From positions 9,906 to 73,905 of the IMG/VR virus record IMGVR_UViG_3300037634_005573: a DNA stretch of 64,000 bases. One strand, written 5' to 3'. Below, piece by piece: positions 1-64,000 of the stretch (the stretch's first letter is position 1; every line of letters begins with the position of its first letter). The notes under the pieces are model-generated. The model saw only the letters and a list, made by a program, of their open reading frames with translations. It made no database searches and was not told the DNA's origin. The position numbers were made by a program, and so were the translations under genes. Source of the stretch: a virus (lineage: Duplodnaviria; Caudoviricetes).

Positions 1-7
1 TTTTCAT
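1..7 (-). CDS. 5' end of a gene running off the window edge (ATG AAA A...)
   Basis: ATG at 7-5 preceded by GAGGG SD and an ACTATTTA octamer at 57-64. Confidence 0.4.
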
Positions 8-56
8 TTTTTAGTTCCCTCTATCGTGACGGGGGTGAAAATCCCACCGGACACAA

Positions 57-64
57 TAAATAGT
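57..64 (-). promoter_or_regulatory. Putative late-promoter octamer ACTATTTA
   Basis: Exact match to the octamer recurring upstream of virion genes. Confidence 0.45.
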
Positions 65-3000
65 TATTGATTAACGAAAGCGAACCCATCCTTCTTAGAA
101 ATATCGATAGTCATATCGGAAACATCCTTCAAGGAATCCAAGTGAGAGATAAGAAAAACCGTTCTGAACTTGGACTTGATGATCTCCAACATCTGCGTGA
201 ATGCTTGGAGATGCGTTTCGTCCAGCGCAGTTCCGGGCTCATCCAATATCATAATATCGCTTTTCGGCAAGTTGGAGACAGAAAGCAGGGCAAGGCGAAT
301 AGCCATCGCCGCCATCGTCTTCTCGGCACCGGAGGCCATAGAGAGAGGCCGAGGATCGTGCCTGGGATGCTTGATGAATATCTCCAACTTGTTGCCGACT
401 TCCTCAAAGAAGGCCTCAAAGTCGGTGAGGTTCGCAAGTATCTTTGCGATCTCCTCATTTACGACGGGCAACCGCTTTTTGATAATGTCGTAGGCAATAC
501 CGTTAGAATGCATACATCTCATAAACAAGTCATAAGCGGTATATTCTTGCCGTAGGTTGTTGGCGTCGGTGCGCTGTTCTTCAAGGTGGGCCACCTTTTG
601 TTCGTTGGAACCTACACTTCGGTGCAGGAGAGATATTTTCTCATTGCACTTTTCATATCTTTTGTTAGTCTTTATGGCCTGGGCTTCCATTTCCTTCTGG
701 GATGAAATAAGATTTTCTAGGTTTTCAATCGCTTCTTTGTTCTCTTCATAAACTCCCTTCTTGGATAAAAGTTGTTCTATCTCGATCTCGATCTTGGAAA
801 TAGACGCTTCGTTAGATTCAATTTGGAGTTCCAGTTCTCTTATTTTGGTCTCGGCCAAACGCTTCTTGAAAGAAATATCGTTGTATTGCTGGATCTGGGA
901 GGTTATTGCTTCCTCGTCCAGGGTTTCGTATATCTCTTCAAGATCGGTGAGATCTGTTTCCAGGGATGGTTTTGTTTTGGCGGCTGCGACAGCATCTTTG
1001 ATGAACTTACAACTAGGATAAGAATCCCCACAGGGGACTTCCGCAAGCAGTTCTTCGCGGCGATCAACATCTTCAAGTCTTGATTTGAGAATATCTATCT
1101 GTTTTACCAGTATTATAATCTGTTTCTCTTTCTTGGTTAGATTATCAATATCAAAGTTCTCCAAAAAGCCGGACATCTTATCCAGGGTTTCTTTTTTCTC
1201 TTCGATCTCGTTTCGCTGGTTGAATAGGGCTTCTTGGGTTTTGGACAGTATTTTCTGGCCCTTCTCCAAGAAGGCATTGACCCTGTGGATATAAATGGGC
1301 TCTGCCGGGACGGCTGCGATCTTATTGGCTATTTCAGCAATATCAAGCGATAAGGTGGTTGATTTCTCCAAGAGGCCGCGGCAGGCTGCCTGTTGTATAA
1401 TCAGGCTTTTCTCGGCTTGATAGAGTTCCTTCTTGGCCTCTTTGATTTCTTCGTCGAAGTTGCGCTCGCCAAGGCGGCGAAGGGCGCCTTTGATTTCGGC
1501 CGAGTCTTCTTTTGATAATCTGAACTTCTTCTCAAAAACCATCAAGTCCAAAAAGTTCGCCAGGATCTCTTTTCGTTTTGTGCTTCCTTCTCTGATAAAC
1601 GAGAGGCTATCAAGTTGGCTAGCCATACTGGTATTCAGGAAGTCGTCTATCGTGCCGAAAATACGGCGAATGTTTTTATCGGTTTCGTTCCTTGTTAGGC
1701 CATTCAGGCTTTCAAGTTCGCCGGTGTCTAAATCTACACTGTAAAAATCCAAATCTACTTTGGCTTCAAGGGTTTCTTCGCCTTTCAACTTCTTTGTATA
1801 TTTTTCAGATCTCCGATTGATAGTGTAGAGTTTGCTTCCAATAACTATTTCAGCGATGCCTTCGGCGTGATCTTTCTGCTGGTTTATTACATTCAGATTC
1901 TTGCGTTCGTTCTTTGAGGTTGTATTGAAGATCGTGTAGAGCAAACTATCAACAACGCTAGACTTACCCGAGAAGTTCTTTCCGAATATGCCGACAACTC
2001 CGTTTAGTTTCTCAAACCTAATCTTATTGGCCGGTCCATAGTTGAATAGGTTGTCCCAGGTGAGTGTCTTAACATGCCAGTTTACATTTCTTGATATTTC
2101 CTCACTTTCCTCAACGATGCTCGTATATTTGCGATTGAGGTCCAAGACGCGTTGGAGAAGGTCTTCGCTAATCTCGTAGTCTTTGAGATATTCTCGAATG
2201 AACTTCTCTAAAACCGCGGTGTCTCGCAGGTTCTCTTGTTCGATATTGCCGGCATATTTCTCGATGTTGCCGCGTTGGCCGGCAGAGCGGTTAAGAAAGG
2301 TTACGCTTTCAGGCTTGAATCGGTGCTTGGCGACTTCGACGGCGCGATGCATCTGCTGGACTGATAGGTTGTTTTCGCTGATTAGTCTTACGCGGGAACC
2401 TCGGGGGATGCGCTGGTTTCGGGGCATCCGGCCGGTGGGAGTGAGGCGAACCGTGACGAAGGGCTTGGGATTATCCAAGACAAAATGTTCGCAAGTAAAG
2501 GTCTCTTTATCTTGTATATCCCACAGTAAGTAGCCTTTGTCATTTGTCTCGCCAAAGTTCTGTTGAACGGTTGAGCCAGGATATCTGACCTTTCCGTCGC
2601 GGTCTAGGATCTGGTTTGTCTTGTGAATATCGCCCAGAAGAGCATAATCAAAATCCTCGAAGATGTTTATGCTGTGATCGCCCTCTTGCATCGTCCAGCC
2701 AATATCAGTTTTGACGCCGGCAATGGCACCGTGATAGAGAGCAATATTAATATTCTCTTCGCTCGTTGGCGTGATCCAGTTCTCTTCGTCGAAAACGGAC
2801 AAGACATTGAGCACAACGTTGTGGCCGACGGAGACTTCCTGTGCGTCTTTCAATAGATGCAGGTTGGGATGCCCCAGCGCATTTACTATCGGCGTGATCG
2901 CGTCTTGGCGATTAGAGTTTTTGAGGTTGCCGTCGTGGTTGCCGAGGACAATATAGGTTGGTGCGACGTCGGCAAGGCCGGACAAAAACTCTGTTGCTAG

Positions 3001-3174
3001 TTGGAAGTATTCCGGCGAGAGTTGCGTTTTTGTATGAGCGATGTCGCCACAATGAACAATACAATCAATTTCCTGTTCCTTAAGGTTTGTGAATAGTTGC
3101 TCAAATACAGAGCGGTATTCTTTATGATACCTGTAGTTTCTGATGTGTGTGTCAGCCAGATGGCAGATCCGCAT
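64..3174 (-). CDS. Fused SbcD-SbcC (Mre11-Rad50-like) nuclease-ATPase, 1036 aa
   Basis: N-terminal metallophosphoesterase motifs (DTH, CGD, GNHD, LGDIH), Walker A GKNFSGKSS, long coiled coil, signature-like ASGAE, Walker B/D-loop ILDEP, H-loop ISH; SD AGGAG. Confidence 0.92.
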   Translation of the reverse strand: MRICHLADTHIRNYRYHKEYRSVFEQLFTNLKEQEIDCIVHCGDIAHTKTQLSPEYFQLATEFLSGLADVAPTYIVLGNHDGNLKNSNRQDAITPIVNALGHPNLHLLKDAQEVSVGHNVVLNVLSVFDEENWITPTSEENINIALYHGAIAGVKTDIGWTMQEGDHSINIFEDFDYALLGDIHKTNQILDRDGKVRYPGSTVQQNFGETNDKGYLLWDIQDKETFTCEHFVLDNPKPFVTVRLTPTGRMPRNQRIPRGSRVRLISENNLSVQQMHRAVEVAKHRFKPESVTFLNRSAGQRGNIEKYAGNIEQENLRDTAVLEKFIREYLKDYEISEDLLQRVLDLNRKYTSIVEESEEISRNVNWHVKTLTWDNLFNYGPANKIRFEKLNGVVGIFGKNFSGKSSVVDSLLYTIFNTTSKNERKNLNVINQQKDHAEGIAEIVIGSKLYTINRRSEKYTKKLKGEETLEAKVDLDFYSVDLDTGELESLNGLTRNETDKNIRRIFGTIDDFLNTSMASQLDSLSFIREGSTKRKEILANFLDLMVFEKKFRLSKEDSAEIKGALRRLGERNFDEEIKEAKKELYQAEKSLIIQQAACRGLLEKSTTLSLDIAEIANKIAAVPAEPIYIHRVNAFLEKGQKILSKTQEALFNQRNEIEEKKETLDKMSGFLENFDIDNLTKKEKQIIILVKQIDILKSRLEDVDRREELLAEVPCGDSYPSCKFIKDAVAAAKTKPSLETDLTDLEEIYETLDEEAITSQIQQYNDISFKKRLAETKIRELELQIESNEASISKIEIEIEQLLSKKGVYEENKEAIENLENLISSQKEMEAQAIKTNKRYEKCNEKISLLHRSVGSNEQKVAHLEEQRTDANNLRQEYTAYDLFMRCMHSNGIAYDIIKKRLPVVNEEIAKILANLTDFEAFFEEVGNKLEIFIKHPRHDPRPLSMASGAEKTMAAMAIRLALLSVSNLPKSDIMILDEPGTALDETHLQAFTQMLEIIKSKFRTVFLISHLDSLKDVSDMTIDISKKDGFAFVNQ

Positions 3175-3194
3175 TTATTCTCCTGATAGACAAA

Positions 3195-3230
3195 TGCCTT
3201 GCATCTAATATAACACATAAACGCAAGGCA
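3195..3230. repeat. 8-bp inverted repeat TGCCTTGC-N20-GCAAGGCA overlapping the promoter
   Basis: tgccttgc 3195-3202 and gcaaggca 3223-3230. Confidence 0.7.
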
Positions 3231-3235
3231 GTCAA
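3207..3235 (-). promoter_or_regulatory. Sigma70-type promoter TTGACT-17-TATATT (extended -10, AT-rich upstream tract) for sbcDC
   Basis: -35 at 3235-3230, -10 at 3212-3207, 17-nt spacer, TG one base before the -10. Confidence 0.75.
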
Positions 3236-3273
3236 GGATTATTATTTTATTATCTCTATTCTTCGAGATTAGG

Positions 3274-3516
3274 TTATTCGTCTTTTTCGGGAGCGGTGGG
3301 GTCTTTTTGCATTATCCGCTGGCCGGCAGCAACCATCAGAGCGCCGATTGCGACGGGCGAGAAGTTGTAGCCAACTTGCATTATAGCATCAACGATCACT
3401 TGAATCTTTTGGGGATCAGTCATTAGTTCGACCGGATCCTCGTTCAGTTGTGTGGTAGTTTGCTCTTTAAGCTCTTCTTTGATAAACTGTTTGAGTTGTT
3501 TCTTTGTTAGTTTCAT
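3274..3516 (-). CDS. Small acidic protein with MKLTKKQLKQFIKEEL leader (putative internal virion protein)
   Basis: ATG at 3516 forms an ATGA overlap with the upstream stop, preferred over 3537; amphipathic leader and a short hydrophobic segment. Confidence 0.7.
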   Translation of the reverse strand: MKLTKKQLKQFIKEELKEQTTTQLNEDPVELMTDPQKIQVIVDAIMQVGYNFSPVAIGALMVAAGQRIMQKDPTAPEKDE

Positions 3517-3782
3517 TGTGATGGTCCCCAAACCCATTCAGGTTCGCCTTCTTCGACGTTGCCGGGTTGAAAAATAAAATCACCGGGGAGGGGAGTTCCG
3601 TCAGGTCCGGTGGGCCACATCGGGTGAGTATTGTCTACGGGCTCGGGTGAAAGAGCAGCATACTCGTCCAGGGAGATGCCCGGTGTCGGTTGGGGCAATT
3701 CGTTGTTTTCTTCGGCAGGGGCGCCGGCAACCTCGATAATAAGGCGTTGGCCTGGATCGAGAGTGATGTGAATGTCTTCCAT
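3513..3782 (-). CDS. Hypothetical Pro/Glu-rich protein, 89 aa
   Basis: SD AAGGA, octamer upstream, coupled to the next gene. Confidence 0.7.
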   Translation of the reverse strand: MEDIHITLDPGQRLIIEVAGAPAEENNELPQPTPGISLDEYAALSPEPVDNTHPMWPTGPDGTPLPGDFIFQPGNVEEGEPEWVWGPSQ

Positions 3783-3811
3783 TGTTGTTTCCTTTTAAAA
3801 AGAAGTTATCT

Positions 3812-4738
3812 CTAAACAGTAAATAACTTTTGTAGTAAATAGTCATCCTGGGAAACAAAAGATGCTTCTTGCCTCCTTTTTTCGAATATGTCTTTCGTCA
3901 TTTCGCCGACATCTTCATAGCCATCAACATCGATCATATAAACTTCGACGTCATAAGACAAAAGCAGTTTCAGGATTTCAACCGTCTTTTTGGACGCGTC
4001 GGAATCCAGAGCGAGATACACCACAGCATTTCTTTTTACGATCTCTTGAAACAACTTCGAATTTTCGCGAATGGTCGAACCTAATAAAGGGATGGCATTT
4101 CCAGCTTTGATAGCGTCAAAAATGCCCTCAACAATAATAATAGGGTTATCCCAATCCACGTATAGTTCATTAAAGACGATATTCTTTGCTGCGGAGGGGT
4201 TCTTATAGCGTGGCCACGCATTTGTATAACTCCTGGCGATAAAATAGTTCACATTCCCATCGCCATTGAAAGAGGGAATGATGATCCGGCCGTGATATGG
4301 GCCGGCCTCACAAAATCCGATCTTCCACCGCAGGATGTCTTGGGGACCAAGACCGCGGTCATTTAAATAGTTTAAGGCCCTTCTCGCTCCCGTAGGAGGA
4401 TTTTTAGAGGAAAGAGGTATGAACTCCCCCGGAAGGTTTAAAAGGGTCTCAAGGTGGGGCTTTCGCTCCGCAAACAGATCCTCAAAAGCGCCGAGGTCGA
4501 CGACACCTGAGAGGTCGTTCCACTCTTGGCGTTCCTCAAAGGAGCCGAAGCGGCGAACAAGGCGGCCAAGGTTCTTGCCGCGGGCGTCACAGACCCAGCA
4601 TTTGTAATAGCCTTTTTCAACATTGACGGAAAACTTTCTCTTGTGGTGCTCGCAATACGGGCAATGAAACAAGTGTTCGTCGTTTGTTTTATATGAGTAT
4701 CCAAGAACATCTGTTAGGATTTGGAGTTTTGTTCGCAT
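3812..4738 (-). CDS. DNA primase (Zn-finger + Toprim)
   Basis: CPYC...CWVC zinc-binding domain, Toprim IVEGIFD and LDSD. Confidence 0.9.
   Translation of the reverse strand: MRTKLQILTDVLGYSYKTNDEHLFHCPYCEHHKRKFSVNVEKGYYKCWVCDARGKNLGRLVRRFGSFEERQEWNDLSGVVDLGAFEDLFAERKPHLETLLNLPGEFIPLSSKNPPTGARRALNYLNDRGLGPQDILRWKIGFCEAGPYHGRIIIPSFNGDGNVNYFIARSYTNAWPRYKNPSAAKNIVFNELYVDWDNPIIIVEGIFDAIKAGNAIPLLGSTIRENSKLFQEIVKRNAVVYLALDSDASKKTVEILKLLLSYDVEVYMIDVDGYEDVGEMTKDIFEKRRQEASFVSQDDYLLQKLFTV
3836..3843 (-). promoter_or_regulatory. Putative late-promoter octamer ACTATTTA
   Basis: Exact octamer ~54 nt upstream of ATG 3782. Confidence 0.45.
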
Positions 4739-5247
4739 ATGTATCCTGCTTTCGCGATGATAATGGAATCCGCCATATCATAACAATGTGGTTTTGGGTT
4801 TCCGTTTCTGGTGTATTCTATTTCAAAGGCCGGCTCGGTGGCGATCAGGTGCTGTATAACGACCTCTTTGGCCTTTTGCCCTTTGGGAATCTTCAAGCCG
4901 CATATGCGCCGAGCACTTGGGGCTGCGACATAGAGCGGTTCTGTTCCATATATATCATAACACAGCCAGGAGACAATGCCATTAAAAGATGACAATATTG
5001 ACAAAGTTTTTGCAGAAGAAAAACCAGAGCGAAATGACTGCAAAGATTTCTCTATATACACTTGTTCGATCTGGTATTCGGATTTTATAGTTAAAAGAGC
5101 ATCGCGCATTTTCTGCGCTTTGGTCATAAGGGTAGGAAAATAGCGCTTGTTACGAAAGTCCCAAGCGCCATTTGAAATAATGTTGTCGTTTTTGTCGATG
5201 ATTGCAAAACCAGTAATGCTGGTTGAGATGTCTAGGCCGAGAATCAT
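4714..5247 (-). CDS. RuvC-like Holliday junction resolvase
   Basis: ILGLDISTSITG start, internal IEK, C-terminal DMADS: RNase H-fold acidic residues. Confidence 0.8.
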   Translation of the reverse strand: MILGLDISTSITGFAIIDKNDNIISNGAWDFRNKRYFPTLMTKAQKMRDALLTIKSEYQIEQVYIEKSLQSFRSGFSSAKTLSILSSFNGIVSWLCYDIYGTEPLYVAAPSARRICGLKIPKGQKAKEVVIQHLIATEPAFEIEYTRNGNPKPHCYDMADSIIIAKAGYICEQNSKS

Positions 5248-5254
5248 TGATTAT

Positions 5255-6160
5255 TTATCGAGTAGCGATGTCTCGGGGTATTGCACTACCAAAATTTCGC
5301 ATTAAATCTTGGAAAACCCCTTCGCCACTCGCCATGAGTTTTTCGATCACACCCATGGTGGCTTCGGTGACGGCCGGATCGTCGCCTTGTACTAATTCCG
5401 TCGCCTGCTTCATGACTACCAAACCATCATTGATTGCTTGTTGTAGTTCCGGCTTTAGTGAAAGATAGTCAACATCCATTGGGCTGTGAACGTGTCTTGC
5501 AAGTTCTTGTGCCAAACCCGGGTGGCCGGACTCATTCGTAAAGCCGATAATAAGTTTGGTTGCTTCGAGATGTTCGCCAGTCACAGAAAGCTCCCCACCG
5601 GTGGATCCGGGCAAGCCAACAACCTTGGCCATGGCGACTCCTCCCCCAGACAATTGTTGTATTGCGTAAGTAACTGCTGTTATAACAGCAATTTGGACAG
5701 CAATCGTAGCTACAGCATAAACAGTTGGCTGACTTTCTTTAAATTTGAGCCTCGCCTTATTTATACGACTACCGACTTTGGCTATCTTTGCGAGCGCGGC
5801 AAAACTATAATTTTTCACCTTCAGCATGAAAGCCACAAGTTGAAGAGACATTTCCATGTAGGGATTTTTTAGAAAACGTATAGCCGCCTCTTTAGCTCGG
5901 GCTGGTAGGTCACCAACTTTATCTTTGAGTTGTCCAAAGAATTTCCCAACCATATTTTCTTGAAGAAGCTTATCTGTTTGCCGTAACCACTTTTCAAAAA
6001 TAACATTTAGCCTATCGTTATTTTGTCCTTCTTGTATCAAGCGAAATTCATGCGCTAAATCATATACAACCAGATCTTTACCTTCTAGAATAAAAACGAG
6101 GTCGTCAGGTTGATTACTATATCTCCGCCAGCCTTCCATTATCAGTTTCATGTTGTTCAT
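5255..6160 (-). CDS. Hypothetical protein with MKLIMEGWR leader and internal hydrophobic segment
   Basis: 301-aa ORF, SD GAGGAG, TM-like VYAVATIAVQIAVITAVTYAI. Confidence 0.75.
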   Translation of the reverse strand: MNNMKLIMEGWRRYSNQPDDLVFILEGKDLVVYDLAHEFRLIQEGQNNDRLNVIFEKWLRQTDKLLQENMVGKFFGQLKDKVGDLPARAKEAAIRFLKNPYMEMSLQLVAFMLKVKNYSFAALAKIAKVGSRINKARLKFKESQPTVYAVATIAVQIAVITAVTYAIQQLSGGGVAMAKVVGLPGSTGGELSVTGEHLEATKLIIGFTNESGHPGLAQELARHVHSPMDVDYLSLKPELQQAINDGLVVMKQATELVQGDDPAVTEATMGVIEKLMASGEGVFQDLMRNFGSAIPRDIATR

Positions 6161-6178
6161 TATTCAGTTCTCCTCTCA

Positions 6179-6186
6179 TAAGTAGT
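6179..6186 (-). promoter_or_regulatory. Putative late-promoter octamer ACTACTTA
   Basis: 19 nt upstream of ATG 6160. Confidence 0.5.
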
Positions 6187-6210
6187 TTTGACCTTCACAT
6201 AAGCCACAAC

Positions 6211-6378
6211 TTATTGATTATTAATATTGTATTCTATAATACTAAAAAGGAATTCTCGTTGTTCTGGGGTCAGAGGGTGATTGATTTCCGTGACCTGGAC
6301 CTCCGGCGAAAGAGTGGCGGGAAAGACGAGGTAGCCAAGAAGAACAAGGGCGACGATGTAAGTGCTATTTTTTATCAT
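6211..6378 (-). CDS. Small single-TM protein (MIKNSTYIVALVLLGYLVF...), probably leaderless
   Basis: N-terminal hydrophobic helix; ATG 6378 coincides with the predicted +1 of the adjacent promoter. Confidence 0.6.
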   Translation of the reverse strand: MIKNSTYIVALVLLGYLVFPATLSPEVQVTEINHPLTPEQREFLFSIIEYNINNQ

Positions 6379-6384
6379 AGTATA

Positions 6385-6413
6385 AGTATAGCCCATTACG
6401 AACCAAAAGTCAA
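6385..6413 (-). promoter_or_regulatory. Sigma70-type promoter TTGACT-17-TATACT
   Basis: -35 at 6413-6408, -10 at 6390-6385, 17-nt spacer. Confidence 0.7.
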
Positions 6414-6414
6414 G

Positions 6415-7164
6415 CTAAGTTTCCAATCTTTTTATTGTTTCTTTCTCTATCTCGTCGACGTGAGTCAAAATATCTTCGACGCCGACGCCGGTTGAGTCGG
6501 CAAGTCCTTGTAGTTCGGCTGGGCTTAGGGAGCGGACTTGTTTAATCTGATCTCCCACCTTTTCAGCATAAACCTCAAACGCCACAGACCAGGCGGGTGG
6601 AAGCATATCGGCGCCGATGTCGGGGTGTGAATCAAAGGCGCGGATTCCCTTTTGCTGGGTATATGCCCAGGTACCAGAGTTCCCGAAGAGCATCTTATCT
6701 AGGGATTCTATATCGTAAAAATCGTTGGTGGATCCACGAACCTTCCTAGATTCTAGGTTTTCTTTATAATCTTTCGCGGTGATTCCAAGAGAGGGCAGAA
6801 TATAGTCATCTGCTATTTGGCCCGGCGTGACCCAGATTAGGCCTCCACTTGTCGGGGCTTTGGACCAACTCATTTCTTCCACCGGCATTTCGGGGGCAAC
6901 GTGGGCGGCTATTGGCTCTTCCGTCTGCTCTATCCCCACATCGGGCATACTTGGGGTTTGAGAAGCCATCGTGCCGGCTGCGACGGCAGCGGCAAGGCCG
7001 GTGCCGGCAATTGCTGATTTCACGCCTTCTTCAAGATCTTCTTCTGGGGCGGGGAGGCCGAAGAGGATTTCCTTGGTTTGTGGGGACAAGAGGGAGCCGA
7101 TATTGCTCTGCTCCTCTTTCACGTAGTGGCGCCAGCCTTCCATTATCAGCTTCATGCCAGACAT
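6415..7164 (-). CDS. Hypothetical acidic protein with MKLIMEGWR leader and Ala/Gly-rich hydrophobic segment
   Basis: 249-aa ORF, SD AGGAG, DLEE followed by GVKSAIAGTGLAAAVAAG. Confidence 0.75.
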   Translation of the reverse strand: MSGMKLIMEGWRHYVKEEQSNIGSLLSPQTKEILFGLPAPEEDLEEGVKSAIAGTGLAAAVAAGTMASQTPSMPDVGIEQTEEPIAAHVAPEMPVEEMSWSKAPTSGGLIWVTPGQIADDYILPSLGITAKDYKENLESRKVRGSTNDFYDIESLDKMLFGNSGTWAYTQQKGIRAFDSHPDIGADMLPPAWSVAFEVYAEKVGDQIKQVRSLSPAELQGLADSTGVGVEDILTHVDEIEKETIKRLET

Positions 7165-7182
7165 GAACTATCTCCTATTTCA

Positions 7183-7190
7183 TAAATAGC
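7183..7190 (-). promoter_or_regulatory. Putative late-promoter octamer variant GCTATTTA
   Basis: 19 nt upstream of ATG 7164; one mismatch. Confidence 0.4.
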
Positions 7191-7193
7191 CAC

Positions 7194-8357
7194 TTACATA
7201 TCCAACTTTATCTTGAATGTGAAATCCCTGTTCAAAGTTTTTCGAATTGGTTTAGACAAAGTAGCAATGCCTATCAGGTTGTTGTCGTCATCATACACGC
7301 CTATCTTGCTAATAAATGTTTGCTTCTCGAAGCTAGCAGTAGGAGTTAAATAAGAGGCAGAAATAGCATTTTTGATCTTTAACTGTGGCTCGATATATTG
7401 ATAAGTTCCGGAGTTTGCCACTTTTGATACAGACTGGCTATATTGAATATATGTAGGGTTTGTTGAGAAGTCTAGCTCGCCTTTTGGAGCATGACAAAAC
7501 ATCGTTATGTTTGGGACAAGATTGGTTGCCTCAAAGGCCATATTGTAACTAGATGAGGTCTCAGAGCCGCCGGCGTTTCCATCATTCATTCCTGTTGCAA
7601 AATAGACCCACTTGGCTTGATCCGGATTATTATCCGGATAGGTATAGGTCGTTATTGTCAAATCCCAAGAGCCGGTTATCAAAACTATGCCTTCATCATA
7701 AAGAATGACGCCGGCGACGGATCCGGAGCCAGTAGAGCCTTCCGGGCCTATCTGAATTAACTCCCCATTAGAATTGGAATCTTTTAGCTCACCGACAAGG
7801 GTGCCGGTTATATAATATTTTAGATTAACAGTGCCCTTGCGAAGGCGGCCCCCATAAAAGATGTTAGGAACAGAAATCAAATTAATCTGTTGTGTGGCCT
7901 TGTTGCCTAAACTGGAATCATATGCATAGTGGGCAGATTTTGGAGAATAATAGTTAAGTGTGTTTTTGAGTGCGGTGATTCTATTTCTGCTTGAATTTGT
8001 TGCGAAAAACTCCCTAGTTACAGAGGAAGTAACGGGGTACGCCCCGGTGATTTGTTGCGAAGGGCCATATTGTGTGTGATAGTCCGCATCAGTAATATCC
8101 CGGAAAGCCAACAGATCGTCCGTTTTATAGACAAAGGGATAAACAAGCCCGGTAGTGGCTGTATTTCTATCAACATTCAACTCGAACAAAGAAAGATTAC
8201 CGATGGCAGACACCACGCTAGCGTCAAAGGCGCCGGATTGCAAACTCTTCTTGTTGTAATAGACCGAAGAATCAAAAACAAAGAATTCTTGCTTTGGGGT
8301 AGCTTCAATCTGATTGTAGAATATGTCTAATTCTTTGAATTTGTATAAGCTAGACAC
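7194..8357 (-). CDS. Putative virion structural (baseplate/tail) protein
   Basis: GTG start with GGAGG; C-terminal ISKIGVYDDDNNLIGIATLSKPIRK motif shared with 8372..9481. Confidence 0.6.
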   Translation of the reverse strand: MSSLYKFKELDIFYNQIEATPKQEFFVFDSSVYYNKKSLQSGAFDASVVSAIGNLSLFELNVDRNTATTGLVYPFVYKTDDLLAFRDITDADYHTQYGPSQQITGAYPVTSSVTREFFATNSSRNRITALKNTLNYYSPKSAHYAYDSSLGNKATQQINLISVPNIFYGGRLRKGTVNLKYYITGTLVGELKDSNSNGELIQIGPEGSTGSGSVAGVILYDEGIVLITGSWDLTITTYTYPDNNPDQAKWVYFATGMNDGNAGGSETSSSYNMAFEATNLVPNITMFCHAPKGELDFSTNPTYIQYSQSVSKVANSGTYQYIEPQLKIKNAISASYLTPTASFEKQTFISKIGVYDDDNNLIGIATLSKPIRKTLNRDFTFKIKLDM

Positions 8358-8371
8358 AGCTTACCTCCACA

Positions 8372-9481
8372 TTAGTAGTCGAGGCGCACACGAAGAGTAA
8401 ATTCTCCTGCGGGATCTTTTCTTTGTGGAGCCGAAAGTTTGCCAACTGCTAAAAGCTCGCGGTCTGGAGAATATAGCCCGACCGCGGTTGGATAAGCAAC
8501 TGGCGGGTCGCTTCTTCTTTGCTTGACGCGGATCTTACTATTCGCCAAATATGTCGGATTCGAGCTATAATTGAACTCGTTGTGATTAACGCGACAAAAA
8601 TAAACAGTCGAGTTTATCTCGGTGGTGTTATTGAAAGAAACATTATAGAGTCTGTTTCTTAGGGCGTCAGCCGTAGCCTGGATGGTCGAGCCAGTAATCA
8701 TGGCCGGTATAAGATCTCCGCCAACATTCATCGTCAGGCTGGAGCTTAGAATTCCTTGATTTCCATTGATGTTTTGCGTGCTGTCGCACATTATTATGAC
8801 CGGGTTGATCACAGCAATGCCGGCTTGATAATATATCAGGCCCACCGCCGCGGCGGAAGCGCCACCAGCTTGGATAGTAGTGCCACTCACTGGAGAGCCT
8901 GCCGAGTTCGTAATATACAGAATACCGTATTCCCCGGCCGGTGAGTTCGTTTTATATACATCTGCGGCGCCGGAGTCATAAACCTTGATTCGGAGCGCTG
9001 ATGACGCCGGGACTGCATACCCACTTGATGCCATAAACTCTAGTGCAAAAGTTCCTTTCTTGATTTCGTCTTTGGAGAGAAGCCGAGAAAAATTGAAATA
9101 CACCAAATCAGTATGAGTGCTTCCAGTGGCTAATTGCCCATCCCTATCAAAGTTTCGGACAGAGCCGGTTTCATCAAAGCCAACCAACACTTGAGCTAAT
9201 TCGTTGTAAATATTAACCTTCTTTGTAGCTTGCGACGTGATGGTGACAGCACCGGAATAGCCCGTCGAAACTCCCAAAGTCAAATCAAAGATATGGTTTG
9301 CCGAAGAAGACAAGTATGGGTAATCATAAACCGACTGGAACATTCCATGACTATAATTTTTGATGTTATTATCGGAGTAAGTTCCCGAGATGATGGTTCC
9401 TGTAATAGGCACCGACTCATGCAGGAGAGTCCTTGTGCTTGTTACATCATTGGAGGTAAATTGTTTATAAACTCTAGCCAT
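8372..9481 (-). CDS. Putative virion structural protein, paralogous C-terminus to 7194..8357
   Basis: YFCRVNHNEFNYSSNPTY...AVGLYSPDRELLAVGKLSAPQRK; Ser/Thr/Gly-rich. Confidence 0.6.
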   Translation of the reverse strand: MARVYKQFTSNDVTSTRTLLHESVPITGTIISGTYSDNNIKNYSHGMFQSVYDYPYLSSSANHIFDLTLGVSTGYSGAVTITSQATKKVNIYNELAQVLVGFDETGSVRNFDRDGQLATGSTHTDLVYFNFSRLLSKDEIKKGTFALEFMASSGYAVPASSALRIKVYDSGAADVYKTNSPAGEYGILYITNSAGSPVSGTTIQAGGASAAAVGLIYYQAGIAVINPVIIMCDSTQNINGNQGILSSSLTMNVGGDLIPAMITGSTIQATADALRNRLYNVSFNNTTEINSTVYFCRVNHNEFNYSSNPTYLANSKIRVKQRRSDPPVAYPTAVGLYSPDRELLAVGKLSAPQRKDPAGEFTLRVRLDY

Positions 9482-9507
9482 TTTTCTTTCCTTTTAATTA
9501 AAATTTG

Positions 9508-10410
9508 TTAGGGTAATTTGATAAATCTTACCGGAATATCAACTCGATAGCCGGTCGTTAGGCCCTCAATACTAATAAAAGTATCGATGTAGTTAACTGT
9601 TTCGCCTTCTACAGTGGTGGTTCCGCCCAACTCTGTAAACAACGAATCTGAATCACGGAGGTTTAAGCTGGTCGAGATTTTAAGACTCAATATTGTCCCA
9701 CGAGAACCGGCGATAGTTTGAGTGCTCGTTCCGGAAGAGGTGATAGTATTCCTGGTGACCACCTTGCTCGCGCCTGCCGTCAAGGAGAAATAGTAGGAAG
9801 CAATGCCATCATCATCGATGAAGCTTGTGCTAGCCAGGGCGCCGTAGGAGTCGGCCAAATTTCCCAAGTCATTATTGATCTTAACAATATATTGACTTTC
9901 CACTAACGCAGGGGGAAGTTGTGTGCTGGGAGGGACCGCCGAGTTATCGATGCCTTGGTCAAGGCGAATAAACTTTGCATCATCAGTAGGATCATAACCG
10001 TTGAGTATTCCCTGCACGTTTTGTAGCGCGGTGGTCTCTGCTGTGGTCTGGTCGGCAGTAATAATAAAAAGATTACTTGCAGCATGTCTTTTATTGCTGT
10101 TGGCCAACTCGTTCAACTTGATAACCGGAAGATAAAGCAAATCGTTTCGTGAAAGCGACATAAGCTTTGACTTCATAAAGGAAGCGTTATTTGTAAAGGC
10201 CTCCAATATTGGAGTAAGTTTGATATTTTGATCATAGTAAGCCGAGCCACTAGCATTGGTTGAATCGTATAAAGAGTAGTCTATTTCGTCGTCTGCCAAT
10301 GCAAAAGCAGTAATTTGAAAGCTACCATCGGCCTTGGCCAATCTCATCCGACCGGTGTCGGTTAAAACGGCGTCCAAGATAATGTCGCCGGAATTGTCTA
10401 AAAATCCCAT
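9508..10410 (-). CDS. Putative virion structural protein
   Basis: N-terminal DAVLTDTGRMRLAKADGSFQITAFALADDEIDY, similar to the N-terminus of 16461..17519. Confidence 0.6.
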   Translation of the reverse strand: MGFLDNSGDIILDAVLTDTGRMRLAKADGSFQITAFALADDEIDYSLYDSTNASGSAYYDQNIKLTPILEAFTNNASFMKSKLMSLSRNDLLYLPVIKLNELANSNKRHAASNLFIITADQTTAETTALQNVQGILNGYDPTDDAKFIRLDQGIDNSAVPPSTQLPPALVESQYIVKINNDLGNLADSYGALASTSFIDDDGIASYYFSLTAGASKVVTRNTITSSGTSTQTIAGSRGTILSLKISTSLNLRDSDSLFTELGGTTTVEGETVNYIDTFISIEGLTTGYRVDIPVRFIKLP

Positions 10411-10443
10411 GTTTTTCCTCTTATGAGAACTATTGTTCTCTAG

Positions 10444-10469
10444 TAATTAGTTCTATCATTATAAATAGT
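10444..10469 (-). promoter_or_regulatory. Tandem putative late-promoter octamers ACTATTTA (10462-10469) and ACTAATTA (10444-10451)
   Basis: In the 157-nt intergenic gap ahead of the 10410-7194 gene run. Confidence 0.55.
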
Positions 10470-10567
10470 ATATCCGCTAGTGTTTTGTAAAAATATCAAA
10501 TTTTATTATCTAGATTGTTGGAGATTGAACTAAAGTTCTCTTGTAGCTTATTTGCCACATCAGATAA

Positions 10568-13500
10568 CTATTCGGCAGATGGGCCGCAACTTTCCGATGT
10601 TTCCACATATGTTATCTGAGGGTTAAGATTAATGTCGATTGATTTGCCAGTTTTACTGGATGTGATTCGGATCTTGTAAGACTTGCCCCAAATAACCTCG
10701 TCCTTGTTGCCAGGGAGGGCCTTGTATAAATTTCCCCTTGCAGTAGCGATACCGTTGGCCAACATCGACTCCGTATTGATGGAGGATTGCATAAAAGTTG
10801 GTGAGAACAACAACAATCTTCTCATACGCGTGGAATTCTGCTTAAGTTGCCTATCCTTAAAATCAACTGCTCTTATAATTGGAAACACGGCGCCGCCATC
10901 GTTAACGACTTCTAACTCAAAAATTCTAGATGGATTTGAAATATTACCATTAATATCGACCGAGCGAAAAATATAATAATACTTTCGATTCGGTTCTACA
11001 TCTTCGTTAAAGGAATATGAATTCGAATAAGGGCGTGTTTTTCCCGACAGGGCTGTCGAAAACTTCCGATAATAAGCTTTTTCAAAATCTTCGAATCCAT
11101 ATGGGTGATAATCTATCCTAAACACTTCGTAGGCTGATACATCGTCGTCGCTAGAAAATGCCAACAAATCGTGATCGTTAAGCTCTCTCTGAGTCTTGAG
11201 ATTGTTATAATACACCTGATCTGAGGCATTGATGACAACGAACTGTGTCCTATACTCTCCTTCCATTATGTTTAGGTTAACTAGAATCTTGTTGTCAATA
11301 CCTTTATATGGAATAAATTGGACATCTGGGGCTACGGGTAGATCGCCATTGATTCTACCAGATGCTATAAAATATGGGATTTCGAAGATTAGCGGCTCCG
11401 GGACCGTGGCTGCTAAAAACCTAGCCTCGCAATGTTTGACGCTTGGCGCCGGCGTGGTATGGCCGGGTGGGAGTTCTTCGGAATCGCCGCGGGGGCTATC
11501 TTGTAAGATTCCTGGCGTGGTCCGACCGGAGCCCACATCTTCTATAAGGTTTCTCAGGGTTTGGACCGATTCATTTGTGTGAATTGCTTTGAGATCCGGA
11601 TCCGGTTGGCTGGCCAGCAAATCCTCGGCAACGTCTCTTACTTGCTGCGCCAACTCTGATTTTCGGGGGGCGCTCCATAAAAAGTCAGACGCATCGGGAG
11701 CAGCCTCGTCCGGTCGCGAAGTGCCACCGATGGATGGTTTGATTGGAGGGGCAGTGAGGGTTTCGTCGGTAGGGTCTTCAGGTGTCGGGCGCTTTGATGT
11801 AGAGGTGCCGGCGTTGTAGTAAAAATATCGACTCTCCACTACGAGAAGATAAGCATGTACCACATATGTGTATTGCTTGTTGGCCTTAACTTGACTGTCG
11901 GCGTAACTAACTACGTCGGCCAATGTTGAATTGAAAAACCAAAAATTCTGAATTGGTGAGGATAACTCTCCCACCTTGTCATACATTGTATCTTCTTTTA
12001 GATCTCCTTCATTCAGATCGAAATCAGCATCACTATATTTTGAAATTCGATAAGCAACCACTTCTTGATGAGGCTTGTGGCCCTTGATAATCTCTTCGAA
12101 ACTTCTGTTTTTCTGTTGAATGGTTTTAGAAATCTGATCTCGCAAAACTGTATATCTAAACTTCTTGTTATAATAGCCGGTGGGCGGGGTGGTATCGTTA
12201 GCCAAGCGAATTGCCTCGGTTCGAGGCCCAAAGAAGAAAACGCCGGGTGTCCAGGAGAGGTCGTCAAAGCCGAGATGGGGGCCGGGGATTCCGTCCGAGG
12301 CGAGCGATTCATCGAGTAGCCTAAAGAACCACTCATTAAGGCCCCAGGCGCTGATTTGGGCGTCTGGTTCTTCTAGGAGGGTGTTGCTCTTTTGAGCCGA
12401 TAGCTGGCGGAATGCTTTATAGAGTTGGGTTTTATCAATCGGTGGTGCCTCTGATAGATGTCGCAACATAAAGCCATCTTGTTTTTGTTCTTGGATATCT
12501 GTGACTATCTCCTTTGGTCGGTGCTTATCAAATTGGATTTCTGTGTAAGCGGAGACCACAAACTTAAATGGGTAGAAGTTGTTTAAAAGAGGTAAATTAT
12601 CTCCCACCACTAGGAGCTTGTCTAGCGGAGTCTTGAGAACGAGAGTAATGAACTTCTTCTCCAAACACTCAATATCGTTTTTTAACTTTAGGACGATAGG
12701 AATAATATTTTTCTTTCCAGCCAAGGCATAAATATTAACAAGTTTATTTTCCTCTAACCCGTGCTTCTCAACAAACTTTTGATAAGTCAAGGCAGCGTAA
12801 TTGTAGCGAAAATCTACGTCGGCTTTCATGACAGACTTTGAATTAGCTATCTCTTCGTCATCCTCATAGTTTGTCAACGGGGCATCAAGTTTAAAATAAG
12901 AATCTTCAAACAAGACAATATTATAGTTTGGAAAAGGTTCGGGGGTAGAACCCTGTATTACTTGTCCGGAGTCGCTCGGGCCTGAAGCGTCGATGGGAGA
13001 TAGTTCCAAAAGAGCTTGCTCGGGACCAAGAACAGATTCCAAAGCTTTTTTAAGCATCCCAGAAATCTCTGGATCCGAATAATTTAATTCTTCTAATCTT
13101 TTCTCGGAGGGGATCCCGGCGCGAGATAGCAACGCCAGAAACAAAGCTAAAATTCGAACAAAGAGAGTGCTTATCTTGGAATTTAGTAAAGCAGTTAGTG
13201 GCGCTTGGAGGCTTGGTGGGGCTAGAGAAATGGTGCGTGCAACGGAGGTAAAGAGGGTGCTATCTGTGATAGCTTTAAAAATAAGATCCTTTAAAGCTTG
13301 ATTTGCGGACGAACCAAAATCAAACATTTTTAAAGTATCAAGCCCGTAGATCTCGTCAAACTTTATCGTCTTATCTTCGATATCTGTGCCAAAAAAATAA
13401 CGATACCAACATGGCACGCATTTTGGGTAAGGACCAAATACGTTTGCATCTGCCATGAAAGTGATCCCAGTTATTTTTAAATTGCTTGGCAACAAATCAG

Positions 13501-13735
13501 AAGTATCAAAATTTATAGTTTTACCTAACTTTATAGAAAAGGGGAAATCCTTCTTTTCCTGAAAGTCTAGGTTCTTTTTATCGTCGATGTAGTAATAATT
13601 TCCTATTATCTGACGTATTCGATCTGGGATCCCAGTTGTTACGTTGCGGGGTGAGCCAGAGTTGCTTATCTCTGGAAGGTCCTCCCGCTTGTAATTCTGG
13701 TTGTTAACAAATCTAAATCTTTTATTTCCAATCAT
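10568..13735 (-). CDS. Large hypothetical protein (probable virion component), 1055 aa
   Basis: Long ORF in the structural module; C-terminal beta-rich FnIII-like segment (YEVFR...KYYYIFRSVD...SNPS). Confidence 0.65.
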   Translation of the reverse strand: MIGNKRFRFVNNQNYKREDLPEISNSGSPRNVTTGIPDRIRQIIGNYYYIDDKKNLDFQEKKDFPFSIKLGKTINFDTSDLLPSNLKITGITFMADANVFGPYPKCVPCWYRYFFGTDIEDKTIKFDEIYGLDTLKMFDFGSSANQALKDLIFKAITDSTLFTSVARTISLAPPSLQAPLTALLNSKISTLFVRILALFLALLSRAGIPSEKRLEELNYSDPEISGMLKKALESVLGPEQALLELSPIDASGPSDSGQVIQGSTPEPFPNYNIVLFEDSYFKLDAPLTNYEDDEEIANSKSVMKADVDFRYNYAALTYQKFVEKHGLEENKLVNIYALAGKKNIIPIVLKLKNDIECLEKKFITLVLKTPLDKLLVVGDNLPLLNNFYPFKFVVSAYTEIQFDKHRPKEIVTDIQEQKQDGFMLRHLSEAPPIDKTQLYKAFRQLSAQKSNTLLEEPDAQISAWGLNEWFFRLLDESLASDGIPGPHLGFDDLSWTPGVFFFGPRTEAIRLANDTTPPTGYYNKKFRYTVLRDQISKTIQQKNRSFEEIIKGHKPHQEVVAYRISKYSDADFDLNEGDLKEDTMYDKVGELSSPIQNFWFFNSTLADVVSYADSQVKANKQYTYVVHAYLLVVESRYFYYNAGTSTSKRPTPEDPTDETLTAPPIKPSIGGTSRPDEAAPDASDFLWSAPRKSELAQQVRDVAEDLLASQPDPDLKAIHTNESVQTLRNLIEDVGSGRTTPGILQDSPRGDSEELPPGHTTPAPSVKHCEARFLAATVPEPLIFEIPYFIASGRINGDLPVAPDVQFIPYKGIDNKILVNLNIMEGEYRTQFVVINASDQVYYNNLKTQRELNDHDLLAFSSDDDVSAYEVFRIDYHPYGFEDFEKAYYRKFSTALSGKTRPYSNSYSFNEDVEPNRKYYYIFRSVDINGNISNPSRIFELEVVNDGGAVFPIIRAVDFKDRQLKQNSTRMRRLLLFSPTFMQSSINTESMLANGIATARGNLYKALPGNKDEVIWGKSYKIRITSSKTGKSIDINLNPQITYVETSESCGPSAE

Positions 13736-16459
13736 CTATAAACCTATAAAAGTAATTTTGGGGGCGTTGCTATAACTAGTTCGCTCCGAAGTAGCGCTTT
13801 CTAAATTTCTCTGTGTCGTGGGATCAGAAGGGGAGACTCTTCTATCTCTTATCCCGCGGGGTTTTGTATTCTTGTTAGAGATCGTGAAATATTGCTTGAA
13901 TACTGGAGTCTCTTTGGAACCAATGTTTAGCTCGTTATCTTGCAAGGTGAGTATTCTACAGAATATAAACCTCTGTGAGTTTAGTATGTTATCGTCGAGT
14001 GTCTTCCATTGCGCCATGGCAAGGTTAGTTCCCATCTCCAAATACTGAACTGTCCCTACTGCATTCATGAAATTATTTATAATTGCGCTGTTCTCTGCTG
14101 TGGACATATCGTCGTATCTTTCCTTCTGAGTTGAGAACTTAGACTTTGGATTATCTCTTCGTAAATAGGCTTGGTATGAAGGAGGGAAGCTCTCAAAGCT
14201 TCTAGTCTTTAGGATAGAATTAATATCCTTACTCATATCCGGTGGTGTGTTGGTGGTCTTAAAATTTGCTTCGAACTCGTTTTGACCATTAGCCCCAAAA
14301 ATCTGTATAATTTCTTGAGTGGCGGCAGCAACCTCATCGTTAGCATAGCTCACCATATTCCCACTAATAAATTCACCGTTGCCTTCGAGATAGTCCTCGG
14401 AGTCTTTTAGTGTTGGGTTCTCGGATAGTGTGTCGAAATTGGGGCCAACAATAGAAACAGTAAGATCCATATCACTATTATCAACGTAACCCAGCGAGTC
14501 CTGGAGTAGCCTTCCTTCTAGGGCAGAGGGGATAGAATTGATTTTCTTAAAAAATAAATCGTTATAAGCCTCAATCTTAGTTAAATTAACTTGTTCCTCT
14601 CCTCCGACGATCACATTCGGGGTGAGAACAAACTTCGCATTTCTGACCAATTGGCCCAGACTACCATCATCGGTAGGTAAATTATCCCAAAATTTAAGAA
14701 GCTCCTGCTTTCCGCGGACTCCGATAGTCGAGGGGGTCATATCAAGGCTGCTAAACTCAATCGAAGCACGTTCGGTGGTATTAGCATTTTTCGGAACATT
14801 GGAGGTTAGATAATCGTATCCTACTACGGCAACGTTCTGGATCGTCTTGGAGTAGAATTGTTTTGTTATTTGTGTTTTTTGCTTCTGGGTGGAGGATCTT
14901 GAATTAGAAGATGTTTTCCCCAAAATATCGATATTAATAGATAAGTTGTCGGAGACTCTCATTAAAGTCTCCAAAAGAGAAGAGGTTATTTTGATGAAGA
15001 TATCGTGATTTTTGGCGCTGGCGGTGGGGTTGGCTAGGGAGGCCAAATATTGTTTAGAAGTGCAAGGCTGGCCGCCGAAATTAACCAAGAGTTCCGCATA
15101 TAAATCCACAAGGCGCGCAATTCTGGGGATTATAGATTTTATATACCCAGCATCTATATCAACATTCTTGTTCTTTGATAAACTGCGCTGCTCACTAATA
15201 TAACCGTAATATCCGGAGCAAGAGGTAATATATTGTTGCAACAAAGATACGCTGTTTTTTAAATATTTGACAGAAGGATCTTGGAAGGTAAAAGTCACCA
15301 AATATTTGAATTCGTCCGGAGAAGGTGTAAAATCATCAAATTTAATAAATCTAACTATATTTTTATTCAAAGGTAGCTGTGTGATCGAAGCTATTGGTTG
15401 TTGGGCGCCTTCGAAGTTTTTAGTCTGTGTTCGGGGGGTAAAGATTCGATTGCTGTTTTCGGCAGTCGCAACCAAGAGTTTATTCATCTGCGAGTTTGAT
15501 ATATCAATTTTCTCTATTACTACCTCCTCGATTATGCCAGAATCATAAATTGAGGAATCCCTCAAATTTCTAATCAAAGAGTTGTTTCTCAGCAAGGTTC
15601 TTCTGTCAAAGGCAAAAAATGTCGTATTTGATTTTTGGTCATTACGAGTGATCCAGAAACGATTCGCGGGAATAGTTCTCTCGCTGGAGGTGGCTTTTTG
15701 TTGGTTTAAAGCCAGGTGATGCACTACTCCGGTGGTCGAACTTCTGATTAAGCACTTGTCGATTGAATGAAATCTCTTGTTATAGGAGTCCGGTGTGTGT
15801 GATGGCTTACCGCCGCTGTATATGTCGACGACACTTATGGGACTCTGGATTGAATCGGCAAAAGATAAATTGGTTCCGTAGTCGTTGTTGATAGCTTCTA
15901 TATCCAAGCCCAAATAAGAAAAAACTGTTAAATCCTCTATGTTCTCCGGTAATGTGAAATTAAACCTTTGCTCGAACTGGTATCTCGTTACCTGCTTCCG
16001 AACAATAGTAGTCGGTGTGCGTGAATTGAACCCATTAATATTATATTTTTGCGTCGATACTCCCGGGGGAGAGTTTCCTAATTGACTTATAAATAGGCTA
16101 TTATTCTTTTGGAATAAAGAAGAAAACTTCTTATTTGTTGAAGCAACTACTATTAAATTTAGATATTTAGAATATGAACTACCTTCGGGGCCACAACCAC
16201 AATGGCTGGTGGTAGGAGGCTGATACCAGGAGGAGCCGGGGGTTCCTGTATGATCTCCGCCGTCGCCGGGGATCCAACTGCTGGACTCATCTTCTTCTGG
16301 CCAGCCCCAATCAAGAGGGCCGGGGTCGCGGGGATATTCTCTGGATGGGGTGCATTGGCTAGCCAACTCGTCTTCCAAAGTGACGCCTATCTCCAGAACC
16401 GCTTGCTCTACACTCTCGTGGGTCGCTTTGTTGCTATTAATGGTCTCTTCGCCGGGCAT
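13736..16459 (-). CDS. Large hypothetical protein, 907 aa
   Basis: Long ORF; acidic Pro/Gly/Trp-rich N-terminus. Confidence 0.7.
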   Translation of the reverse strand: MPGEETINSNKATHESVEQAVLEIGVTLEDELASQCTPSREYPRDPGPLDWGWPEEDESSSWIPGDGGDHTGTPGSSWYQPPTTSHCGCGPEGSSYSKYLNLIVVASTNKKFSSLFQKNNSLFISQLGNSPPGVSTQKYNINGFNSRTPTTIVRKQVTRYQFEQRFNFTLPENIEDLTVFSYLGLDIEAINNDYGTNLSFADSIQSPISVVDIYSGGKPSHTPDSYNKRFHSIDKCLIRSSTTGVVHHLALNQQKATSSERTIPANRFWITRNDQKSNTTFFAFDRRTLLRNNSLIRNLRDSSIYDSGIIEEVVIEKIDISNSQMNKLLVATAENSNRIFTPRTQTKNFEGAQQPIASITQLPLNKNIVRFIKFDDFTPSPDEFKYLVTFTFQDPSVKYLKNSVSLLQQYITSCSGYYGYISEQRSLSKNKNVDIDAGYIKSIIPRIARLVDLYAELLVNFGGQPCTSKQYLASLANPTASAKNHDIFIKITSSLLETLMRVSDNLSINIDILGKTSSNSRSSTQKQKTQITKQFYSKTIQNVAVVGYDYLTSNVPKNANTTERASIEFSSLDMTPSTIGVRGKQELLKFWDNLPTDDGSLGQLVRNAKFVLTPNVIVGGEEQVNLTKIEAYNDLFFKKINSIPSALEGRLLQDSLGYVDNSDMDLTVSIVGPNFDTLSENPTLKDSEDYLEGNGEFISGNMVSYANDEVAAATQEIIQIFGANGQNEFEANFKTTNTPPDMSKDINSILKTRSFESFPPSYQAYLRRDNPKSKFSTQKERYDDMSTAENSAIINNFMNAVGTVQYLEMGTNLAMAQWKTLDDNILNSQRFIFCRILTLQDNELNIGSKETPVFKQYFTISNKNTKPRGIRDRRVSPSDPTTQRNLESATSERTSYSNAPKITFIGL

Positions 16460-16460
16460 A

Positions 16461-17519
16461 TTACTTTACCTCCGGGCAATTCTTAACTTCGGCTGCTTCC
16501 TGGTTGTAGATATCTCGGTTTGATTCTTTGGTGGAATCTTTGCAGTTCAGATCGTATTCGAGGTTTAAGTTGTGGCCCTTGTCTTTCAATTTATCAATCA
16601 AAGAGCATAATAGACTTTCCTCTATTTCGGAGTCTATTGATAAATTAAAGTAGTAAGCCAAGTCATCTTTGTCGGCGACGTTAGTAGTGAGGCTTGACAG
16701 GCTTGGAGGATCAACGAGATATCCTTGCTCGTCTATATTATCTTGCTTGGAAAACACTTTTAACGTCTTATATTGTAGAGAGTTAGAATCCTCGACTTCG
16801 AAGACCTCTATTGTAAAGTTTTCATTTTCATAGTTTGTATTATCTTCCAGGATATCTAACACAAGATAATCTGGTTCAACTGCAAAATACGTGCCGTCTG
16901 AGAAAGGTTGTGATCTCAGGGCGAGATCCTCTTCAATACCGTTTGTCCCAGAAATATCGTCGCCTATAGCAATTTTGTATTCCAAATCAACATTAATTTG
17001 TGGGATATCAATAACACCGTAGTCGGTATCCAAATAGCCTATCGAAGATAAAATACTATTTTTAAGAAGATTGATATTGAAAGACGGGCCAATCTGACTG
17101 TTTGTTTTAGAACTGCCTAGCCGATGTCGGAGTAGTAGGCTCTTTTCTATTGCATCCTGCTCGTGTAAATGTTTTGTCTTTAAAATCTTTTCCCTAAGAG
17201 AAGTGTTGGTCAAGGAATCCAGAGGGTTGGCATATTCTGGGGCGTCGGTGGTCTGGGCGTTGTTATATTCCCTTAAATAGCTTCTCGATTCCCTGATATT
17301 TGTGACTGTCTTAATTCTTGGAGTTTGGTTTAAGACTCTTTCTTGTATTTCCTTTTGGCTTTCGCTAGAGTTTCCGGTCCATTCGGCATCGTATAATACG
17401 CCGTCGTCGAAAAAAGCATACTTGGCCGGCTTGAACTTCCCTCTTGTCAGAAGGTGTCTCCCCCAATCAGTTAGTTCGAAGTCTATTACATCTTGTTTAT
17501 CATCAAAAAATTCTGCCAT
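16461..17519 (-). CDS. Putative virion structural protein
   Basis: N-terminal ELTDWGRHLLTRGKFKPAKYAFFDDGVLYD paralogous to 9508..10410. Confidence 0.6.
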   Translation of the reverse strand: MAEFFDDKQDVIDFELTDWGRHLLTRGKFKPAKYAFFDDGVLYDAEWTGNSSESQKEIQERVLNQTPRIKTVTNIRESRSYLREYNNAQTTDAPEYANPLDSLTNTSLREKILKTKHLHEQDAIEKSLLLRHRLGSSKTNSQIGPSFNINLLKNSILSSIGYLDTDYGVIDIPQINVDLEYKIAIGDDISGTNGIEEDLALRSQPFSDGTYFAVEPDYLVLDILEDNTNYENENFTIEVFEVEDSNSLQYKTLKVFSKQDNIDEQGYLVDPPSLSSLTTNVADKDDLAYYFNLSIDSEIEESLLCSLIDKLKDKGHNLNLEYDLNCKDSTKESNRDIYNQEAAEVKNCPEVK

Positions 17520-17521
17520 TC

Positions 17522-20500
17522 TTATTTCTCATTTTTTGGTTTTGTGACTACATCGAAATCCATCTTGCCGAACTCAATCATGGTGAAAAAATCATAAGGC
17601 CAGTTATATGAATAAAATGGTATTTGGCTATCATTTTCCCTCTTCCCGACTTTGAGATCAAATTTACGGAACCTTGGATCAGTGTTTATATTATCTGCTA
17701 ACACTTTGTCAAAATAACTAGTTTGGGCGCGTTGTTTTACTTTAAATACCATCCATTTAAGATCACTATTCTTGTTATCGCCGGTTTCGGAAATATAGGA
17801 AAGAATCTCATTACCAGCTAATTCGTGAGATAAGCTTGTTTCGCCAAACTCCGGGGTTGTTCCCAATTTGGGAGATAAGTTTTGCCATATATGAGCTAAG
17901 TCGTCTTGGTTAAAAGTGTGTGAGAATTCGAAAATATACATTGAAATTGGATCAACCGAATCAGAGTTGTTTACGAAATCGAACCGCGGAGGAATAACAT
18001 ATTTATCCATTTTTCTAACCAAATCGATTATCGAGTCTCCTGGAGTTATCTCGTCTGTGCTGAATTCATAGTTTGGGCTGGTGACTTTCTTGGCGGTACT
18101 GGCTATCAATTCCTTGTCGAGTGCAAAGAATTTTCTTTTGCTGGCGCGCTCAATGAACGGAATGGCTACTATAGCCTCATATACAGTCTTTGAGGTAGAT
18201 AGTTTGCCGATCCTAGTCGACTTCTTTTTGAAATTCACTATATCTAACAAAGAATCAACGTTGCCAGAATCATAAGTGGCCGCAGTAGAGGAATCCAAGG
18301 GGGCTCGATTATCTAGCCATTCTTTTTCTATATTGGAAACTTCCAAGAATATGCCTTTATTTGGGTCCGTCGGAACAATGCCAAATTGATGCCACATACC
18401 GCGGGGGACAGACTCGCTGGCGTTAGTAGGCAGAGTTATCAAACTTCCCGTTATAGCATGAGTGCCTTGATCGTTGAAGTTCAAGGTGGGAGTCTCAAAC
18501 TTGGGCTGGATTACCCACACTTGGTTGTTTGTCTGCTTATCGTCTTTAATTATAGTGGGATTGCCACTGGCATCGAATTCGACCGATCTTATAGAGGCTT
18601 TTCCAAATACATTGACCGAGGAGGTCAGTTGCATTGCAAAATTATTTACATATTGGCCGTATGGAACTTCGTCGTGCAAAGTACCAACTGGCCAGTTGCT
18701 TGAGGAGTCGACGCGCCAGTTAACCACAGAGCCACTGCCGAAAATATCGTCCAAAGTGTGAGTCTTGCTATCGGCTGTGAACAAAATGTCTGTCCAGGCC
18801 TCACCGTCATAATACGGTGGAGTGAATCCGAAATTAAACCCAAACAAACTATCGGGTTCTATAGCATCCGGAAATGATCCGGTATCAACGTATCTTCTTG
18901 CGGCGACCGGAGGACCGAAGGCGCTGGGTCGGGAATACATGGTGAAATTCTCTGTGAGTGGTTCGTCTCCAATAAGGCCGAGCGTTTGAAAGATGTTGTG
19001 CTGCGGGGTAGGATAACTGGTTGAAAATACTCGTGGTGTTCTCATACTCCTTCGCAGGCGGACTCTCATTCCGTAAGTCTTGCCCGGTATGAATTTTTTA
19101 AATTCGGTTTGTGGCCCGGATATTAGACTAGTCATTTCGCCTTGTTCTAGGAAGAAGTTGACGGTTTCTGCTAAAAAGTTGTTGGACATCATAGTATAGA
19201 GGTCATCGCCACTCCCGTCCCAACTAGAGGTCAGGCTGAAAGAAGCACTTGGGTGGGGTTCCATATCAGAAAATGCCATATTTTTGATATAATTTTGCGG
19301 TTCGATAATCGCCTCAAATGGCACTCTATAGTCAAAACCATTTATACCGTTGCTGCCAGTGCCAAGAAGATAATATCCCGTGGAACTGGTGGTCGTCGGG
19401 TCTATCCCCTGAGAGCCGGCGGAGCCCGTGATATCAGCATTCTGAATTTGTATGATTTCTTTCGCGCCAATATAGGCAGGATAGTCGACAGCAATTCCAG
19501 ACTTGATAGTGTTGTATAGTATGCCGGGAGCAAACAGAGTAGAGTAAATTGGCCGCATCTTATTTGAAGCATCAGTAACAAAGGAGGTGGTATCTGTGCC
19601 TTGAAAGCTCATATGGCTAGAATAAGATTTGGAGAATTGAGTAGCTAATTCTGCCGTCCTTTCTGCTGGAAAGAATCCATCGTAGGGAACAAACTTCTTT
19701 ATCGCTCTGATCTTGAGCTTGATTTGCGATGGCTCCACAAAGTCTTTTAATTCTGTTAAGTTCCTTCCCAAATTCGCGAATAAATCAGAAGTAGTAAATA
19801 CTCCGAAGAAATTAGTTCCAGCACTATTCTCGGGGATTTCCGCGCTGGCTGTTAAAGAATTGGCGCCGAAAATACTGAATGAAGCAGTGTTGGCGCTTAA
19901 GAAGTTTCCCTGCCTAGTATTAACATAATAATCTATATGCTCCGAGATTCTAAACTCCGGCACAATTGAGTAACTTTCGTTGTGTATGTGAGTATTTTCA
20001 TTGAAGTCGCCATAAGAATCATAGAATGGCGGCCTAGAGTGGGATACAAAAGTCCCATTATCGTCTAGATATCCAGCCTGACTAGAAGCTTCCCACAAAG
20101 CATTCCCACCAAAAAGTTGTCCCTGGCCAAGCGGGAAATAATCTGATGCCATTGAACCGATATTTCCGAGGGCGCCGGTGGAGGGGATACTGATCCCGAA
20201 CAAACTCACGAACGAGTATTTTGCCCCCAGGGTATGTTTTCTGCTATATAACGGCGCCAGGCGAGTTTCGTCTTTTTGGCCGCCATGAACTTGCACGTAG
20301 CAATTTTGTAAGGCGCCGGCTTTGGAGCCAGCAGCAACAGAGCCGGAAGATCCGGTCAAAATAGCAGTAGTTGTAAAGTCCTCTTCCGCATCGAGCGCCC
20401 AGGAACTTTGAGACAATGTAGTGTTTATATTATATGGAGCTTTCTTTAGCAGAGTGCCCTTTGATGTTCTGTTCGTCCTGGAGGTTCTCCAGAAGTTGTT

Positions 20501-23500
20501 CTCGAAATTATTTCTTGCTCGGATCTTTTCCAGTCCGATATTAACCCGGCTTGGGTATGCGGTGTTGGAAAATTTAATATATTTAAGAGTAATATCTTCT
20601 GATTCAACAAGCCTCTTAATTTGAACTAAGCGTTCTTTATTATAGTTTGTTATCTCCAAGATATTGTTTAGCTGCTCGTTTGCAAAATGCAGTAAATCAT
20701 TGTTCTGTGATATATTAATCAAAAGATTGATGTTTTGATTGCCGGCCTTCTTACTAATCGCGATAGAGATAGGTTTATTGCTGGTGTCAATAACTGGCTC
20801 GGTGAAGGTGTAGGTTTTCTCGTTTCTCAACCTTTTAACTTGTCTTCCATTTCTATCAATAATTATCGATTCATCGCCGTATTCTGGAGTGTGAGAGACG
20901 AGATTATTCTTTTTCAGGGTCTGCATAGCTTTGGAATTTTGGTTTCTGATTTGCGACCATGAAGAAAGTTTAAATGCGGAAGCGCGGGTGGCCATTATAG
21001 AGTTGAAGGTGGCGGCTGCATCAGTTGTGGAAAGCCCAGAATTCAAGTCTGTGTTGAGATAGTTGGTTAGATCTGTCCCCAGTGCAAAACCGATCAGGTT
21101 ACTACTTGTGTCAAAAGGAGTAAGAACATTTAAGTTATAAGGATAATATGGAGTGCCCTGTGTTGTCCCGGAAAGAGCAGCAGTGAGAACGAAATCTACC
21201 CCATCAATAAAACCGGCTGAACTGGTGATCTTACCGTCTGAAGGTATGAACCCAAATGGCACGTTATCGGCCGCGGACAAGGAGAATCCGCCATAAGACG
21301 TCGCGCTGCCGGTGATCCAAGAATACTGTAAATCGCTTCTTGGGATCTGGTGTTGAATAAAATAGTTATCGAACGTAGAGGCTGTTATATATGTCGTTCC
21401 ACTGAGTTCAATTACCACTCTTCGGTTTCCGGGAGCGTTGTGAAAACTGGCTATGCCGTTCGTCTCAGCGGTGGGGAAAGATCCGCTTTTCAGTCCGAAA
21501 CCTTGTTGGTGAGTTTTAAGCATAGTGATGAGGGGCTGTCTTACCGAGAGGTTTCTCCACGGCAAAGCATTGTAAGGACTCACTTCGGCGTGTTGAGCGT
21601 CGAGGCCAGGGCCGCCGAAGTTATCGCCCATGGTGGCGGGATCTCCGGGGGCTGAGAACCGGTTGACAATAATGTTTTCTTTTTTGGTTCGGGCTAGTTT
21701 TGTGTAGTCGCTCATCCCCACTACATATGAAGATGTGACCAAACTAGCCGAAAACGGAGTAAGGACAAAAAATGGATCATTGATCATTCTGCCATTGGAA
21801 GATACAATGTCCAGAGGAGCATTATAATTTCCCAATTTTGTTCCAGCGCTGGATGCCGTATGTCTTATATTGGTAATATTAACCGGCCTTTTGGCGTGAG
21901 TCCCTCTGGCAAAAGTGGATCGTGGGCGAGAAATTGGCTGATTCGTGATCGTGATAGTGTCTGTTGTTAGATCGATCTGGAATCCTTCGGTGCGGTCTGT
22001 AACTCCGTCAAGGCTATTTGTGCCTGCCTTGGTCGATGAGTAGTGATTTATATCAACGTGCCTATATGCCGAGCCTCCGACATATTTCTCGGTGAACGGA
22101 CCTTGCATTGGAATTTCAAGTGTTGTATCATATACATCTTGGTGTATTCCATTAATGTCGAACTTAGTTGTTGAGCCAAAATCACTTATCATTTGGGCTT
22201 GATAACCGGTGGTTGGCACTCCAGCGGAAGCACTGACAAAAGTAAACGGCAACACACTAAAAGAACTTAGAGTCTGTGTTCCGAAACTAACTTTAAACCT
22301 CTTTCTTATTTTCTGGAGTGCGGTGGGCTGGCCTCTACTGGCGCACAGGTCTCTTATATTATCATTGCAGTCTTCTTCTGTGTTGAACCCGCTAATAACC
22401 AAGCTGGCGCCGGCGACCTCATTAACTATGGATTTCCACAACTTGGAGTAAAACCCCGGAGGCACATTAATTCCACCTTGGATTGCCTTATTTAGCAAAT
22501 CTCCCATTCTAGTGTCCATAGAAATACAGAGATTGTAGAGCTTGACAAACTTTCTTTTTGCGAAATCAGAGCCAACATATTTTGTTCCATCAGATTGCGC
22601 CAAATTGGGAGCAGAGGCCGAAGAGTGTGTCTGGATTATCCTTCTGAAAGTATCGCGCTGGGAGTCGATAGTAGTATCGCCGGAAGTTATAACTGTATTG
22701 TCCCTTTCGGTGCGAGCATTCCACCAATGACAGTTATCATTTTCGTTGTTTGTTAGGGGCGAGTAGCCGCGGTGCCAAGGATATAGCATCTCTGTAATAC
22801 CATAAACTTTACCTTCGATCTCGTTATCAACGAACTTCAACAATGGATAATTATATCTAATATGATTTCTTTCAAGAGCGTGACTTTCTATTACTGTATT
22901 AATATTCTCCGATGTGTCTGCTGTGATTGGCACTAGTTGCCTAATCATTTCAGACAAAGATGAATCAATCCATCGATAATAACTTAAGTATTTTTCTATA
23001 TCGGGAGTATTTCCTATTTTTTCGAAATAAAGCTCTCTCAATTGTCGAAGTTCTTTATGTTCGTGTCGATATCTCTGAACTGGCTGGTGGTAGAGGTTGC
23101 TAAACTCTTTGATGCTGGCGAACATGTTCACTGCATCTTTCGAGATACTTCTATAGGGACTCTTCTCGAAGGCAAAATAATAATTAACCGGCAAAGTCTC
23201 TCGGGTGAATACTTCGTCGTCTTTGTCTAAGATTTGCACGAGATCATAACTGGATATGTCGTCTGGGATTCCCAGTTCGGCGAAATTAATAAACACCTTA
23301 TCGGTTACTTTGGTACTAGATGCGGGGAAGCTGTCCGCTATGGCCTCGTAAACATACTCAGTCGATTTAGATATGTCTCCGAAGCGGTCTAGGTTGGAGG
23401 TGGAGCCAGAGGATATGTCATTTACAGCAAACTGGCCAGAGGCGTCGGAGGAGGTGACCGACTCGAAATCCCAATGGAGAGCGAGGGTTTCGATTTCCGG

Positions 23501-26236
23501 CACGTATGTTCCCGTTAGCTCAGTTTGATTAAGAAAAGCGTTTCTACTGGGGTTTTGTGTTCCATGGTTGGAGGGGTTTTGCGCGTGCGCTGCAATGGAG
23601 TCAGCAGCTAACGGATAAAGCCAATGTCTTACTGAGCCTATCTTTAAGTCTGTCTTAGTTGCAGTGGAGCCGGTAAAGTTTGTTTTGTGAGCGCCGGCGT
23701 AATATCTCTTGGGAGAAGACGTTAGATTCCTTCCTTGCTCGAATGTTAAGCTTTGTGTCAAAGTAAAAGAATCGACCGTGATATCTAGTTCTTTATGGAT
23801 ACCGTGAAATTGCAGTGTATAGGTTCCTCCGGTGGTGCCAGTGACACCATCGGCTAGTCCAAATTTATCTGGCTTGACCGAAATTGCAAAGTTCCACTTC
23901 TTGTTATCATAGGTCTCCGGAAAGACACTGGAAGTTAAGACAGCACCGGAACCTGTTCCGAAGCTGGCTGATAGCGAAAAATAAACATCTGGTGATTCTT
24001 CTTTGGTCCGGATTGAATGAAGTTGAACTGCTATATCGTCAGATTGAAATGTATAGTCCGTGGCGCTGGACGTGTTTGGTAAATGAAAGCCGAAGATAGA
24101 GGAGGAAACAAAGCTGGTGTAAAAATAACTCGGGGAGGAGATGGATTGTTTTTTTGGAAATACCACTTCCGCTTCGGAGGTAAAACCAATTTCTCGTAAG
24201 TCGTAGTTGACAAGGTTTCCAGAGACATATGTTAAAGTGGAGCCGGTCTTGTGATATATGTTTGAGTTAAAGTGATCCGGATCGTTAAAGTCTGCGAACT
24301 TCTTGCCAATAGACGGAAAAGTATACCGGTCATCATATTTGTATCGGAGATTGTTTCCGTAAATATTAACATTTATTAGTTCTTCGCCGACTCCGAAGCA
24401 CCTAAACAAGTTTCTGAAACCCTTCTGTGTGCCTTTGGACTTATAGATATAAACAAGGTTGTTATATATGTTATTATAAATTTGATTTTTGGTGTCGTTT
24501 ATCTGGGATTCAAACTGATTTCTTTCGTCGTGGTTGAATATTTTCTCGGCCAACTCGGCGTCTTTAAAGATTAGCGGAGAGACAAATCCTTGAGATTCCA
24601 AAATACTACGATTAAATGGCAGTGGTTTTTCATAGCTAGAACTAGTATATTGTTTATTTTTAATTTCGCTAAGAGAGCGAATAGAAGCATAAAGCTCATC
24701 CATATAGGACGCCATAATTTGCGTCAAATTAAATAAGTTATTGCCGCCGATGCCGGTGCGGTCTTCATCAACAATCCAGTTTGGCAGAGAATAGAAGAAT
24801 GAAGAGTTATTAAAAGTATCATACTCCGATCCAGAAGCTATTAGAGAATCCCTTAAAGCTACGATATCCGGGTGTGCGGCCCTTACGATAGGATCTTTGA
24901 ACTCTGATATAGTAGCAGATGCCAAAACCATGGCTGAATTGGTATTTCTGGCTCCGGAGCCTGGGTATCCAACCCAGGTGCCATTCGTTACTCTTCCGGA
25001 GTAATCCAGAACCACCGAGTCAATCGAATCGACTGTGGTTATTCCTTCATTAAACTTGTAATAAACTCCCAACTCTGTATTGGAAATATCGGTGTTTGTT
25101 CCGCCGCCAACTTGGTAGCGATAATTCTCATAAATCTGTTTATCTGTTCTCTGCGTCTTCCAGAACCTGAACTCGTCTAGAGAAGAGGAAAGCTTGCCGG
25201 CGCCGGCTGCGGCAGTGGATCCGGATGGCGATGTTATGAGAGCACCGATTCGGGCTTGTAGAGCGCCGGTGACTTCTTGTAAATTAAGGGCGCCAATGAT
25301 AGTATCCGCTAGGGCGCCGTCTCTATATGATTTGACCGTTACGCCGGCGGAACCACTTTTGAAAGTAAAAGCGTAGTGATGCCAATTTCCATCGCCAACG
25401 GTGGCTGTCGTTTGTGTGATTAAGGGCGCGGCCGACTGCACACCAACGTTTGATACGCCGACGGTACCTGAATAGACGTTGAACTTCCATGCGCCTTCGT
25501 TAGCGGCTGTTCCCGTAAGGAACAGAGTGAAACGTCCATAACCAGCGCTGCTAGATGGCTGGCCATTCCACAGATCGAAAACTACTTCTTTTCTGGTTAG
25601 GCTAGTGATCCAGTTATCCTTTTTCATCCAGAACTCGACCGAATACCCTTGGGGGGGATCAAGTTTAAGATTACTATCCCGAGTTCCTACCCTACCGGAG
25701 GCCTGCACGCCGGCTGTGGCATACACGTCGGCCTGGTATAGATTAGAACTCTCGAAAGTCGTAGCTAATGGTTTTCCGGTCATTCCCCCGGAGGCTGTAT
25801 GGGGGCCGCCGTAAAGTTCAATATATTCTAAGCTATTGGGGAGGCCATAACCATCTGTTGTTGAGGCCTGGGTGCCCCAGCCATTCGAGGAAATTATAGC
25901 ATACCCGTTGGTTCTAGGGTATTTGTTTTCCAGCAAATATAAGTCCAGATAAGTTGAACTCTTTAAGAACGAGTTCTTCTCCTTTTGAGAACCATCATAC
26001 GGATATTCGTTAACGATATTAGTTATGGAGGCCGAATAGTAATTTTCAGCAGAACCGAATCTTACAAAGCTAGCGGGATTTGAAAAATCCACTAATGGAA
26101 CAAATTTCTCATTTAACTCTAGCTTTTCTTTGATATTTCCGGTCGATTCTGCCTCTTCAAATATGTCTGTGACTGTTTTTTCTAAGGTAACAGAATCATT
26201 CTTTTTTTGTTGGTTAAATAGGTCTTTTATACTCAT
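17522..26236 (-). CDS. Giant baseplate-associated protein (gp7/P2 gpI-like motif plus LamG/ConA-like domains), 2904 aa
   Basis: YSVEFWMK...WHHYAFT...LDEFRFWK (LamG); YKSKGTQKGFRNLFRCFG (gpI-like); in the baseplate module. Confidence 0.65.
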   Translation of the reverse strand: MSIKDLFNQQKKNDSVTLEKTVTDIFEEAESTGNIKEKLELNEKFVPLVDFSNPASFVRFGSAENYYSASITNIVNEYPYDGSQKEKNSFLKSSTYLDLYLLENKYPRTNGYAIISSNGWGTQASTTDGYGLPNSLEYIELYGGPHTASGGMTGKPLATTFESSNLYQADVYATAGVQASGRVGTRDSNLKLDPPQGYSVEFWMKKDNWITSLTRKEVVFDLWNGQPSSSAGYGRFTLFLTGTAANEGAWKFNVYSGTVGVSNVGVQSAAPLITQTTATVGDGNWHHYAFTFKSGSAGVTVKSYRDGALADTIIGALNLQEVTGALQARIGALITSPSGSTAAAGAGKLSSSLDEFRFWKTQRTDKQIYENYRYQVGGGTNTDISNTELGVYYKFNEGITTVDSIDSVVLDYSGRVTNGTWVGYPGSGARNTNSAMVLASATISEFKDPIVRAAHPDIVALRDSLIASGSEYDTFNNSSFFYSLPNWIVDEDRTGIGGNNLFNLTQIMASYMDELYASIRSLSEIKNKQYTSSSYEKPLPFNRSILESQGFVSPLIFKDAELAEKIFNHDERNQFESQINDTKNQIYNNIYNNLVYIYKSKGTQKGFRNLFRCFGVGEELINVNIYGNNLRYKYDDRYTFPSIGKKFADFNDPDHFNSNIYHKTGSTLTYVSGNLVNYDLREIGFTSEAEVVFPKKQSISSPSYFYTSFVSSSIFGFHLPNTSSATDYTFQSDDIAVQLHSIRTKEESPDVYFSLSASFGTGSGAVLTSSVFPETYDNKKWNFAISVKPDKFGLADGVTGTTGGTYTLQFHGIHKELDITVDSFTLTQSLTFEQGRNLTSSPKRYYAGAHKTNFTGSTATKTDLKIGSVRHWLYPLAADSIAAHAQNPSNHGTQNPSRNAFLNQTELTGTYVPEIETLALHWDFESVTSSDASGQFAVNDISSGSTSNLDRFGDISKSTEYVYEAIADSFPASSTKVTDKVFINFAELGIPDDISSYDLVQILDKDDEVFTRETLPVNYYFAFEKSPYRSISKDAVNMFASIKEFSNLYHQPVQRYRHEHKELRQLRELYFEKIGNTPDIEKYLSYYRWIDSSLSEMIRQLVPITADTSENINTVIESHALERNHIRYNYPLLKFVDNEIEGKVYGITEMLYPWHRGYSPLTNNENDNCHWWNARTERDNTVITSGDTTIDSQRDTFRRIIQTHSSASAPNLAQSDGTKYVGSDFAKRKFVKLYNLCISMDTRMGDLLNKAIQGGINVPPGFYSKLWKSIVNEVAGASLVISGFNTEEDCNDNIRDLCASRGQPTALQKIRKRFKVSFGTQTLSSFSVLPFTFVSASAGVPTTGYQAQMISDFGSTTKFDINGIHQDVYDTTLEIPMQGPFTEKYVGGSAYRHVDINHYSSTKAGTNSLDGVTDRTEGFQIDLTTDTITITNQPISRPRSTFARGTHAKRPVNITNIRHTASSAGTKLGNYNAPLDIVSSNGRMINDPFFVLTPFSASLVTSSYVVGMSDYTKLARTKKENIIVNRFSAPGDPATMGDNFGGPGLDAQHAEVSPYNALPWRNLSVRQPLITMLKTHQQGFGLKSGSFPTAETNGIASFHNAPGNRRVVIELSGTTYITASTFDNYFIQHQIPRSDLQYSWITGSATSYGGFSLSAADNVPFGFIPSDGKITSSAGFIDGVDFVLTAALSGTTQGTPYYPYNLNVLTPFDTSSNLIGFALGTDLTNYLNTDLNSGLSTTDAAATFNSIMATRASAFKLSSWSQIRNQNSKAMQTLKKNNLVSHTPEYGDESIIIDRNGRQVKRLRNEKTYTFTEPVIDTSNKPISIAISKKAGNQNINLLINISQNNDLLHFANEQLNNILEITNYNKERLVQIKRLVESEDITLKYIKFSNTAYPSRVNIGLEKIRARNNFENNFWRTSRTNRTSKGTLLKKAPYNINTTLSQSSWALDAEEDFTTTAILTGSSGSVAAGSKAGALQNCYVQVHGGQKDETRLAPLYSRKHTLGAKYSFVSLFGISIPSTGALGNIGSMASDYFPLGQGQLFGGNALWEASSQAGYLDDNGTFVSHSRPPFYDSYGDFNENTHIHNESYSIVPEFRISEHIDYYVNTRQGNFLSANTASFSIFGANSLTASAEIPENSAGTNFFGVFTTSDLFANLGRNLTELKDFVEPSQIKLKIRAIKKFVPYDGFFPAERTAELATQFSKSYSSHMSFQGTDTTSFVTDASNKMRPIYSTLFAPGILYNTIKSGIAVDYPAYIGAKEIIQIQNADITGSAGSQGIDPTTTSSTGYYLLGTGSNGINGFDYRVPFEAIIEPQNYIKNMAFSDMEPHPSASFSLTSSWDGSGDDLYTMMSNNFLAETVNFFLEQGEMTSLISGPQTEFKKFIPGKTYGMRVRLRRSMRTPRVFSTSYPTPQHNIFQTLGLIGDEPLTENFTMYSRPSAFGPPVAARRYVDTGSFPDAIEPDSLFGFNFGFTPPYYDGEAWTDILFTADSKTHTLDDIFGSGSVVNWRVDSSSNWPVGTLHDEVPYGQYVNNFAMQLTSSVNVFGKASIRSVEFDASGNPTIIKDDKQTNNQVWVIQPKFETPTLNFNDQGTHAITGSLITLPTNASESVPRGMWHQFGIVPTDPNKGIFLEVSNIEKEWLDNRAPLDSSTAATYDSGNVDSLLDIVNFKKKSTRIGKLSTSKTVYEAIVAIPFIERASKRKFFALDKELIASTAKKVTSPNYEFSTDEITPGDSIIDLVRKMDKYVIPPRFDFVNNSDSVDPISMYIFEFSHTFNQDDLAHIWQNLSPKLGTTPEFGETSLSHELAGNEILSYISETGDNKNSDLKWMVFKVKQRAQTSYFDKVLADNINTDPRFRKFDLKVGKRENDSQIPFYSYNWPYDFFTMIEFGKMDFDVVTKPKNEK

Positions 26237-27696
26237 TATTCCACCCTAAACTTGAAAACTTCGGGCTGCTCCTCATAAGAACTAACTGCACCGTTATAAA
26301 ATGACAACTTTATCCCATATGCATATCCAGCTTCCAGTAAAGAAGTATCTAAATCAAAATAATTTCCATCAACATCGAAAGACATTCTCGTATGGTTTAA
26401 GCTTCCGGTACCATACTCTACGACGTCTAATTCATCTATTATCCTATATATCCTATAGGATCCGCTCTCTATTACATAGGGAGGGGCTTTGGCGACCGCT
26501 TTTGTATAAATGTTTGGCGACCAGTTTCTCAAGCGGGTATAGACTCTAAACCTCTCAGTCTGTCCCTTGTGATAAAGCGGCTTAAGATTAGTTATTGTTG
26601 TGACATATGATAGATTATCATTTGCAGTCGAGAGATTCAACACCGTGGGACTGATACTCCCGGTCCAGTATTGAGTGGTAAGATCCCCACTGTGCCATAC
26701 ATCAAAAAGAGTAACCAACGGAGTTGCGGCAGCAGTTGTAGCAAAACTAGCAGAATATATGCCCGTTGAAACATATCCGCCCGTAACCACCGTAGGAGAG
26801 GCAACCGTAACGTGGGTTCCATCCGTGACGAGCGTTAAGGCAGAGCCGGTTGGAGTGGTCGAACCAGAATAGGCCGAAACATAAATATTGCCCGTTCCAA
26901 TGTCTGGAATGTTCCTCAAGATTCCTCTGTGATAGTTATAGAGATAAACTGTGTTTAGGTTCTCGTCGGCCGTTTGGACTGAACTGGAATAGTAAAAGTT
27001 ACCGCGGTTGTCAGTAGTCGCACTATCATATCTCGCCTCTATGGCTGGACGTTTGAAGAAGAATTCTGACGATCTTGAGAAAAACTTTTTAGTATAATAG
27101 GAGCGTGTAGGTGACGAATCTAAATTGCCGGATAATTGTATCAGGACACCGTGATTGTCTTTTGTGCTAGCTAGCCAGTCCTCCACTAGAGAGGTTACAT
27201 CAATTAGAAGATCTTCAGTGCCAAGTTCTCCGAAAGTTTGGGTGAAAACTGGAGAGGAGTGAGTGTGGCCGCCGGCGGTGGTCCAGGCGTTCGATGCATC
27301 GCGGTTGGCCCAGTTTGAGCTTCCGGAATCGGAAAACTCATCCAAATCTAAGCCAGTTCCCTCGACCCAAGACTGTGAAAGCGCTGTGACTTGCATATCA
27401 TAGTTTCTGGGGAGGGAGTAAGCGTGAGGAGCATTATATAGTCTCAAGTAAAAGCTAACATTTCCAGAGGCAGGAATTGTTCCTGCTGCCCTATCTGTGC
27501 TGATTGAGTCGACATCAAATTGTGCGATGGTTCTCATAGCTTCTACCGAGGACGTGGAAATTTGCCCATAGATGGAAAATACCTCTAAAACATCAGCCAG
27601 ACCCATATTGGAACTAGTTGCCCTAGTTGTGAAGTTTTGTTTATAAGCATTCGTAATACTGTTGTCTTTAGTAGCGTAATATCTCTTGATAGCCAT
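26236..27696 (-). CDS. DNRLRE/CBM96-like domain virion protein
   Basis: AQFD...YLRLY...SQSWVEGTG...DVTSLVEDW...NHGVLI...FFSRSS...RPAIEARY pattern; TAATG coupling at both ends. Confidence 0.6.
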   Translation of the reverse strand: MAIKRYYATKDNSITNAYKQNFTTRATSSNMGLADVLEVFSIYGQISTSSVEAMRTIAQFDVDSISTDRAAGTIPASGNVSFYLRLYNAPHAYSLPRNYDMQVTALSQSWVEGTGLDLDEFSDSGSSNWANRDASNAWTTAGGHTHSSPVFTQTFGELGTEDLLIDVTSLVEDWLASTKDNHGVLIQLSGNLDSSPTRSYYTKKFFSRSSEFFFKRPAIEARYDSATTDNRGNFYYSSSVQTADENLNTVYLYNYHRGILRNIPDIGTGNIYVSAYSGSTTPTGSALTLVTDGTHVTVASPTVVTGGYVSTGIYSASFATTAAATPLVTLFDVWHSGDLTTQYWTGSISPTVLNLSTANDNLSYVTTITNLKPLYHKGQTERFRVYTRLRNWSPNIYTKAVAKAPPYVIESGSYRIYRIIDELDVVEYGTGSLNHTRMSFDVDGNYFDLDTSLLEAGYAYGIKLSFYNGAVSSYEEQPEVFKFRVE

Positions 27697-29501
27697 TACT
27701 CAATAACCCCCTTAATATCGAGATCTTTATATTTAACTTCCATACAGACATTTCTTGGCACAACAACCATTGTGCCGTCAGCGGACAGAGCAGCATCAAA
27801 ATCATATGAACTAGATGAATAGTTGGTCCCGTTTTTGGGAATTATCTTGACTTTCTTGGTGTCGATGATTCCTTTCACCATTTTATTTAAAACGCTGTAA
27901 ATCTCCGACAGAGAAACCGATTGTCCGAAATCCCCAGGATTTTGAAAATGCTCTGCCAACTTTGATTTGGCTTCCGCCAGAACTAACTGCGGATCGTATC
28001 TCTTGTCATATACGCAGGTAAATTCAATACCGAAATTAACAATTTTGCCATCTAATATATCGATAGTGTCGTGCATCATTTTATATCTATTGAGCCAGTT
28101 TTTAAGGTTATCTTTGAGGGTGTCTGTTCCAACCACCAGTTTCCTACTCCTGTCTTCAGATAAAACATACAGGTTGATATTTCTTTTAAAAGAGTTAGTG
28201 TCTTTGTAGGCCGCGGCCCTCTTAATTGCCCCAAACTTGGTTGGCATACCATAAGATATTGACTGCAAGTCGTTCTGTGTGACGGCGCGGTTTTGGGTTG
28301 CAAAGTGATTATAAGCTCGATTTCTAATCTCATCAGTTGAGGGCAAAGTTATTTGGCCGACGATGGAATCCTCATTGTATATCTCTAGAGAATTATTGAC
28401 TTCCCTGACTTTACTAGAATCTAATAAGCTCTCTCCCTCATACGAGAATTTCGCGGTCGTCACACCAGTTAAAGCGCCGACGGCTATATTTACAGAGTTG
28501 GAGTCATTGTATCGATATTTTATTGTTAAAACTGTGTCTGCCGGAGAAATACCTAATTTATCAGAGTTTAATAATTTGGAAGGATCAAAATTCTGTTCTG
28601 TCTCGTAAGTTTTACCATATCGCTGAATGAATAGAGAATCTGGCTGTGCAAACCCTGCTGTGATTAATTCTGTTTCGCCTCCAAACCCAAACTGTAAGTG
28701 GGTCGAGCCCTTCTCGCTTGTCGTGACAAATCTTCTTGGCACCACATACGGGCGCAATATGGAAGGCACTTGCGCTTTATCGGATGATCGATTTTCGATC
28801 TCCTTGTATACAACGTTGTGAGACAAGTATTCTACTTCGAAATATTCCTTCCCTTCAGAGTCCAACACTTCTAGAATTTCTACTATGTTTTTACCCCTTA
28901 GTTTGAGCTTCTTGAACTTTTCAAAAGGGCCGGCTGGTATAAATTCAGTATTAAACTTGCCAGAGATTACTTTTCCGTAGTTTTTTAACGCGTAGAACGT
29001 TGGCTGGCCGGTGGTGTCATTAAATTTGGCGGCGACCTGTTCTGTATCGGCTGTGTCAAATCTAACATCATCTATCAAGGTGAAAGACGCTCCACTGGTG
29101 CTCACAAAAGTTGAGCCGGCCTTCAAGACTGGGATGTAGCTCTTGTCCGGACCGAAGGAGGCCGCGGCGGAAGATGGGACCAGGACAAAGAACGCGGAGA
29201 TGCCGACCGAACTTGCTGATCCTTGGAACTTGAATCCCATCTGTTCTGCTAGTTTGCGAACATTCTTATACTCCACTGCGGTCTGGATGAAAGACTCGTT
29301 AGCCTGATAGTCGACGTAGAATGACAAAATATCACCAAAGTAGGCTACAGAATCTAACATAAAAGAACCAAACGAAGCTTCGTTGAAGTCTTTGTATGAG
29401 TCCGGATAATACCTTTTGGCGAACTGTATCAAATCGCTCTTAATGGAGCTAAAGTCTCTGCTCGTGTATTTTATTAGTGGCTTCTTTTCTTTCTTGGACA
29501 T
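27696..29501 (-). CDS. Baseplate wedge protein (T4 gp6 / baseplate J-like)
   Basis: YTSRDFSSIKSDLI...DFNEASFG N-terminus, QNRAVTQND motif; adjacent to gp25-like gene; ATG 29501 best fits the SD. Confidence 0.85.
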   Translation of the reverse strand: MSKKEKKPLIKYTSRDFSSIKSDLIQFAKRYYPDSYKDFNEASFGSFMLDSVAYFGDILSFYVDYQANESFIQTAVEYKNVRKLAEQMGFKFQGSASSVGISAFFVLVPSSAAASFGPDKSYIPVLKAGSTFVSTSGASFTLIDDVRFDTADTEQVAAKFNDTTGQPTFYALKNYGKVISGKFNTEFIPAGPFEKFKKLKLRGKNIVEILEVLDSEGKEYFEVEYLSHNVVYKEIENRSSDKAQVPSILRPYVVPRRFVTTSEKGSTHLQFGFGGETELITAGFAQPDSLFIQRYGKTYETEQNFDPSKLLNSDKLGISPADTVLTIKYRYNDSNSVNIAVGALTGVTTAKFSYEGESLLDSSKVREVNNSLEIYNEDSIVGQITLPSTDEIRNRAYNHFATQNRAVTQNDLQSISYGMPTKFGAIKRAAAYKDTNSFKRNINLYVLSEDRSRKLVVGTDTLKDNLKNWLNRYKMMHDTIDILDGKIVNFGIEFTCVYDKRYDPQLVLAEAKSKLAEHFQNPGDFGQSVSLSEIYSVLNKMVKGIIDTKKVKIIPKNGTNYSSSSYDFDAALSADGTMVVVPRNVCMEVKYKDLDIKGVIE

Positions 29502-29516
29502 CAAGTTCCCTCTATC

Positions 29517-29524
29517 TAATTAGT
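29517..29524 (-). promoter_or_regulatory. Putative late-promoter octamer ACTAATTA
   Basis: 16 nt upstream of the gp6-like start. Confidence 0.5.
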
Positions 29525-29538
29525 TCTATTCACTCAGA

Positions 29539-29910
29539 TCATCTAGCAATTAGTTTAAGAATTTGCCGTCGTGATCCGGGAGCGGAATATTGTAATTTTA
29601 TACCCAGCATGCTGCTATCGGCGGCGGCAATCATTTCTATGGCGATGACTCGCACAAATGGCATATAAGTTGTTATTTGTTTTAAAATTCTATTCTGCAA
29701 TTTGTCTTTCACCACTTCGGTTAGTGGCTCAAACAAATATCGCCTCAATCCGACACCAAAATTCAGATCCATTATCCGCTCACCAGGAGCAGTATAGAGC
29801 AGAGTCTTTAGGTTCTGTGCTACAGATTGTTTTAAATTTTGGTTCAATGTGAATGTTCCGTCACGAGGAGAAACAGTGAGTGGTAGTTTAACTGATATTC
29901 CTGATGGCAT
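29539..29910 (-). CDS. Baseplate wedge/sheath initiator (T4 gp25 / GPW-like)
   Basis: QNLKTLLYTAPGERIMDLNFGVGLRRYLFE is the typical gp25 motif. Confidence 0.9.
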   Translation of the reverse strand: MPSGISVKLPLTVSPRDGTFTLNQNLKQSVAQNLKTLLYTAPGERIMDLNFGVGLRRYLFEPLTEVVKDKLQNRILKQITTYMPFVRVIAIEMIAAADSSMLGIKLQYSAPGSRRQILKLIAR

Positions 29911-29927
29911 TTCTCTGCCTCCGTTAG

Positions 29928-29935
29928 TAAATAGT
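29928..29935 (-). promoter_or_regulatory. Putative late-promoter octamer ACTATTTA
   Basis: 18 nt upstream of the gp25-like ATG. Confidence 0.55.
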
Positions 29936-29937
29936 CT

Positions 29938-32900
29938 CTAGTCTTCTTCTGCTTCATCAAAAGCGTTACCAAGTGCATTTGTTGGATCTTTTATAAAGTG
30001 TTTTTTAGTAGTGGGGGGTAAGCTATCGATAAGGACATCGAGAGCTTCCTTCATCTCGGAATCGTTAGGCTCTTCGTTGTATGTTTCGTGAAAGGCCTTC
30101 ACATCTTTAGCGTAACCGAGAGCAATCTCCTGCCAGATCTGGGGCGTTATTGGATCTTTACCACCAGAAATACTTGTTGCAGATTGCGATGAAATTTGTT
30201 CGGTGAGGTTCTTCTTGGAGTCGAATTCATCATCGTCTCCTTTTTCGTTTGGAGAGAATGACATATATGTTCTAGAAAAGAGTTTTCTTATATTTTTTCG
30301 AGTATTTTCGAAGATATTTGTGTAATCATAATTATCAAAACCAGAATTCTTAGCCATCAGTGTCGAGGCCTTCTGCCAATCGTGCACGGAGCCGATAGAG
30401 TGCATAAACCCTTTTGAGCAATAGATCGCGCTAAGAGACATAAAATATCGCAATGGGATACAATAATCGAAGAATACTTTGTATTCCTTGCTACAGACCA
30501 TACGATCCATCAATTCTTGTATGTATGCTCTTTCTAGTGGTAGGCGGTATTCGTCAGTATCTTCAAATGAGGCCAGGGTCGCTAAAGTATACTTCGGGCC
30601 TAATTCCATTTCTTCGACAAACAGAGGTATTGAATGGTTGTGCATTTTATTGAAGCTCTTTTCCTTCGCCAGCTTAATTTGAGTTTCTGTATCGGGAGTG
30701 AGAGCATTTCCCCAAATATCTGATCCGCGGCGGAGCAAAGGAGACAAACTGTCATCTTGTCCAAAATTATCTGTATTTCTGGGGAGTAGAATATTCAGTC
30801 TTAACCCAAATTCGATGCTTTCGAACAGCTTGTCTAAAGAAGTAACCTTCTCGACGGGAGACATATTGTTGAAAAACCCGATAGAATTCAAATAATAACT
30901 TAAGTTGTTCAAGCCTACTGGGCCGGTGAAAATGGTTTCTTCGAAACCAGGCTGTATATTGTCGGCGCCTACATTATCCCCGATATTGTCATATAAAGCT
31001 TCATTAAGTCTTCTTACCAGTTGAGGATTTGCAGAATCGTTAGGGTTTTTATAGGGCTTTAATCTCAAATATTTTTCAACCCTAAAAGGTATGGTATTTT
31101 GGGTATAGATATTTTGGTCGCCGGCATTGAAGTTCTTTAGTTTTGCCAGTCTGTCGGGCTGTAGAGTATAGTTCAAATCATCAGACACATACGATTTCTG
31201 ATTGTCGTTATCCATAATGAAATCTGTTCCGGATTCTGCCGATTGGTTAAGCGAATTCGCCAGTGCAGCGAAAGGAGAAGAAGCGAGATCGCCGCCGGTG
31301 AAAGCCCATGGGGAAATTGCAGCGGGCTCTTTGGGGCCAGAGTTTATGATGTTGTCAAACGAAGTTAAGATAAATCCGTTAAGATTATAATCACTGTTGG
31401 ATGGCTCATCTTCATCATAAACTGAGGCTAGAAATGCTGGACTCTTTTTGAACACATTGTTTTCCGCCAATGTGACAGAGGCCTGAATTGTTGGACCTCC
31501 CGTCAGGGGAGTATAGAGAATGTTATTCAGCCTCCCCAAGTTAACATTTAAAACCGAGAATTGATCGGTCATTTTTACGAGTTCTTCTTTGAATCTTCCC
31601 TTTAGAAGTTCAAGGCAGATATCTTCCGAATCGGATATGATTCTGTTCCAGTATATATCTCGCAGTTCTATCTGCCTCTTTCGATCCTCTTTTGCTTTCG
31701 CCATGGCAATTGCCACTTCGGCGCCGCGCTTACCCGACTTTATCGCCGCCTTAAGAACACCGGCCGGATAGTTTGGGGTTTCTAGTTCAGAAAGTTTGGC
31801 ATATGCATTAAAGTATTCTGACTCGGCAGGGCTAATATTGTTCGACGGAACACCATATCTCCATATATTGGCCTTTCGAAGGATTTGATCTAAAAGATCC
31901 TCCTCTTTCTGGCTATATGTTTCTATCTTTTGTTCGCGTTTTTTAAGCATCAACGTTGCATTAATTTCTAAGAATCTATACATAAATTCTTTTGTTTTAT
32001 CCTTACCTTGATACTTAACACCAGCCTTGATAAGCTCCTGCTTCAGGCGAGCGGCAAGAAATTGAGAAAACACACTATCGAACACCGAGTTGTTATACTC
32101 AATTGTATTTAAAAGCGGAAAGGCCTTAACGTAGTATTCGTAAGTTATTGTTCGGATGAAAGAACTGATCAACCCGTTCATCGTGGCCATTGAGTTTTTG
32201 GAGACGATAAGATCGAATGGAGCCTGGTTTGTGAGGTCTTCAGCAGTTCTCATCTCATCTTTTAACTTTGAGGATAATTCAGCAGACTCTTTAGCTATGT
32301 TGACAAAATCAGGTGCAGATGTCTTTTGCGGCGAAAATTGACTGTCGGCATCCAGAACGGAAATATTATATAAATCAACCCAGTTATCATTAAGTTTATT
32401 ATAGAAATATACCACTGGAGCGTCTTCTGTGCCGCCGAAATCTTCCGGAGTGACCGGTGAGGGTTTGCTGGTTACAGAGTTGATGTGTTCTGAATTTAAC
32501 AAATTCATTTGCCTGTTGGTCTTGCCATACAAAAAGTTCTTGTCATTCAATACTGGTATGCCGATGATGCCGTCCAAAAATGCATTATAGACTATGTTAA
32601 ATGAAGATCTTCTTATCACCCTCATAAAATAGTCGTCTAGTAAGTCAGGCGAAATTCCCAAATTGCTAACCATAGAATTCAATATAGTCTCAGTAAACAC
32701 GCTAGCGCGGTGGGATTGAAACGGAGTGTTATATGTTGTTGTAGTGATGGAATCTATAGTTGGAAAATCTGTTGTGACATCTTCAAGAATATCAACCAGA
32801 TAATCATCCAGATCTTTTATATATTCCTCGGCTGTGAAAATTTTAGATATCGATGCATACTCATCTTCTGCAATCGGATAAGAAGTAAGATCGGTTTGTG

Positions 32901-35900
32901 AGGGATTAAAGACTAGAGGATTGTAATCAATAACTTTTGTATTTATCTGGTGGATAAGGCCGTATGGTTCATAGGGCATTATCTTGAAATTATATACCCG
33001 CGGGCGTTGTTCCGGAAGGATCGAGAATTCAGTTACGTGATTTGGGACACCATAGAACGAAAGAGTTCTTAAGCCGGAATTGTGATTTGAGAAGAAGGTC
33101 TCGTAGTCTATAGACCCGGCGGTGAAATTAGCTAATTTTTCATATTCTTCTCTGTGGTTTCCGACGGAATTAAAAGCGGAGTTCAGATAAAGAGGGACCA
33201 ATTGCGCTTTGTTTTCTCCAGAGGAAGCCCAATAGGAGGCGTTTAACCTCAACCAAGTAGCCAATCTGGTCGAAGGTGGTGAATCGCCACCGGTGGAGAC
33301 GGAGACCCCAAATGAGTTAACGTGTGCCTGCAACGACTTATAGCTGGGGTATTGTATACCGTTCTTGTTGGATAATATGGTATTAATCAGGCCTCTTCCG
33401 CCAACATTTTCAATCATATGAGAAGCCTGTATAGAGTTGAAGATCGACTCGAACAGCGGGGTTAAAGAACCGGCCACGATCTCCGCCAGGCCTGGTACAA
33501 GACTCTTTGTGCCACAACCGGCGCCAGAGTCGGTTTCAAGAAGGTTGGTGAAAGGATTCGGGCCACCAATCAGTGACATTAGTTCTTCCGCCTTGCATTC
33601 TGCAATATCGGATAATAAGTCTAGCTGCTCCTCACATTCTGCCTTATCCAGACCCTTCATCTTCAACAAATTACACCTTAGTTCCGCATATAATTTGTAA
33701 TCTTCGGGAGTAGAACAGAAAGCAGTATTGACCGGTATATTGTCATCCGAAATTACATTGAGACAAGAGGGGTCAATAAATTTACCCATACTCTGAAAAT
33801 ATCTTGCAATATCTTCTGAATTCGATGAAATTCCAGAATCCGAAAATTGAACCTCTAATATGTTCTTGACCATCAGCGTGGTGTCCGGTGTTGCTTTTCC
33901 TTTCAATAAATTACATAGCTCTCTCTGGGTTAGAACGCTGGCTATTATGTTTATAAACCTGTCGAGATCTTCTGTATTCACGCCGTCTGTTAGGCCTATC
34001 TTATCTGAGATCTCATTTAGAGCCTCGAAGGCCTCATTCGGTGTTAAATTTTGATTAGCAGGAAGAGCCTTGCTCATCTCGTCTACTATCGACGCGGCAA
34101 AGTTGTTACCTTGGTGGAGGCCGGCGGCCTTCTCTATCGAAGCTGCAATCTTAGAACAATTTTCATCCGAGGTTAGTTGATTAACTTGGCTTAATATTGA
34201 CTTTAGAATCGAAGTCATGGCTTCGTGGAAAAGAGAAAGAACCACAACCGGAATCATCGCAACCATGGTTGCTTTTGGATCCGGGATGGCAGCCGTGGCG
34301 GGCATTTCTGGCATCGATATTCTACTATATCCTCCAAAATCTTTAAGATTCTTTGTTAAATCTTTGTGCTTGCTGAATATATCTGGGCTGGGCAGTTCGC
34401 AATTCTGGAAAGCCGAAAACATTTCCAGAGTGTCTGTCGCAGGAGATATCATCATATTATATGTTTCCATTATCTGCGGAGGCAAATCATCGACTCCGAT
34501 ATCCCCCATCAGGCTTTGTATTTCTTCAGAATTAATCTGTATATCCGAGCTTCCTATTTTATTTCCTTCTATGAACTCCGACATCAAGCATAAATGTTCC
34601 TTCATCCTAGATACATCAGATTGTTCGATGTCAGCTAGCAATTCTTCGAACTTAACAATATTTGTAAAGTCGGTGGTGGGATCCCCATTATCATGGATAA
34701 AATCTAGATAAAGCTGCTGGGCTTTAGAGGAGCAGATGAAGAACTTACTTTTTAGTATAATATTGAGTATCTTGGAGGCCAAAGCAAGGTCCTTGGTCAA
34801 ATCTATACCTTTTTCTTGGCCGGCCTCTAATGACATAAGCACCAATTTGATTATGAGCTTGGGTTCAAGTGAGGCTAATTGCTGCTTGAAGTTAAGTTCC
34901 TTAAGCTTCTCTACCGGAATGGCGCGGGCGACGAGGGCTAAACTCAATAAAGAACTAAACTTAATAAAATTAAGTCCCAGAGGATTTAACATATCTGTTG
35001 TGAAAGAATCCCCCATCGATGGCGCGGTGGTTTTCATAAACGTGCCGTTCATTCCGCCGGATACTTTATCTCCGACATCGAATCGTGTCTCCGAGCTTAG
35101 TTGAATCCTTTGTCTCATCTCCTCTATGTCATTCATCTGTGCGTCTTCTACTAGCTTTTCTTGGACGGTTTTAAATGTATTTTGATTATATTTGTTCGCG
35201 AACAAGTTGAGACCTTCTTTCGCAGCATTTATGCCGCCTTTTATGTCGCCAACAATTCCATCGACTACCTCTTTGGAGATGTTCTGGGCCATACTCAAGC
35301 CGTGGACTTTGAACAAATCCTCTTCGTCGCTGATCTCAAAAGATGGCCGAGGAGCCCGGAATGTTTCATAAAATTTGCTCCAGGAGATCACATTAATCAC
35401 ATCTATTATTTTGTCTAAATTGAACAAGTAATTTACAGAAGTCAAATCATCAAATGGCTCATTAGATTTGAGTCCGCCGAGGTCATCGCCATCTGCCACC
35501 CAAATCAAGGGAGTCGTAAATCTAAAAGGTATGGAAATCTCGATTTTTAATAGGTCTGGAGGGTCGACCGGCGGAGATGGCGTCTCTGCAAAAGTAAATC
35601 TTATTATTGCGTCCAGGCTATCGTTTAAAGACAAGCCATTTCTCTCAAAAAGTCTATAAAACAACAACTTAAAGAGTCTAAACTTTTTGATCTCGACGAG
35701 GAGATCGAAAGTATCTTGGAGGTTAGCCTTTTGTGGGCCGGGAGAAACGAATTTCCATAAACTATACTCGTTATTGAATTTTTCCATTTTAAGTGTGATT
35801 GTATCTAAAACATCTATAAGCTCTGAAACTTTTAGAGAAAAAGTTTTGTCACCTGATGACTGGCAATAAGGGGTTTCCTCATCAGATGCAATTTGCGAGA

Positions 35901-37407
35901 GGTTGGGTAGCCGCGGTGGCAGGGCGGGGACTTCTGATAGCTCCGATGAACTTGGAGGGGCAAGTGTGTTGGCGGCAGCATCTTCTGAAGACAGGCTGAA
36001 CAATATCTTCGATGGCTTGAAGTCTCTCGGCTCATAATATACATCTTCAAGATTTATGATATGTTGTGGTTCGGCGACGTTAAAATCGATATTGAGCCCA
36101 AAATAATCATTCAATATTTGCAGAGCATCTGGCTTATATGAATCCAGATTTTGTTTAAAAGCTGCAAAATCCTGAACCACAACGTCATAACTTACAAAGT
36201 ATTTCTTGGCTTTTTCATCGTAATATGGACCGGTCCTATCGGCCAAGGTCCAATCAATACAAAATTCTTTTGCCGGGGGAGGCTCTGGCTCTGAGATTTC
36301 TGACTGTTGTTCTAAATCTTCGGGGCAAACAAAAGTTTCATAGATTGTTTTGTCTTCTGCATCCGGAGACACTTCGGCAGATGGTATAGTCTCTCCTTCG
36401 GATATTTCATGTTCGCTTTCTGGGTGGGCGCGTGGAGCGAGATTTTCACCGATGAGGCTTTCTACTAAATCAAAATCAAAATGTACTATAGAATCCCACA
36501 TGTCGGCCATGATGTCAAACTGAAGTTTGGCATCTCCGGTACCGGAGATGCCAACAGTGAGATCTCTGAGGAACTCGGACATCCAGAACTGATCTTCGCG
36601 ATAGAGTTCGTGTAGTCGTCGGCCGTCGGCGGCCTCATTCCAAAAATAATCTAAAAGTTCTTTGTATTTTTCTACGTTAGATGCCAAAGCATAAAGCAAA
36701 ACTTCGCGGTCGGATTTAGTAATCGGCCGAATATAACCGCGAGGATTGTCTCCAAAAATTTCTTCGCACCCATAAAGAAGGGCGCCTTTGAAATTATCAA
36801 GCTCATAGGACATTACGTCTTTTTCAATCTTAAGTAGATCTTCCGTAATCATGCTGTAAGTATCTTTTGTCAGCAATTCAATAGCGGCGCCGGTGTTGCC
36901 TATCAACGGATCTGAATTATAATAGCCATAAGTTATATCAGCTAAGAGGACGTCTAAGTTATGACTAAATTGATTTGCGCTGCTAAGTTCAAGTCCCCAC
37001 TTAGTGCCGAGTTCTGTGGCGGGATGAACTCCTCGGAGTATTGGCATTTGCAAATATGTGGCCGATGATGGCGTCACCGTAACTAATTCGATAGACTGTG
37101 GGTTCTTGATATTCTCCATCGATATTACGAAGGGATCCCAGTCTGCTTCGGGATCCCAATCAGCGCTTCCTAGAGCTAGGTGCTTCCCATGTATTACCTC
37201 AAAATATTTATTATTCAAAGCTAAGGCGAATTCGGCATTTCGCCAAATATAAGTCATCGCAAGAACATATTTTTCATTAAGATCTGGCACAATGCCGACG
37301 CGACTACTAGGATCAACAGCGACATGGTACGCGACATCCTCGAAATCAGCCGAGGTTTTGTATATGCATTTTTGTGGTGGTGGCGCAGAGCCGGGAGATT
37401 GCGCCAT
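29938..37407 (-). CDS. Giant acidic hypothetical protein, 2489 aa
   Basis: Uninterrupted ORF between the spike candidate and gp25; no motif recognised. Confidence 0.8.
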   Translation of the reverse strand: MAQSPGSAPPPQKCIYKTSADFEDVAYHVAVDPSSRVGIVPDLNEKYVLAMTYIWRNAEFALALNNKYFEVIHGKHLALGSADWDPEADWDPFVISMENIKNPQSIELVTVTPSSATYLQMPILRGVHPATELGTKWGLELSSANQFSHNLDVLLADITYGYYNSDPLIGNTGAAIELLTKDTYSMITEDLLKIEKDVMSYELDNFKGALLYGCEEIFGDNPRGYIRPITKSDREVLLYALASNVEKYKELLDYFWNEAADGRRLHELYREDQFWMSEFLRDLTVGISGTGDAKLQFDIMADMWDSIVHFDFDLVESLIGENLAPRAHPESEHEISEGETIPSAEVSPDAEDKTIYETFVCPEDLEQQSEISEPEPPPAKEFCIDWTLADRTGPYYDEKAKKYFVSYDVVVQDFAAFKQNLDSYKPDALQILNDYFGLNIDFNVAEPQHIINLEDVYYEPRDFKPSKILFSLSSEDAAANTLAPPSSSELSEVPALPPRLPNLSQIASDEETPYCQSSGDKTFSLKVSELIDVLDTITLKMEKFNNEYSLWKFVSPGPQKANLQDTFDLLVEIKKFRLFKLLFYRLFERNGLSLNDSLDAIIRFTFAETPSPPVDPPDLLKIEISIPFRFTTPLIWVADGDDLGGLKSNEPFDDLTSVNYLFNLDKIIDVINVISWSKFYETFRAPRPSFEISDEEDLFKVHGLSMAQNISKEVVDGIVGDIKGGINAAKEGLNLFANKYNQNTFKTVQEKLVEDAQMNDIEEMRQRIQLSSETRFDVGDKVSGGMNGTFMKTTAPSMGDSFTTDMLNPLGLNFIKFSSLLSLALVARAIPVEKLKELNFKQQLASLEPKLIIKLVLMSLEAGQEKGIDLTKDLALASKILNIILKSKFFICSSKAQQLYLDFIHDNGDPTTDFTNIVKFEELLADIEQSDVSRMKEHLCLMSEFIEGNKIGSSDIQINSEEIQSLMGDIGVDDLPPQIMETYNMMISPATDTLEMFSAFQNCELPSPDIFSKHKDLTKNLKDFGGYSRISMPEMPATAAIPDPKATMVAMIPVVVLSLFHEAMTSILKSILSQVNQLTSDENCSKIAASIEKAAGLHQGNNFAASIVDEMSKALPANQNLTPNEAFEALNEISDKIGLTDGVNTEDLDRFINIIASVLTQRELCNLLKGKATPDTTLMVKNILEVQFSDSGISSNSEDIARYFQSMGKFIDPSCLNVISDDNIPVNTAFCSTPEDYKLYAELRCNLLKMKGLDKAECEEQLDLLSDIAECKAEELMSLIGGPNPFTNLLETDSGAGCGTKSLVPGLAEIVAGSLTPLFESIFNSIQASHMIENVGGRGLINTILSNKNGIQYPSYKSLQAHVNSFGVSVSTGGDSPPSTRLATWLRLNASYWASSGENKAQLVPLYLNSAFNSVGNHREEYEKLANFTAGSIDYETFFSNHNSGLRTLSFYGVPNHVTEFSILPEQRPRVYNFKIMPYEPYGLIHQINTKVIDYNPLVFNPSQTDLTSYPIAEDEYASISKIFTAEEYIKDLDDYLVDILEDVTTDFPTIDSITTTTYNTPFQSHRASVFTETILNSMVSNLGISPDLLDDYFMRVIRRSSFNIVYNAFLDGIIGIPVLNDKNFLYGKTNRQMNLLNSEHINSVTSKPSPVTPEDFGGTEDAPVVYFYNKLNDNWVDLYNISVLDADSQFSPQKTSAPDFVNIAKESAELSSKLKDEMRTAEDLTNQAPFDLIVSKNSMATMNGLISSFIRTITYEYYVKAFPLLNTIEYNNSVFDSVFSQFLAARLKQELIKAGVKYQGKDKTKEFMYRFLEINATLMLKKREQKIETYSQKEEDLLDQILRKANIWRYGVPSNNISPAESEYFNAYAKLSELETPNYPAGVLKAAIKSGKRGAEVAIAMAKAKEDRKRQIELRDIYWNRIISDSEDICLELLKGRFKEELVKMTDQFSVLNVNLGRLNNILYTPLTGGPTIQASVTLAENNVFKKSPAFLASVYDEDEPSNSDYNLNGFILTSFDNIINSGPKEPAAISPWAFTGGDLASSPFAALANSLNQSAESGTDFIMDNDNQKSYVSDDLNYTLQPDRLAKLKNFNAGDQNIYTQNTIPFRVEKYLRLKPYKNPNDSANPQLVRRLNEALYDNIGDNVGADNIQPGFEETIFTGPVGLNNLSYYLNSIGFFNNMSPVEKVTSLDKLFESIEFGLRLNILLPRNTDNFGQDDSLSPLLRRGSDIWGNALTPDTETQIKLAKEKSFNKMHNHSIPLFVEEMELGPKYTLATLASFEDTDEYRLPLERAYIQELMDRMVCSKEYKVFFDYCIPLRYFMSLSAIYCSKGFMHSIGSVHDWQKASTLMAKNSGFDNYDYTNIFENTRKNIRKLFSRTYMSFSPNEKGDDDEFDSKKNLTEQISSQSATSISGGKDPITPQIWQEIALGYAKDVKAFHETYNEEPNDSEMKEALDVLIDSLPPTTKKHFIKDPTNALGNAFDEAEED

Positions 37408-38346
37408 CTAATTCGCCTTATTGTGTGGGCTGCATATATATTTAGAGCCGCTTGAGTCTAAATAATCAAGCTTGAAATCTTCCAAACTTTGTCGAAAATC
37501 GAACATGGAGCTATCTACGTTTGACATCTGATCGGCAGATTTGTTAGCATTTTTACTTAGCAGATTCATGTCTGGTATAATTGTCAGTGGGAACCCCATA
37601 TAACCCATTGAGCCGTCGTGAGTATGGCTTTGCGCTGTGCTTTCTAGATCGGTCTGTGCAGAGGCCAAACTATCTAGCATACTCGCAACATCGGCGACCT
37701 TATCTATCAAATTGGTCAAACAATCCACCAGATTATCGCCCAACGGCATAGGCTGCAATTCTGAGTCGTCGTTTCCAGCTATGAGATCAATTCCGTAATA
37801 CGAAGTCTGCTCTTGATTGTTCGCATCGGTTTCATCTGAAAACGGGCCGGTGATGATCTTGATATTTTCTTTTCCTATAATTCGAATGCCATCGGCTTTA
37901 AGAGCGATTCCAGATTTAGACTCCTGGATTAGGGTTCCATCTGCTAGTTCAAAATTTTCGTCAATATTGGTTCGTTGGGCTATATAGATTCTTGCTGCAT
38001 CAACTTTAAAGTTGTTATCGACATAAGTATCTGCATCTCCTTGACGACCAACTATAAGATCTATGGAGGCGCATTTATTTCCGCCGGAACCGCCGATGCC
38101 ACTCGCCCTGGACGCGGGCCGGTCTCGGCCGAGGACTATCCAAGAGTTGGCTTTTCTAATAACTTTCTCGGATGCTGTGTTAATGAAGTTGGGGATATCT
38201 TCCACGATCTTAGCGCCGTTCAGCCCGCCAAAAACCGTCCGATCCTCTTGACTGGGGTTTTCTTCTATGATCTTTTGTAGATTTTGGTTTTTCGACTTAG
38301 TATAGACGTTACTTTCGCCGCCAAATACATTTGGTCCTTCGCTCAT
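37408..38346 (-). CDS. Putative baseplate central spike / gp5-C-like protein
   Basis: Short beta-strand repeats (SGIALKADGIRIIGKENIKIITG), HTH (HxH) motif, follows the OB-fold gene; ATG 38346 has a GGAGG SD. Confidence 0.5.
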   Translation of the reverse strand: MSEGPNVFGGESNVYTKSKNQNLQKIIEENPSQEDRTVFGGLNGAKIVEDIPNFINTASEKVIRKANSWIVLGRDRPASRASGIGGSGGNKCASIDLIVGRQGDADTYVDNNFKVDAARIYIAQRTNIDENFELADGTLIQESKSGIALKADGIRIIGKENIKIITGPFSDETDANNQEQTSYYGIDLIAGNDDSELQPMPLGDNLVDCLTNLIDKVADVASMLDSLASAQTDLESTAQSHTHDGSMGYMGFPLTIIPDMNLLSKNANKSADQMSNVDSSMFDFRQSLEDFKLDYLDSSGSKYICSPHNKAN

Positions 38347-38444
38347 TGATTTGTCCTCCAATTCTTTGTTGTTTATTCATTAAGAAATATTTAATTTGCA
38401 GATTCAGCCGCGGGATCCCAGACGGTTGAAGACCCTGGCATGGA

Positions 38445-39617
38445 CTAGTCATGCGACTCGGCAACCTGCTGTGGTTCGTCATCGCCGGGAAGGCGAACTG
38501 CACGTTTCGGGAAGATCTCAACATGGCCGGGATCCCAGCCGATGCCCCACAGCGCGCCGGGTGTGGTACCATCAGGCATTTCGGAAGTTCGGCGCAGGGG
38601 AAAGGAGGCGCCGGTCCAGAGACTCTGTTTGTTGGACTCCTCCCGCAAAACCCACCACCAGGCAGCTTCTTCTTCGGTCATTGACTGTGGTTCTTCGGCT
38701 AATGGGTAGAGGCTCTGTGGCGGCCGGAGATCGGCCGCGAGGGCGGCGGGTTGATCGTTTTCGTCGACATTATTATGTAGGCCGCGGAGGGTTTCAGAGT
38801 TTCCTTTATCGAACTCATATTGTTGCCTCTCCTGATCGCGGTACGTAGCGACGACTCGGAATTCGTAACCTTGTTCTTTAGTGGCGGCCATTACCGCTTC
38901 GAGTCTAGCCCGGAAATTAGGTTCTAGATCCTCTAAAAGTTTAGACTGTTCGCCGGGTGGGTGATCCGGGTGTGGAGTATCCGGCTCCACAGGCGGGCCG
39001 GTGAATCCTGCGTCGGTGCTTTGAAACAAGCTTTGGGTAGTTTCGGAGGTGGTACCGACGGTATAAGTGGCATTGTTAGGCTCTTTTAATAATTCGACTA
39101 TAAAACCGTCTTTTCGAAGAGCGCGGTCGTGATAATCAACCAAAACTATTGAGCCGACGGCGACTTGGCCAACGTCGGAAGTCGGAGAAATATAGAACTT
39201 CTCCAAGAGTTTCATTTTTAGAGTATTGGATATTTTGGTTTGGACAAGGCCGTCGTCTCCGCCTTCAGGGCTTTCTATAATAGTGTCCGGAACAGAAGCA
39301 TCGTGATCTGCGACGTAGCATAACAGAGATTTCCAGCCGAACTGCGGCGACGCGGTGTCGATGACCCTTTTGTTTGAGAAATATCCGTAATCAGAAGGCC
39401 TTCCGGGCAGGTTGCGAATAGAAACCACTTTGGCCGGCCGCGGGCCAAAGTGCACCCTCTTTCGGTTAGCCCAAGAAGAGCGAATGGCCTGTTTGACCAT
39501 TGTCTCTGGCGAATGCATCTGTTCTTCCAATCCGACAATCGGGTTGGCCTCTTTGGTTGAATTCGAGTTAAATTGCTGAACTAGAAAACGCAATTCCTCT
39601 TCGGTTCTTTTCGCCAT
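38445..39617 (-). CDS. Baseplate hub-like OB-fold fused to M15-family peptidoglycan peptidase
   Basis: VAVGSIVLVDY (gp5/VgrG OB-like); TYRDQERQ, GLHN...AADL, WDPGHVE (M15 Zn-peptidase motifs). Confidence 0.7.
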   Translation of the reverse strand: MAKRTEEELRFLVQQFNSNSTKEANPIVGLEEQMHSPETMVKQAIRSSWANRKRVHFGPRPAKVVSIRNLPGRPSDYGYFSNKRVIDTASPQFGWKSLLCYVADHDASVPDTIIESPEGGDDGLVQTKISNTLKMKLLEKFYISPTSDVGQVAVGSIVLVDYHDRALRKDGFIVELLKEPNNATYTVGTTSETTQSLFQSTDAGFTGPPVEPDTPHPDHPPGEQSKLLEDLEPNFRARLEAVMAATKEQGYEFRVVATYRDQERQQYEFDKGNSETLRGLHNNVDENDQPAALAADLRPPQSLYPLAEEPQSMTEEEAAWWWVLREESNKQSLWTGASFPLRRTSEMPDGTTPGALWGIGWDPGHVEIFPKRAVRLPGDDEPQQVAESHD

Positions 39618-39919
39618 CAGTTGTTGGTGCCTTCGTTGTTGCTTTGCTGTAAGAGATCGAAGATTTCTGTCTTGTCGTGCTCGCTCAAATCTACGCTGGT
39701 GTTGCTTTGTTTCTGGATAAGGGCCGCAATCTTCACAAGTTGTTCATTTGAGCGTTGTAGAGTTTCGACATATTTGGCCGCGACAGAACCAGCATATTTA
39801 TGATTCTCTTCGTTCTTGGCCAAAAGGCGCATAACATCATCAAGAAGTTCTCTTGTGACTTCTCGATCATCTTCTATATTCTGGATTGCCTCATCGATGC
39901 GTTTTTGTAAGTCACTCAC
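39617..39919 (-). CDS. Hypothetical coiled-coil protein, 100 aa
   Basis: GTG start overlapping the sigma stop; TGATG coupling downstream. Confidence 0.7.
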   Translation of the reverse strand: MSDLQKRIDEAIQNIEDDREVTRELLDDVMRLLAKNEENHKYAGSVAAKYVETLQRSNEQLVKIAALIQKQSNTSVDLSEHDKTEIFDLLQQSNNEGTNN

Positions 39920-40629
39920 ATTTCGTCCTCATTCCAATCTATTTTAAAGTCAGCATATAATGATCTTACTCTTTTCAAACTAGCAACAACTTGTTTAGTG
40001 TTGAGGCCGGTTAGTTCCCTCAAGTATAAGTAAATAGCTTTCTTATTAAAAATTTCGATGTCATCAACAGATTCAAATAGCACTTGAATTGCTTTCAACA
40101 CTTTTTCATCATTTGGTTTTTTCGAATCTTCCAACCAATCAACCATATTGGCTTTAAGGTTGAGTAGAAACTCCTCTTCTTCGCGCTCTTTTAAGTATGT
40201 TATTCTGGTCGAGAGAAAATTTAGTTCTAGCTCCTTGGGCATTTCATATATGTCCAGTTCGGTTCTATTTCTCTTGCTTTTCTTTTTGACCTGGGCGATG
40301 AACCAATTCTTTGTGACCACCGTGAAGTAGGAGAAAGCCTTGGCCTTCTCTGGATTGAACTTATCTAGGATCGTTACGAGCCAGATCTTACATTCGGCTC
40401 GAAGTGAGTCGATGTTGGGCAAAGTTGTGAAACGATAAGTGTATACGATCTTATCCACCATCTCGCTAAAAACGGGGCCAATAAAATCTCTATATAGTTC
40501 GGTTCTCTTGCGGATATCGTCTGTAGCTACATACTCAAGAATTGCCGCGTCGTGAACCGCCGTAAAATAGTTCCGGCTGGTGCGGGAGCGCTTGCGCCTG
40601 GTCTTTTTCTTCATTGTCATTTGTATCAT
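39916..40629 (-). CDS. Phage sigma factor (T4 gp55-like late sigma)
   Basis: LDKFNPEKAKAFSYFTVVTKNWF resembles gp55/sigma region 2; exact start uncertain (40629/40620/40614). Confidence 0.75.
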   Translation of the reverse strand: MIQMTMKKKTRRKRSRTSRNYFTAVHDAAILEYVATDDIRKRTELYRDFIGPVFSEMVDKIVYTYRFTTLPNIDSLRAECKIWLVTILDKFNPEKAKAFSYFTVVTKNWFIAQVKKKSKRNRTELDIYEMPKELELNFLSTRITYLKEREEEEFLLNLKANMVDWLEDSKKPNDEKVLKAIQVLFESVDDIEIFNKKAIYLYLRELTGLNTKQVVASLKRVRSLYADFKIDWNEDEM

Positions 40630-40954
40630 TTTCCTCTATTGCCTCTAGTTCTTCGTCTGACATCTCTGCTAAATCTATCATATCTCCGAATTCATCAAGT
40701 CGATCCATAAGATGGACTGAATGTTTCATTAACCCGCCGAGGGTTTCGTCTCCGTAAAACATCTCTAGTTCTCCGATCCCTTTCAGGTGAGAAGAGAAAC
40801 TAATCACCTCATTGTTAATTTTGATGAATATTTCGGATACTTCGGCAAGTTGTTTGAGAAGGTATCTAATATATAACAACAGAAATATGACAAAAACGCC
40901 AGAAAAAAGAAATGCTAATGTCCAAAGATTGAAAACTATCTCCATTCCACCCAT
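40535..40954 (-). CDS. Hypothetical membrane-anchored protein
   Basis: N-terminal TM LWTLAFLFSGVFVIFLLLYI; acidic tail overlaps the sigma 5' end; start uncertain. Confidence 0.65.
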   Translation of the reverse strand: MGGMEIVFNLWTLAFLFSGVFVIFLLLYIRYLLKQLAEVSEIFIKINNEVISFSSHLKGIGELEMFYGDETLGGLMKHSVHLMDRLDEFGDMIDLAEMSDEELEAIEENDTNDNEEKDQAQALPHQPELFYGGSRRGNS

Positions 40955-40955
40955 A

Positions 40956-41210
40956 CTAAGCGTCATTTTTATATTCCTTTTTTAAACTTTGTTTTTCTTC
41001 GGCGATTGCTCGTTTTGTGCTTTCTATATATTCTTTAACTAGTTCGCCGGTTTTCTGTAATTTGTTTGTTGTTTTTGAATAAGGAATAGAAGGAACAATG
41101 TGAACCAGTTCTGACGAGCACAGTTCACATTGCTCCAACTTTTCCACCATACCGTGAAAGGCTTCGAAATACTGTTCGCAATCGGAACAGTGATAATTAT
41201 ACCTCGGCAT
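40956..41210 (-). CDS. FmdB-family zinc-ribbon protein
   Basis: MPRYNYHCSDC...FE...CELC. Confidence 0.8.
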   Translation of the reverse strand: MPRYNYHCSDCEQYFEAFHGMVEKLEQCELCSSELVHIVPSIPYSKTTNKLQKTGELVKEYIESTKRAIAEEKQSLKKEYKNDA

Positions 41211-41403
41211 GGTCCTCTTCATCGGTCGGTTGGTTGCCCAATTTCACGATGGGAGGGTTTATAACCACTAGGCCGTCCTCTGATAGCTTAAAACGGAATC
41301 CTTTGACTACCGGAACAATATCGCTCTGCTCCAATAAGGATCGTTGTAAGGCCATCATAAGGGCTCCTACGGCTTGGTCTGTTAAATTTAATTCTTTACT
41401 CAT
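41197..41403 (-). CDS. Hypothetical protein, 68 aa
   Basis: Strong SD AAGGAG. Confidence 0.7.
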   Translation of the reverse strand: MSKELNLTDQAVGALMMALQRSLLEQSDIVPVVKGFRFKLSEDGLVVINPPIVKLGNQPTDEEDHAEV

Positions 41404-41481
41404 TTTTAATCTCCTTTTGTAATTCTATAACTATCTGAATCAAAATATACTCTTTTCTTCACTCATTGTTTTTCTCCTTTT
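41392..41481 (-). repeat. Imperfect direct repeat of an SD+start (23/27 nt), with minigene MSEEKSIF* at 41440-41466
   Basis: AAAAGGAGAAAAACAATGAGTGAAGAA (41481-41455) vs AAAAGGAGATTAAAAATGAGTAAAGAA (41418-41392). Confidence 0.55.
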
Positions 41482-42304
41482 TTGATATCGCTCTTCCAAC
41501 AAGCTCCTCCCAATCTCTTTCAGGTCGAACTTGTAAATTTTTCTCCCACACCGCGTCTAAAACAGTAGAATTAACCCCAGCGTCCTTGATAAAACGAGAA
41601 AAAGCGCTAATGTCCTTTGGAAAACAAGAGCCTCCAAAACCACGCTTACCGTCTGGTCCGGGAACCCTCCAATGGCTTTTGCCAAACCTATGATCTAAAG
41701 TTACATACCTAATGACTTCATTATACTCCACCCCTGAGGCTCTACAAATGTCATATATTTCATTAGCATATGAAACTTTTGTAGCCATGAAAGTATTTGC
41801 AACATATTTAATCATCTCGGCTGTTTTAGAATCAGTCTGAATGTATCTCTTGTCCGGGTATGCCTCTTTAAAAACTCTCTTTACTTCTCTGGTTGCCTCT
41901 GGGCTGCCTCCCAATATAATCCTATCCACATTGTGAAAATCATCTAAGTAGTTTGCTTCTGTCAGGAATTCGGGACTAAAAACTACTTCTATGTTTGTAT
42001 ATTTTTTATTTAAATAGTCGGCGGTGCCAGGGGGGACTGTGGATTTTATAACTGCGATGTTGCCATTATCCGCCTCATTAATTTCAGATACTACAGATTC
42101 CACTATACTTATATTGCAACTACCGTCTGGATCCATGGGTGTAGGGACACAAACGAACACTATTTTCGCAAAATTACAAAGCTCTTCTATACTTTCGTAA
42201 GTGCTGTCTTGATATTTATCATATGTTGCGACAGGAATATTATCCTTAAAACCATAATATATTGCTTTGCCAACATAACCATTTCCCACAATTCCTAGTT
42301 TCAT
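41459..42304 (-). CDS. UDP-glucose/GDP-mannose dehydrogenase family protein (short form)
   Basis: GNGYVG, SPEFL, KYVANTFMATKVSYANE, GFGGSCFPKD. Confidence 0.9.
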   Translation of the reverse strand: MKLGIVGNGYVGKAIYYGFKDNIPVATYDKYQDSTYESIEELCNFAKIVFVCVPTPMDPDGSCNISIVESVVSEINEADNGNIAVIKSTVPPGTADYLNKKYTNIEVVFSPEFLTEANYLDDFHNVDRIILGGSPEATREVKRVFKEAYPDKRYIQTDSKTAEMIKYVANTFMATKVSYANEIYDICRASGVEYNEVIRYVTLDHRFGKSHWRVPGPDGKRGFGGSCFPKDISAFSRFIKDAGVNSTVLDAVWEKNLQVRPERDWEELVGRAISKKEKNNE

Positions 42305-43149
42305 GAAATGCCCCTAATATATGAGCGTAAATCTTGCTCTGGCTTCCACTTTAACAAATTAATAGTTTTGGAATTGTCGGCCAAAGAGATTCTAGATTCA
42401 CCGGGTCGAGGGGGGATGTAAGTTTTTTCATGGTCATACATATCAGCCAGTTGATTTATAGAATAATTTATTCCTGTTCCCAAGTTAAATATCTCAGCAT
42501 CCCACTCATCGAAGCTAGCTAATTCGAGGCCGGCGCAAATGTCCTTAACATGCGTAAAATCTCTTCTTTGCTCGCCATCACCCACAATCGTTAAAGGAAT
42601 GCCGGCCTTGCGTTGTTTTTCGAATATAGCAATGACTGGTGCGTATTGGCCAGTAGTTGGGTTTCTTGGTCCATATACATTGAAAAATCTCATGATAACT
42701 GTGCTGACATCGTACACCTTGGAATACATCTTACATATTTCTTCTCCTTGCCATTTAGCAAAGGCATAGGGGTTTAGATACACGCCGCCATAATAGGAGC
42801 TAGATCCGGCATACACAACTTTACAATTTTTTCTTCTGGCATACTCGCAAACCACCGCTGTATTAAGTGCATTATTTTTACAAGTATAGACGGGCTCTTC
42901 AAAACTATACTGAATTCTAGCCTCGGCTGCAAGATGAAATATAATATCGATTGATTCTTTAATTGTGAACATGTCTGACATTATTTCTTCAACATCTCCA
43001 AAATAATACTTTACATCCTCACGACAATATTCTTTGCTGCCAGTAGATAAATTATCTACTACTATAACTGAGTATCCCTTGCCAACAAGATAATCAACAA
43101 GGTTACTGCCTATAAAACCACAACCCCCTGTCACTAAGACATTTTTCAT
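42301..43149 (-). CDS. NAD-dependent sugar epimerase/dehydratase
   Basis: TGGCGFIG, YAFAK, RFFNVYG, RDFTHV. Confidence 0.9.
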   Translation of the reverse strand: MKNVLVTGGCGFIGSNLVDYLVGKGYSVIVVDNLSTGSKEYCREDVKYYFGDVEEIMSDMFTIKESIDIIFHLAAEARIQYSFEEPVYTCKNNALNTAVVCEYARRKNCKVVYAGSSSYYGGVYLNPYAFAKWQGEEICKMYSKVYDVSTVIMRFFNVYGPRNPTTGQYAPVIAIFEKQRKAGIPLTIVGDGEQRRDFTHVKDICAGLELASFDEWDAEIFNLGTGINYSINQLADMYDHEKTYIPPRPGESRISLADNSKTINLLKWKPEQDLRSYIRGIS

Positions 43150-44144
43150 TTTTTATTGCTCCAAAAACTGTAAATACCTTTGTCTAATTCATACTCGTTC
43201 CAAACAAATCTTTCTCTCATGGGCTGTTTTTTAGCCCAGTCCCACATTTCAGTCAAGCCCTCTGTTAGGTTAGTTTTGTGTTGAAAGTCTAGCAGATCTA
43301 CTGATTTTTGATACTTGGGAATCGAATGTTTAACTTCGTGCCTCTGTTCAAGATGTGTTACTTCTCCATAGCCAATTATTGTTCTAAGTACTTCATTAGC
43401 CTCTTTGATAGAGTGTTGCTCTATTCCACCTAGATTGATAATTTGTTTTGAGGCGCGTTGGTCAACAGCCGCTTTCCAAAGAGGTAATAAGGAGTCATCA
43501 ATGTAGCTAAATGACCTTGTTTGCAAACCATCTCCAAAGATAGTGTAATCCATATTGTTCAGGGCTTGGTACATCCAAATACCCAAAACGTTTCTATATT
43601 TATCCCATATGTTTTGGTTTTTGCCGTAGACATTGTGAGGCCTTATGATACACCAATCAAGATCATGCTGTTCGCCAGCTATTTGTATGTCCATCTCGCA
43701 AGCATATTTAGCAACTCCGTATGGGTCTATGGGTGTAGGCTTTTGGTCTTCATCAAAATAACCACCATAACCATGACCATAGACAGCCATTGATGAAGTA
43801 AAAACAATTCTTTTGACGTTATTTTTTATACACTCATTAACAATTAATGCTGTGGACTTTAAATTATTATCATAGTTGAAAGATCTAATAAAAGGAGATA
43901 AGCCTTCGGCTGCATAGGCTGCAAAATGAAAAACATAATCTGGCTTTTCTCCTTTGAAAATTAATGATAAATCAGGATCTAAAATATTTTTATTATAGAA
44001 TTTTACTCTATTATCCACGTTTTGCAAATAACCGCCGCTCAAATCATCGATCCCAATGACTTCATCAGCAAGTTTATTAGCTAGTACAAAATCTGCCAAT
44101 CTTGAACCAAGCAACCCAGCAACACCAGTTATTAAAATTTTCAT
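43146..44144 (-). CDS. NAD-dependent sugar epimerase/dehydratase
   Basis: TGVAGLLG, YGVAK, RPHNVYG. Confidence 0.9.
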   Translation of the reverse strand: MKILITGVAGLLGSRLADFVLANKLADEVIGIDDLSGGYLQNVDNRVKFYNKNILDPDLSLIFKGEKPDYVFHFAAYAAEGLSPFIRSFNYDNNLKSTALIVNECIKNNVKRIVFTSSMAVYGHGYGGYFDEDQKPTPIDPYGVAKYACEMDIQIAGEQHDLDWCIIRPHNVYGKNQNIWDKYRNVLGIWMYQALNNMDYTIFGDGLQTRSFSYIDDSLLPLWKAAVDQRASKQIINLGGIEQHSIKEANEVLRTIIGYGEVTHLEQRHEVKHSIPKYQKSVDLLDFQHKTNLTEGLTEMWDWAKKQPMRERFVWNEYELDKGIYSFWSNKK

Positions 44145-44882
44145 CTATTGTTCTCCTGTTGGCAGAGTAGAGTTGTGGTTTAAGAAATATTTATGTATTT
44201 CATATAAACATCTGGGATCTATCGTATGCTGAAAATAGTAATGGTGACAAGTTGGATCAAATACGAAATTTTCAGACTTTATTGCTTCGTAATTTGTATC
44301 TACTATTGGAGCATCAACAATATCAACGTTAAAAATTTCCGTTAACATAGCGCCAATAGAAACATCATCCATTACAAATCTATGGCCGTGATGAGGGTAA
44401 ATAATTCTATTTTTATTTAATACAATTTTTTCTACTAAATCTCTTGAAATCATAAACCCTGAGCCAGATGCGTAAGCGGGGAGTTTCTTGTTGAGACTTT
44501 GGTGACCAAAATATAATTCTTTATTTGGTAATGTGTTTGCTATTTTACACAGTATATCTAAATTTATATAGCTTCCACAATTTGGTCGATAAATATAATC
44601 AAACTCTAAGTTATTAACACAATATTCAAAAAAGGCTATTGTCTTATATATGATATTTTCTCTTGTTTCCGGGTAGTTGTGATAAAAACAATCTCCTTTC
44701 AACGAAGTACAAGTGCCGGGAGAGATAGCTTCATAATCTGGTGTATTGCCATAAATATAAAAAACGGATACGTCTTTCGGCATAGCGGACTCTGAATAAC
44801 AAGTTTCTCGGCATGCTCGTACCATATTGTCATAGCCGCCGGCCATCGAAGCTAAAACGCCTACAATAATTTTATTTGACAT
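44145..44882 (-). CDS. Glycosyltransferase-like (GT31-like GT-A)
   Basis: [34 protein letters not shown]; start MSNKII preferred. Confidence 0.6.
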
Positions 44883-45849
44883 AACTGCTCCTCTGTTGCT
44901 CCAAGTCGTATTCATACATCATGTGAGCTAAGTCTTTAAATTTCATTTTTGGAGACCAATTAAGCTTTTCTTTTGCTTTTGATGCATCACCAAGTAGAAT
45001 TGGAACTTCGTGTGGTCTGAAAAGTCTTTGATCAATTCTAACATGCTTGTCTATGTCTAAACCAGCATAATTAAAGACACACGCCAAAAATTCTCGGACT
45101 GTATATGATTCTCCGGTTGCCACAACATAGTCATCTGGGCTATCCTGTTGTAACATCAACCACATCATCTCAACATAATCGCCAGCAAATCCCCAATCAC
45201 GCATGGCGTCTAAGTTACCAAGATAAAGTTTATCCTGCAATCCAAGTTTGATTCTTGCAGCGGCCATAGTAATCTTACGCGTGACAAATGTTTCGCCTCT
45301 TCGTGGAGATTCGTGATTAAAAAGTATACCAGATGATGCATGTAGCCCATAAGACTCTCTATAATTCCTTATGAGGTGATGTGCATAAACTTTGGCGCAT
45401 GCATATGGGGAAGCAGGTTGAAGCGCCGTAGACTCATTTTGAGGGCTTGTCGGGTTATCACCAAACATCTCCGATGAGGAGGCTTGATAAAAGCGAGAGT
45501 TTGGAACGATATGTCGCATAGCTTCCAGTAAACGTAATGTTCCCATCACGATTGTGTCTGTTGTGCTTTCAGGAACCTCAAAAGATACCCGGACGTGAGA
45601 CTGAGCAGCGAGATTATATATTTCATCGGGCTTATATTCGTTTAACAATCTCCACATACAGCCCGAGTCATTTAATTCAAAATACCTCATGCTAAAATTT
45701 GGATGTTCAAAAATGTGATCCAAGCGTTCAGTACAGATAGTGGACGTTCTTCTTTTCAAGCCCACAACCCTATATCCTTTATTTAACAGCAGTGCAGCAA
45801 GATATGAACCATCTTGTCCAGTTACTCCTGTTATTAATGCCGTTTTCAA
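44872..45849 (-). CDS. gmd: GDP-mannose 4,6-dehydratase
   Basis: [50 protein letters not shown]; TTG start with GAGGGG SD overlapping the fcl stop. Confidence 0.95.
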
Positions 45850-46781
45850 GAGACCCCTCTTATGTCCGGATACTTTAATATAACCCATTCACAAGTTTTA
45901 GTCAAGCCTTTTTCTAAAGAAATATACCACTTTTTATCCCAACCTAAATCTAATAGCTTTCGATTAGAACTAGGTTTCCTGTGCTGGCCAGATGGCATTC
46001 GCGTATCCCACTTTACCTTACCGTTATATTCCAAAATGGAACAAATCATTTCTACAACTTGTTTAATAGAATATTCTTCGGTGTTTCCAATATTAATTGG
46101 TTCCGGTTCATTGTAGTTTTCTAATAAAAAAATTAGTATTTTAACTATATCTTCAGAATATGTGAATTCTCTTAATGGCGAACCGTCCCCCCAGCATTCT
46201 ATAAATGGCTTATTATTTATTTTTGCTTCCCATACCTTTCTTATAATCGCTGGTACGACGTGGCTATTCTCTAAATCAAAATTATCATTTTCACCGTAAA
46301 GGTTATTTGGAATAGCTGTAATGAAGTTGCATCCATATTGTTGGCGATACGCACGAGACATAACGTCTACCATTCTTTTTGCGTATGCGTAACCAAAGTT
46401 AGACGGGTGCGGTGGGCCGAGATGCAGTTGGTTCTCGGTAAGGGGGTAGGTTATATAGGGCGCATCAGGGTAAACACATGTAGAAAGAAGAGATACTACC
46501 TTACTTGCTCCCCCAAGGTGACATGCGGATAATATCTTTTCATTTAACGCAGAGTTTTGATTATAAAAATCTGCTACTTGCTCTGTGTTTGCTTTGACCC
46601 CACCAACCTTTGCCGCAAGATGGATTACGTTTTTCCCTCCAAATTCTTGTTTATGGAAAATTCTTTTTAACATAAAGCGTAGTTCTTGGCGCGCTGGGTA
46701 AACGGCATCTGGTAAGACTTGTTTGAACGCAGAACCAACCAGGCCTGAGCCACCGGTTATAAGTAAGTCACTACTCTTCAT
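45846..46781 (-). CDS. fcl: GDP-L-fucose synthase
   Basis: [35 protein letters not shown]...[13 protein letters not shown]. Confidence 0.92.
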
Positions 46782-47880
46782 AACTATTCAAGACCTCGCA
46801 CAAATATTCTATCTCCTCTAGCGTTATGAAGGGATGAATTGGCAAACTAACAGAATGTTTTCCGTAATATAACGATTGTTTATTTGGGGTAGATAAGTGT
46901 GTATACATTGGCATTTCTTCTATACATGTGGGATAATGCATGCCCCATTGCACTCCATTGTTTGTTAAATGGTCAGATAACTTTATTCTATCTTCGACTC
47001 TTACAGGATATACATGGTGTACTGGTGTGCAGTTAGGCGGAGTTTTGGGCAAAATTATAGAGTTGTTTACTATCTTATTTTCATACTTCGAAACAACATC
47101 CCTCCTCATTTGGTTCCAGCGGTCAATATAGTTCAGCTTTTCTTTTAATATTATTGCTTGGATAGTGTCTAAGCGGTGGTTGCCGCCTCGTATCTCATGC
47201 TCGTTCTTATTTAGCGAGCCTATGTTCCTTAATCTAAGAAGTTTTTGATATATTTGTTCACTATTAGTAGTAACGATCCCAGCGTCACCAGCAGCCCCCA
47301 AGTTTTTACCGGGATAAAGAGAGAAAGCTGCCACATCCCCAAAACTACCAACCATCTGGTCTCTCCACTTAGCGCCGTGTGCCTGTGAGGCGTCTTCTAT
47401 AACTTGGCAGTCATACTCTTTTGCTAAGTTCATTAAATCATCCATGTTACACGAATAACCATATAGGTGAACTGGTACTAGTACCATATTGTCGTATAAA
47501 TGGCGATTGGCTACTACTATCTCCCTAACCTTGTGTGGGTCAACCTGATAGTATTCATCGCAGTCCACAAGAATGTATTTACAGTTTGGGTAGGCCTGCT
47601 CTATGCCCATCAACGTAGCCACATACGTATATGCTGGTACTATAAAGCAAGTCTTGCCTGGAAGTGACAGCGACTGTGCCGATAATTTTAATGCATCAGT
47701 GCCGCTAGAGACTCCAACGGCATACCTACAGCCTACATATTTTGCGAACTGCTCTTCAAACTCCCGCACCTCTTCACCAAGTATAAAGTTTGATTTTTCA
47801 AATAACGACTCAAAACCTAATAAACAATTTTTTTTAATTATTTGCCACTGAGCATTTAAATTATTAAACGCAACCTTCAT
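46771..47880 (-). CDS. DegT/DnrJ/EryC1/StrS PLP sugar aminotransferase
   Basis: PVHLYG, IEDASQAHGA, FSLYPGKNLGAAGDAG. Confidence 0.93.
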   Translation of the reverse strand: MKVAFNNLNAQWQIIKKNCLLGFESLFEKSNFILGEEVREFEEQFAKYVGCRYAVGVSSGTDALKLSAQSLSLPGKTCFIVPAYTYVATLMGIEQAYPNCKYILVDCDEYYQVDPHKVREIVVANRHLYDNMVLVPVHLYGYSCNMDDLMNLAKEYDCQVIEDASQAHGAKWRDQMVGSFGDVAAFSLYPGKNLGAAGDAGIVTTNSEQIYQKLLRLRNIGSLNKNEHEIRGGNHRLDTIQAIILKEKLNYIDRWNQMRRDVVSKYENKIVNNSIILPKTPPNCTPVHHVYPVRVEDRIKLSDHLTNNGVQWGMHYPTCIEEMPMYTHLSTPNKQSLYYGKHSVSLPIHPFITLEEIEYLCEVLNSYEE

Positions 47881-48715
47881 TTTCTAAAATCCTTATTGTT
47901 TGTAGAGTTAGCTCTTTTTGTTTGTCATGATTATAGCTATCATTTAAAAATACATCAATGCTCTTCTCCAGAGGAGAATAACTTGATACTTCACAATTGT
48001 CAATTCCAAAAATAACACTTTTTTCTATGTCATCCCAATATAAAAATTTATCACCTATCTCCATGCTACAGAGGCGGTCTTTTTTGCCATATTCCCAGCT
48101 AGAATTTATTTGTACCGTTGTGTCCGAAAATGTTAACACTCCCGTAGAGCTATCGAATTGTTTAGACTTTTTGTTTCTACTAAAATCTAACCAACGAACA
48201 TCTGTCGGTCTTTCGCCAAGCAGATACAATGCTATGGAAACATCATGACTGCACAGGTCCCATCGTGCCGTTGTGTCCTCTCTGGCAGGGCCATAGTTTA
48301 ATCTATTAAAAATAATATTTTTTGGCTTTCCATAATTTTTAATAACTTCTTTTATAGTCTGGACGCATGGGTTATAAACAAATACCCAATCTACAAACAG
48401 TCTAGCACCATTCTCTGTTGCTATCTCATACAAATTACTGGAACTTTTCGTATCTAAGGTCAGGGGCTTTTCGCAAAATACATCAACCCCTTTTTGCAAA
48501 AAATACTTACAAATCTCATAATGCTCTCGTGATGGGACTGCTACAAACACCATGTCGCACTCTAATTGTTTATAATCTTTAACAACTTTGTAACGCTTTT
48601 GGTTTGTGGGCAGCTTTTCACATATTGTAATATCACACCTATCCCCCACAAGGGATTCTATATTTTTTAGTAATATTCTACCCCAATAACCGTATCCAAC
48701 TAAACCTATCTTCAT
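47864..48715 (-). CDS. Gfo/Idh/MocA-family oxidoreductase
   Basis: GYGYWG, VFCEKPL, DLCSHD. Confidence 0.88.
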   Translation of the reverse strand: MKIGLVGYGYWGRILLKNIESLVGDRCDITICEKLPTNQKRYKVVKDYKQLECDMVFVAVPSREHYEICKYFLQKGVDVFCEKPLTLDTKSSSNLYEIATENGARLFVDWVFVYNPCVQTIKEVIKNYGKPKNIIFNRLNYGPAREDTTARWDLCSHDVSIALYLLGERPTDVRWLDFSRNKKSKQFDSSTGVLTFSDTTVQINSSWEYGKKDRLCSMEIGDKFLYWDDIEKSVIFGIDNCEVSSYSPLEKSIDVFLNDSYNHDKQKELTLQTIRILENEGCV

Positions 48716-49350
48716 GAAGTCCTCGCTGTCTTTTCGTGTTTTGTAAAGTATCTTCGATCCCCTAGAGAAGCATTCTGGCTAGAATTGTAATATGAGGAAA
48801 CTTCTTCATCTTGTTTTCTTGGTTGGATAGCGTCAATTAAAGGAATCGTATTTTTAAATAAAACATAGCCGTATTCTAGGGCCCTCTTGTATACATCTGC
48901 CACCTCATCAAATTCAGGATAAATAGTATATTTCATTTGTGCTATGATCGGCCCGTCATCAATCCCAGGCGTTATTTCGTGTATTGTAATCCCATGCTCT
49001 AATTCATTGTTTTTTAAAGCCCAATTTATTGGAGAAACCCCCCTGTATTTCGGTAATGGCGAGTTGTGAATATTAATAATATTATTGCAGGACCTTATAA
49101 ACCTATCTCTAATAATTTTGTCGTAAAAAACAGACACAACAAGATCTGGTCTAGACGGCAGGTCGTTGTAATGACCAGAGCTAACAATATCTACGGTATT
49201 GTGACTAGCCCAGTCAGATAAAGATTTAGTCCAGCTAGGTTCTGGGGTGACCGGGACTACACAGACTAGCTTGTAATTTGGCGACTCCAAAAACCACTCA
49301 CATACTTTTATGGCCAAGTCTCCTTTGCCAAGAACAGTAACAGTTTTCAT
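48712..49350 (-). CDS. Sugar N-formyltransferase (formyl-THF dependent)
   Basis: INIHNSPLPKYRG, GITIH...GIDDG. Confidence 0.85.
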   Translation of the reverse strand: MKTVTVLGKGDLAIKVCEWFLESPNYKLVCVVPVTPEPSWTKSLSDWASHNTVDIVSSGHYNDLPSRPDLVVSVFYDKIIRDRFIRSCNNIINIHNSPLPKYRGVSPINWALKNNELEHGITIHEITPGIDDGPIIAQMKYTIYPEFDEVADVYKRALEYGYVLFKNTIPLIDAIQPRKQDEEVSSYYNSSQNASLGDRRYFTKHEKTARTS

Positions 49351-50198
49351 AATTTTATATCCTCTAATAATTTAGTGACCCGCTGGTCATACGTATGTTT
49401 CTCGGCTAGTTGTAACCCTGCTTTTGCAATCTCGCTAATATCGTTGTTTTGGATGTGTTTTGCCCTTTCTTTCAATTCATCAATATCTCTGTAGATAAAA
49501 CAATTTACCCCGTCTATAAAGCCTAATTCATGATATTCTGAACTATCGCTAGTTAATAAGGCTGTGCCACATCCTATGGTCTCAAAGTTTCGATAGTTGA
49601 TCGCTGAATTATTTTTCCACGACATATTCATATTAAAATGACATTTATAAGAATTAATCGCTCTTACCATCTTATCACCAATAACAAATATATCTAAATG
49701 TAAGCCGTAAGTTCCACTCATCCAGTCTAACAATGGTTTTCTATTAACATAGTTTCCGCAAAATCCCAAAACGTGCTCCTTAGGGATACCTAATGGCTTA
49801 ATAATATCTGAGTCGTAGCTATTGGGGAGCCATATGTGATGTTTCTTGGAAACAAAATCCCTGGTAGAGTGCAAAAGATAGTCATAGCGCCCCCTAACAA
49901 ACTCGTTTTCAAACATATCAAGCCCCAAACAGTGTGCGTCTATAGACCACAAAAGTTTTATTGCTTTTGTATTCGAGAGGTCGGGCAGCCAATTACCAGA
50001 GACATGAGCATAATTCTCCAAGTTAATTATTAAATCATAGTCACTAAATGTAGGCAATATATCATAATTAGAATGCCCTAGGCCCCAGACTGTGGCCGTG
50101 TGATTTAATTTTTCAAAAGACCTCTTTAGGCTATAGCACTCACGAAAATCTCTATTTTCATCATGCCTGCCATTCTCTTGAATTATTAACACATTCAT
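49347..50198 (-). CDS. Glycosyltransferase (CgeB-like GT-B C-terminal domain)
   Basis: FNMN...NYRNFETIGCGTALLT...HTYDQRV. Confidence 0.75.
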   Translation of the reverse strand: MNVLIIQENGRHDENRDFRECYSLKRSFEKLNHTATVWGLGHSNYDILPTFSDYDLIINLENYAHVSGNWLPDLSNTKAIKLLWSIDAHCLGLDMFENEFVRGRYDYLLHSTRDFVSKKHHIWLPNSYDSDIIKPLGIPKEHVLGFCGNYVNRKPLLDWMSGTYGLHLDIFVIGDKMVRAINSYKCHFNMNMSWKNNSAINYRNFETIGCGTALLTSDSSEYHELGFIDGVNCFIYRDIDELKERAKHIQNNDISEIAKAGLQLAEKHTYDQRVTKLLEDIKL

Positions 50199-51028
50199 AT
50201 TTTACTAGCCTCCTCAAGGATCATATCTTTCCAGTAGTCAAAGCTAAGATACCTTAATGTATCATTTTGTCTACATTTTGCTTGTTCTATTTCCTTTTTT
50301 AAAAAGTTTAAGTCTTTTAAGTTACTACTATTTTCTATTAATACAACAGGAAACATGTGGTGTATACTTCTATACATTGCTGGGTTAAATGTAAGCGGAA
50401 TGCGTTTTAAATATAGAGTTTCATATACGCGTAAATTATCACCATTATCATTACCTTGGGCACATAGCACTGCCTCATGGTCTAGTATGGCATCCACAAA
50501 ATTCATGTATGGTATCTCACTGAGGTATCTTTCTCGATCTGCGCGGCCACTTGGTTCCTGCCACGTAATAAAATCAGTTGTCTGTGCAATTTCTTTTATA
50601 CCCGTTCGGTGGGATGGGTTTGTGTTAACTCTAAAATTAGCATAAATAAATTTTGTTGGATCCCTTGACGGCGGGCTAGAAAGCACCCTTCTTTTCTCTT
50701 CCCCTTCTAATTCATAACCGCACCATGAGAAAGACCCTTTGTTTACAGCTTCTGAGACTTCTATCCCTCTTGGTATTGGTTGAACGAGTGGGGACCACTT
50801 GTCTAAATCAACACAACAATTCCATGAAAAAACTTTTTTAACATTTTTAGGTATCATATCCATATGGTGATTATATAGGCACATATCGCTACCAGCAAGT
50901 ATTAAAATAACGTCATGGTTTAATCTACTAATCTCAAGCGAGGCCTGGCTTAGGAAGTCAAATTTACAAAAAATTATTTTTTCGCCGTCATGCAAATCAA
51001 CAAATTTATTAAGTTGTATCGTATTCAT
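50195..51028 (-). CDS. Exostosin (GT47)-like glycosyltransferase
   Basis: LCAQGNDNGDNLRVYETLYLKRIP resembles the PxGxG..R.yEaL..G.IP motif. Confidence 0.55.
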   Translation of the reverse strand: MNTIQLNKFVDLHDGEKIIFCKFDFLSQASLEISRLNHDVILILAGSDMCLYNHHMDMIPKNVKKVFSWNCCVDLDKWSPLVQPIPRGIEVSEAVNKGSFSWCGYELEGEEKRRVLSSPPSRDPTKFIYANFRVNTNPSHRTGIKEIAQTTDFITWQEPSGRADRERYLSEIPYMNFVDAILDHEAVLCAQGNDNGDNLRVYETLYLKRIPLTFNPAMYRSIHHMFPVVLIENSSNLKDLNFLKKEIEQAKCRQNDTLRYLSFDYWKDMILEEASKI

Positions 51029-51738
51029 GAACAGTACTTCCTTTTATAATCTTGAAATTCATGTGAAAGGGCTGCCTCTATCTGGCTTGCGAGGGGAGGA
51101 TTATATCTACCTTCCCCTAATTTACAAAATTTAGAAATACCATTTTTTGATATTTCTTCAATAGATTCTAGCATCATCTTTTGCTCCAAATTATGAATTC
51201 TAATTTGAATGTCAACTAAGCTATCATCTTTATAAATTTCTATTTTTTGCTTGTCAACAAGAAGTCCACGATCAATATTGGCATCTATAATATGTGTGGT
51301 AACACCTTGTGGTGATCCCCTTAGGATCGCCCACTTTATTGTGTCCAAGCCCCTGTTATCAGGTAACAACCCAGGATGCATATTTAACACGCCCTTTGTA
51401 AAATTTTTAAAAGCTATAGGCTTTAGTATTCTAGCGCCTAAGATAACTCCTAAATCTAGTTGATAATCAATCACTAACTTCGATGTTTCTATAGAATTAT
51501 GCTTTACGACATGATAGTCTATGTTATGTGCAGTAGCCACCTCCTTCGGGTGGAACAAAAATAAACCTCTAGGGTTTGTTCGCACATTTGATCTGTGGAT
51601 ATTCAACTTCACAGGATCTGCTGCGAACACAACTTTTGGCTTCAATCCGGATAAGATAAGATTTTGTATCCCGACTTGGGTTTTCCAGTGTTTAAAGTTA
51701 TATGCAAATATACCTATATTTAATTTATTTTTAATCAT
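51025..51738 (-). CDS. Second formyltransferase-family protein
   Basis: LNMHPGLLPDNRG, GVTTH...NIDRG. Confidence 0.8.
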   Translation of the reverse strand: MIKNKLNIGIFAYNFKHWKTQVGIQNLILSGLKPKVVFAADPVKLNIHRSNVRTNPRGLFLFHPKEVATAHNIDYHVVKHNSIETSKLVIDYQLDLGVILGARILKPIAFKNFTKGVLNMHPGLLPDNRGLDTIKWAILRGSPQGVTTHIIDANIDRGLLVDKQKIEIYKDDSLVDIQIRIHNLEQKMMLESIEEISKNGISKFCKLGEGRYNPPLASQIEAALSHEFQDYKRKYCS

Positions 51739-52582
51739 GTATGCTTGTTAGCTTTATTATAGAAGATTCTAAGTGATAAGACTCTATTGATTCAGACGTA
51801 GATTTAAATAATTCACAAATCCTGTCTCCTTTCCTTGGAGGAATTTTAATAATATCTCTCTGAGGGTATAGGGAGCTTGCTATATCTAGCATATTTCTTC
51901 TTCCAACAGAGTTAACAATATATCTACCAGGACTAGATGTCATTGTGTGCATAATCAAACCTACAGACTCCTCTAATGAAATAAAATGCCTCTCACACTC
52001 AGCAACAACCTTAATGCTTTGGTCACTGGACAGGCGATCCCATATCTCAAACACATTTCCGGAAGTCTCTACGACGTTAAAATATCTTGCTACACTGCCT
52101 CCTGCGTTCAGGGCTATCTTCTCAGCTATTAACTTTGAAGCACCGTAAACAATTTCAGGATTGTTAGCTTTGCACGTCGATGCTAAAACAACTTTACAAT
52201 TTGACGGGGACGCGTCTACCATGTTCTTCATGCCAATTGTATTAATGGATAAAGTTTTCCATATTTCCCTCTCACCTAAGGGGGCATGCTTAGCACCTGC
52301 TATGTTCACTATGATTGTTGGTTTAAATTTATTTACCACAGAGAAGACATTTTGAAAATCTGTTACGTCTAAATACTCATGATCACCCACAATATCTGTT
52401 GTAAGCAACTCATCTATATAAGAACTCTGTAAGTTAATTCTAGATGTTAATGCTCTACCAATACTCCCATCTGCGCCTGTTAATAATATTCTTTCCTTCT
52501 TGGAGAATGTAATACCATACGGCTCTATAAGAATAGGAAATTGTTTTCTATTTAAAATTTTACTTACCTTATCACTTCTCAT
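51731..52582 (-). CDS. UDP-GlcNAc 4,6-dehydratase-like SDR (PseB/CapD-like, soluble)
   Basis: TGADGSIG, AGAKH, STCKA, YGASK, RYFNV...SGNV. Confidence 0.8.
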   Translation of the reverse strand: MRSDKVSKILNRKQFPILIEPYGITFSKKERILLTGADGSIGRALTSRINLQSSYIDELLTTDIVGDHEYLDVTDFQNVFSVVNKFKPTIIVNIAGAKHAPLGEREIWKTLSINTIGMKNMVDASPSNCKVVLASTCKANNPEIVYGASKLIAEKIALNAGGSVARYFNVVETSGNVFEIWDRLSSDQSIKVVAECERHFISLEESVGLIMHTMTSSPGRYIVNSVGRRNMLDIASSLYPQRDIIKIPPRKGDRICELFKSTSESIESYHLESSIIKLTSIHD

Positions 52583-53378
52583 CTATACCCTCCAACAGTG
52601 CCTGTATAAGGCCGGTAATGTACTGCTCGTTATCTTTAAAAGGCCTGGGACTGTGTAATTCCGAGTAGCCGCCTGCTTTTAATATATCTATGCTATAACC
52701 TAAACGTCCGCCTCTGTCTAGTCTTCTTGGCACCAAAACATCATGAAATAATCTTAACCGGACCACTTCCGAATCTTTATTTTTAAGATTATAATTATTG
52801 ATAATTTTTGAAGAATGTAATTCGTCTAGAGCCCAGTAATTTGATGGTAGAGTAGGGTAATCATTTCTGTAGGTGAAAACTTTTTTTACTTCTGTTTCCC
52901 AGCTATCATCTATGCCCAATATTTTTTTATAAGTGCTACCCTTTGCTATGTGCCATCCAGAGGGGTAAACATCAGGCAAAAAATTCTTATATGCATCTGC
53001 CATAGCGATAATATACTTATCGTCTGTTAGAGCTTCGGACTCTTGTAGAAAGTTAAATATTCTAGATGTTAAAGATAGCTGGTCGATGCCCATTGTTAAA
53101 CACACATCATCACTAAACATTGTCGGTCCATAGAAGAATGCCCATGTTGTAGACCAATCCATATTAGGGTCGACAATAGCACTTTTAATTGGGTCTAGGC
53201 GGTAAATCTCACCCCATTTAGTCGACAAATTGCTACTGTTTAATTCTTCCTGCGTTCCTACAAACATCAACGTAGGAACCATGTCAAATCTTCTTCTCCA
53301 AACCTCTGAGAATGGATTCCAAAAATCAGTGTACAATTTATTGTTATTAAGACAAAATATTATTCTATCTATCTTCAT
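52572..53378 (-). CDS. Hypothetical protein, possibly GT-like
   Basis: Coupled within the glycan operon; start MKIDRII preferred. Confidence 0.55.
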   Translation of the reverse strand: MKIDRIIFCLNNNKLYTDFWNPFSEVWRRRFDMVPTLMFVGTQEELNSSNLSTKWGEIYRLDPIKSAIVDPNMDWSTTWAFFYGPTMFSDDVCLTMGIDQLSLTSRIFNFLQESEALTDDKYIIAMADAYKNFLPDVYPSGWHIAKGSTYKKILGIDDSWETEVKKVFTYRNDYPTLPSNYWALDELHSSKIINNYNLKNKDSEVVRLRLFHDVLVPRRLDRGGRLGYSIDILKAGGYSELHSPRPFKDNEQYITGLIQALLEGIDEK

Positions 53379-54459
53379 CTTCGTTCCTGTTAAATGGATC
53401 ATATGCCTTTAACTTAGGTTTATTCAGCGCGTAATTAGTTAATGCAAGTTGCCAAAATTCTGTTCTATCTTTTCTTTTTGAACAAGGTACTGAGTATGAA
53501 AAGTTCTGCCCACATGTTAGGCACATTCTAGCTAACTTTTTATTACACTCGTCTAACGTAATGTCTGACAAGCTATCGAAATAATCCTCCTGATTGGCCA
53601 GCACTCTACCGGCGCCGCTACTGCATGGTCTAAAGCCAGTACGAGAAAGCTCCCAACCACATGATGCGTGCATCTGACAGTCTAAAATTATATTATTTTC
53701 TTTAACAAACCGAGACTGAGCGGGGGTCAAATTAGGTGGATAATAACCATCGAGTGGGGGGTTAGCAATGTCTTCCTCCGAACCCTGGTGCATCTTTTCT
53801 ATTTCATCAAGTCGATCAATCGGAGCTTGCCACACATTGCCAAAATCAGGTATGAACTCCGCTACCTTTTTTTCACCCGTTTTAAAATTAACAGATTCTT
53901 CAATGTATGTTTTCTCCATCGTGTCCTTAAGCGGCTTAGAACAAACTATCAGCCAGTCAGGGTGCCCAATATGGCTTAAATCAAATCCATCTGTGACTCT
54001 ATTAAGCTTCATTAAATTTGCATTCTCTATATCAAGAATTTTGCGAACCTTCTTGCCCGTGCCATTTGATATCACTTTTAAAGTCAAATCGGGCAAATAT
54101 TTTTGCTTAAGTCCCTTATTTATGGTATCTAAGATTTTAAAAAAATCATGATGTAATGTAGGCTCGCCACCGGTGATTCTTATTTCATGCCATTGCCAAT
54201 TTAGATTTTGGCTCTCCTTAACAAAATCCTCTATCTGCTGAAGAGTCATTGAGTCGCTTTTTTTAGCTGGCGCGGAGTCTATAAATTGGTCACATGAATA
54301 ACAATTCAAATTACAAATACTGTTTATTGTAATATTAATAAAATTCATTTGCTGAGGATAGGCTATAACAATGCGAGCCTGCTTTGCCTCTATGTAGGCC
54401 TTTATAAAATCGTTAACCGTGGCATCTTCCGGCAAGGTAACATTATATTTTTTTAACAT
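53365..54459 (-). CDS. Radical SAM protein with C-terminal Cys-rich region
   Basis: CNLNCYSC, ITGGEPTLH, several additional C-terminal Cys; start uncertain (54498/54480/54459). Confidence 0.85.
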   Translation of the reverse strand: MLKKYNVTLPEDATVNDFIKAYIEAKQARIVIAYPQQMNFINITINSICNLNCYSCDQFIDSAPAKKSDSMTLQQIEDFVKESQNLNWQWHEIRITGGEPTLHHDFFKILDTINKGLKQKYLPDLTLKVISNGTGKKVRKILDIENANLMKLNRVTDGFDLSHIGHPDWLIVCSKPLKDTMEKTYIEESVNFKTGEKKVAEFIPDFGNVWQAPIDRLDEIEKMHQGSEEDIANPPLDGYYPPNLTPAQSRFVKENNIILDCQMHASCGWELSRTGFRPCSSGAGRVLANQEDYFDSLSDITLDECNKKLARMCLTCGQNFSYSVPCSKRKDRTEFWQLALTNYALNKPKLKAYDPFNRNEDEDR

Positions 54460-54481
54460 ATGCCTTCTATATATTTCCATC

Positions 54482-55129
54482 TTATAACAACTCCGCATGT
54501 TCTGGGTTCAATAAATTATCATTATTATCAAAGGCTTGACCAACAAACCTTTTATTTTTTCTTGGTGTGGGGAAACTTTTCTTTTCAAAATATTCATCGT
54601 GAACCGTGCATTTATCATACACGATAGGCCATATAATTTCTCTTAAAAAATTCTGGTCCACCTGCCAGAAATCACCCTTAACATAATTTTTAATCATATC
54701 CTTCATGTCTGAAAGCAGTGGGTTTTTTACACCCCACATGCCCCCAAGTATCTGTGTCGCGTGATAAGGGTGATCTCTCATAATGTGAAATGCTTTATCG
54801 CTGGCTAGCCATTCTTGGACGGCCGACGCCTCTCTACGATCTATCCTTGAATCTGTGTCCCTGGATATCATAATAGATACGTCCGGATCAGAAGCATCCT
54901 CAAATCTCCAAAACATACCAGTCCAGTCGCCCAACTCCTTACGCAAACTTATCTCAACATTGTCTTGTTTTAGTAAATCTTTAATATAAGTCTCGGGCAC
55001 TGATTTTCCTACGTGGTATCTACAAATCCATCCTGGGTAATGCTCCATGGCTAGTTCAGCGTTACGGATAGCACCTACACAATATATTGGCTTATCGCCC
55101 CATAAACTAAAACTTATTACTTTCTTCAT
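54482..55129 (-). CDS. Putative glycosyltransferase (GT-A-like)
   Basis: ISFSLWG...WRF...SRDTDSR (DxD)...GGMWG...DQNFL. Confidence 0.6.
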   Translation of the reverse strand: MKKVISFSLWGDKPIYCVGAIRNAELAMEHYPGWICRYHVGKSVPETYIKDLLKQDNVEISLRKELGDWTGMFWRFEDASDPDVSIMISRDTDSRIDRREASAVQEWLASDKAFHIMRDHPYHATQILGGMWGVKNPLLSDMKDMIKNYVKGDFWQVDQNFLREIIWPIVYDKCTVHDEYFEKKSFPTPRKNKRFVGQAFDNNDNLLNPEHAELL

Positions 55130-55890
55130 CTTTTGAAATACTCCCCGTATTGTGTAACAGCTTTTTGGCCATACACGTCTGTGTACTCCCAGAATACTTT
55201 TTTCTCTTCTAAAAATTTATGCTTACGCTTATCCGGATCGGTTGTAAGCCCAATAGGGTTGTGGTAATATAAACCGTAAACGCCTTCAAGCATCATAAAT
55301 CTGCTGCCATTACGAACTGCTCTTAGCCACATCTCCCAGTCGCCCGCGAATTTATAATTATCATCAAAAAGTCCTGCTTTTTGATGCATAGTCCGCCTCC
55401 ACAATGGCTGACAGCCTGGTAGGCACTTAACCATTGTCTCCTTAGAGAAGGCGAATGTTGGGTATATCTGATATCCGGAAGAATTTTCATAAAACGTTTC
55501 ATGGGGCTTCTTAGTAAGAAGTGTCCGACTATATGCAAGGTCAACCTTTGGGCTATTGTCAAGGGCAAGTACAAATTTTTCTATTTGATTGTATGCCCTT
55601 CTATCGTCCACATTTGCATTTGTTAGATATTGACCAGAACTATTTTGTATAGCATGATTCCAACAGCCATAAATACCTGGGTCTTCCTCTAGGCGGTGAT
55701 AAAAGATATTACTATATTGCTCTTGATACTTGCTTATTACACTAAATTCTTTCCCAGGCGATGCCCCATCAACTATTACAAGTTCGCATTTTTCAAAATA
55801 TGTTTGTTTTATTATATCTTCTAAAAAGCTTTCTATATGATCGTCAGCATCATATATTGATGTAATGATTGAAACTTTTGGTTTATGCAT
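55126..55890 (-). CDS. Glycosyltransferase family 2
   Basis: VSIITSIY, VIVDGAS, NANVDD (DxD), AGDWEMWLR. Confidence 0.88.
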   Translation of the reverse strand: MHKPKVSIITSIYDADDHIESFLEDIIKQTYFEKCELVIVDGASPGKEFSVISKYQEQYSNIFYHRLEEDPGIYGCWNHAIQNSSGQYLTNANVDDRRAYNQIEKFVLALDNSPKVDLAYSRTLLTKKPHETFYENSSGYQIYPTFAFSKETMVKCLPGCQPLWRRTMHQKAGLFDDNYKFAGDWEMWLRAVRNGSRFMMLEGVYGLYYHNPIGLTTDPDKRKHKFLEEKKVFWEYTDVYGQKAVTQYGEYFKR

Positions 55891-56725
55891 CTAGATTCTC
55901 TAAAACAATATTTACTATTTCATTTTGCCTATAACGCATATGCTCAATTAAGTCAAGACCTTTTTTAGAAAACCAATCCTCATGGATAGCTCCGATGTTG
56001 TTGGTAGTCTTTGTCTTCATGCCCATCATCCTAGCCTCCACAACGATCCTAGAGAGTGTCTCAGGCGTCTTAGGGAAGAAAACCAGGGTAGAGTGACCAC
56101 CTAAGCTGCGCAAGAACGTAGGGGCGTCTGAGGGCGGTATAAGCGCGTACTCTAATCCGAGAGCTTCACAGTATTGTACAGCCTCATGAGTGTTCTTGTG
56201 CGGTATAGGAGAACTCATAATTGCACATGTATCAGTTTTAGATTGCTTGCTAAGTTCCTCTAATAAAGAAAAGTGTTCTTCGGGCCACAAATTACCACCT
56301 AAGTTAATGATGTTATCCAGTTCTAAATTTTTTCTAACTATCTCGGCATGAAAATTGCTCTGGCACAGCACAGCTTTCGCATTTGCATAGAATTCTCTAT
56401 TGATAATGTGCTCTTTAGGAGCCTGATAATTTTGATAAGCGTTGGGATTCCTATTAGGCAAGTACTTGTGGTCATGCTCATAAATGATATAGCCTCTGCC
56501 TTGTAGGTCTTTCCTGTTCTCTTCTGAGAGGTTCGCGAAGTTTGAAACAATAATATTCTTATTGTGCAACAAGTCAATATGATTAACTTGGTGGCTGTTG
56601 ACTCGTCGAATGCTGTGGCCCTGTTTATGTAAAATGTCTATCAACACGTCATTATTTAGTTCTCCGCCACCAGCAACCTGATCCGCAAAGAAGTCTGCTA
56701 TAAAAAGTATATCAGCCATGCTCAA
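55883..56725 (-). CDS. Glycosyltransferase (GT4-like)
   Basis: GGGE N-terminal motif, PETLSRIVVEARMMG. Confidence 0.7.
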   Translation of the reverse strand: MSMADILFIADFFADQVAGGGELNNDVLIDILHKQGHSIRRVNSHQVNHIDLLHNKNIIVSNFANLSEENRKDLQGRGYIIYEHDHKYLPNRNPNAYQNYQAPKEHIINREFYANAKAVLCQSNFHAEIVRKNLELDNIINLGGNLWPEEHFSLLEELSKQSKTDTCAIMSSPIPHKNTHEAVQYCEALGLEYALIPPSDAPTFLRSLGGHSTLVFFPKTPETLSRIVVEARMMGMKTKTTNNIGAIHEDWFSKKGLDLIEHMRYRQNEIVNIVLENLDA

Positions 56726-57959
56726 CTACGCCAGAGTTTAACTCGTCAAACCACGCGGACATGTCTACTTCCTCACCATACGCCAAGTCTGCAAAAAGTT
56801 GATGCTGCTTATTAGAATTAAACTCCTCTAAAACCCATTCTTGCAATTGTTGAGCTCTCTTCAGCCATTTGCCGCCTTTGCGGACTTGGCGAACTCTCTG
56901 TTTGAAGGATCCTTCGTGAGGAAATGCCCACATAGAATCTGCCTGGATCACGCCGTCCCACACGGCCTCTTTTTGAATCTGCTGGATATCGTAGTTGACC
57001 GGCAAGAAGCAAGAAGTTTTGTCTTTGACGAGAAAGTCCAAATGTCCGGACCACTCTGGCGCGATGATGGGCTTCCCGACTTGCGCGAACTCAAAGAGGG
57101 GCAAGCCGAAGCCCTCTCCGTGGGTTGTCGTGGCCATACAAGAGATTTTTGGATGGTGATATAGGGCAGACATCTCGGCCTCGGTGAGATCGCCGTGGAG
57201 CAAATATACTTTACACTTTCTGTCTTCCTTGTCCAGTTCTAGCGAATCGGTGACATACTTAAGACGGTTTTTGGTGTATTCTCTGTCCATAATGTTGTTT
57301 CTTCTATGGCTAGTCTTGATTACCAAGCCAACCTCCTGATCCCAACACTCTTCCAACCACCAACGAATAAGGTTGTCCAGATTCTTTCTCGGTCCCCATT
57401 GGCCGACGGCGAGATAGTTGAAGTCATATTCCAACTCCAAGTTGAACTCAGGATCTGGCTCTATATTGCGCGCTGGATATCCGACAACCTCTACTGGGGT
57501 TGTTAATTCAAGATGAACCGGATTGCCGTGCTGATCTTGGCCATCATAAGCCGTATTCTCAAATCCCCACTTTGAATGTTCGGACACGACGATGACTTTA
57601 TCCATCTCATTTGCTTTTTCGAGCCAGCCGGGTGAGACCTTCGTTGTTTCGATGCCGGCGCAGACTCCGATGTTGATAGGTGCGAGGCGCTCCCATTCAT
57701 TTGGGATCGCGATTTGAATTGATATATCAAACGGAAGCTTCTGCGCTAGATATTGTTGAGTTTTGAGAATCTGGGCGTCGGTCCAGGTGCGGAACTCATT
57801 TTGCTCGAAGATCCAGCCGGTTTGGCCCCATCCGGTTGGGATGATGAAAATATCAAATAGATCTTCTCTGGAGCGTAGGGCTCGTAGAACCATCCGGGCG
57901 TGTTCGCCATAACCAGACTGTGTGAGGCAGGGGCCTCTAACTATAACACTCTTTCTCAC
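56712..57959 (-). CDS. Glycosyltransferase family 4
   Basis: SGYG, RKNL, HGEGFGLPLFEFA. Confidence 0.88.
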   Translation of the reverse strand: MRKSVIVRGPCLTQSGYGEHARMVLRALRSREDLFDIFIIPTGWGQTGWIFEQNEFRTWTDAQILKTQQYLAQKLPFDISIQIAIPNEWERLAPINIGVCAGIETTKVSPGWLEKANEMDKVIVVSEHSKWGFENTAYDGQDQHGNPVHLELTTPVEVVGYPARNIEPDPEFNLELEYDFNYLAVGQWGPRKNLDNLIRWWLEECWDQEVGLVIKTSHRRNNIMDREYTKNRLKYVTDSLELDKEDRKCKVYLLHGDLTEAEMSALYHHPKISCMATTTHGEGFGLPLFEFAQVGKPIIAPEWSGHLDFLVKDKTSCFLPVNYDIQQIQKEAVWDGVIQADSMWAFPHEGSFKQRVRQVRKGGKWLKRAQQLQEWVLEEFNSNKQHQLFADLAYGEEVDMSAWFDELNSGVVEHG

Positions 57960-59224
57960 GCTACCTCCAAAAGTTCCCAGGATTTATATCCCTTTCTATT
58001 CTCCCACGAACCATAGCGCTCGTGGATGCCGTCCATCAGTTCAACCCAAGATTCGCAAAAAGTCTCAAAGTTATAGTTCTTTTCGACGTGGGCTCGGCCT
58101 AGTTGGCCTAGTGCTTTTCTTTCTTCTTTCGACATATTATACATCTTGTCCAAAGCATTTAAAAAGTCTTCCTTGCATATACGGTCCTCATAAATAAACG
58201 GAACCTGCTGTGAGCCTATAATCGCCTTAGACGACGGCTCTAGACCTATGCCGAACCAGTTTTCTCCGTCGGTTACTTGCTCCTGCAATCCGCCCGTCAT
58301 ATTCACTATAATCGGTGTTCCGCAGGAAAGCGATTCAAGAGTGGCGAGGCCAAAGCCTTCGGCGTCGGAGATATTGATTGTAACGTCTGCAATATTATAC
58401 ATTGCGGCCAATTGGCCGGCATCGACCTTACCTCTGGATAGGGCTACTCTGCCGTCGTTGGCGCCGATCTCGGCCATAATAGCTTCGAGGTCTTGACCGT
58501 TTGGGTCTTTCGGGTCGGTATGCATAATCAAATTAACTTTTTCTGGTCCGACCTTTTCTGCCCATTCGTTGAACCAACAAATCAATGAACCCGACATTTT
58601 GCGGCGAGCGTTTCGGTTGTTCCAGAAGCAGATAAACATATCTTCAGCGTCTTCACCGAACTGTTGTTTTCGGAAATCTGCCACTTGTTCATCTTCTAGC
58701 GGCCGGAAAATCTTCATATCTACGGCGTGGGGCATATAGTGACGTTCAACGCTTGGCGCAACATTCGCGACAATATCATCTGTGACCTTTGAGATCGTTG
58801 CGATGACATCTGTTGATTCATACTTGGATCTATTATACGTTGGAAATGGGTAGTTGTCCCATACGTGATAATATACCATAGGTAGGTGGGGGCGGATTTC
58901 GTTTTCCATATCCCAAAGCCACTCGTAAAAGCGGGGGTCGGTCATAAACCAGAGAATGTCTGGCTTTTGTTGAATTATCATAGACCGGACCATTTCTTGC
59001 GTTCCGTAGCCATCGACAGGATATACTATTAAGTTATCACCCCACTGTTCCGTCTTTTGAGGCTGGTAGTTTTCATGCTTGACTGCGCCGCCGAAGCACA
59101 AAAACTGATAGCGGCCGGTCTCTAGGAGAGTCTCTATCATATACTTCGTTTGTGTTCCCACACCTGACGGGGCAAAGGGATGGTCCGATATAACAAAGAC
59201 CTTAGTCTTCTTCTGTTCGTTCAT
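57956..59224 (-). CDS. Glycosyltransferase family 4
   Basis: PSGVG, NRNARRK, AEGFGLATLESLSCGTP. Confidence 0.9.
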   Translation of the reverse strand: MNEQKKTKVFVISDHPFAPSGVGTQTKYMIETLLETGRYQFLCFGGAVKHENYQPQKTEQWGDNLIVYPVDGYGTQEMVRSMIIQQKPDILWFMTDPRFYEWLWDMENEIRPHLPMVYYHVWDNYPFPTYNRSKYESTDVIATISKVTDDIVANVAPSVERHYMPHAVDMKIFRPLEDEQVADFRKQQFGEDAEDMFICFWNNRNARRKMSGSLICWFNEWAEKVGPEKVNLIMHTDPKDPNGQDLEAIMAEIGANDGRVALSRGKVDAGQLAAMYNIADVTINISDAEGFGLATLESLSCGTPIIVNMTGGLQEQVTDGENWFGIGLEPSSKAIIGSQQVPFIYEDRICKEDFLNALDKMYNMSKEERKALGQLGRAHVEKNYNFETFCESWVELMDGIHERYGSWENRKGYKSWELLEVA

Positions 59225-59231
59225 TTATTCC

Positions 59232-59993
59232 TCAAGTACAATGTTTTGTTTTATAGAAAGGACAATATTTACAAGACAGTCTATTCTTATATACTCTTTT
59301 CTTCTCTATTATTATAACCGCATGTCGAAGAAGTGTCAAGGCATTATTTATCTTTTTTTGACCGGTTGAAATACGAAATATCTCTACTTGGTCCTTCTTC
59401 GCGGTTCTTTTGAGTAATCCAAAATGTGTTTCGATTTGCTCTAACGGGACATTATGCTTCTTCGCCCAAAAGCATTTATACAACACCAACTGATAGCCTA
59501 TGATCTTGTCGGCTTTCTTGCGGGAGTCCCAACCCCAAGAACAAGTTTTCCAGTCGATAATGTGATATTTCTCGTCTGGGGTTTGGATGATAAGATCGAT
59601 ATAGCCTTTAAGTTTTAGGTCAATATCATCGATGTCTTCGTGAAGTTCTTCCTCCACTCCTATGACCTTATACCCAGGGAAAGCAGCGTCAAGCGCATCG
59701 GCAACCTTATCGATTATTCCAGGCGCTTGGGCGTACATACTTTCGCGTAGGCTTTTGTCTACGACATCAGGTTTGAGCTTTCCAACTTCTTCGTTGAAAG
59801 TTTCTATAAAGTATTCTTGCCCTGAATTGTCTTTCTTCAGGGCGATGTTTTCGCATACGCTATGCATAGCAGTGCCGAAGGCCGTGAAGAGATTTCCTGT
59901 GAAATCTTCAAGGCCGTCGGTGTATCTCAGCTTATGCCGATGCGTACACTCATTCCAAAGCTTAAGTTCAGAATAAGATATGTAGTCACGCAC
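59232..59993 (-). CDS. PD-(D/E)XK nuclease (RecB/AddB/Cas4-like, probable Fe-S staple)
   Basis: GYID...IIDWKT; N-terminal Cys plus C-terminal CKYCPFYKTKHC; GTG start. Confidence 0.85.
   Translation of the reverse strand: MRDYISYSELKLWNECTHRHKLRYTDGLEDFTGNLFTAFGTAMHSVCENIALKKDNSGQEYFIETFNEEVGKLKPDVVDKSLRESMYAQAPGIIDKVADALDAAFPGYKVIGVEEELHEDIDDIDLKLKGYIDLIIQTPDEKYHIIDWKTCSWGWDSRKKADKIIGYQLVLYKCFWAKKHNVPLEQIETHFGLLKRTAKKDQVEIFRISTGQKKINNALTLLRHAVIIIEKKRVYKNRLSCKYCPFYKTKHCT
59311..59339 (-). promoter_or_regulatory. Perfect-consensus sigma70 promoter TTGACA-17-TATAAT inside the nuclease gene, facing the glycan operon
   Basis: -35 at 59339-59334, -10 at 59316-59311, 17-nt spacer. Confidence 0.75.
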
Positions 59994-60325
59994 TATTCCT
60001 CCGGTGTGACGGAAACAGTTTTTTTCTTACTACTATTATAACTTCTTTTCTTTGGTTTTGCAACAACTTTTTTCGTTTTTATTACATTTTTCTCAAATAT
60101 CCAAGTGCCAGCTAAAAGCTCCTTCTTAGAATAGTTGGCCAAATAGCCTGTCGCAGGGGAAGTTAAGATGCCCGATGCTTCAATCCCCTCTTCCTTTAGA
60201 TAAGCGAGTATATCACCTTCTCGAATAACAATTTTCTCCGGGCATCGGGGCCATGGCGCCATAGAGGCATGAACCCTCACAGTATCATCTTTTATTTCTA
60301 TTCGTATATTAACATTTTTATTCAT
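59993..60325 (-). CDS. Hypothetical protein with Lys-rich C-terminus
   Basis: MNKNV start has a GAGGA SD; TAGTG coupling. Confidence 0.65.
   Translation of the reverse strand: MNKNVNIRIEIKDDTVRVHASMAPWPRCPEKIVIREGDILAYLKEEGIEASGILTSPATGYLANYSKKELLAGTWIFEKNVIKTKKVVAKPKKRSYNSSKKKTVSVTPEE
60035..60063 (-). promoter_or_regulatory. Sigma70-type promoter TTGCAA-17-TATAAT for the nuclease
   Basis: -35 at 60063-60058, -10 at 60040-60035, 17-nt spacer. Confidence 0.55.
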
Positions 60326-60593
60326 TAGCGGCATCCTCTGTTTCAAATTGTTTTTCGACATCACAAAGCGCCTGGTGATACCCTCTTACCCAGTTTTCTT
60401 CGGCCAAGGCCAAAACAAATTCCGGGAATTCATCGGCAACCACTTCGAGTATCATCTCAACTGTGATGTTCCCATCTTCGGGATTCAGTTTTTCACCTAC
60501 GTGATTAACAATCATCTCTTTCAGGGGTCTTTCTTTGTCGGCCTCTACTGTTTGTTTGAGCAGCGGGCTCTCTCTATCATCTATTGCTTCCAT
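60318..60593 (-). CDS. Hypothetical acidic protein, ~91 aa
   Basis: MEAIDD start has a GAGG SD just after the phoH stop; the longer 60743 start would overlap phoH. Confidence 0.7.
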   Translation of the reverse strand: MEAIDDRESPLLKQTVEADKERPLKEMIVNHVGEKLNPEDGNITVEMILEVVADEFPEFVLALAEENWVRGYHQALCDVEKQFETEDAANE

Positions 60594-60600
60594 TATAACC

Positions 60601-61962
60601 TCATAATATTTTTGCTGCCAGTGAGGCAACGTCTGAACGCTCACCCTTTTTGAGGGTAACGTGTCCGGCGAGTGGCTGGTCCTTGAACCGTTCAACGGCG
60701 TGTGTAAGACCAGAGGACATTTCATTGATATAGATATTATCAATCTGTTCTATATCGCCAGTTAGAACAATTTTTGTACCCTCTCCGACACGAGTCAAGA
60801 TGGTCTTGATCTCGTGACTAGTTAAGTTTTGGGCCTCATCAATAATGATGTAAGCGTTTGATATTGATCGGCCGCGAATATATGTGAGTGCTTCCATTTC
60901 AATCAGGCCATTGCCAAGATATTGGTCCAGAGTGGTTTGCTGGTTTCCAGTCAAGAACTTAAGATTATCTTGAACCGGTGCTAGCCAGGGGGCCATTTTC
61001 TCCATCATAGTGCCGGGCAAAAAACCAATATCCTTACCCATCGGCATCACAGGACGAGAAACAACTAACTTCTTGTATGGACCCTCGGGCTCCCAGAAGT
61101 TATTCGCCAACTCTTTAATGCTCGGGTTCGACACTACCTGCTCCAAGCCGGCCGCTATAGCAATTAATGTTTTACCGGATCCGGCTTTGCCGATTAGGGA
61201 AACTATTTTAATGTCCGGATCCATCAGGAGGTCTATGGCAAATAGTTGTTCTTTATTTCTCGGTCGGATCCCCCAAAGGCCGGACTGGTATTCTGTTATT
61301 TTTCGCAGTGCTGTTGCTGCGTTGGTGTATCTACATAGCGCGGTTTTCTTTTCCACTAGGTTGGAAACAAGCATAATATATTGGTTTGCGTGGAGGCCGG
61401 CGGTCTGTTCTTCGTCCAAATAGATGCTCTCGCCAGAATAGAACCGATCAATCAACTGGTCATCAACGAGGATTTGACCAAAGCCACTGTAAAGTTCAGA
61501 CTCTTCTTTTATAATCTGGTTCTTTTTATAGTCCTCGCTTTGTAATCCAATTGCGTCACAGATGACGCGCATATTGATATCACGACTGACAGCAATCGTT
61601 TTCCTGGTCCCGTTCTCGGTGTCTTCTGATAGGGCGGTGGCGATTATGATATGGTCAGCGACCGAAGAGTCTAGATCGGCAGGAAGGAGGCGGTCGTCGA
61701 TACTGGTTCCGCGGACCTTAAGGATGCCCTTTCCTCTTCCAAGCCTAACACCTTTTTGAAGACTTGCCTTGTCTCTCAACTCATCAAAGGCTCGGATAAT
61801 CCTTCTAGCATTTACTCCAACGCTGTCTTGCCTCTTTTTATGTTTGTCTATCTCTTCTAATACTTTCAGCGGAATAACAATGTCGTTATTGCCATAACTA
61901 TAGATACACTCAGCGTCAGTCAAGCAGACGCTTGTATCAAGAACATAAGTTTTTTTTGCCAT
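60601..61962 (-). CDS. phoH: PhoH-family ATPase with N-terminal PIN domain (YlaK/PhoH2-like)
   Basis: VLDTSV...EEID...ADH...SRDINMR (PIN); GKAGSGKT, GFLPG, TYIRGRS, IIDEAQN, GDIEQID. Confidence 0.92.
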   Translation of the reverse strand: MAKKTYVLDTSVCLTDAECIYSYGNNDIVIPLKVLEEIDKHKKRQDSVGVNARRIIRAFDELRDKASLQKGVRLGRGKGILKVRGTSIDDRLLPADLDSSVADHIIIATALSEDTENGTRKTIAVSRDINMRVICDAIGLQSEDYKKNQIIKEESELYSGFGQILVDDQLIDRFYSGESIYLDEEQTAGLHANQYIMLVSNLVEKKTALCRYTNAATALRKITEYQSGLWGIRPRNKEQLFAIDLLMDPDIKIVSLIGKAGSGKTLIAIAAGLEQVVSNPSIKELANNFWEPEGPYKKLVVSRPVMPMGKDIGFLPGTMMEKMAPWLAPVQDNLKFLTGNQQTTLDQYLGNGLIEMEALTYIRGRSISNAYIIIDEAQNLTSHEIKTILTRVGEGTKIVLTGDIEQIDNIYINEMSSGLTHAVERFKDQPLAGHVTLKKGERSDVASLAAKIL

Positions 61963-61965
61963 AAT

Positions 61966-62232
61966 CTACCATTTTTGTATTGAATCGGAAGAAACCCACA
62001 CTACGGCCTCTTCCGCACTACTAACTAGTTCTAGTTCAGATATAAATGCGCGCTTTGCGAACACTGCGATGAGCCCCTTTCTATCACTGACCCACCTTAA
62101 AGGCCTAACTACGGCGTCTGAGTTAAACACACCACACAACTCTTCGCTGGGGGTCCATCTATTAGAGTCTTTCATTACAGATCCATAGCACACGGTCCCA
62201 CTTGGGACCAGGCTAGTTTTGGCATCCAGCAT
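61966..62232 (-). CDS. Hypothetical protein, 88 aa
   Basis: SD AAGGAG; ends 3 nt before the phoH start. Confidence 0.6.
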   Translation of the reverse strand: MLDAKTSLVPSGTVCYGSVMKDSNRWTPSEELCGVFNSDAVVRPLRWVSDRKGLIAVFAKRAFISELELVSSAEEAVVWVSSDSIQKW

Positions 62233-62253
62233 TCTATTGGGTGCTCCTTATAT

Positions 62254-62706
62254 TTATAGGTTGTTGCTAATATTTTCTATTCGGTCTTTTTCGTAGCTGG
62301 CGTCTTCTACCAGATCAGAAGAACTCCTGATCTTTCCGCCGCCGACATTCCATAGCATTTTTATGCCGATGTCGTCGCATACAACTTTCTCTGGCGTGTT
62401 TGTTTCAACCCTATCGCCTCCATTGGCGAAATAGTCTGGTTTATGTTGCTTCAGAGCATCGCAGACAGTTCCGTCGCTGTCATCGACCGATACCACCTTC
62501 CACACTTCCGCATAACCTTCTATGAGTTCTTTTCGATCTTCCCAGGGTATGAAAACGTAGTTTTTCTTTCGGAATAACCACGCGTCCGAGTTGATCACAA
62601 CAATCACTTTTCCGAACTTGCTGGCCTCTTGGATCATCCTGAGATGTCCAACGTGCAGCGGGTCGAACCCGCCGGAAACCATTACTGTCTTCTCTTTACT
62701 CGTCAT
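62254..62706 (-). CDS. Cytidylyltransferase-like nucleotidyltransferase (TagD/RfaE-II/RibL family)
   Basis: SGGFDPLHVGH (HxGH), NSD, FANGGDR, KIRSSS. Confidence 0.88.
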   Translation of the reverse strand: MTSKEKTVMVSGGFDPLHVGHLRMIQEASKFGKVIVVINSDAWLFRKKNYVFIPWEDRKELIEGYAEVWKVVSVDDSDGTVCDALKQHKPDYFANGGDRVETNTPEKVVCDDIGIKMLWNVGGGKIRSSSDLVEDASYEKDRIENISNNL

Positions 62707-62881
62707 CTTTCACCTTTTCAATAAAGCAGTTCTGGACCTGCATTAGTTCTTCCATTCTGTCTGGATCCATCACATCGGAGAATATCGCATATATTGTGAG
62801 ACTCGATATAACAGAACCAAATACAAGGCCCATAAGAAAGGCCAGATTGAATGTTAAGTATGTTTTTATAAATTTTATCAT
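62696..62881 (-). CDS. Small membrane protein, 61 aa
   Basis: TM LTFNLAFLMGLVFGSVISSLTIYAIF. Confidence 0.6.
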   Translation of the reverse strand: MIKFIKTYLTFNLAFLMGLVFGSVISSLTIYAIFSDVMDPDRMEELMQVQNCFIEKVKDDE

Positions 62882-62922
62882 TTTATCATTTGGTTGAGTT
62901 TGTTTCGTTTAGAAACAAAGTA

Positions 62923-63278
62923 TGGAGGCGTTGGGAGTCGAACCCAAGTCCGCAGCAACTTTCAATTCAAGTCATCCACAAGCTTGTTCTATTTTTTCTA
63001 AAATAGATAAAAACTGATCGAATCCCAACCGCTCTTACGATCATCGAGTCCACCTGCCGAAGCAGGGTAGCCTATCTGTTGATTTTTTATTTTCGCAGGA
63101 ATCTACCTGTTATCCGATGTTGGGTAATAAGGTCATCAGAAACCCCACGAATTAAGCCGCTATGGCCATCTCGAAGTGATTATTGTTATTGGCAATTATC
63201 AAATTATTTGATTTTTTAAGTCATCACGACTGCTTGCACTATTCTCTTCCGTTACCCCGTCGAAGCCGGTGCACCCCC
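62923..63278 (-). ncRNA. ssrA: tmRNA, tag peptide ANNNNHFEMAIAA* (63193-63152)
   Basis: 5' GGGGGUGCACCGGCUUCGACGGGG; 3' T-arm UUGGG-UUCGACU-CCCAA then CGCCUCCA; 7-bp acceptor stem with G3:U70; tag ORF ending AA-stop. Confidence 0.95.
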
Positions 63279-63287
63279 GTAAAAATA

Positions 63288-63785
63288 TTAAACTGTTACA
63301 GTTCCAGAATTATATACATAATAAGTAAAGTTTGACGGGTTTCCGCCGACGGTCAAACCCGGATCATAAGCCACTCCCTCAAGAAAAGTTCTTGCTGGTA
63401 TCATATATTCATTTAGGCCGGCGCCAGGGCCGTAGGCATTTAAACCGCTCAAGCCAGTTGTCGATGCTGATACAGCCCCAGAAAGAAGCACTTGAACGGC
63501 GCTTAGATTAACAATTGTATACGGCTGTGAGTATTTAAAGGCAGTCCAATCAATTGAGCCGGTTGAAGGTTCCCCGGCGGAGTATATAATGACGTTATTT
63601 TGATTCGTTACTACCGTAAAGGTCCCGCCGCCCAGGAGATTAGCTGTAGAACAATGTGTTGTACCATCTACTGTTGTTGCGCTTATCGTACTTGAGGCGC
63701 TGACTGTTGTTGCGGTAAGGGTCGTTGTAGTTAGGTTTGGAACTGTGCTTAAAGTAGCTCTATTTAGTTGATTTCGTTTAGCCAT
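63288..63785 (-). CDS. Thr/Ser-rich hypothetical protein (possible fibre/decoration)
   Basis: LTTTTLTATTVSASSTISATTV; GGAG SD; octamer upstream. Confidence 0.7.
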   Translation of the reverse strand: MAKRNQLNRATLSTVPNLTTTTLTATTVSASSTISATTVDGTTHCSTANLLGGGTFTVVTNQNNVIIYSAGEPSTGSIDWTAFKYSQPYTIVNLSAVQVLLSGAVSASTTGLSGLNAYGPGAGLNEYMIPARTFLEGVAYDPGLTVGGNPSNFTYYVYNSGTVTV

Positions 63786-63809
63786 TTGTATTTCTCCGAG
63801 TATTCATAG

Positions 63810-63817
63810 TATATAGT
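63810..63817 (-). promoter_or_regulatory. Putative late-promoter octamer ACTATATA
   Basis: 25 nt upstream of ATG 63785. Confidence 0.45.
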
Positions 63818-63821
63818 TGGT

Positions 63822-64000
63822 TCAGCCGTTAAAAAACCGGTCTAGACCATATATTTTTTTGAATTCGTAAAATTTCACTTCCGGCATCCCTATGAAGGAC
63901 ATAGCCTCTTTCTGTGTTCTTGTACAAGAGTAGGCGAACTTGAAAACAGCCTCTCTTACAATATCTGGTATTGCTTTCCATATCGGTATGCCGTATAGCC
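63822..64000 (-). CDS. 3' end of a gene with Fis-type HTH-like C-terminus (partial)
   Basis: Open frame ...LYGIPIWKAIPDIVREAVFKFAYSCTRTQKEAMSFIGMPEVKFYEFKKIYGLDRFFNG* (translated by hand). Confidence 0.6.
   Translation of the reverse strand, partial: LYGIPIWKAIPDIVREAVFKFAYSCTRTQKEAMSFIGMPEVKFYEFKKIYGLDRFFNG

Follow-up and report, generated by a model that had tools for sequence, protein, structure and literature searches.

Leader sequences closely resembling the T4 head-loading signal in three unrelated proteins encoded by an uncultured T4-type phage of marine origin

Leader-bearing genes in the window

All genes of the region studied lie on the minus strand of the window, the 64,000-nucleotide stretch of DNA analyzed here. 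Three of them encode proteins (P1, P5 and P7) that begin with one of two types of leader, called L1 and L2. The features are as follows:

3274..3516, minus strand: P1, acidic protein, 80 aa, L2-type leader MKLTKKQLKQFIKE/ELKE (slash, predicted cut)
3513..3782, minus strand: 89-aa ORF without leader, translationally coupled to P1
3836-3843: octamer ACTATTTA, 54 nt upstream of the 89-aa ORF
5255..6160, minus strand: P5, orphan protein, 301 aa, L1-type leader MNN-MKLIMEGWRRY
6119..6160, minus strand: L1 leader of P5, 14 codons, Gln replacing Glu at the consensus cleavage position
6126..6152: leader-coding DNA repeat, copy 1
6179-6186, minus strand: promoter-like octamer ACTACTTA, ending 19 nt before the P5 ATG
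6211..6396, minus strand: 61-aa ORF between P7 and P5, hydrophobic N-terminal segment, without leader
6415..7164, minus strand: P7, orphan protein, 249 aa, L1-type leader
7114..7164, minus strand: L1 leader of P7, 17 codons, predicted protease site after Glu17 (Y-V-K-E/E)
7130..7156: leader-coding DNA repeat, copy 2, 26/27 identical to copy 1
7183-7190, minus strand: promoter-like octamer GCTATTTA, one mismatch, ending 19 nt before the P7 ATG

P5 begins with MNNMKLIMEGWRRY and P7 with MSGMKLIMEGWRHY, and the two proteins have only their first 14 to 15 residues in common (M-x-x-MKLIMEGWR-x-Y). BLASTP found similarity at residues 1 to 14 only (11/14 identical, E 2e-5), and in a profile-profile alignment of the two families only columns 1 to 15 aligned. 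A degenerate pattern of the 27-nt leader-coding repeat matched no third place in the window (0 expected from shuffles), and a six-frame scan of the window for the L1 leader recovered no copy beyond P5 and P7. The observation of the initial annotation that MKLIMEGWR heads two proteins with dissimilar bodies and is encoded by a 26/27-identical repeat was thus borne out. The same holds for the late octamer that it placed 19 nt upstream of both genes, the P7 copy having one mismatch, and for the later L-x-E sites QLNE, LLQE and DLEE, all of which were found. Additionally, AGGAG precedes the P5 ATG by 9 nt and AGGAGA the P7 ATG by 6 nt. The octamer of P5 and P7 is also present upstream of the gp25-like and gp6-like baseplate genes.

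The only known homologues of P5 are P0002 and P0003 (57-60% identity), both of which begin with MKDMKLIMETWRKY. In the AF2 model (pLDDT 72, pTM 0.77), the P5 body folds into an all-alpha bundle in which one helix (residues 146-170) is very hydrophobic, and fold comparison of this model gave no specific match. In P7, MSG-MKLIMEGWRHYVKE is followed by a linker, then by a segment rich in Gly and Ala, an acidic linker and finally a C-terminal domain of about 150 aa that is conserved; the protein has a net charge of -21, and its AF2 model was unusable (pLDDT 46). The leader is kept in all of its homologues (P0005-P0007), with [LV]-K-E at leader positions 12-14. The P1 ORF was listed as starting at ATG 3537; almost certainly, however, translation begins at ATG 3516, which overlaps the stop codon of the upstream 89-aa ORF as ATGA. 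From there P1 begins with MKLTKKQLKQFIKEEL. The same gene is present in a 99%-identical strain (L137).

The leaders and their cargo across IMG/VR

The L1 leader has the form (M-x-x-)MKLIME-x-WR-x-[FY]-[LIV]-x-E, and the L2 leader of P1 has the form MK[IL]TK-x-QL[KR]-x-[IF]IKE-E. We surveyed both by degenerate DNA scans of IMG/VR with one pattern per leader. The L1 pattern matched at least 120 stretches, giving 110 non-redundant proteins whose bodies are unrelated (mean column identity of 7% in alignment A1). The L2 pattern matched at least 119 stretches, giving 159 non-redundant proteins with a median length of about 100 aa, as many as 5 tandem copies at one locus and the consensus MKITKxQL[KR]xIIKEE[LI]. 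Both leaders sit on unrelated bodies, and their genes frequently form tandem arrays. In 596 Gb of prokaryote genomes there were only 5 matches, compared to about 3 expected by chance, and by this comparison the leader is virus-specific. The exact leaders were absent from the closest cultured phages.

The leader positions that the search patterns did not fix read hydrophobic-x-x-hydrophobic-hydrophobic-x-Glu. In L1, position 11 is F/Y in 84 of the 110 proteins, position 12 is L/V/I/M in 73 and position 14 is E in 67; phi-x-E falls at positions 12-14 in 54% of them, compared to 0-12% at any other position, and the information content collapses past position 15. Three extra residues, MS[DE], precede the L1 leader in 53 of 118 cases. 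In L2, a second phi-x-E is found at positions 19-22 in 62% of the proteins.

The cargo is acidic, with a median net charge of -3 to -5 per 100 aa. The initial annotation had assigned a hydrophobic segment to each of the three proteins and suggested membrane-acting effectors; this was not supported, since the cargo is acidic and only P5 carries a segment of transmembrane grade (19-residue Kyte-Doolittle mean of 2.04), the best segments of P7 (1.29) and P1 (1.36) lying under the usual threshold of 1.6. Enzymes are found among the L1 cargo, including a kinase, GNAT acetyltransferases, a C5 DNA methylase and an M23 peptidase. Leaders on metabolic enzymes had been named beforehand as an argument against head loading and, taken literally, such cases exist. 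We do not count them as a refutation, because enzymes of such kinds are known head cargo, as in T4 Alt and P1 DarB (PMC5512222).

Correspondence with head loading in T4

The capsid-targeting sequence (CTS) of T4 is MKTYQEFIAE (PMC8442874), in which targeting depends on residues 4 and 7 and processing on residues 8 and 10 (PMC9026906). The four positions map one-to-one onto W8, F11 and L12, E14 of L1 and onto L8, I11 and I12, E14 of L2. The start of T4 Alt, MELITELFDE, fits the CTS pattern too. Judged by this alignment, the leaders closely resemble the T4 head-loading signal. The leaders of P1 (predicted cut after ...FIKE) and of P7 (predicted cut after ...YVKE) fit the targeting and processing pattern in full. 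In P5, however, the consensus cleavage position reads Y-S-N-Q, and without a Glu there this protein may be targeted but not clipped at that site. Its next phi-x-E sites are ILE26, which lies within a predicted beta-strand of the AF2 model, and LQE68, where LLQE is at the end of a helix. With the targeting half of the leader in place, P5 is probably loaded, then either left uncut there or cut further in.

The leader-bearing contigs come from related ocean phages and are pieces of genomes of about 185-190 kb that encode a T4 gp23 capsid protein as well as a prohead protease of the gp21 family (Peptidase S77). The capsid protein was found in 5 of 5 records tested, and the T4 maturation site FLTE65/A aligns with LL[RK]E/[AS] of the lineage protein; the N termini of the proteases carry a conserved LLRE. 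Peptidase S77 was detected in the relative L002 (E 2.5e-30) and in 11 of 28 leader-bearing records, compared to about 12.7 expected from the completeness estimates if every genome has one. Among the four records estimated to be at least 90% complete, three have it, and the leader match of the fourth is a 14-aa chance ORF. To our knowledge, every T4-type phage has the S77 protease, and its co-occurrence with the leaders is therefore not specific evidence.

Clusters of leader genes adjoin the head module. The complete genome G003 has an island of about 15 leader genes directly upstream of SbcCD, TerL, portal and protease. In strain L137, an L2 gene encoding 237 aa immediately follows SbcCD, L138 carries four L2 genes in tandem, and in L002 an L1-like kinase gene lies between portal and protease.

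We consider it reasonably probable that both leader types are capsid-targeting propeptides of the T4 type, attached to a large and exchangeable set of head cargo proteins. For docking, cleavage, packaging and ejection of the leader-bearing proteins, we infer the following course. Each leader would form a short amphipathic helix, whose hydrophobic stripe would dock the protein on the scaffolding core during prohead assembly. The gp21-family serine protease (Peptidase S77) would then cut after the Glu of the terminal hydrophobic-x-Glu, and the cargo, freed inside the head, would exit with the DNA at infection. A T4-like leader cut by the prohead protease, as the initial annotation had proposed, is well supported by comparison (motif, CTS match, distribution, S77 and gp23 site), except that P5 has no Glu at the cleavage position. 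The virus specificity of the leader, its conservation as a peptide, the gene clusters near the head genes and the octamer, which is shared with baseplate genes and enriched before L1 genes (see below), also speak for propeptides. In the cargo bodies, phi-x-E is somewhat rarer than in control ORFs (observed/expected of 0.96 and 1.04, compared to 1.19), a small and composition-confounded difference that lends weak support to the propeptide reading.

Counting against propeptides are the acidic cargo, the missing Glu of P5 and the MS[DE] prefix, which is unlike the T4 CTS.

Alternative explanations and known systems

The shared 5' ends might instead be a DNA- or RNA-level cassette of promoter, ribosome-binding site and first codons that was spread by recombination and encodes a functionless peptide. 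Such a cassette would serve expression or gene shuffling, like the mobile regulatory cassettes of T4-type phages. The 26/27 nucleotide identity inside this genome fits this idea, as does the octamer at an equal spacing of 19 nt plus AGGAG before both genes. Moreover, of 115 L1 genes in IMG/VR, 36% have a member of the octamer family in the 80 nt before them, compared to 2.9% of background windows (about 12-fold), and leader DNA identity is higher within than between contigs (0.92 versus 0.81 for L1, 0.88 versus 0.80 for L2). However, upstream DNA is barely more similar within genomes than between them, and synonymous sites vary freely across genomes while the peptide stays: 127 L1 matches comprise 97 distinct 27-nt versions, in which each of the six Leu codons and Arg codons of both families occur. 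In addition, the residues F/Y11, L12 and E14 are conserved although unconstrained by the search, and conservation then ends. Read in this way, selection is on the leader peptide, and a purely nucleic-acid cassette appears quite unlikely. Of the portable promoter, Shine-Dalgarno and leader unit of the initial annotation, the octamer and AGGAG at both genes stood, but over the 49 nt upstream the ungapped identity is only 0.43, and across genomes the leader is kept as a peptide and not as DNA.

The leader-bearing proteins, especially small acidic L2 proteins such as P1, could also be parts of the prohead scaffolding core, as T4 gp67 and gp68 are; once targeted, they would be degraded and expelled at maturation and not retained as cargo for injection. 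L2 proteins are indeed short, acidic, numerous and arrayed beside the head module, many of their leaders have two phi-x-E sites, and T4 gp67 is a very acidic 80-aa core protein whose ...DLIKEE... resembles the IIKEE of the L2 core. Like them, the core proteins gp67 and gp68 and the scaffold gp22 of T4 are small, acidic, encoded in or beside the head module and processed at phi-x-Glu. Unlike these conserved single-copy genes, however, L2 bodies are hypervariable and arrayed, and they are non-homologous between close strains (the two end arrays of G003 differ, and L138 differs from the window), which is unexpected for structural core parts. The enzymes among the L1 cargo and the absence of phi-x-E enrichment in the bodies also make a core role unlikely. 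An address other than the prohead (a membrane site, a phage-built compartment, a chaperone or a degradation system) would suit an amphipathic helix, a type of element often used for docking, and about a quarter of the L1 cargo, including P5, has a transmembrane-grade segment; the link of the tag to the head comes from sequence comparison. Nevertheless, this share of 23% is near that of control ORFs (17%), L2 cargo has no such segment and the leader lacks Sec, Tat or lipoprotein features. Another address would also leave unexplained the terminal phi-x-E and the residue-by-residue CTS match, and leader genes cluster with head genes, so that we give it little credence. Finally, the leader could be a recognition sequence for a modifying enzyme, e.g., a radical-SAM/SPASM maturase, since one enzyme acting on many leader-bearing substrates is known RiPP logic. 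This reading was tested and fails. Only 4 of 28 leader-bearing records have Radical_SAM (PF04055); the complete genome G024 lacks it, as do G012, G019 and G020, which are 77-91% complete. About 50 kb separate it from the leader island in G003, and the radical-SAM gene of the window lies about 47 kb from the leaders, inside a glycan operon. A maturase tag is thus highly improbable.

Returning to capsid-targeting propeptides, the leaders share with those of the T4 internal proteins an N-terminal tag that begins with MK, sits on otherwise unrelated, fast-evolving proteins and keeps the hydrophobic-x-x-hydrophobic-hydrophobic-x-Glu register at the targeting and processing residues. The lineage also has the gp21-family S77 protease, the gp20 portal and, in its gp23 capsid protein, a maturation site at the same position, and, as in T4, the genes occupy variable loci near head genes. 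However, the leaders are longer (14 residues, 17 with MS[DE], and effectively about 22 for L2 with its second site), at least two classes coexist in one genome, and there are about 15 tagged genes per genome instead of the handful in T4. The predicted cargo is acidic and includes enzymes, unlike the highly basic internal proteins of T4 (PMC8442874).

In phage P1, with its Dar proteins (DarA, Hdf, DarB, Ulx and DdrA/B), and among packaged polyvalent proteins, enzymes such as a DNA methylase enter the head and are injected against host defence (PMC5512222, PMC12810830), which parallels the methylase, kinase, GNAT and M23 cargo of L1. In P1, however, loading follows an ordered protein-protein hierarchy, with no shared N-terminal tag for an S77 protease to remove. 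The giant phages phiKZ, 201phi2-1 and SPN3US cleave many of their head-internal proteins after Glu with a gp21-like protease and eject a large protein cargo into the host (PMC5694885, PMC7411985, PMC10052503). Their propeptides are long, with the motif S/A/G-x-E and no common short tag, whereas in the phages studied here one short, near-identical tag is reused.

Leader-bearing genes of the window and their upstream signals

All genes of the window's phage contig lie on the minus strand, and three of them, within 3274-7164, carry a leader. P5 and P7 begin with a leader of the (M-x-x-)MKLIMExWR type (L1), and P1 begins with a leader of the MKITKxQL[KR]xIIKEE type (L2). These genes and the others of relevance are as follows.

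64-3174, minus strand, fused SbcD/SbcC nuclease
3274-3516, minus strand, P1, N-terminus MKLTKKQLKQFIKEEL
3812-4738, minus strand, DnaG-type primase
4714-5247, minus strand, RuvC-like resolvase
5255-6160, minus strand, P5, 301 aa, N-terminus MNNMKLIMEGWRRYSNQ
6415-7164, minus strand, P7, 249 aa, N-terminus MSGMKLIMEGWRHYVKE
39916-40629, minus strand, gp55-like late sigma factor

The true start of P1 is most likely the ATG at 3516, which forms an ATGA overlap with the stop of the preceding 89-aa ORF. We confirmed the initial annotation in that the leaders of P5 and P7 are encoded by a DNA repeat (6126-6152 and 7130-7156, 26 of 27 nt identical, 0 expected by chance) and stand on dissimilar bodies. 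Indeed, the BLASTP likeness between the two proteins was confined to residues 1-14, and a profile comparison of their small families gave an alignment spanning only columns 1-15. In relatives, both genes are missing from the gap between a 387-aa gene and RuvC, and they are therefore variable insertions. Residues 51-68 of P5 (window 5957-6010, NVIFEKWLRQTDKLLQE) showed a weak, non-significant likeness to L1 with a subsequent L-x-E (BLASTP E 0.57), which may be a decayed internal copy of the leader.

P7 is adjoined by the 387-aa protein and a 369-aa protein (window 7194-9481), which are paralogous over their last ~115 residues (BLASTP E 1e-10), share the ending F-T-[FL]-[KR]-[IV]-[KR]-L-D and are conserved in all relatives. 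Neither had a match in Pfam, PHROG or PDB. Octamers at 10444 and 10462 precede their genes, and both proteins probably belong to the virion.

An ACTA(C/T)TTA-like octamer ends 19 nt before the ATG of both P5 and P7, as had been noted, and both genes also have AGGAG. The same octamer precedes genes for gp25-like and gp6-like baseplate proteins, which the window also encodes. In IMG/VR, it was found at most 80 nt upstream of 36% of the L1 genes, compared to 2.9% of background windows (~12-fold). This distribution fits co-regulation with virion genes, though it is not proof. Across the window, ACTAHWTA was not enriched (19 matches versus 15 expected); the case for the octamer comes from its position before genes and its enrichment in IMG/VR. 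All but one of the 19 matches fall on the coding strand, and for eight the distance to the next ORF start is at most 60 nt, the baseplate genes among them; sites are found at 57-64, 3836-3843, 6179-6186, 10444-10469, 29517-29524, 29928-29935 and 63810-63817. ACTAHWTA may serve as the promoter that the gp55-like sigma factor recognizes. Upstream of many L2 genes at the IMG/VR loci L161-L277, the 7-mers GAATGGA, ATGGATT and GGATTAG recur (20-24 of 162) instead of the ACTATTTA octamer and may represent a different regulatory or junction element of one sub-lineage.

Distribution and conservation of the leaders

Scanning IMG/VR revealed both leaders far beyond the window. A degenerate DNA pattern for M-K-L-I-M-E-x-W-R matched at least 120 stretches, and among the matches listed we recovered 110 non-redundant L1 proteins with unrelated bodies. 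In their alignment, the mean column identity was 7% and invariant columns were found only in the leader. The strict pattern MKITKxQL[KR]xIIKEE matched at least 119 stretches; among the matches listed were 159 non-redundant L2 proteins, again with unrelated bodies and with a median length of ~100 aa. L2 genes are often in tandem, in arrays of up to five genes, and both leader types were found at two loci. The L1 pattern gave only 5 matches in 596 Gb of prokaryote genomes (~3 expected by chance), two of them genuine-looking, and we therefore consider the leaders virus-specific. One genuine-looking protein (L290, NHHP01000006.1) came from the MAG 'Ca. Pelagibacter sp. TMED166', whose contig C6, possibly the one with the leader, also encodes a T4 Gp23 capsid protein. 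This is probably a phage contig inside a Pelagibacter bin and at best a weak hint to the host.

The leader is conserved as a peptide with a defined end. Among 127 matches, the L1 leader was encoded by 97 distinct 27-nt sequences, and all six codons for Leu and both codon families for Arg were in use. Beyond the part fixed by the search pattern, position 11 was F/Y in 84, position 12 was L/V/I/M in 73 and position 14 was E in 67 of the 110 proteins. A hydrophobic-x-Glu (phi-x-E) motif was present at positions 12-14 in 54% of the proteins versus 0-12% at any other position, and the information content was at background beyond position 15. In L2, where I12-K13-E14 is fixed by the search pattern itself, a second phi-x-E was found at positions 19-22 in 62% of the proteins, and conservation collapsed beyond it. 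Furthermore, the real start of 53 of 118 L1 genes is three codons upstream, mostly adding M-S-E or M-S-D, prefixes that resemble the MNN of P5 and the MSG of P7.

Comparison with the T4 capsid-targeting sequence

The T4 capsid-targeting sequence (CTS), MKTYQEFIAE, is removed after packaging (PMC8442874). According to mutant studies, targeting depends mainly on residues 4 and 7 and processing on residues 8 and 10, and an Asp at position 10 blocks cleavage but not loading (PMC9026906). Like the CTS, L1 and L2 are found at the extreme N terminus of otherwise unrelated proteins, and both show its exact register, aromatic/hydrophobic-x-x-hydrophobic-hydrophobic-x-Glu. The T4 residues Y4, F7/I8 and E10 correspond to W8, F/Y11/L12 and E14 in L1 and to L8, I11/I12 and E14 in L2. 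The N terminus of T4 Alt, MELITELFDE (T4 record), has the same register. In the window, P1 (FIKE) and P7 (YVKE) fit, and P7 and its three homologs retain [LV]-K-E at the cleavage place. P5 and its two homologs have kept the targeting half but harbor Y-S-[NS]-Q, with Q for Glu, at this place. As in the T4 E10D mutants, loading of P5 may take place without clipping at the consensus place; its next candidate cleavage sites are ILE26, which falls within a strand of the AF2 model, and LLQE68, which stands at the end of a helix.

Relatives were identified through the SbcCD gene (52-57% identity). Downstream of it they encode TerL, a portal, two conserved small proteins, an S77 (gp21-family) prohead protease, a scaffold-like protein and the capsid protein. 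Peptidase S77 was detected with an E value of 2.5e-30 in the relative L002 and was present in every relative covering the protease region. Of ~8,000 matches to a relative's protease, the best 120 included none on a contig of 73,905 bp. The leader-bearing contigs are fragments of ~185-190-kb genomes as judged by CheckV completeness, and S77 was found in 11 of 28 leader-bearing records, with ~12.7 expected from completeness if each genome has one. Of the four records with an estimated completeness of at least 90%, three have S77, and the leader match of the fourth is a 14-aa chance ORF. T4 Gp23 was found in five out of five leader-bearing records tested. The lineage's Gp23 aligned LL[RK]E|[AS] opposite the T4 maturation site FLTE65|A, and this conserved capsid maturation site points to a predicted phi-x-E specificity of the lineage protease. 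The proteases' own N termini read MSK-LLRE.

By TerL, the closest cultured phage is Flavobacterium phage immuto (45% identity), which has annotated homologs of gp20, gp21 and gp23. It has related MKKSQL..II.E leaders of its own, which head at least four unrelated proteins (KNV73_gp095, gp094, gp080 and gp072). Additionally, four unrelated immuto proteins (NC_055915.1, 99035-140489), one of them encoded directly after the prohead protease, share the N-terminal motif M-E-N-(N/T)-F-D-L-K-K-F-L-V-E-N-K-L, which in this cultured phage may constitute a third class of tag. Pattern scans found exact L1 and L2 absent from immuto, Microcystis phage Mel-JY01, P-RSM4 and S-TIM4. Against cultured phages, blastn with the leader region and tblastn with two common L1 cargo families gave no match, and tblastn with 20-23-aa leader consensus sequences was too insensitive. 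A full-text literature search with the leader strings returned no relevant match.

Cargo, alternative explanations and arrangement of the tagged genes

Most of the leader-protein bodies are orphans. Among 97 L1 proteins, Pfam identified three GNAT acetyltransferases, an M23 peptidase, a Zeta-toxin/AAA_33 kinase, a C5 DNA methylase and a 2',3'-cyclic phosphodiesterase-like domain; head cargo enzymes of comparable kinds are T4 Alt and P1 DarB (PMC5512222). P1, P5 and P7 had no Pfam or PHROGs match. The AF2 model of P7 was unusable (pLDDT 46), and that of P5 (pLDDT 72) matched generic helical bundles only (Foldseek PDB and BFVD, E at least 0.05; best VIA-align Z 8.2, not above the noise level of helical proteins). 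The ESM Atlas did not help either, and neither P5 nor P7 received a fold or function assignment. The proposal of membrane-acting effectors was not supported as a general property of the cargo: of P1, P5 and P7, only P5 has a transmembrane-grade helix, and the frequency in L1 cargo was 23% versus 17% in control ORFs. Unlike the T4 internal proteins, which are typically small, highly basic and DNA-associated, the leader cargo is acidic, with a median net charge per 100 aa of -3.2 (L1) and -5.2 (L2) and net charges of -6, -2 and -21 for P1, P5 and P7. The depletion of phi-x-E in cargo bodies was a weak relative effect and not decisive.

Capsid targeting is the best explanation of the leaders and, judged wholly by comparison, a fairly probable one. 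We weighed it against the view that the shared 5' ends are purely a DNA-level cassette. Mobile regulatory cassettes of T4-type phages, made of a promoter plus a stem-loop, were reportedly described by Arbiol et al. in 2010. Of the portable cassette proposed in the initial annotation, the octamer and AGGAG are indeed shared by P5 and P7, but identity over the 49 nt upstream is just 0.43. Likewise, upstream identity within a contig (0.41 for L1, 0.31 for L2) was close to that between contigs (0.32 and 0.31). A purely DNA-level cassette is contradicted by this and by the synonymous variation of the leader codons, which places the conservation in the peptide. The leader DNA is nevertheless somewhat homogenized within a genome (0.92 versus 0.81 between contigs for L1), so that cargo could be swapped by recombination at the leader.

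A secretion signal of the Sec, Tat or lipoprotein kind was rejected. Such a signal would combine a basic n-region with an unbroken hydrophobic h-region and a cleavage site made of small residues, and the leaders, as amphipathic helices with charged residues, lack an h-region. We also rejected a recognition tag for radical-SAM/SPASM enzymes, since PF04055 was found in only 4 of 28 leader-bearing records, was absent from the complete genome G024 and, where present, was tens of kb off the leader genes and never adjacent. Finally, the small acidic L2 proteins could be expendable parts of the scaffolding core, like T4 gp67, rather than injected cargo.

A wider reading is more doubtful. In it, the leaders would address hundreds of unrelated proteins to the head of an uncultured, globally abundant ~185-kb marine T4-type lineage, as part of a modular cargo system of very large size, and these proteins would be injected. 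Among them would be kinases, acetyltransferases, a DNA methylase and a peptidase, and the effector arsenal would far exceed the few internal proteins of T4. Under this reading, L1 and L2 may further stand for different fates or copy numbers, with L1 serving larger single proteins and enzymes; the small acidic proteins of the L2 arrays could be DNA mimics or anti-defense factors. Should the tags act as they do in T4, a simple sequence criterion would suffice to list the proteins that a major ocean phage group has in its capsid and injects along with the DNA, and the tagged proteins would be the first to meet host defenses. Because the tagged set is large, fast-evolving and mostly functionally unassigned, it would be a natural source of new anti-defense and host-takeover proteins, and the tags could be used as engineering loading signals. 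It has already been proposed that T4-like phages use the CTS to load varied proteins (PMC9026906), and the advance therefore lies in the scale, the new tag classes and the new lineage, not in the principle.

In the complete 190.5-kb virus record G003, an island of about nine L2 and six L1-type genes, the latter including the variant MKKLLTEWRKFLKE, lies directly upstream of SbcCD, with TerL at a distance of ~10 kb and the protease at 15 kb. A strain 99% identical, recovered in a metagenome scan (L137, 6.5 kb, ending at the TerL start), has a 237-aa L2 gene straight after SbcCD, and a relative with 77% identity (L138) has four tandem L2 genes there. The two ends of G003 (L126:1-1800 and L135:7800-10528) have the same flanks, a protein starting with MVKQQIEERC and the SbcCD start, and different sets of L2-tagged genes between them. 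This suggests either that the assembler joined the alleles of two strains at a hypervariable cargo locus or that the record has an imperfect terminal repeat. In L002, a gene between the portal and the prohead protease (10039-10737) encodes an AAA_33/polynucleotide-kinase-like P-loop protein with the N terminus MSYKLIVERWNRFVNE, an L1-like leader ending in V-N-E. An 83-aa ORF of another stretch (L251:3627-3875) contains two in-frame L2 leaders, MKITKSQLKNIIKEE and, 47 residues on, MKITKAQLKQIIKEE; either two units of an array have fused or translation starts anew at the second Met.
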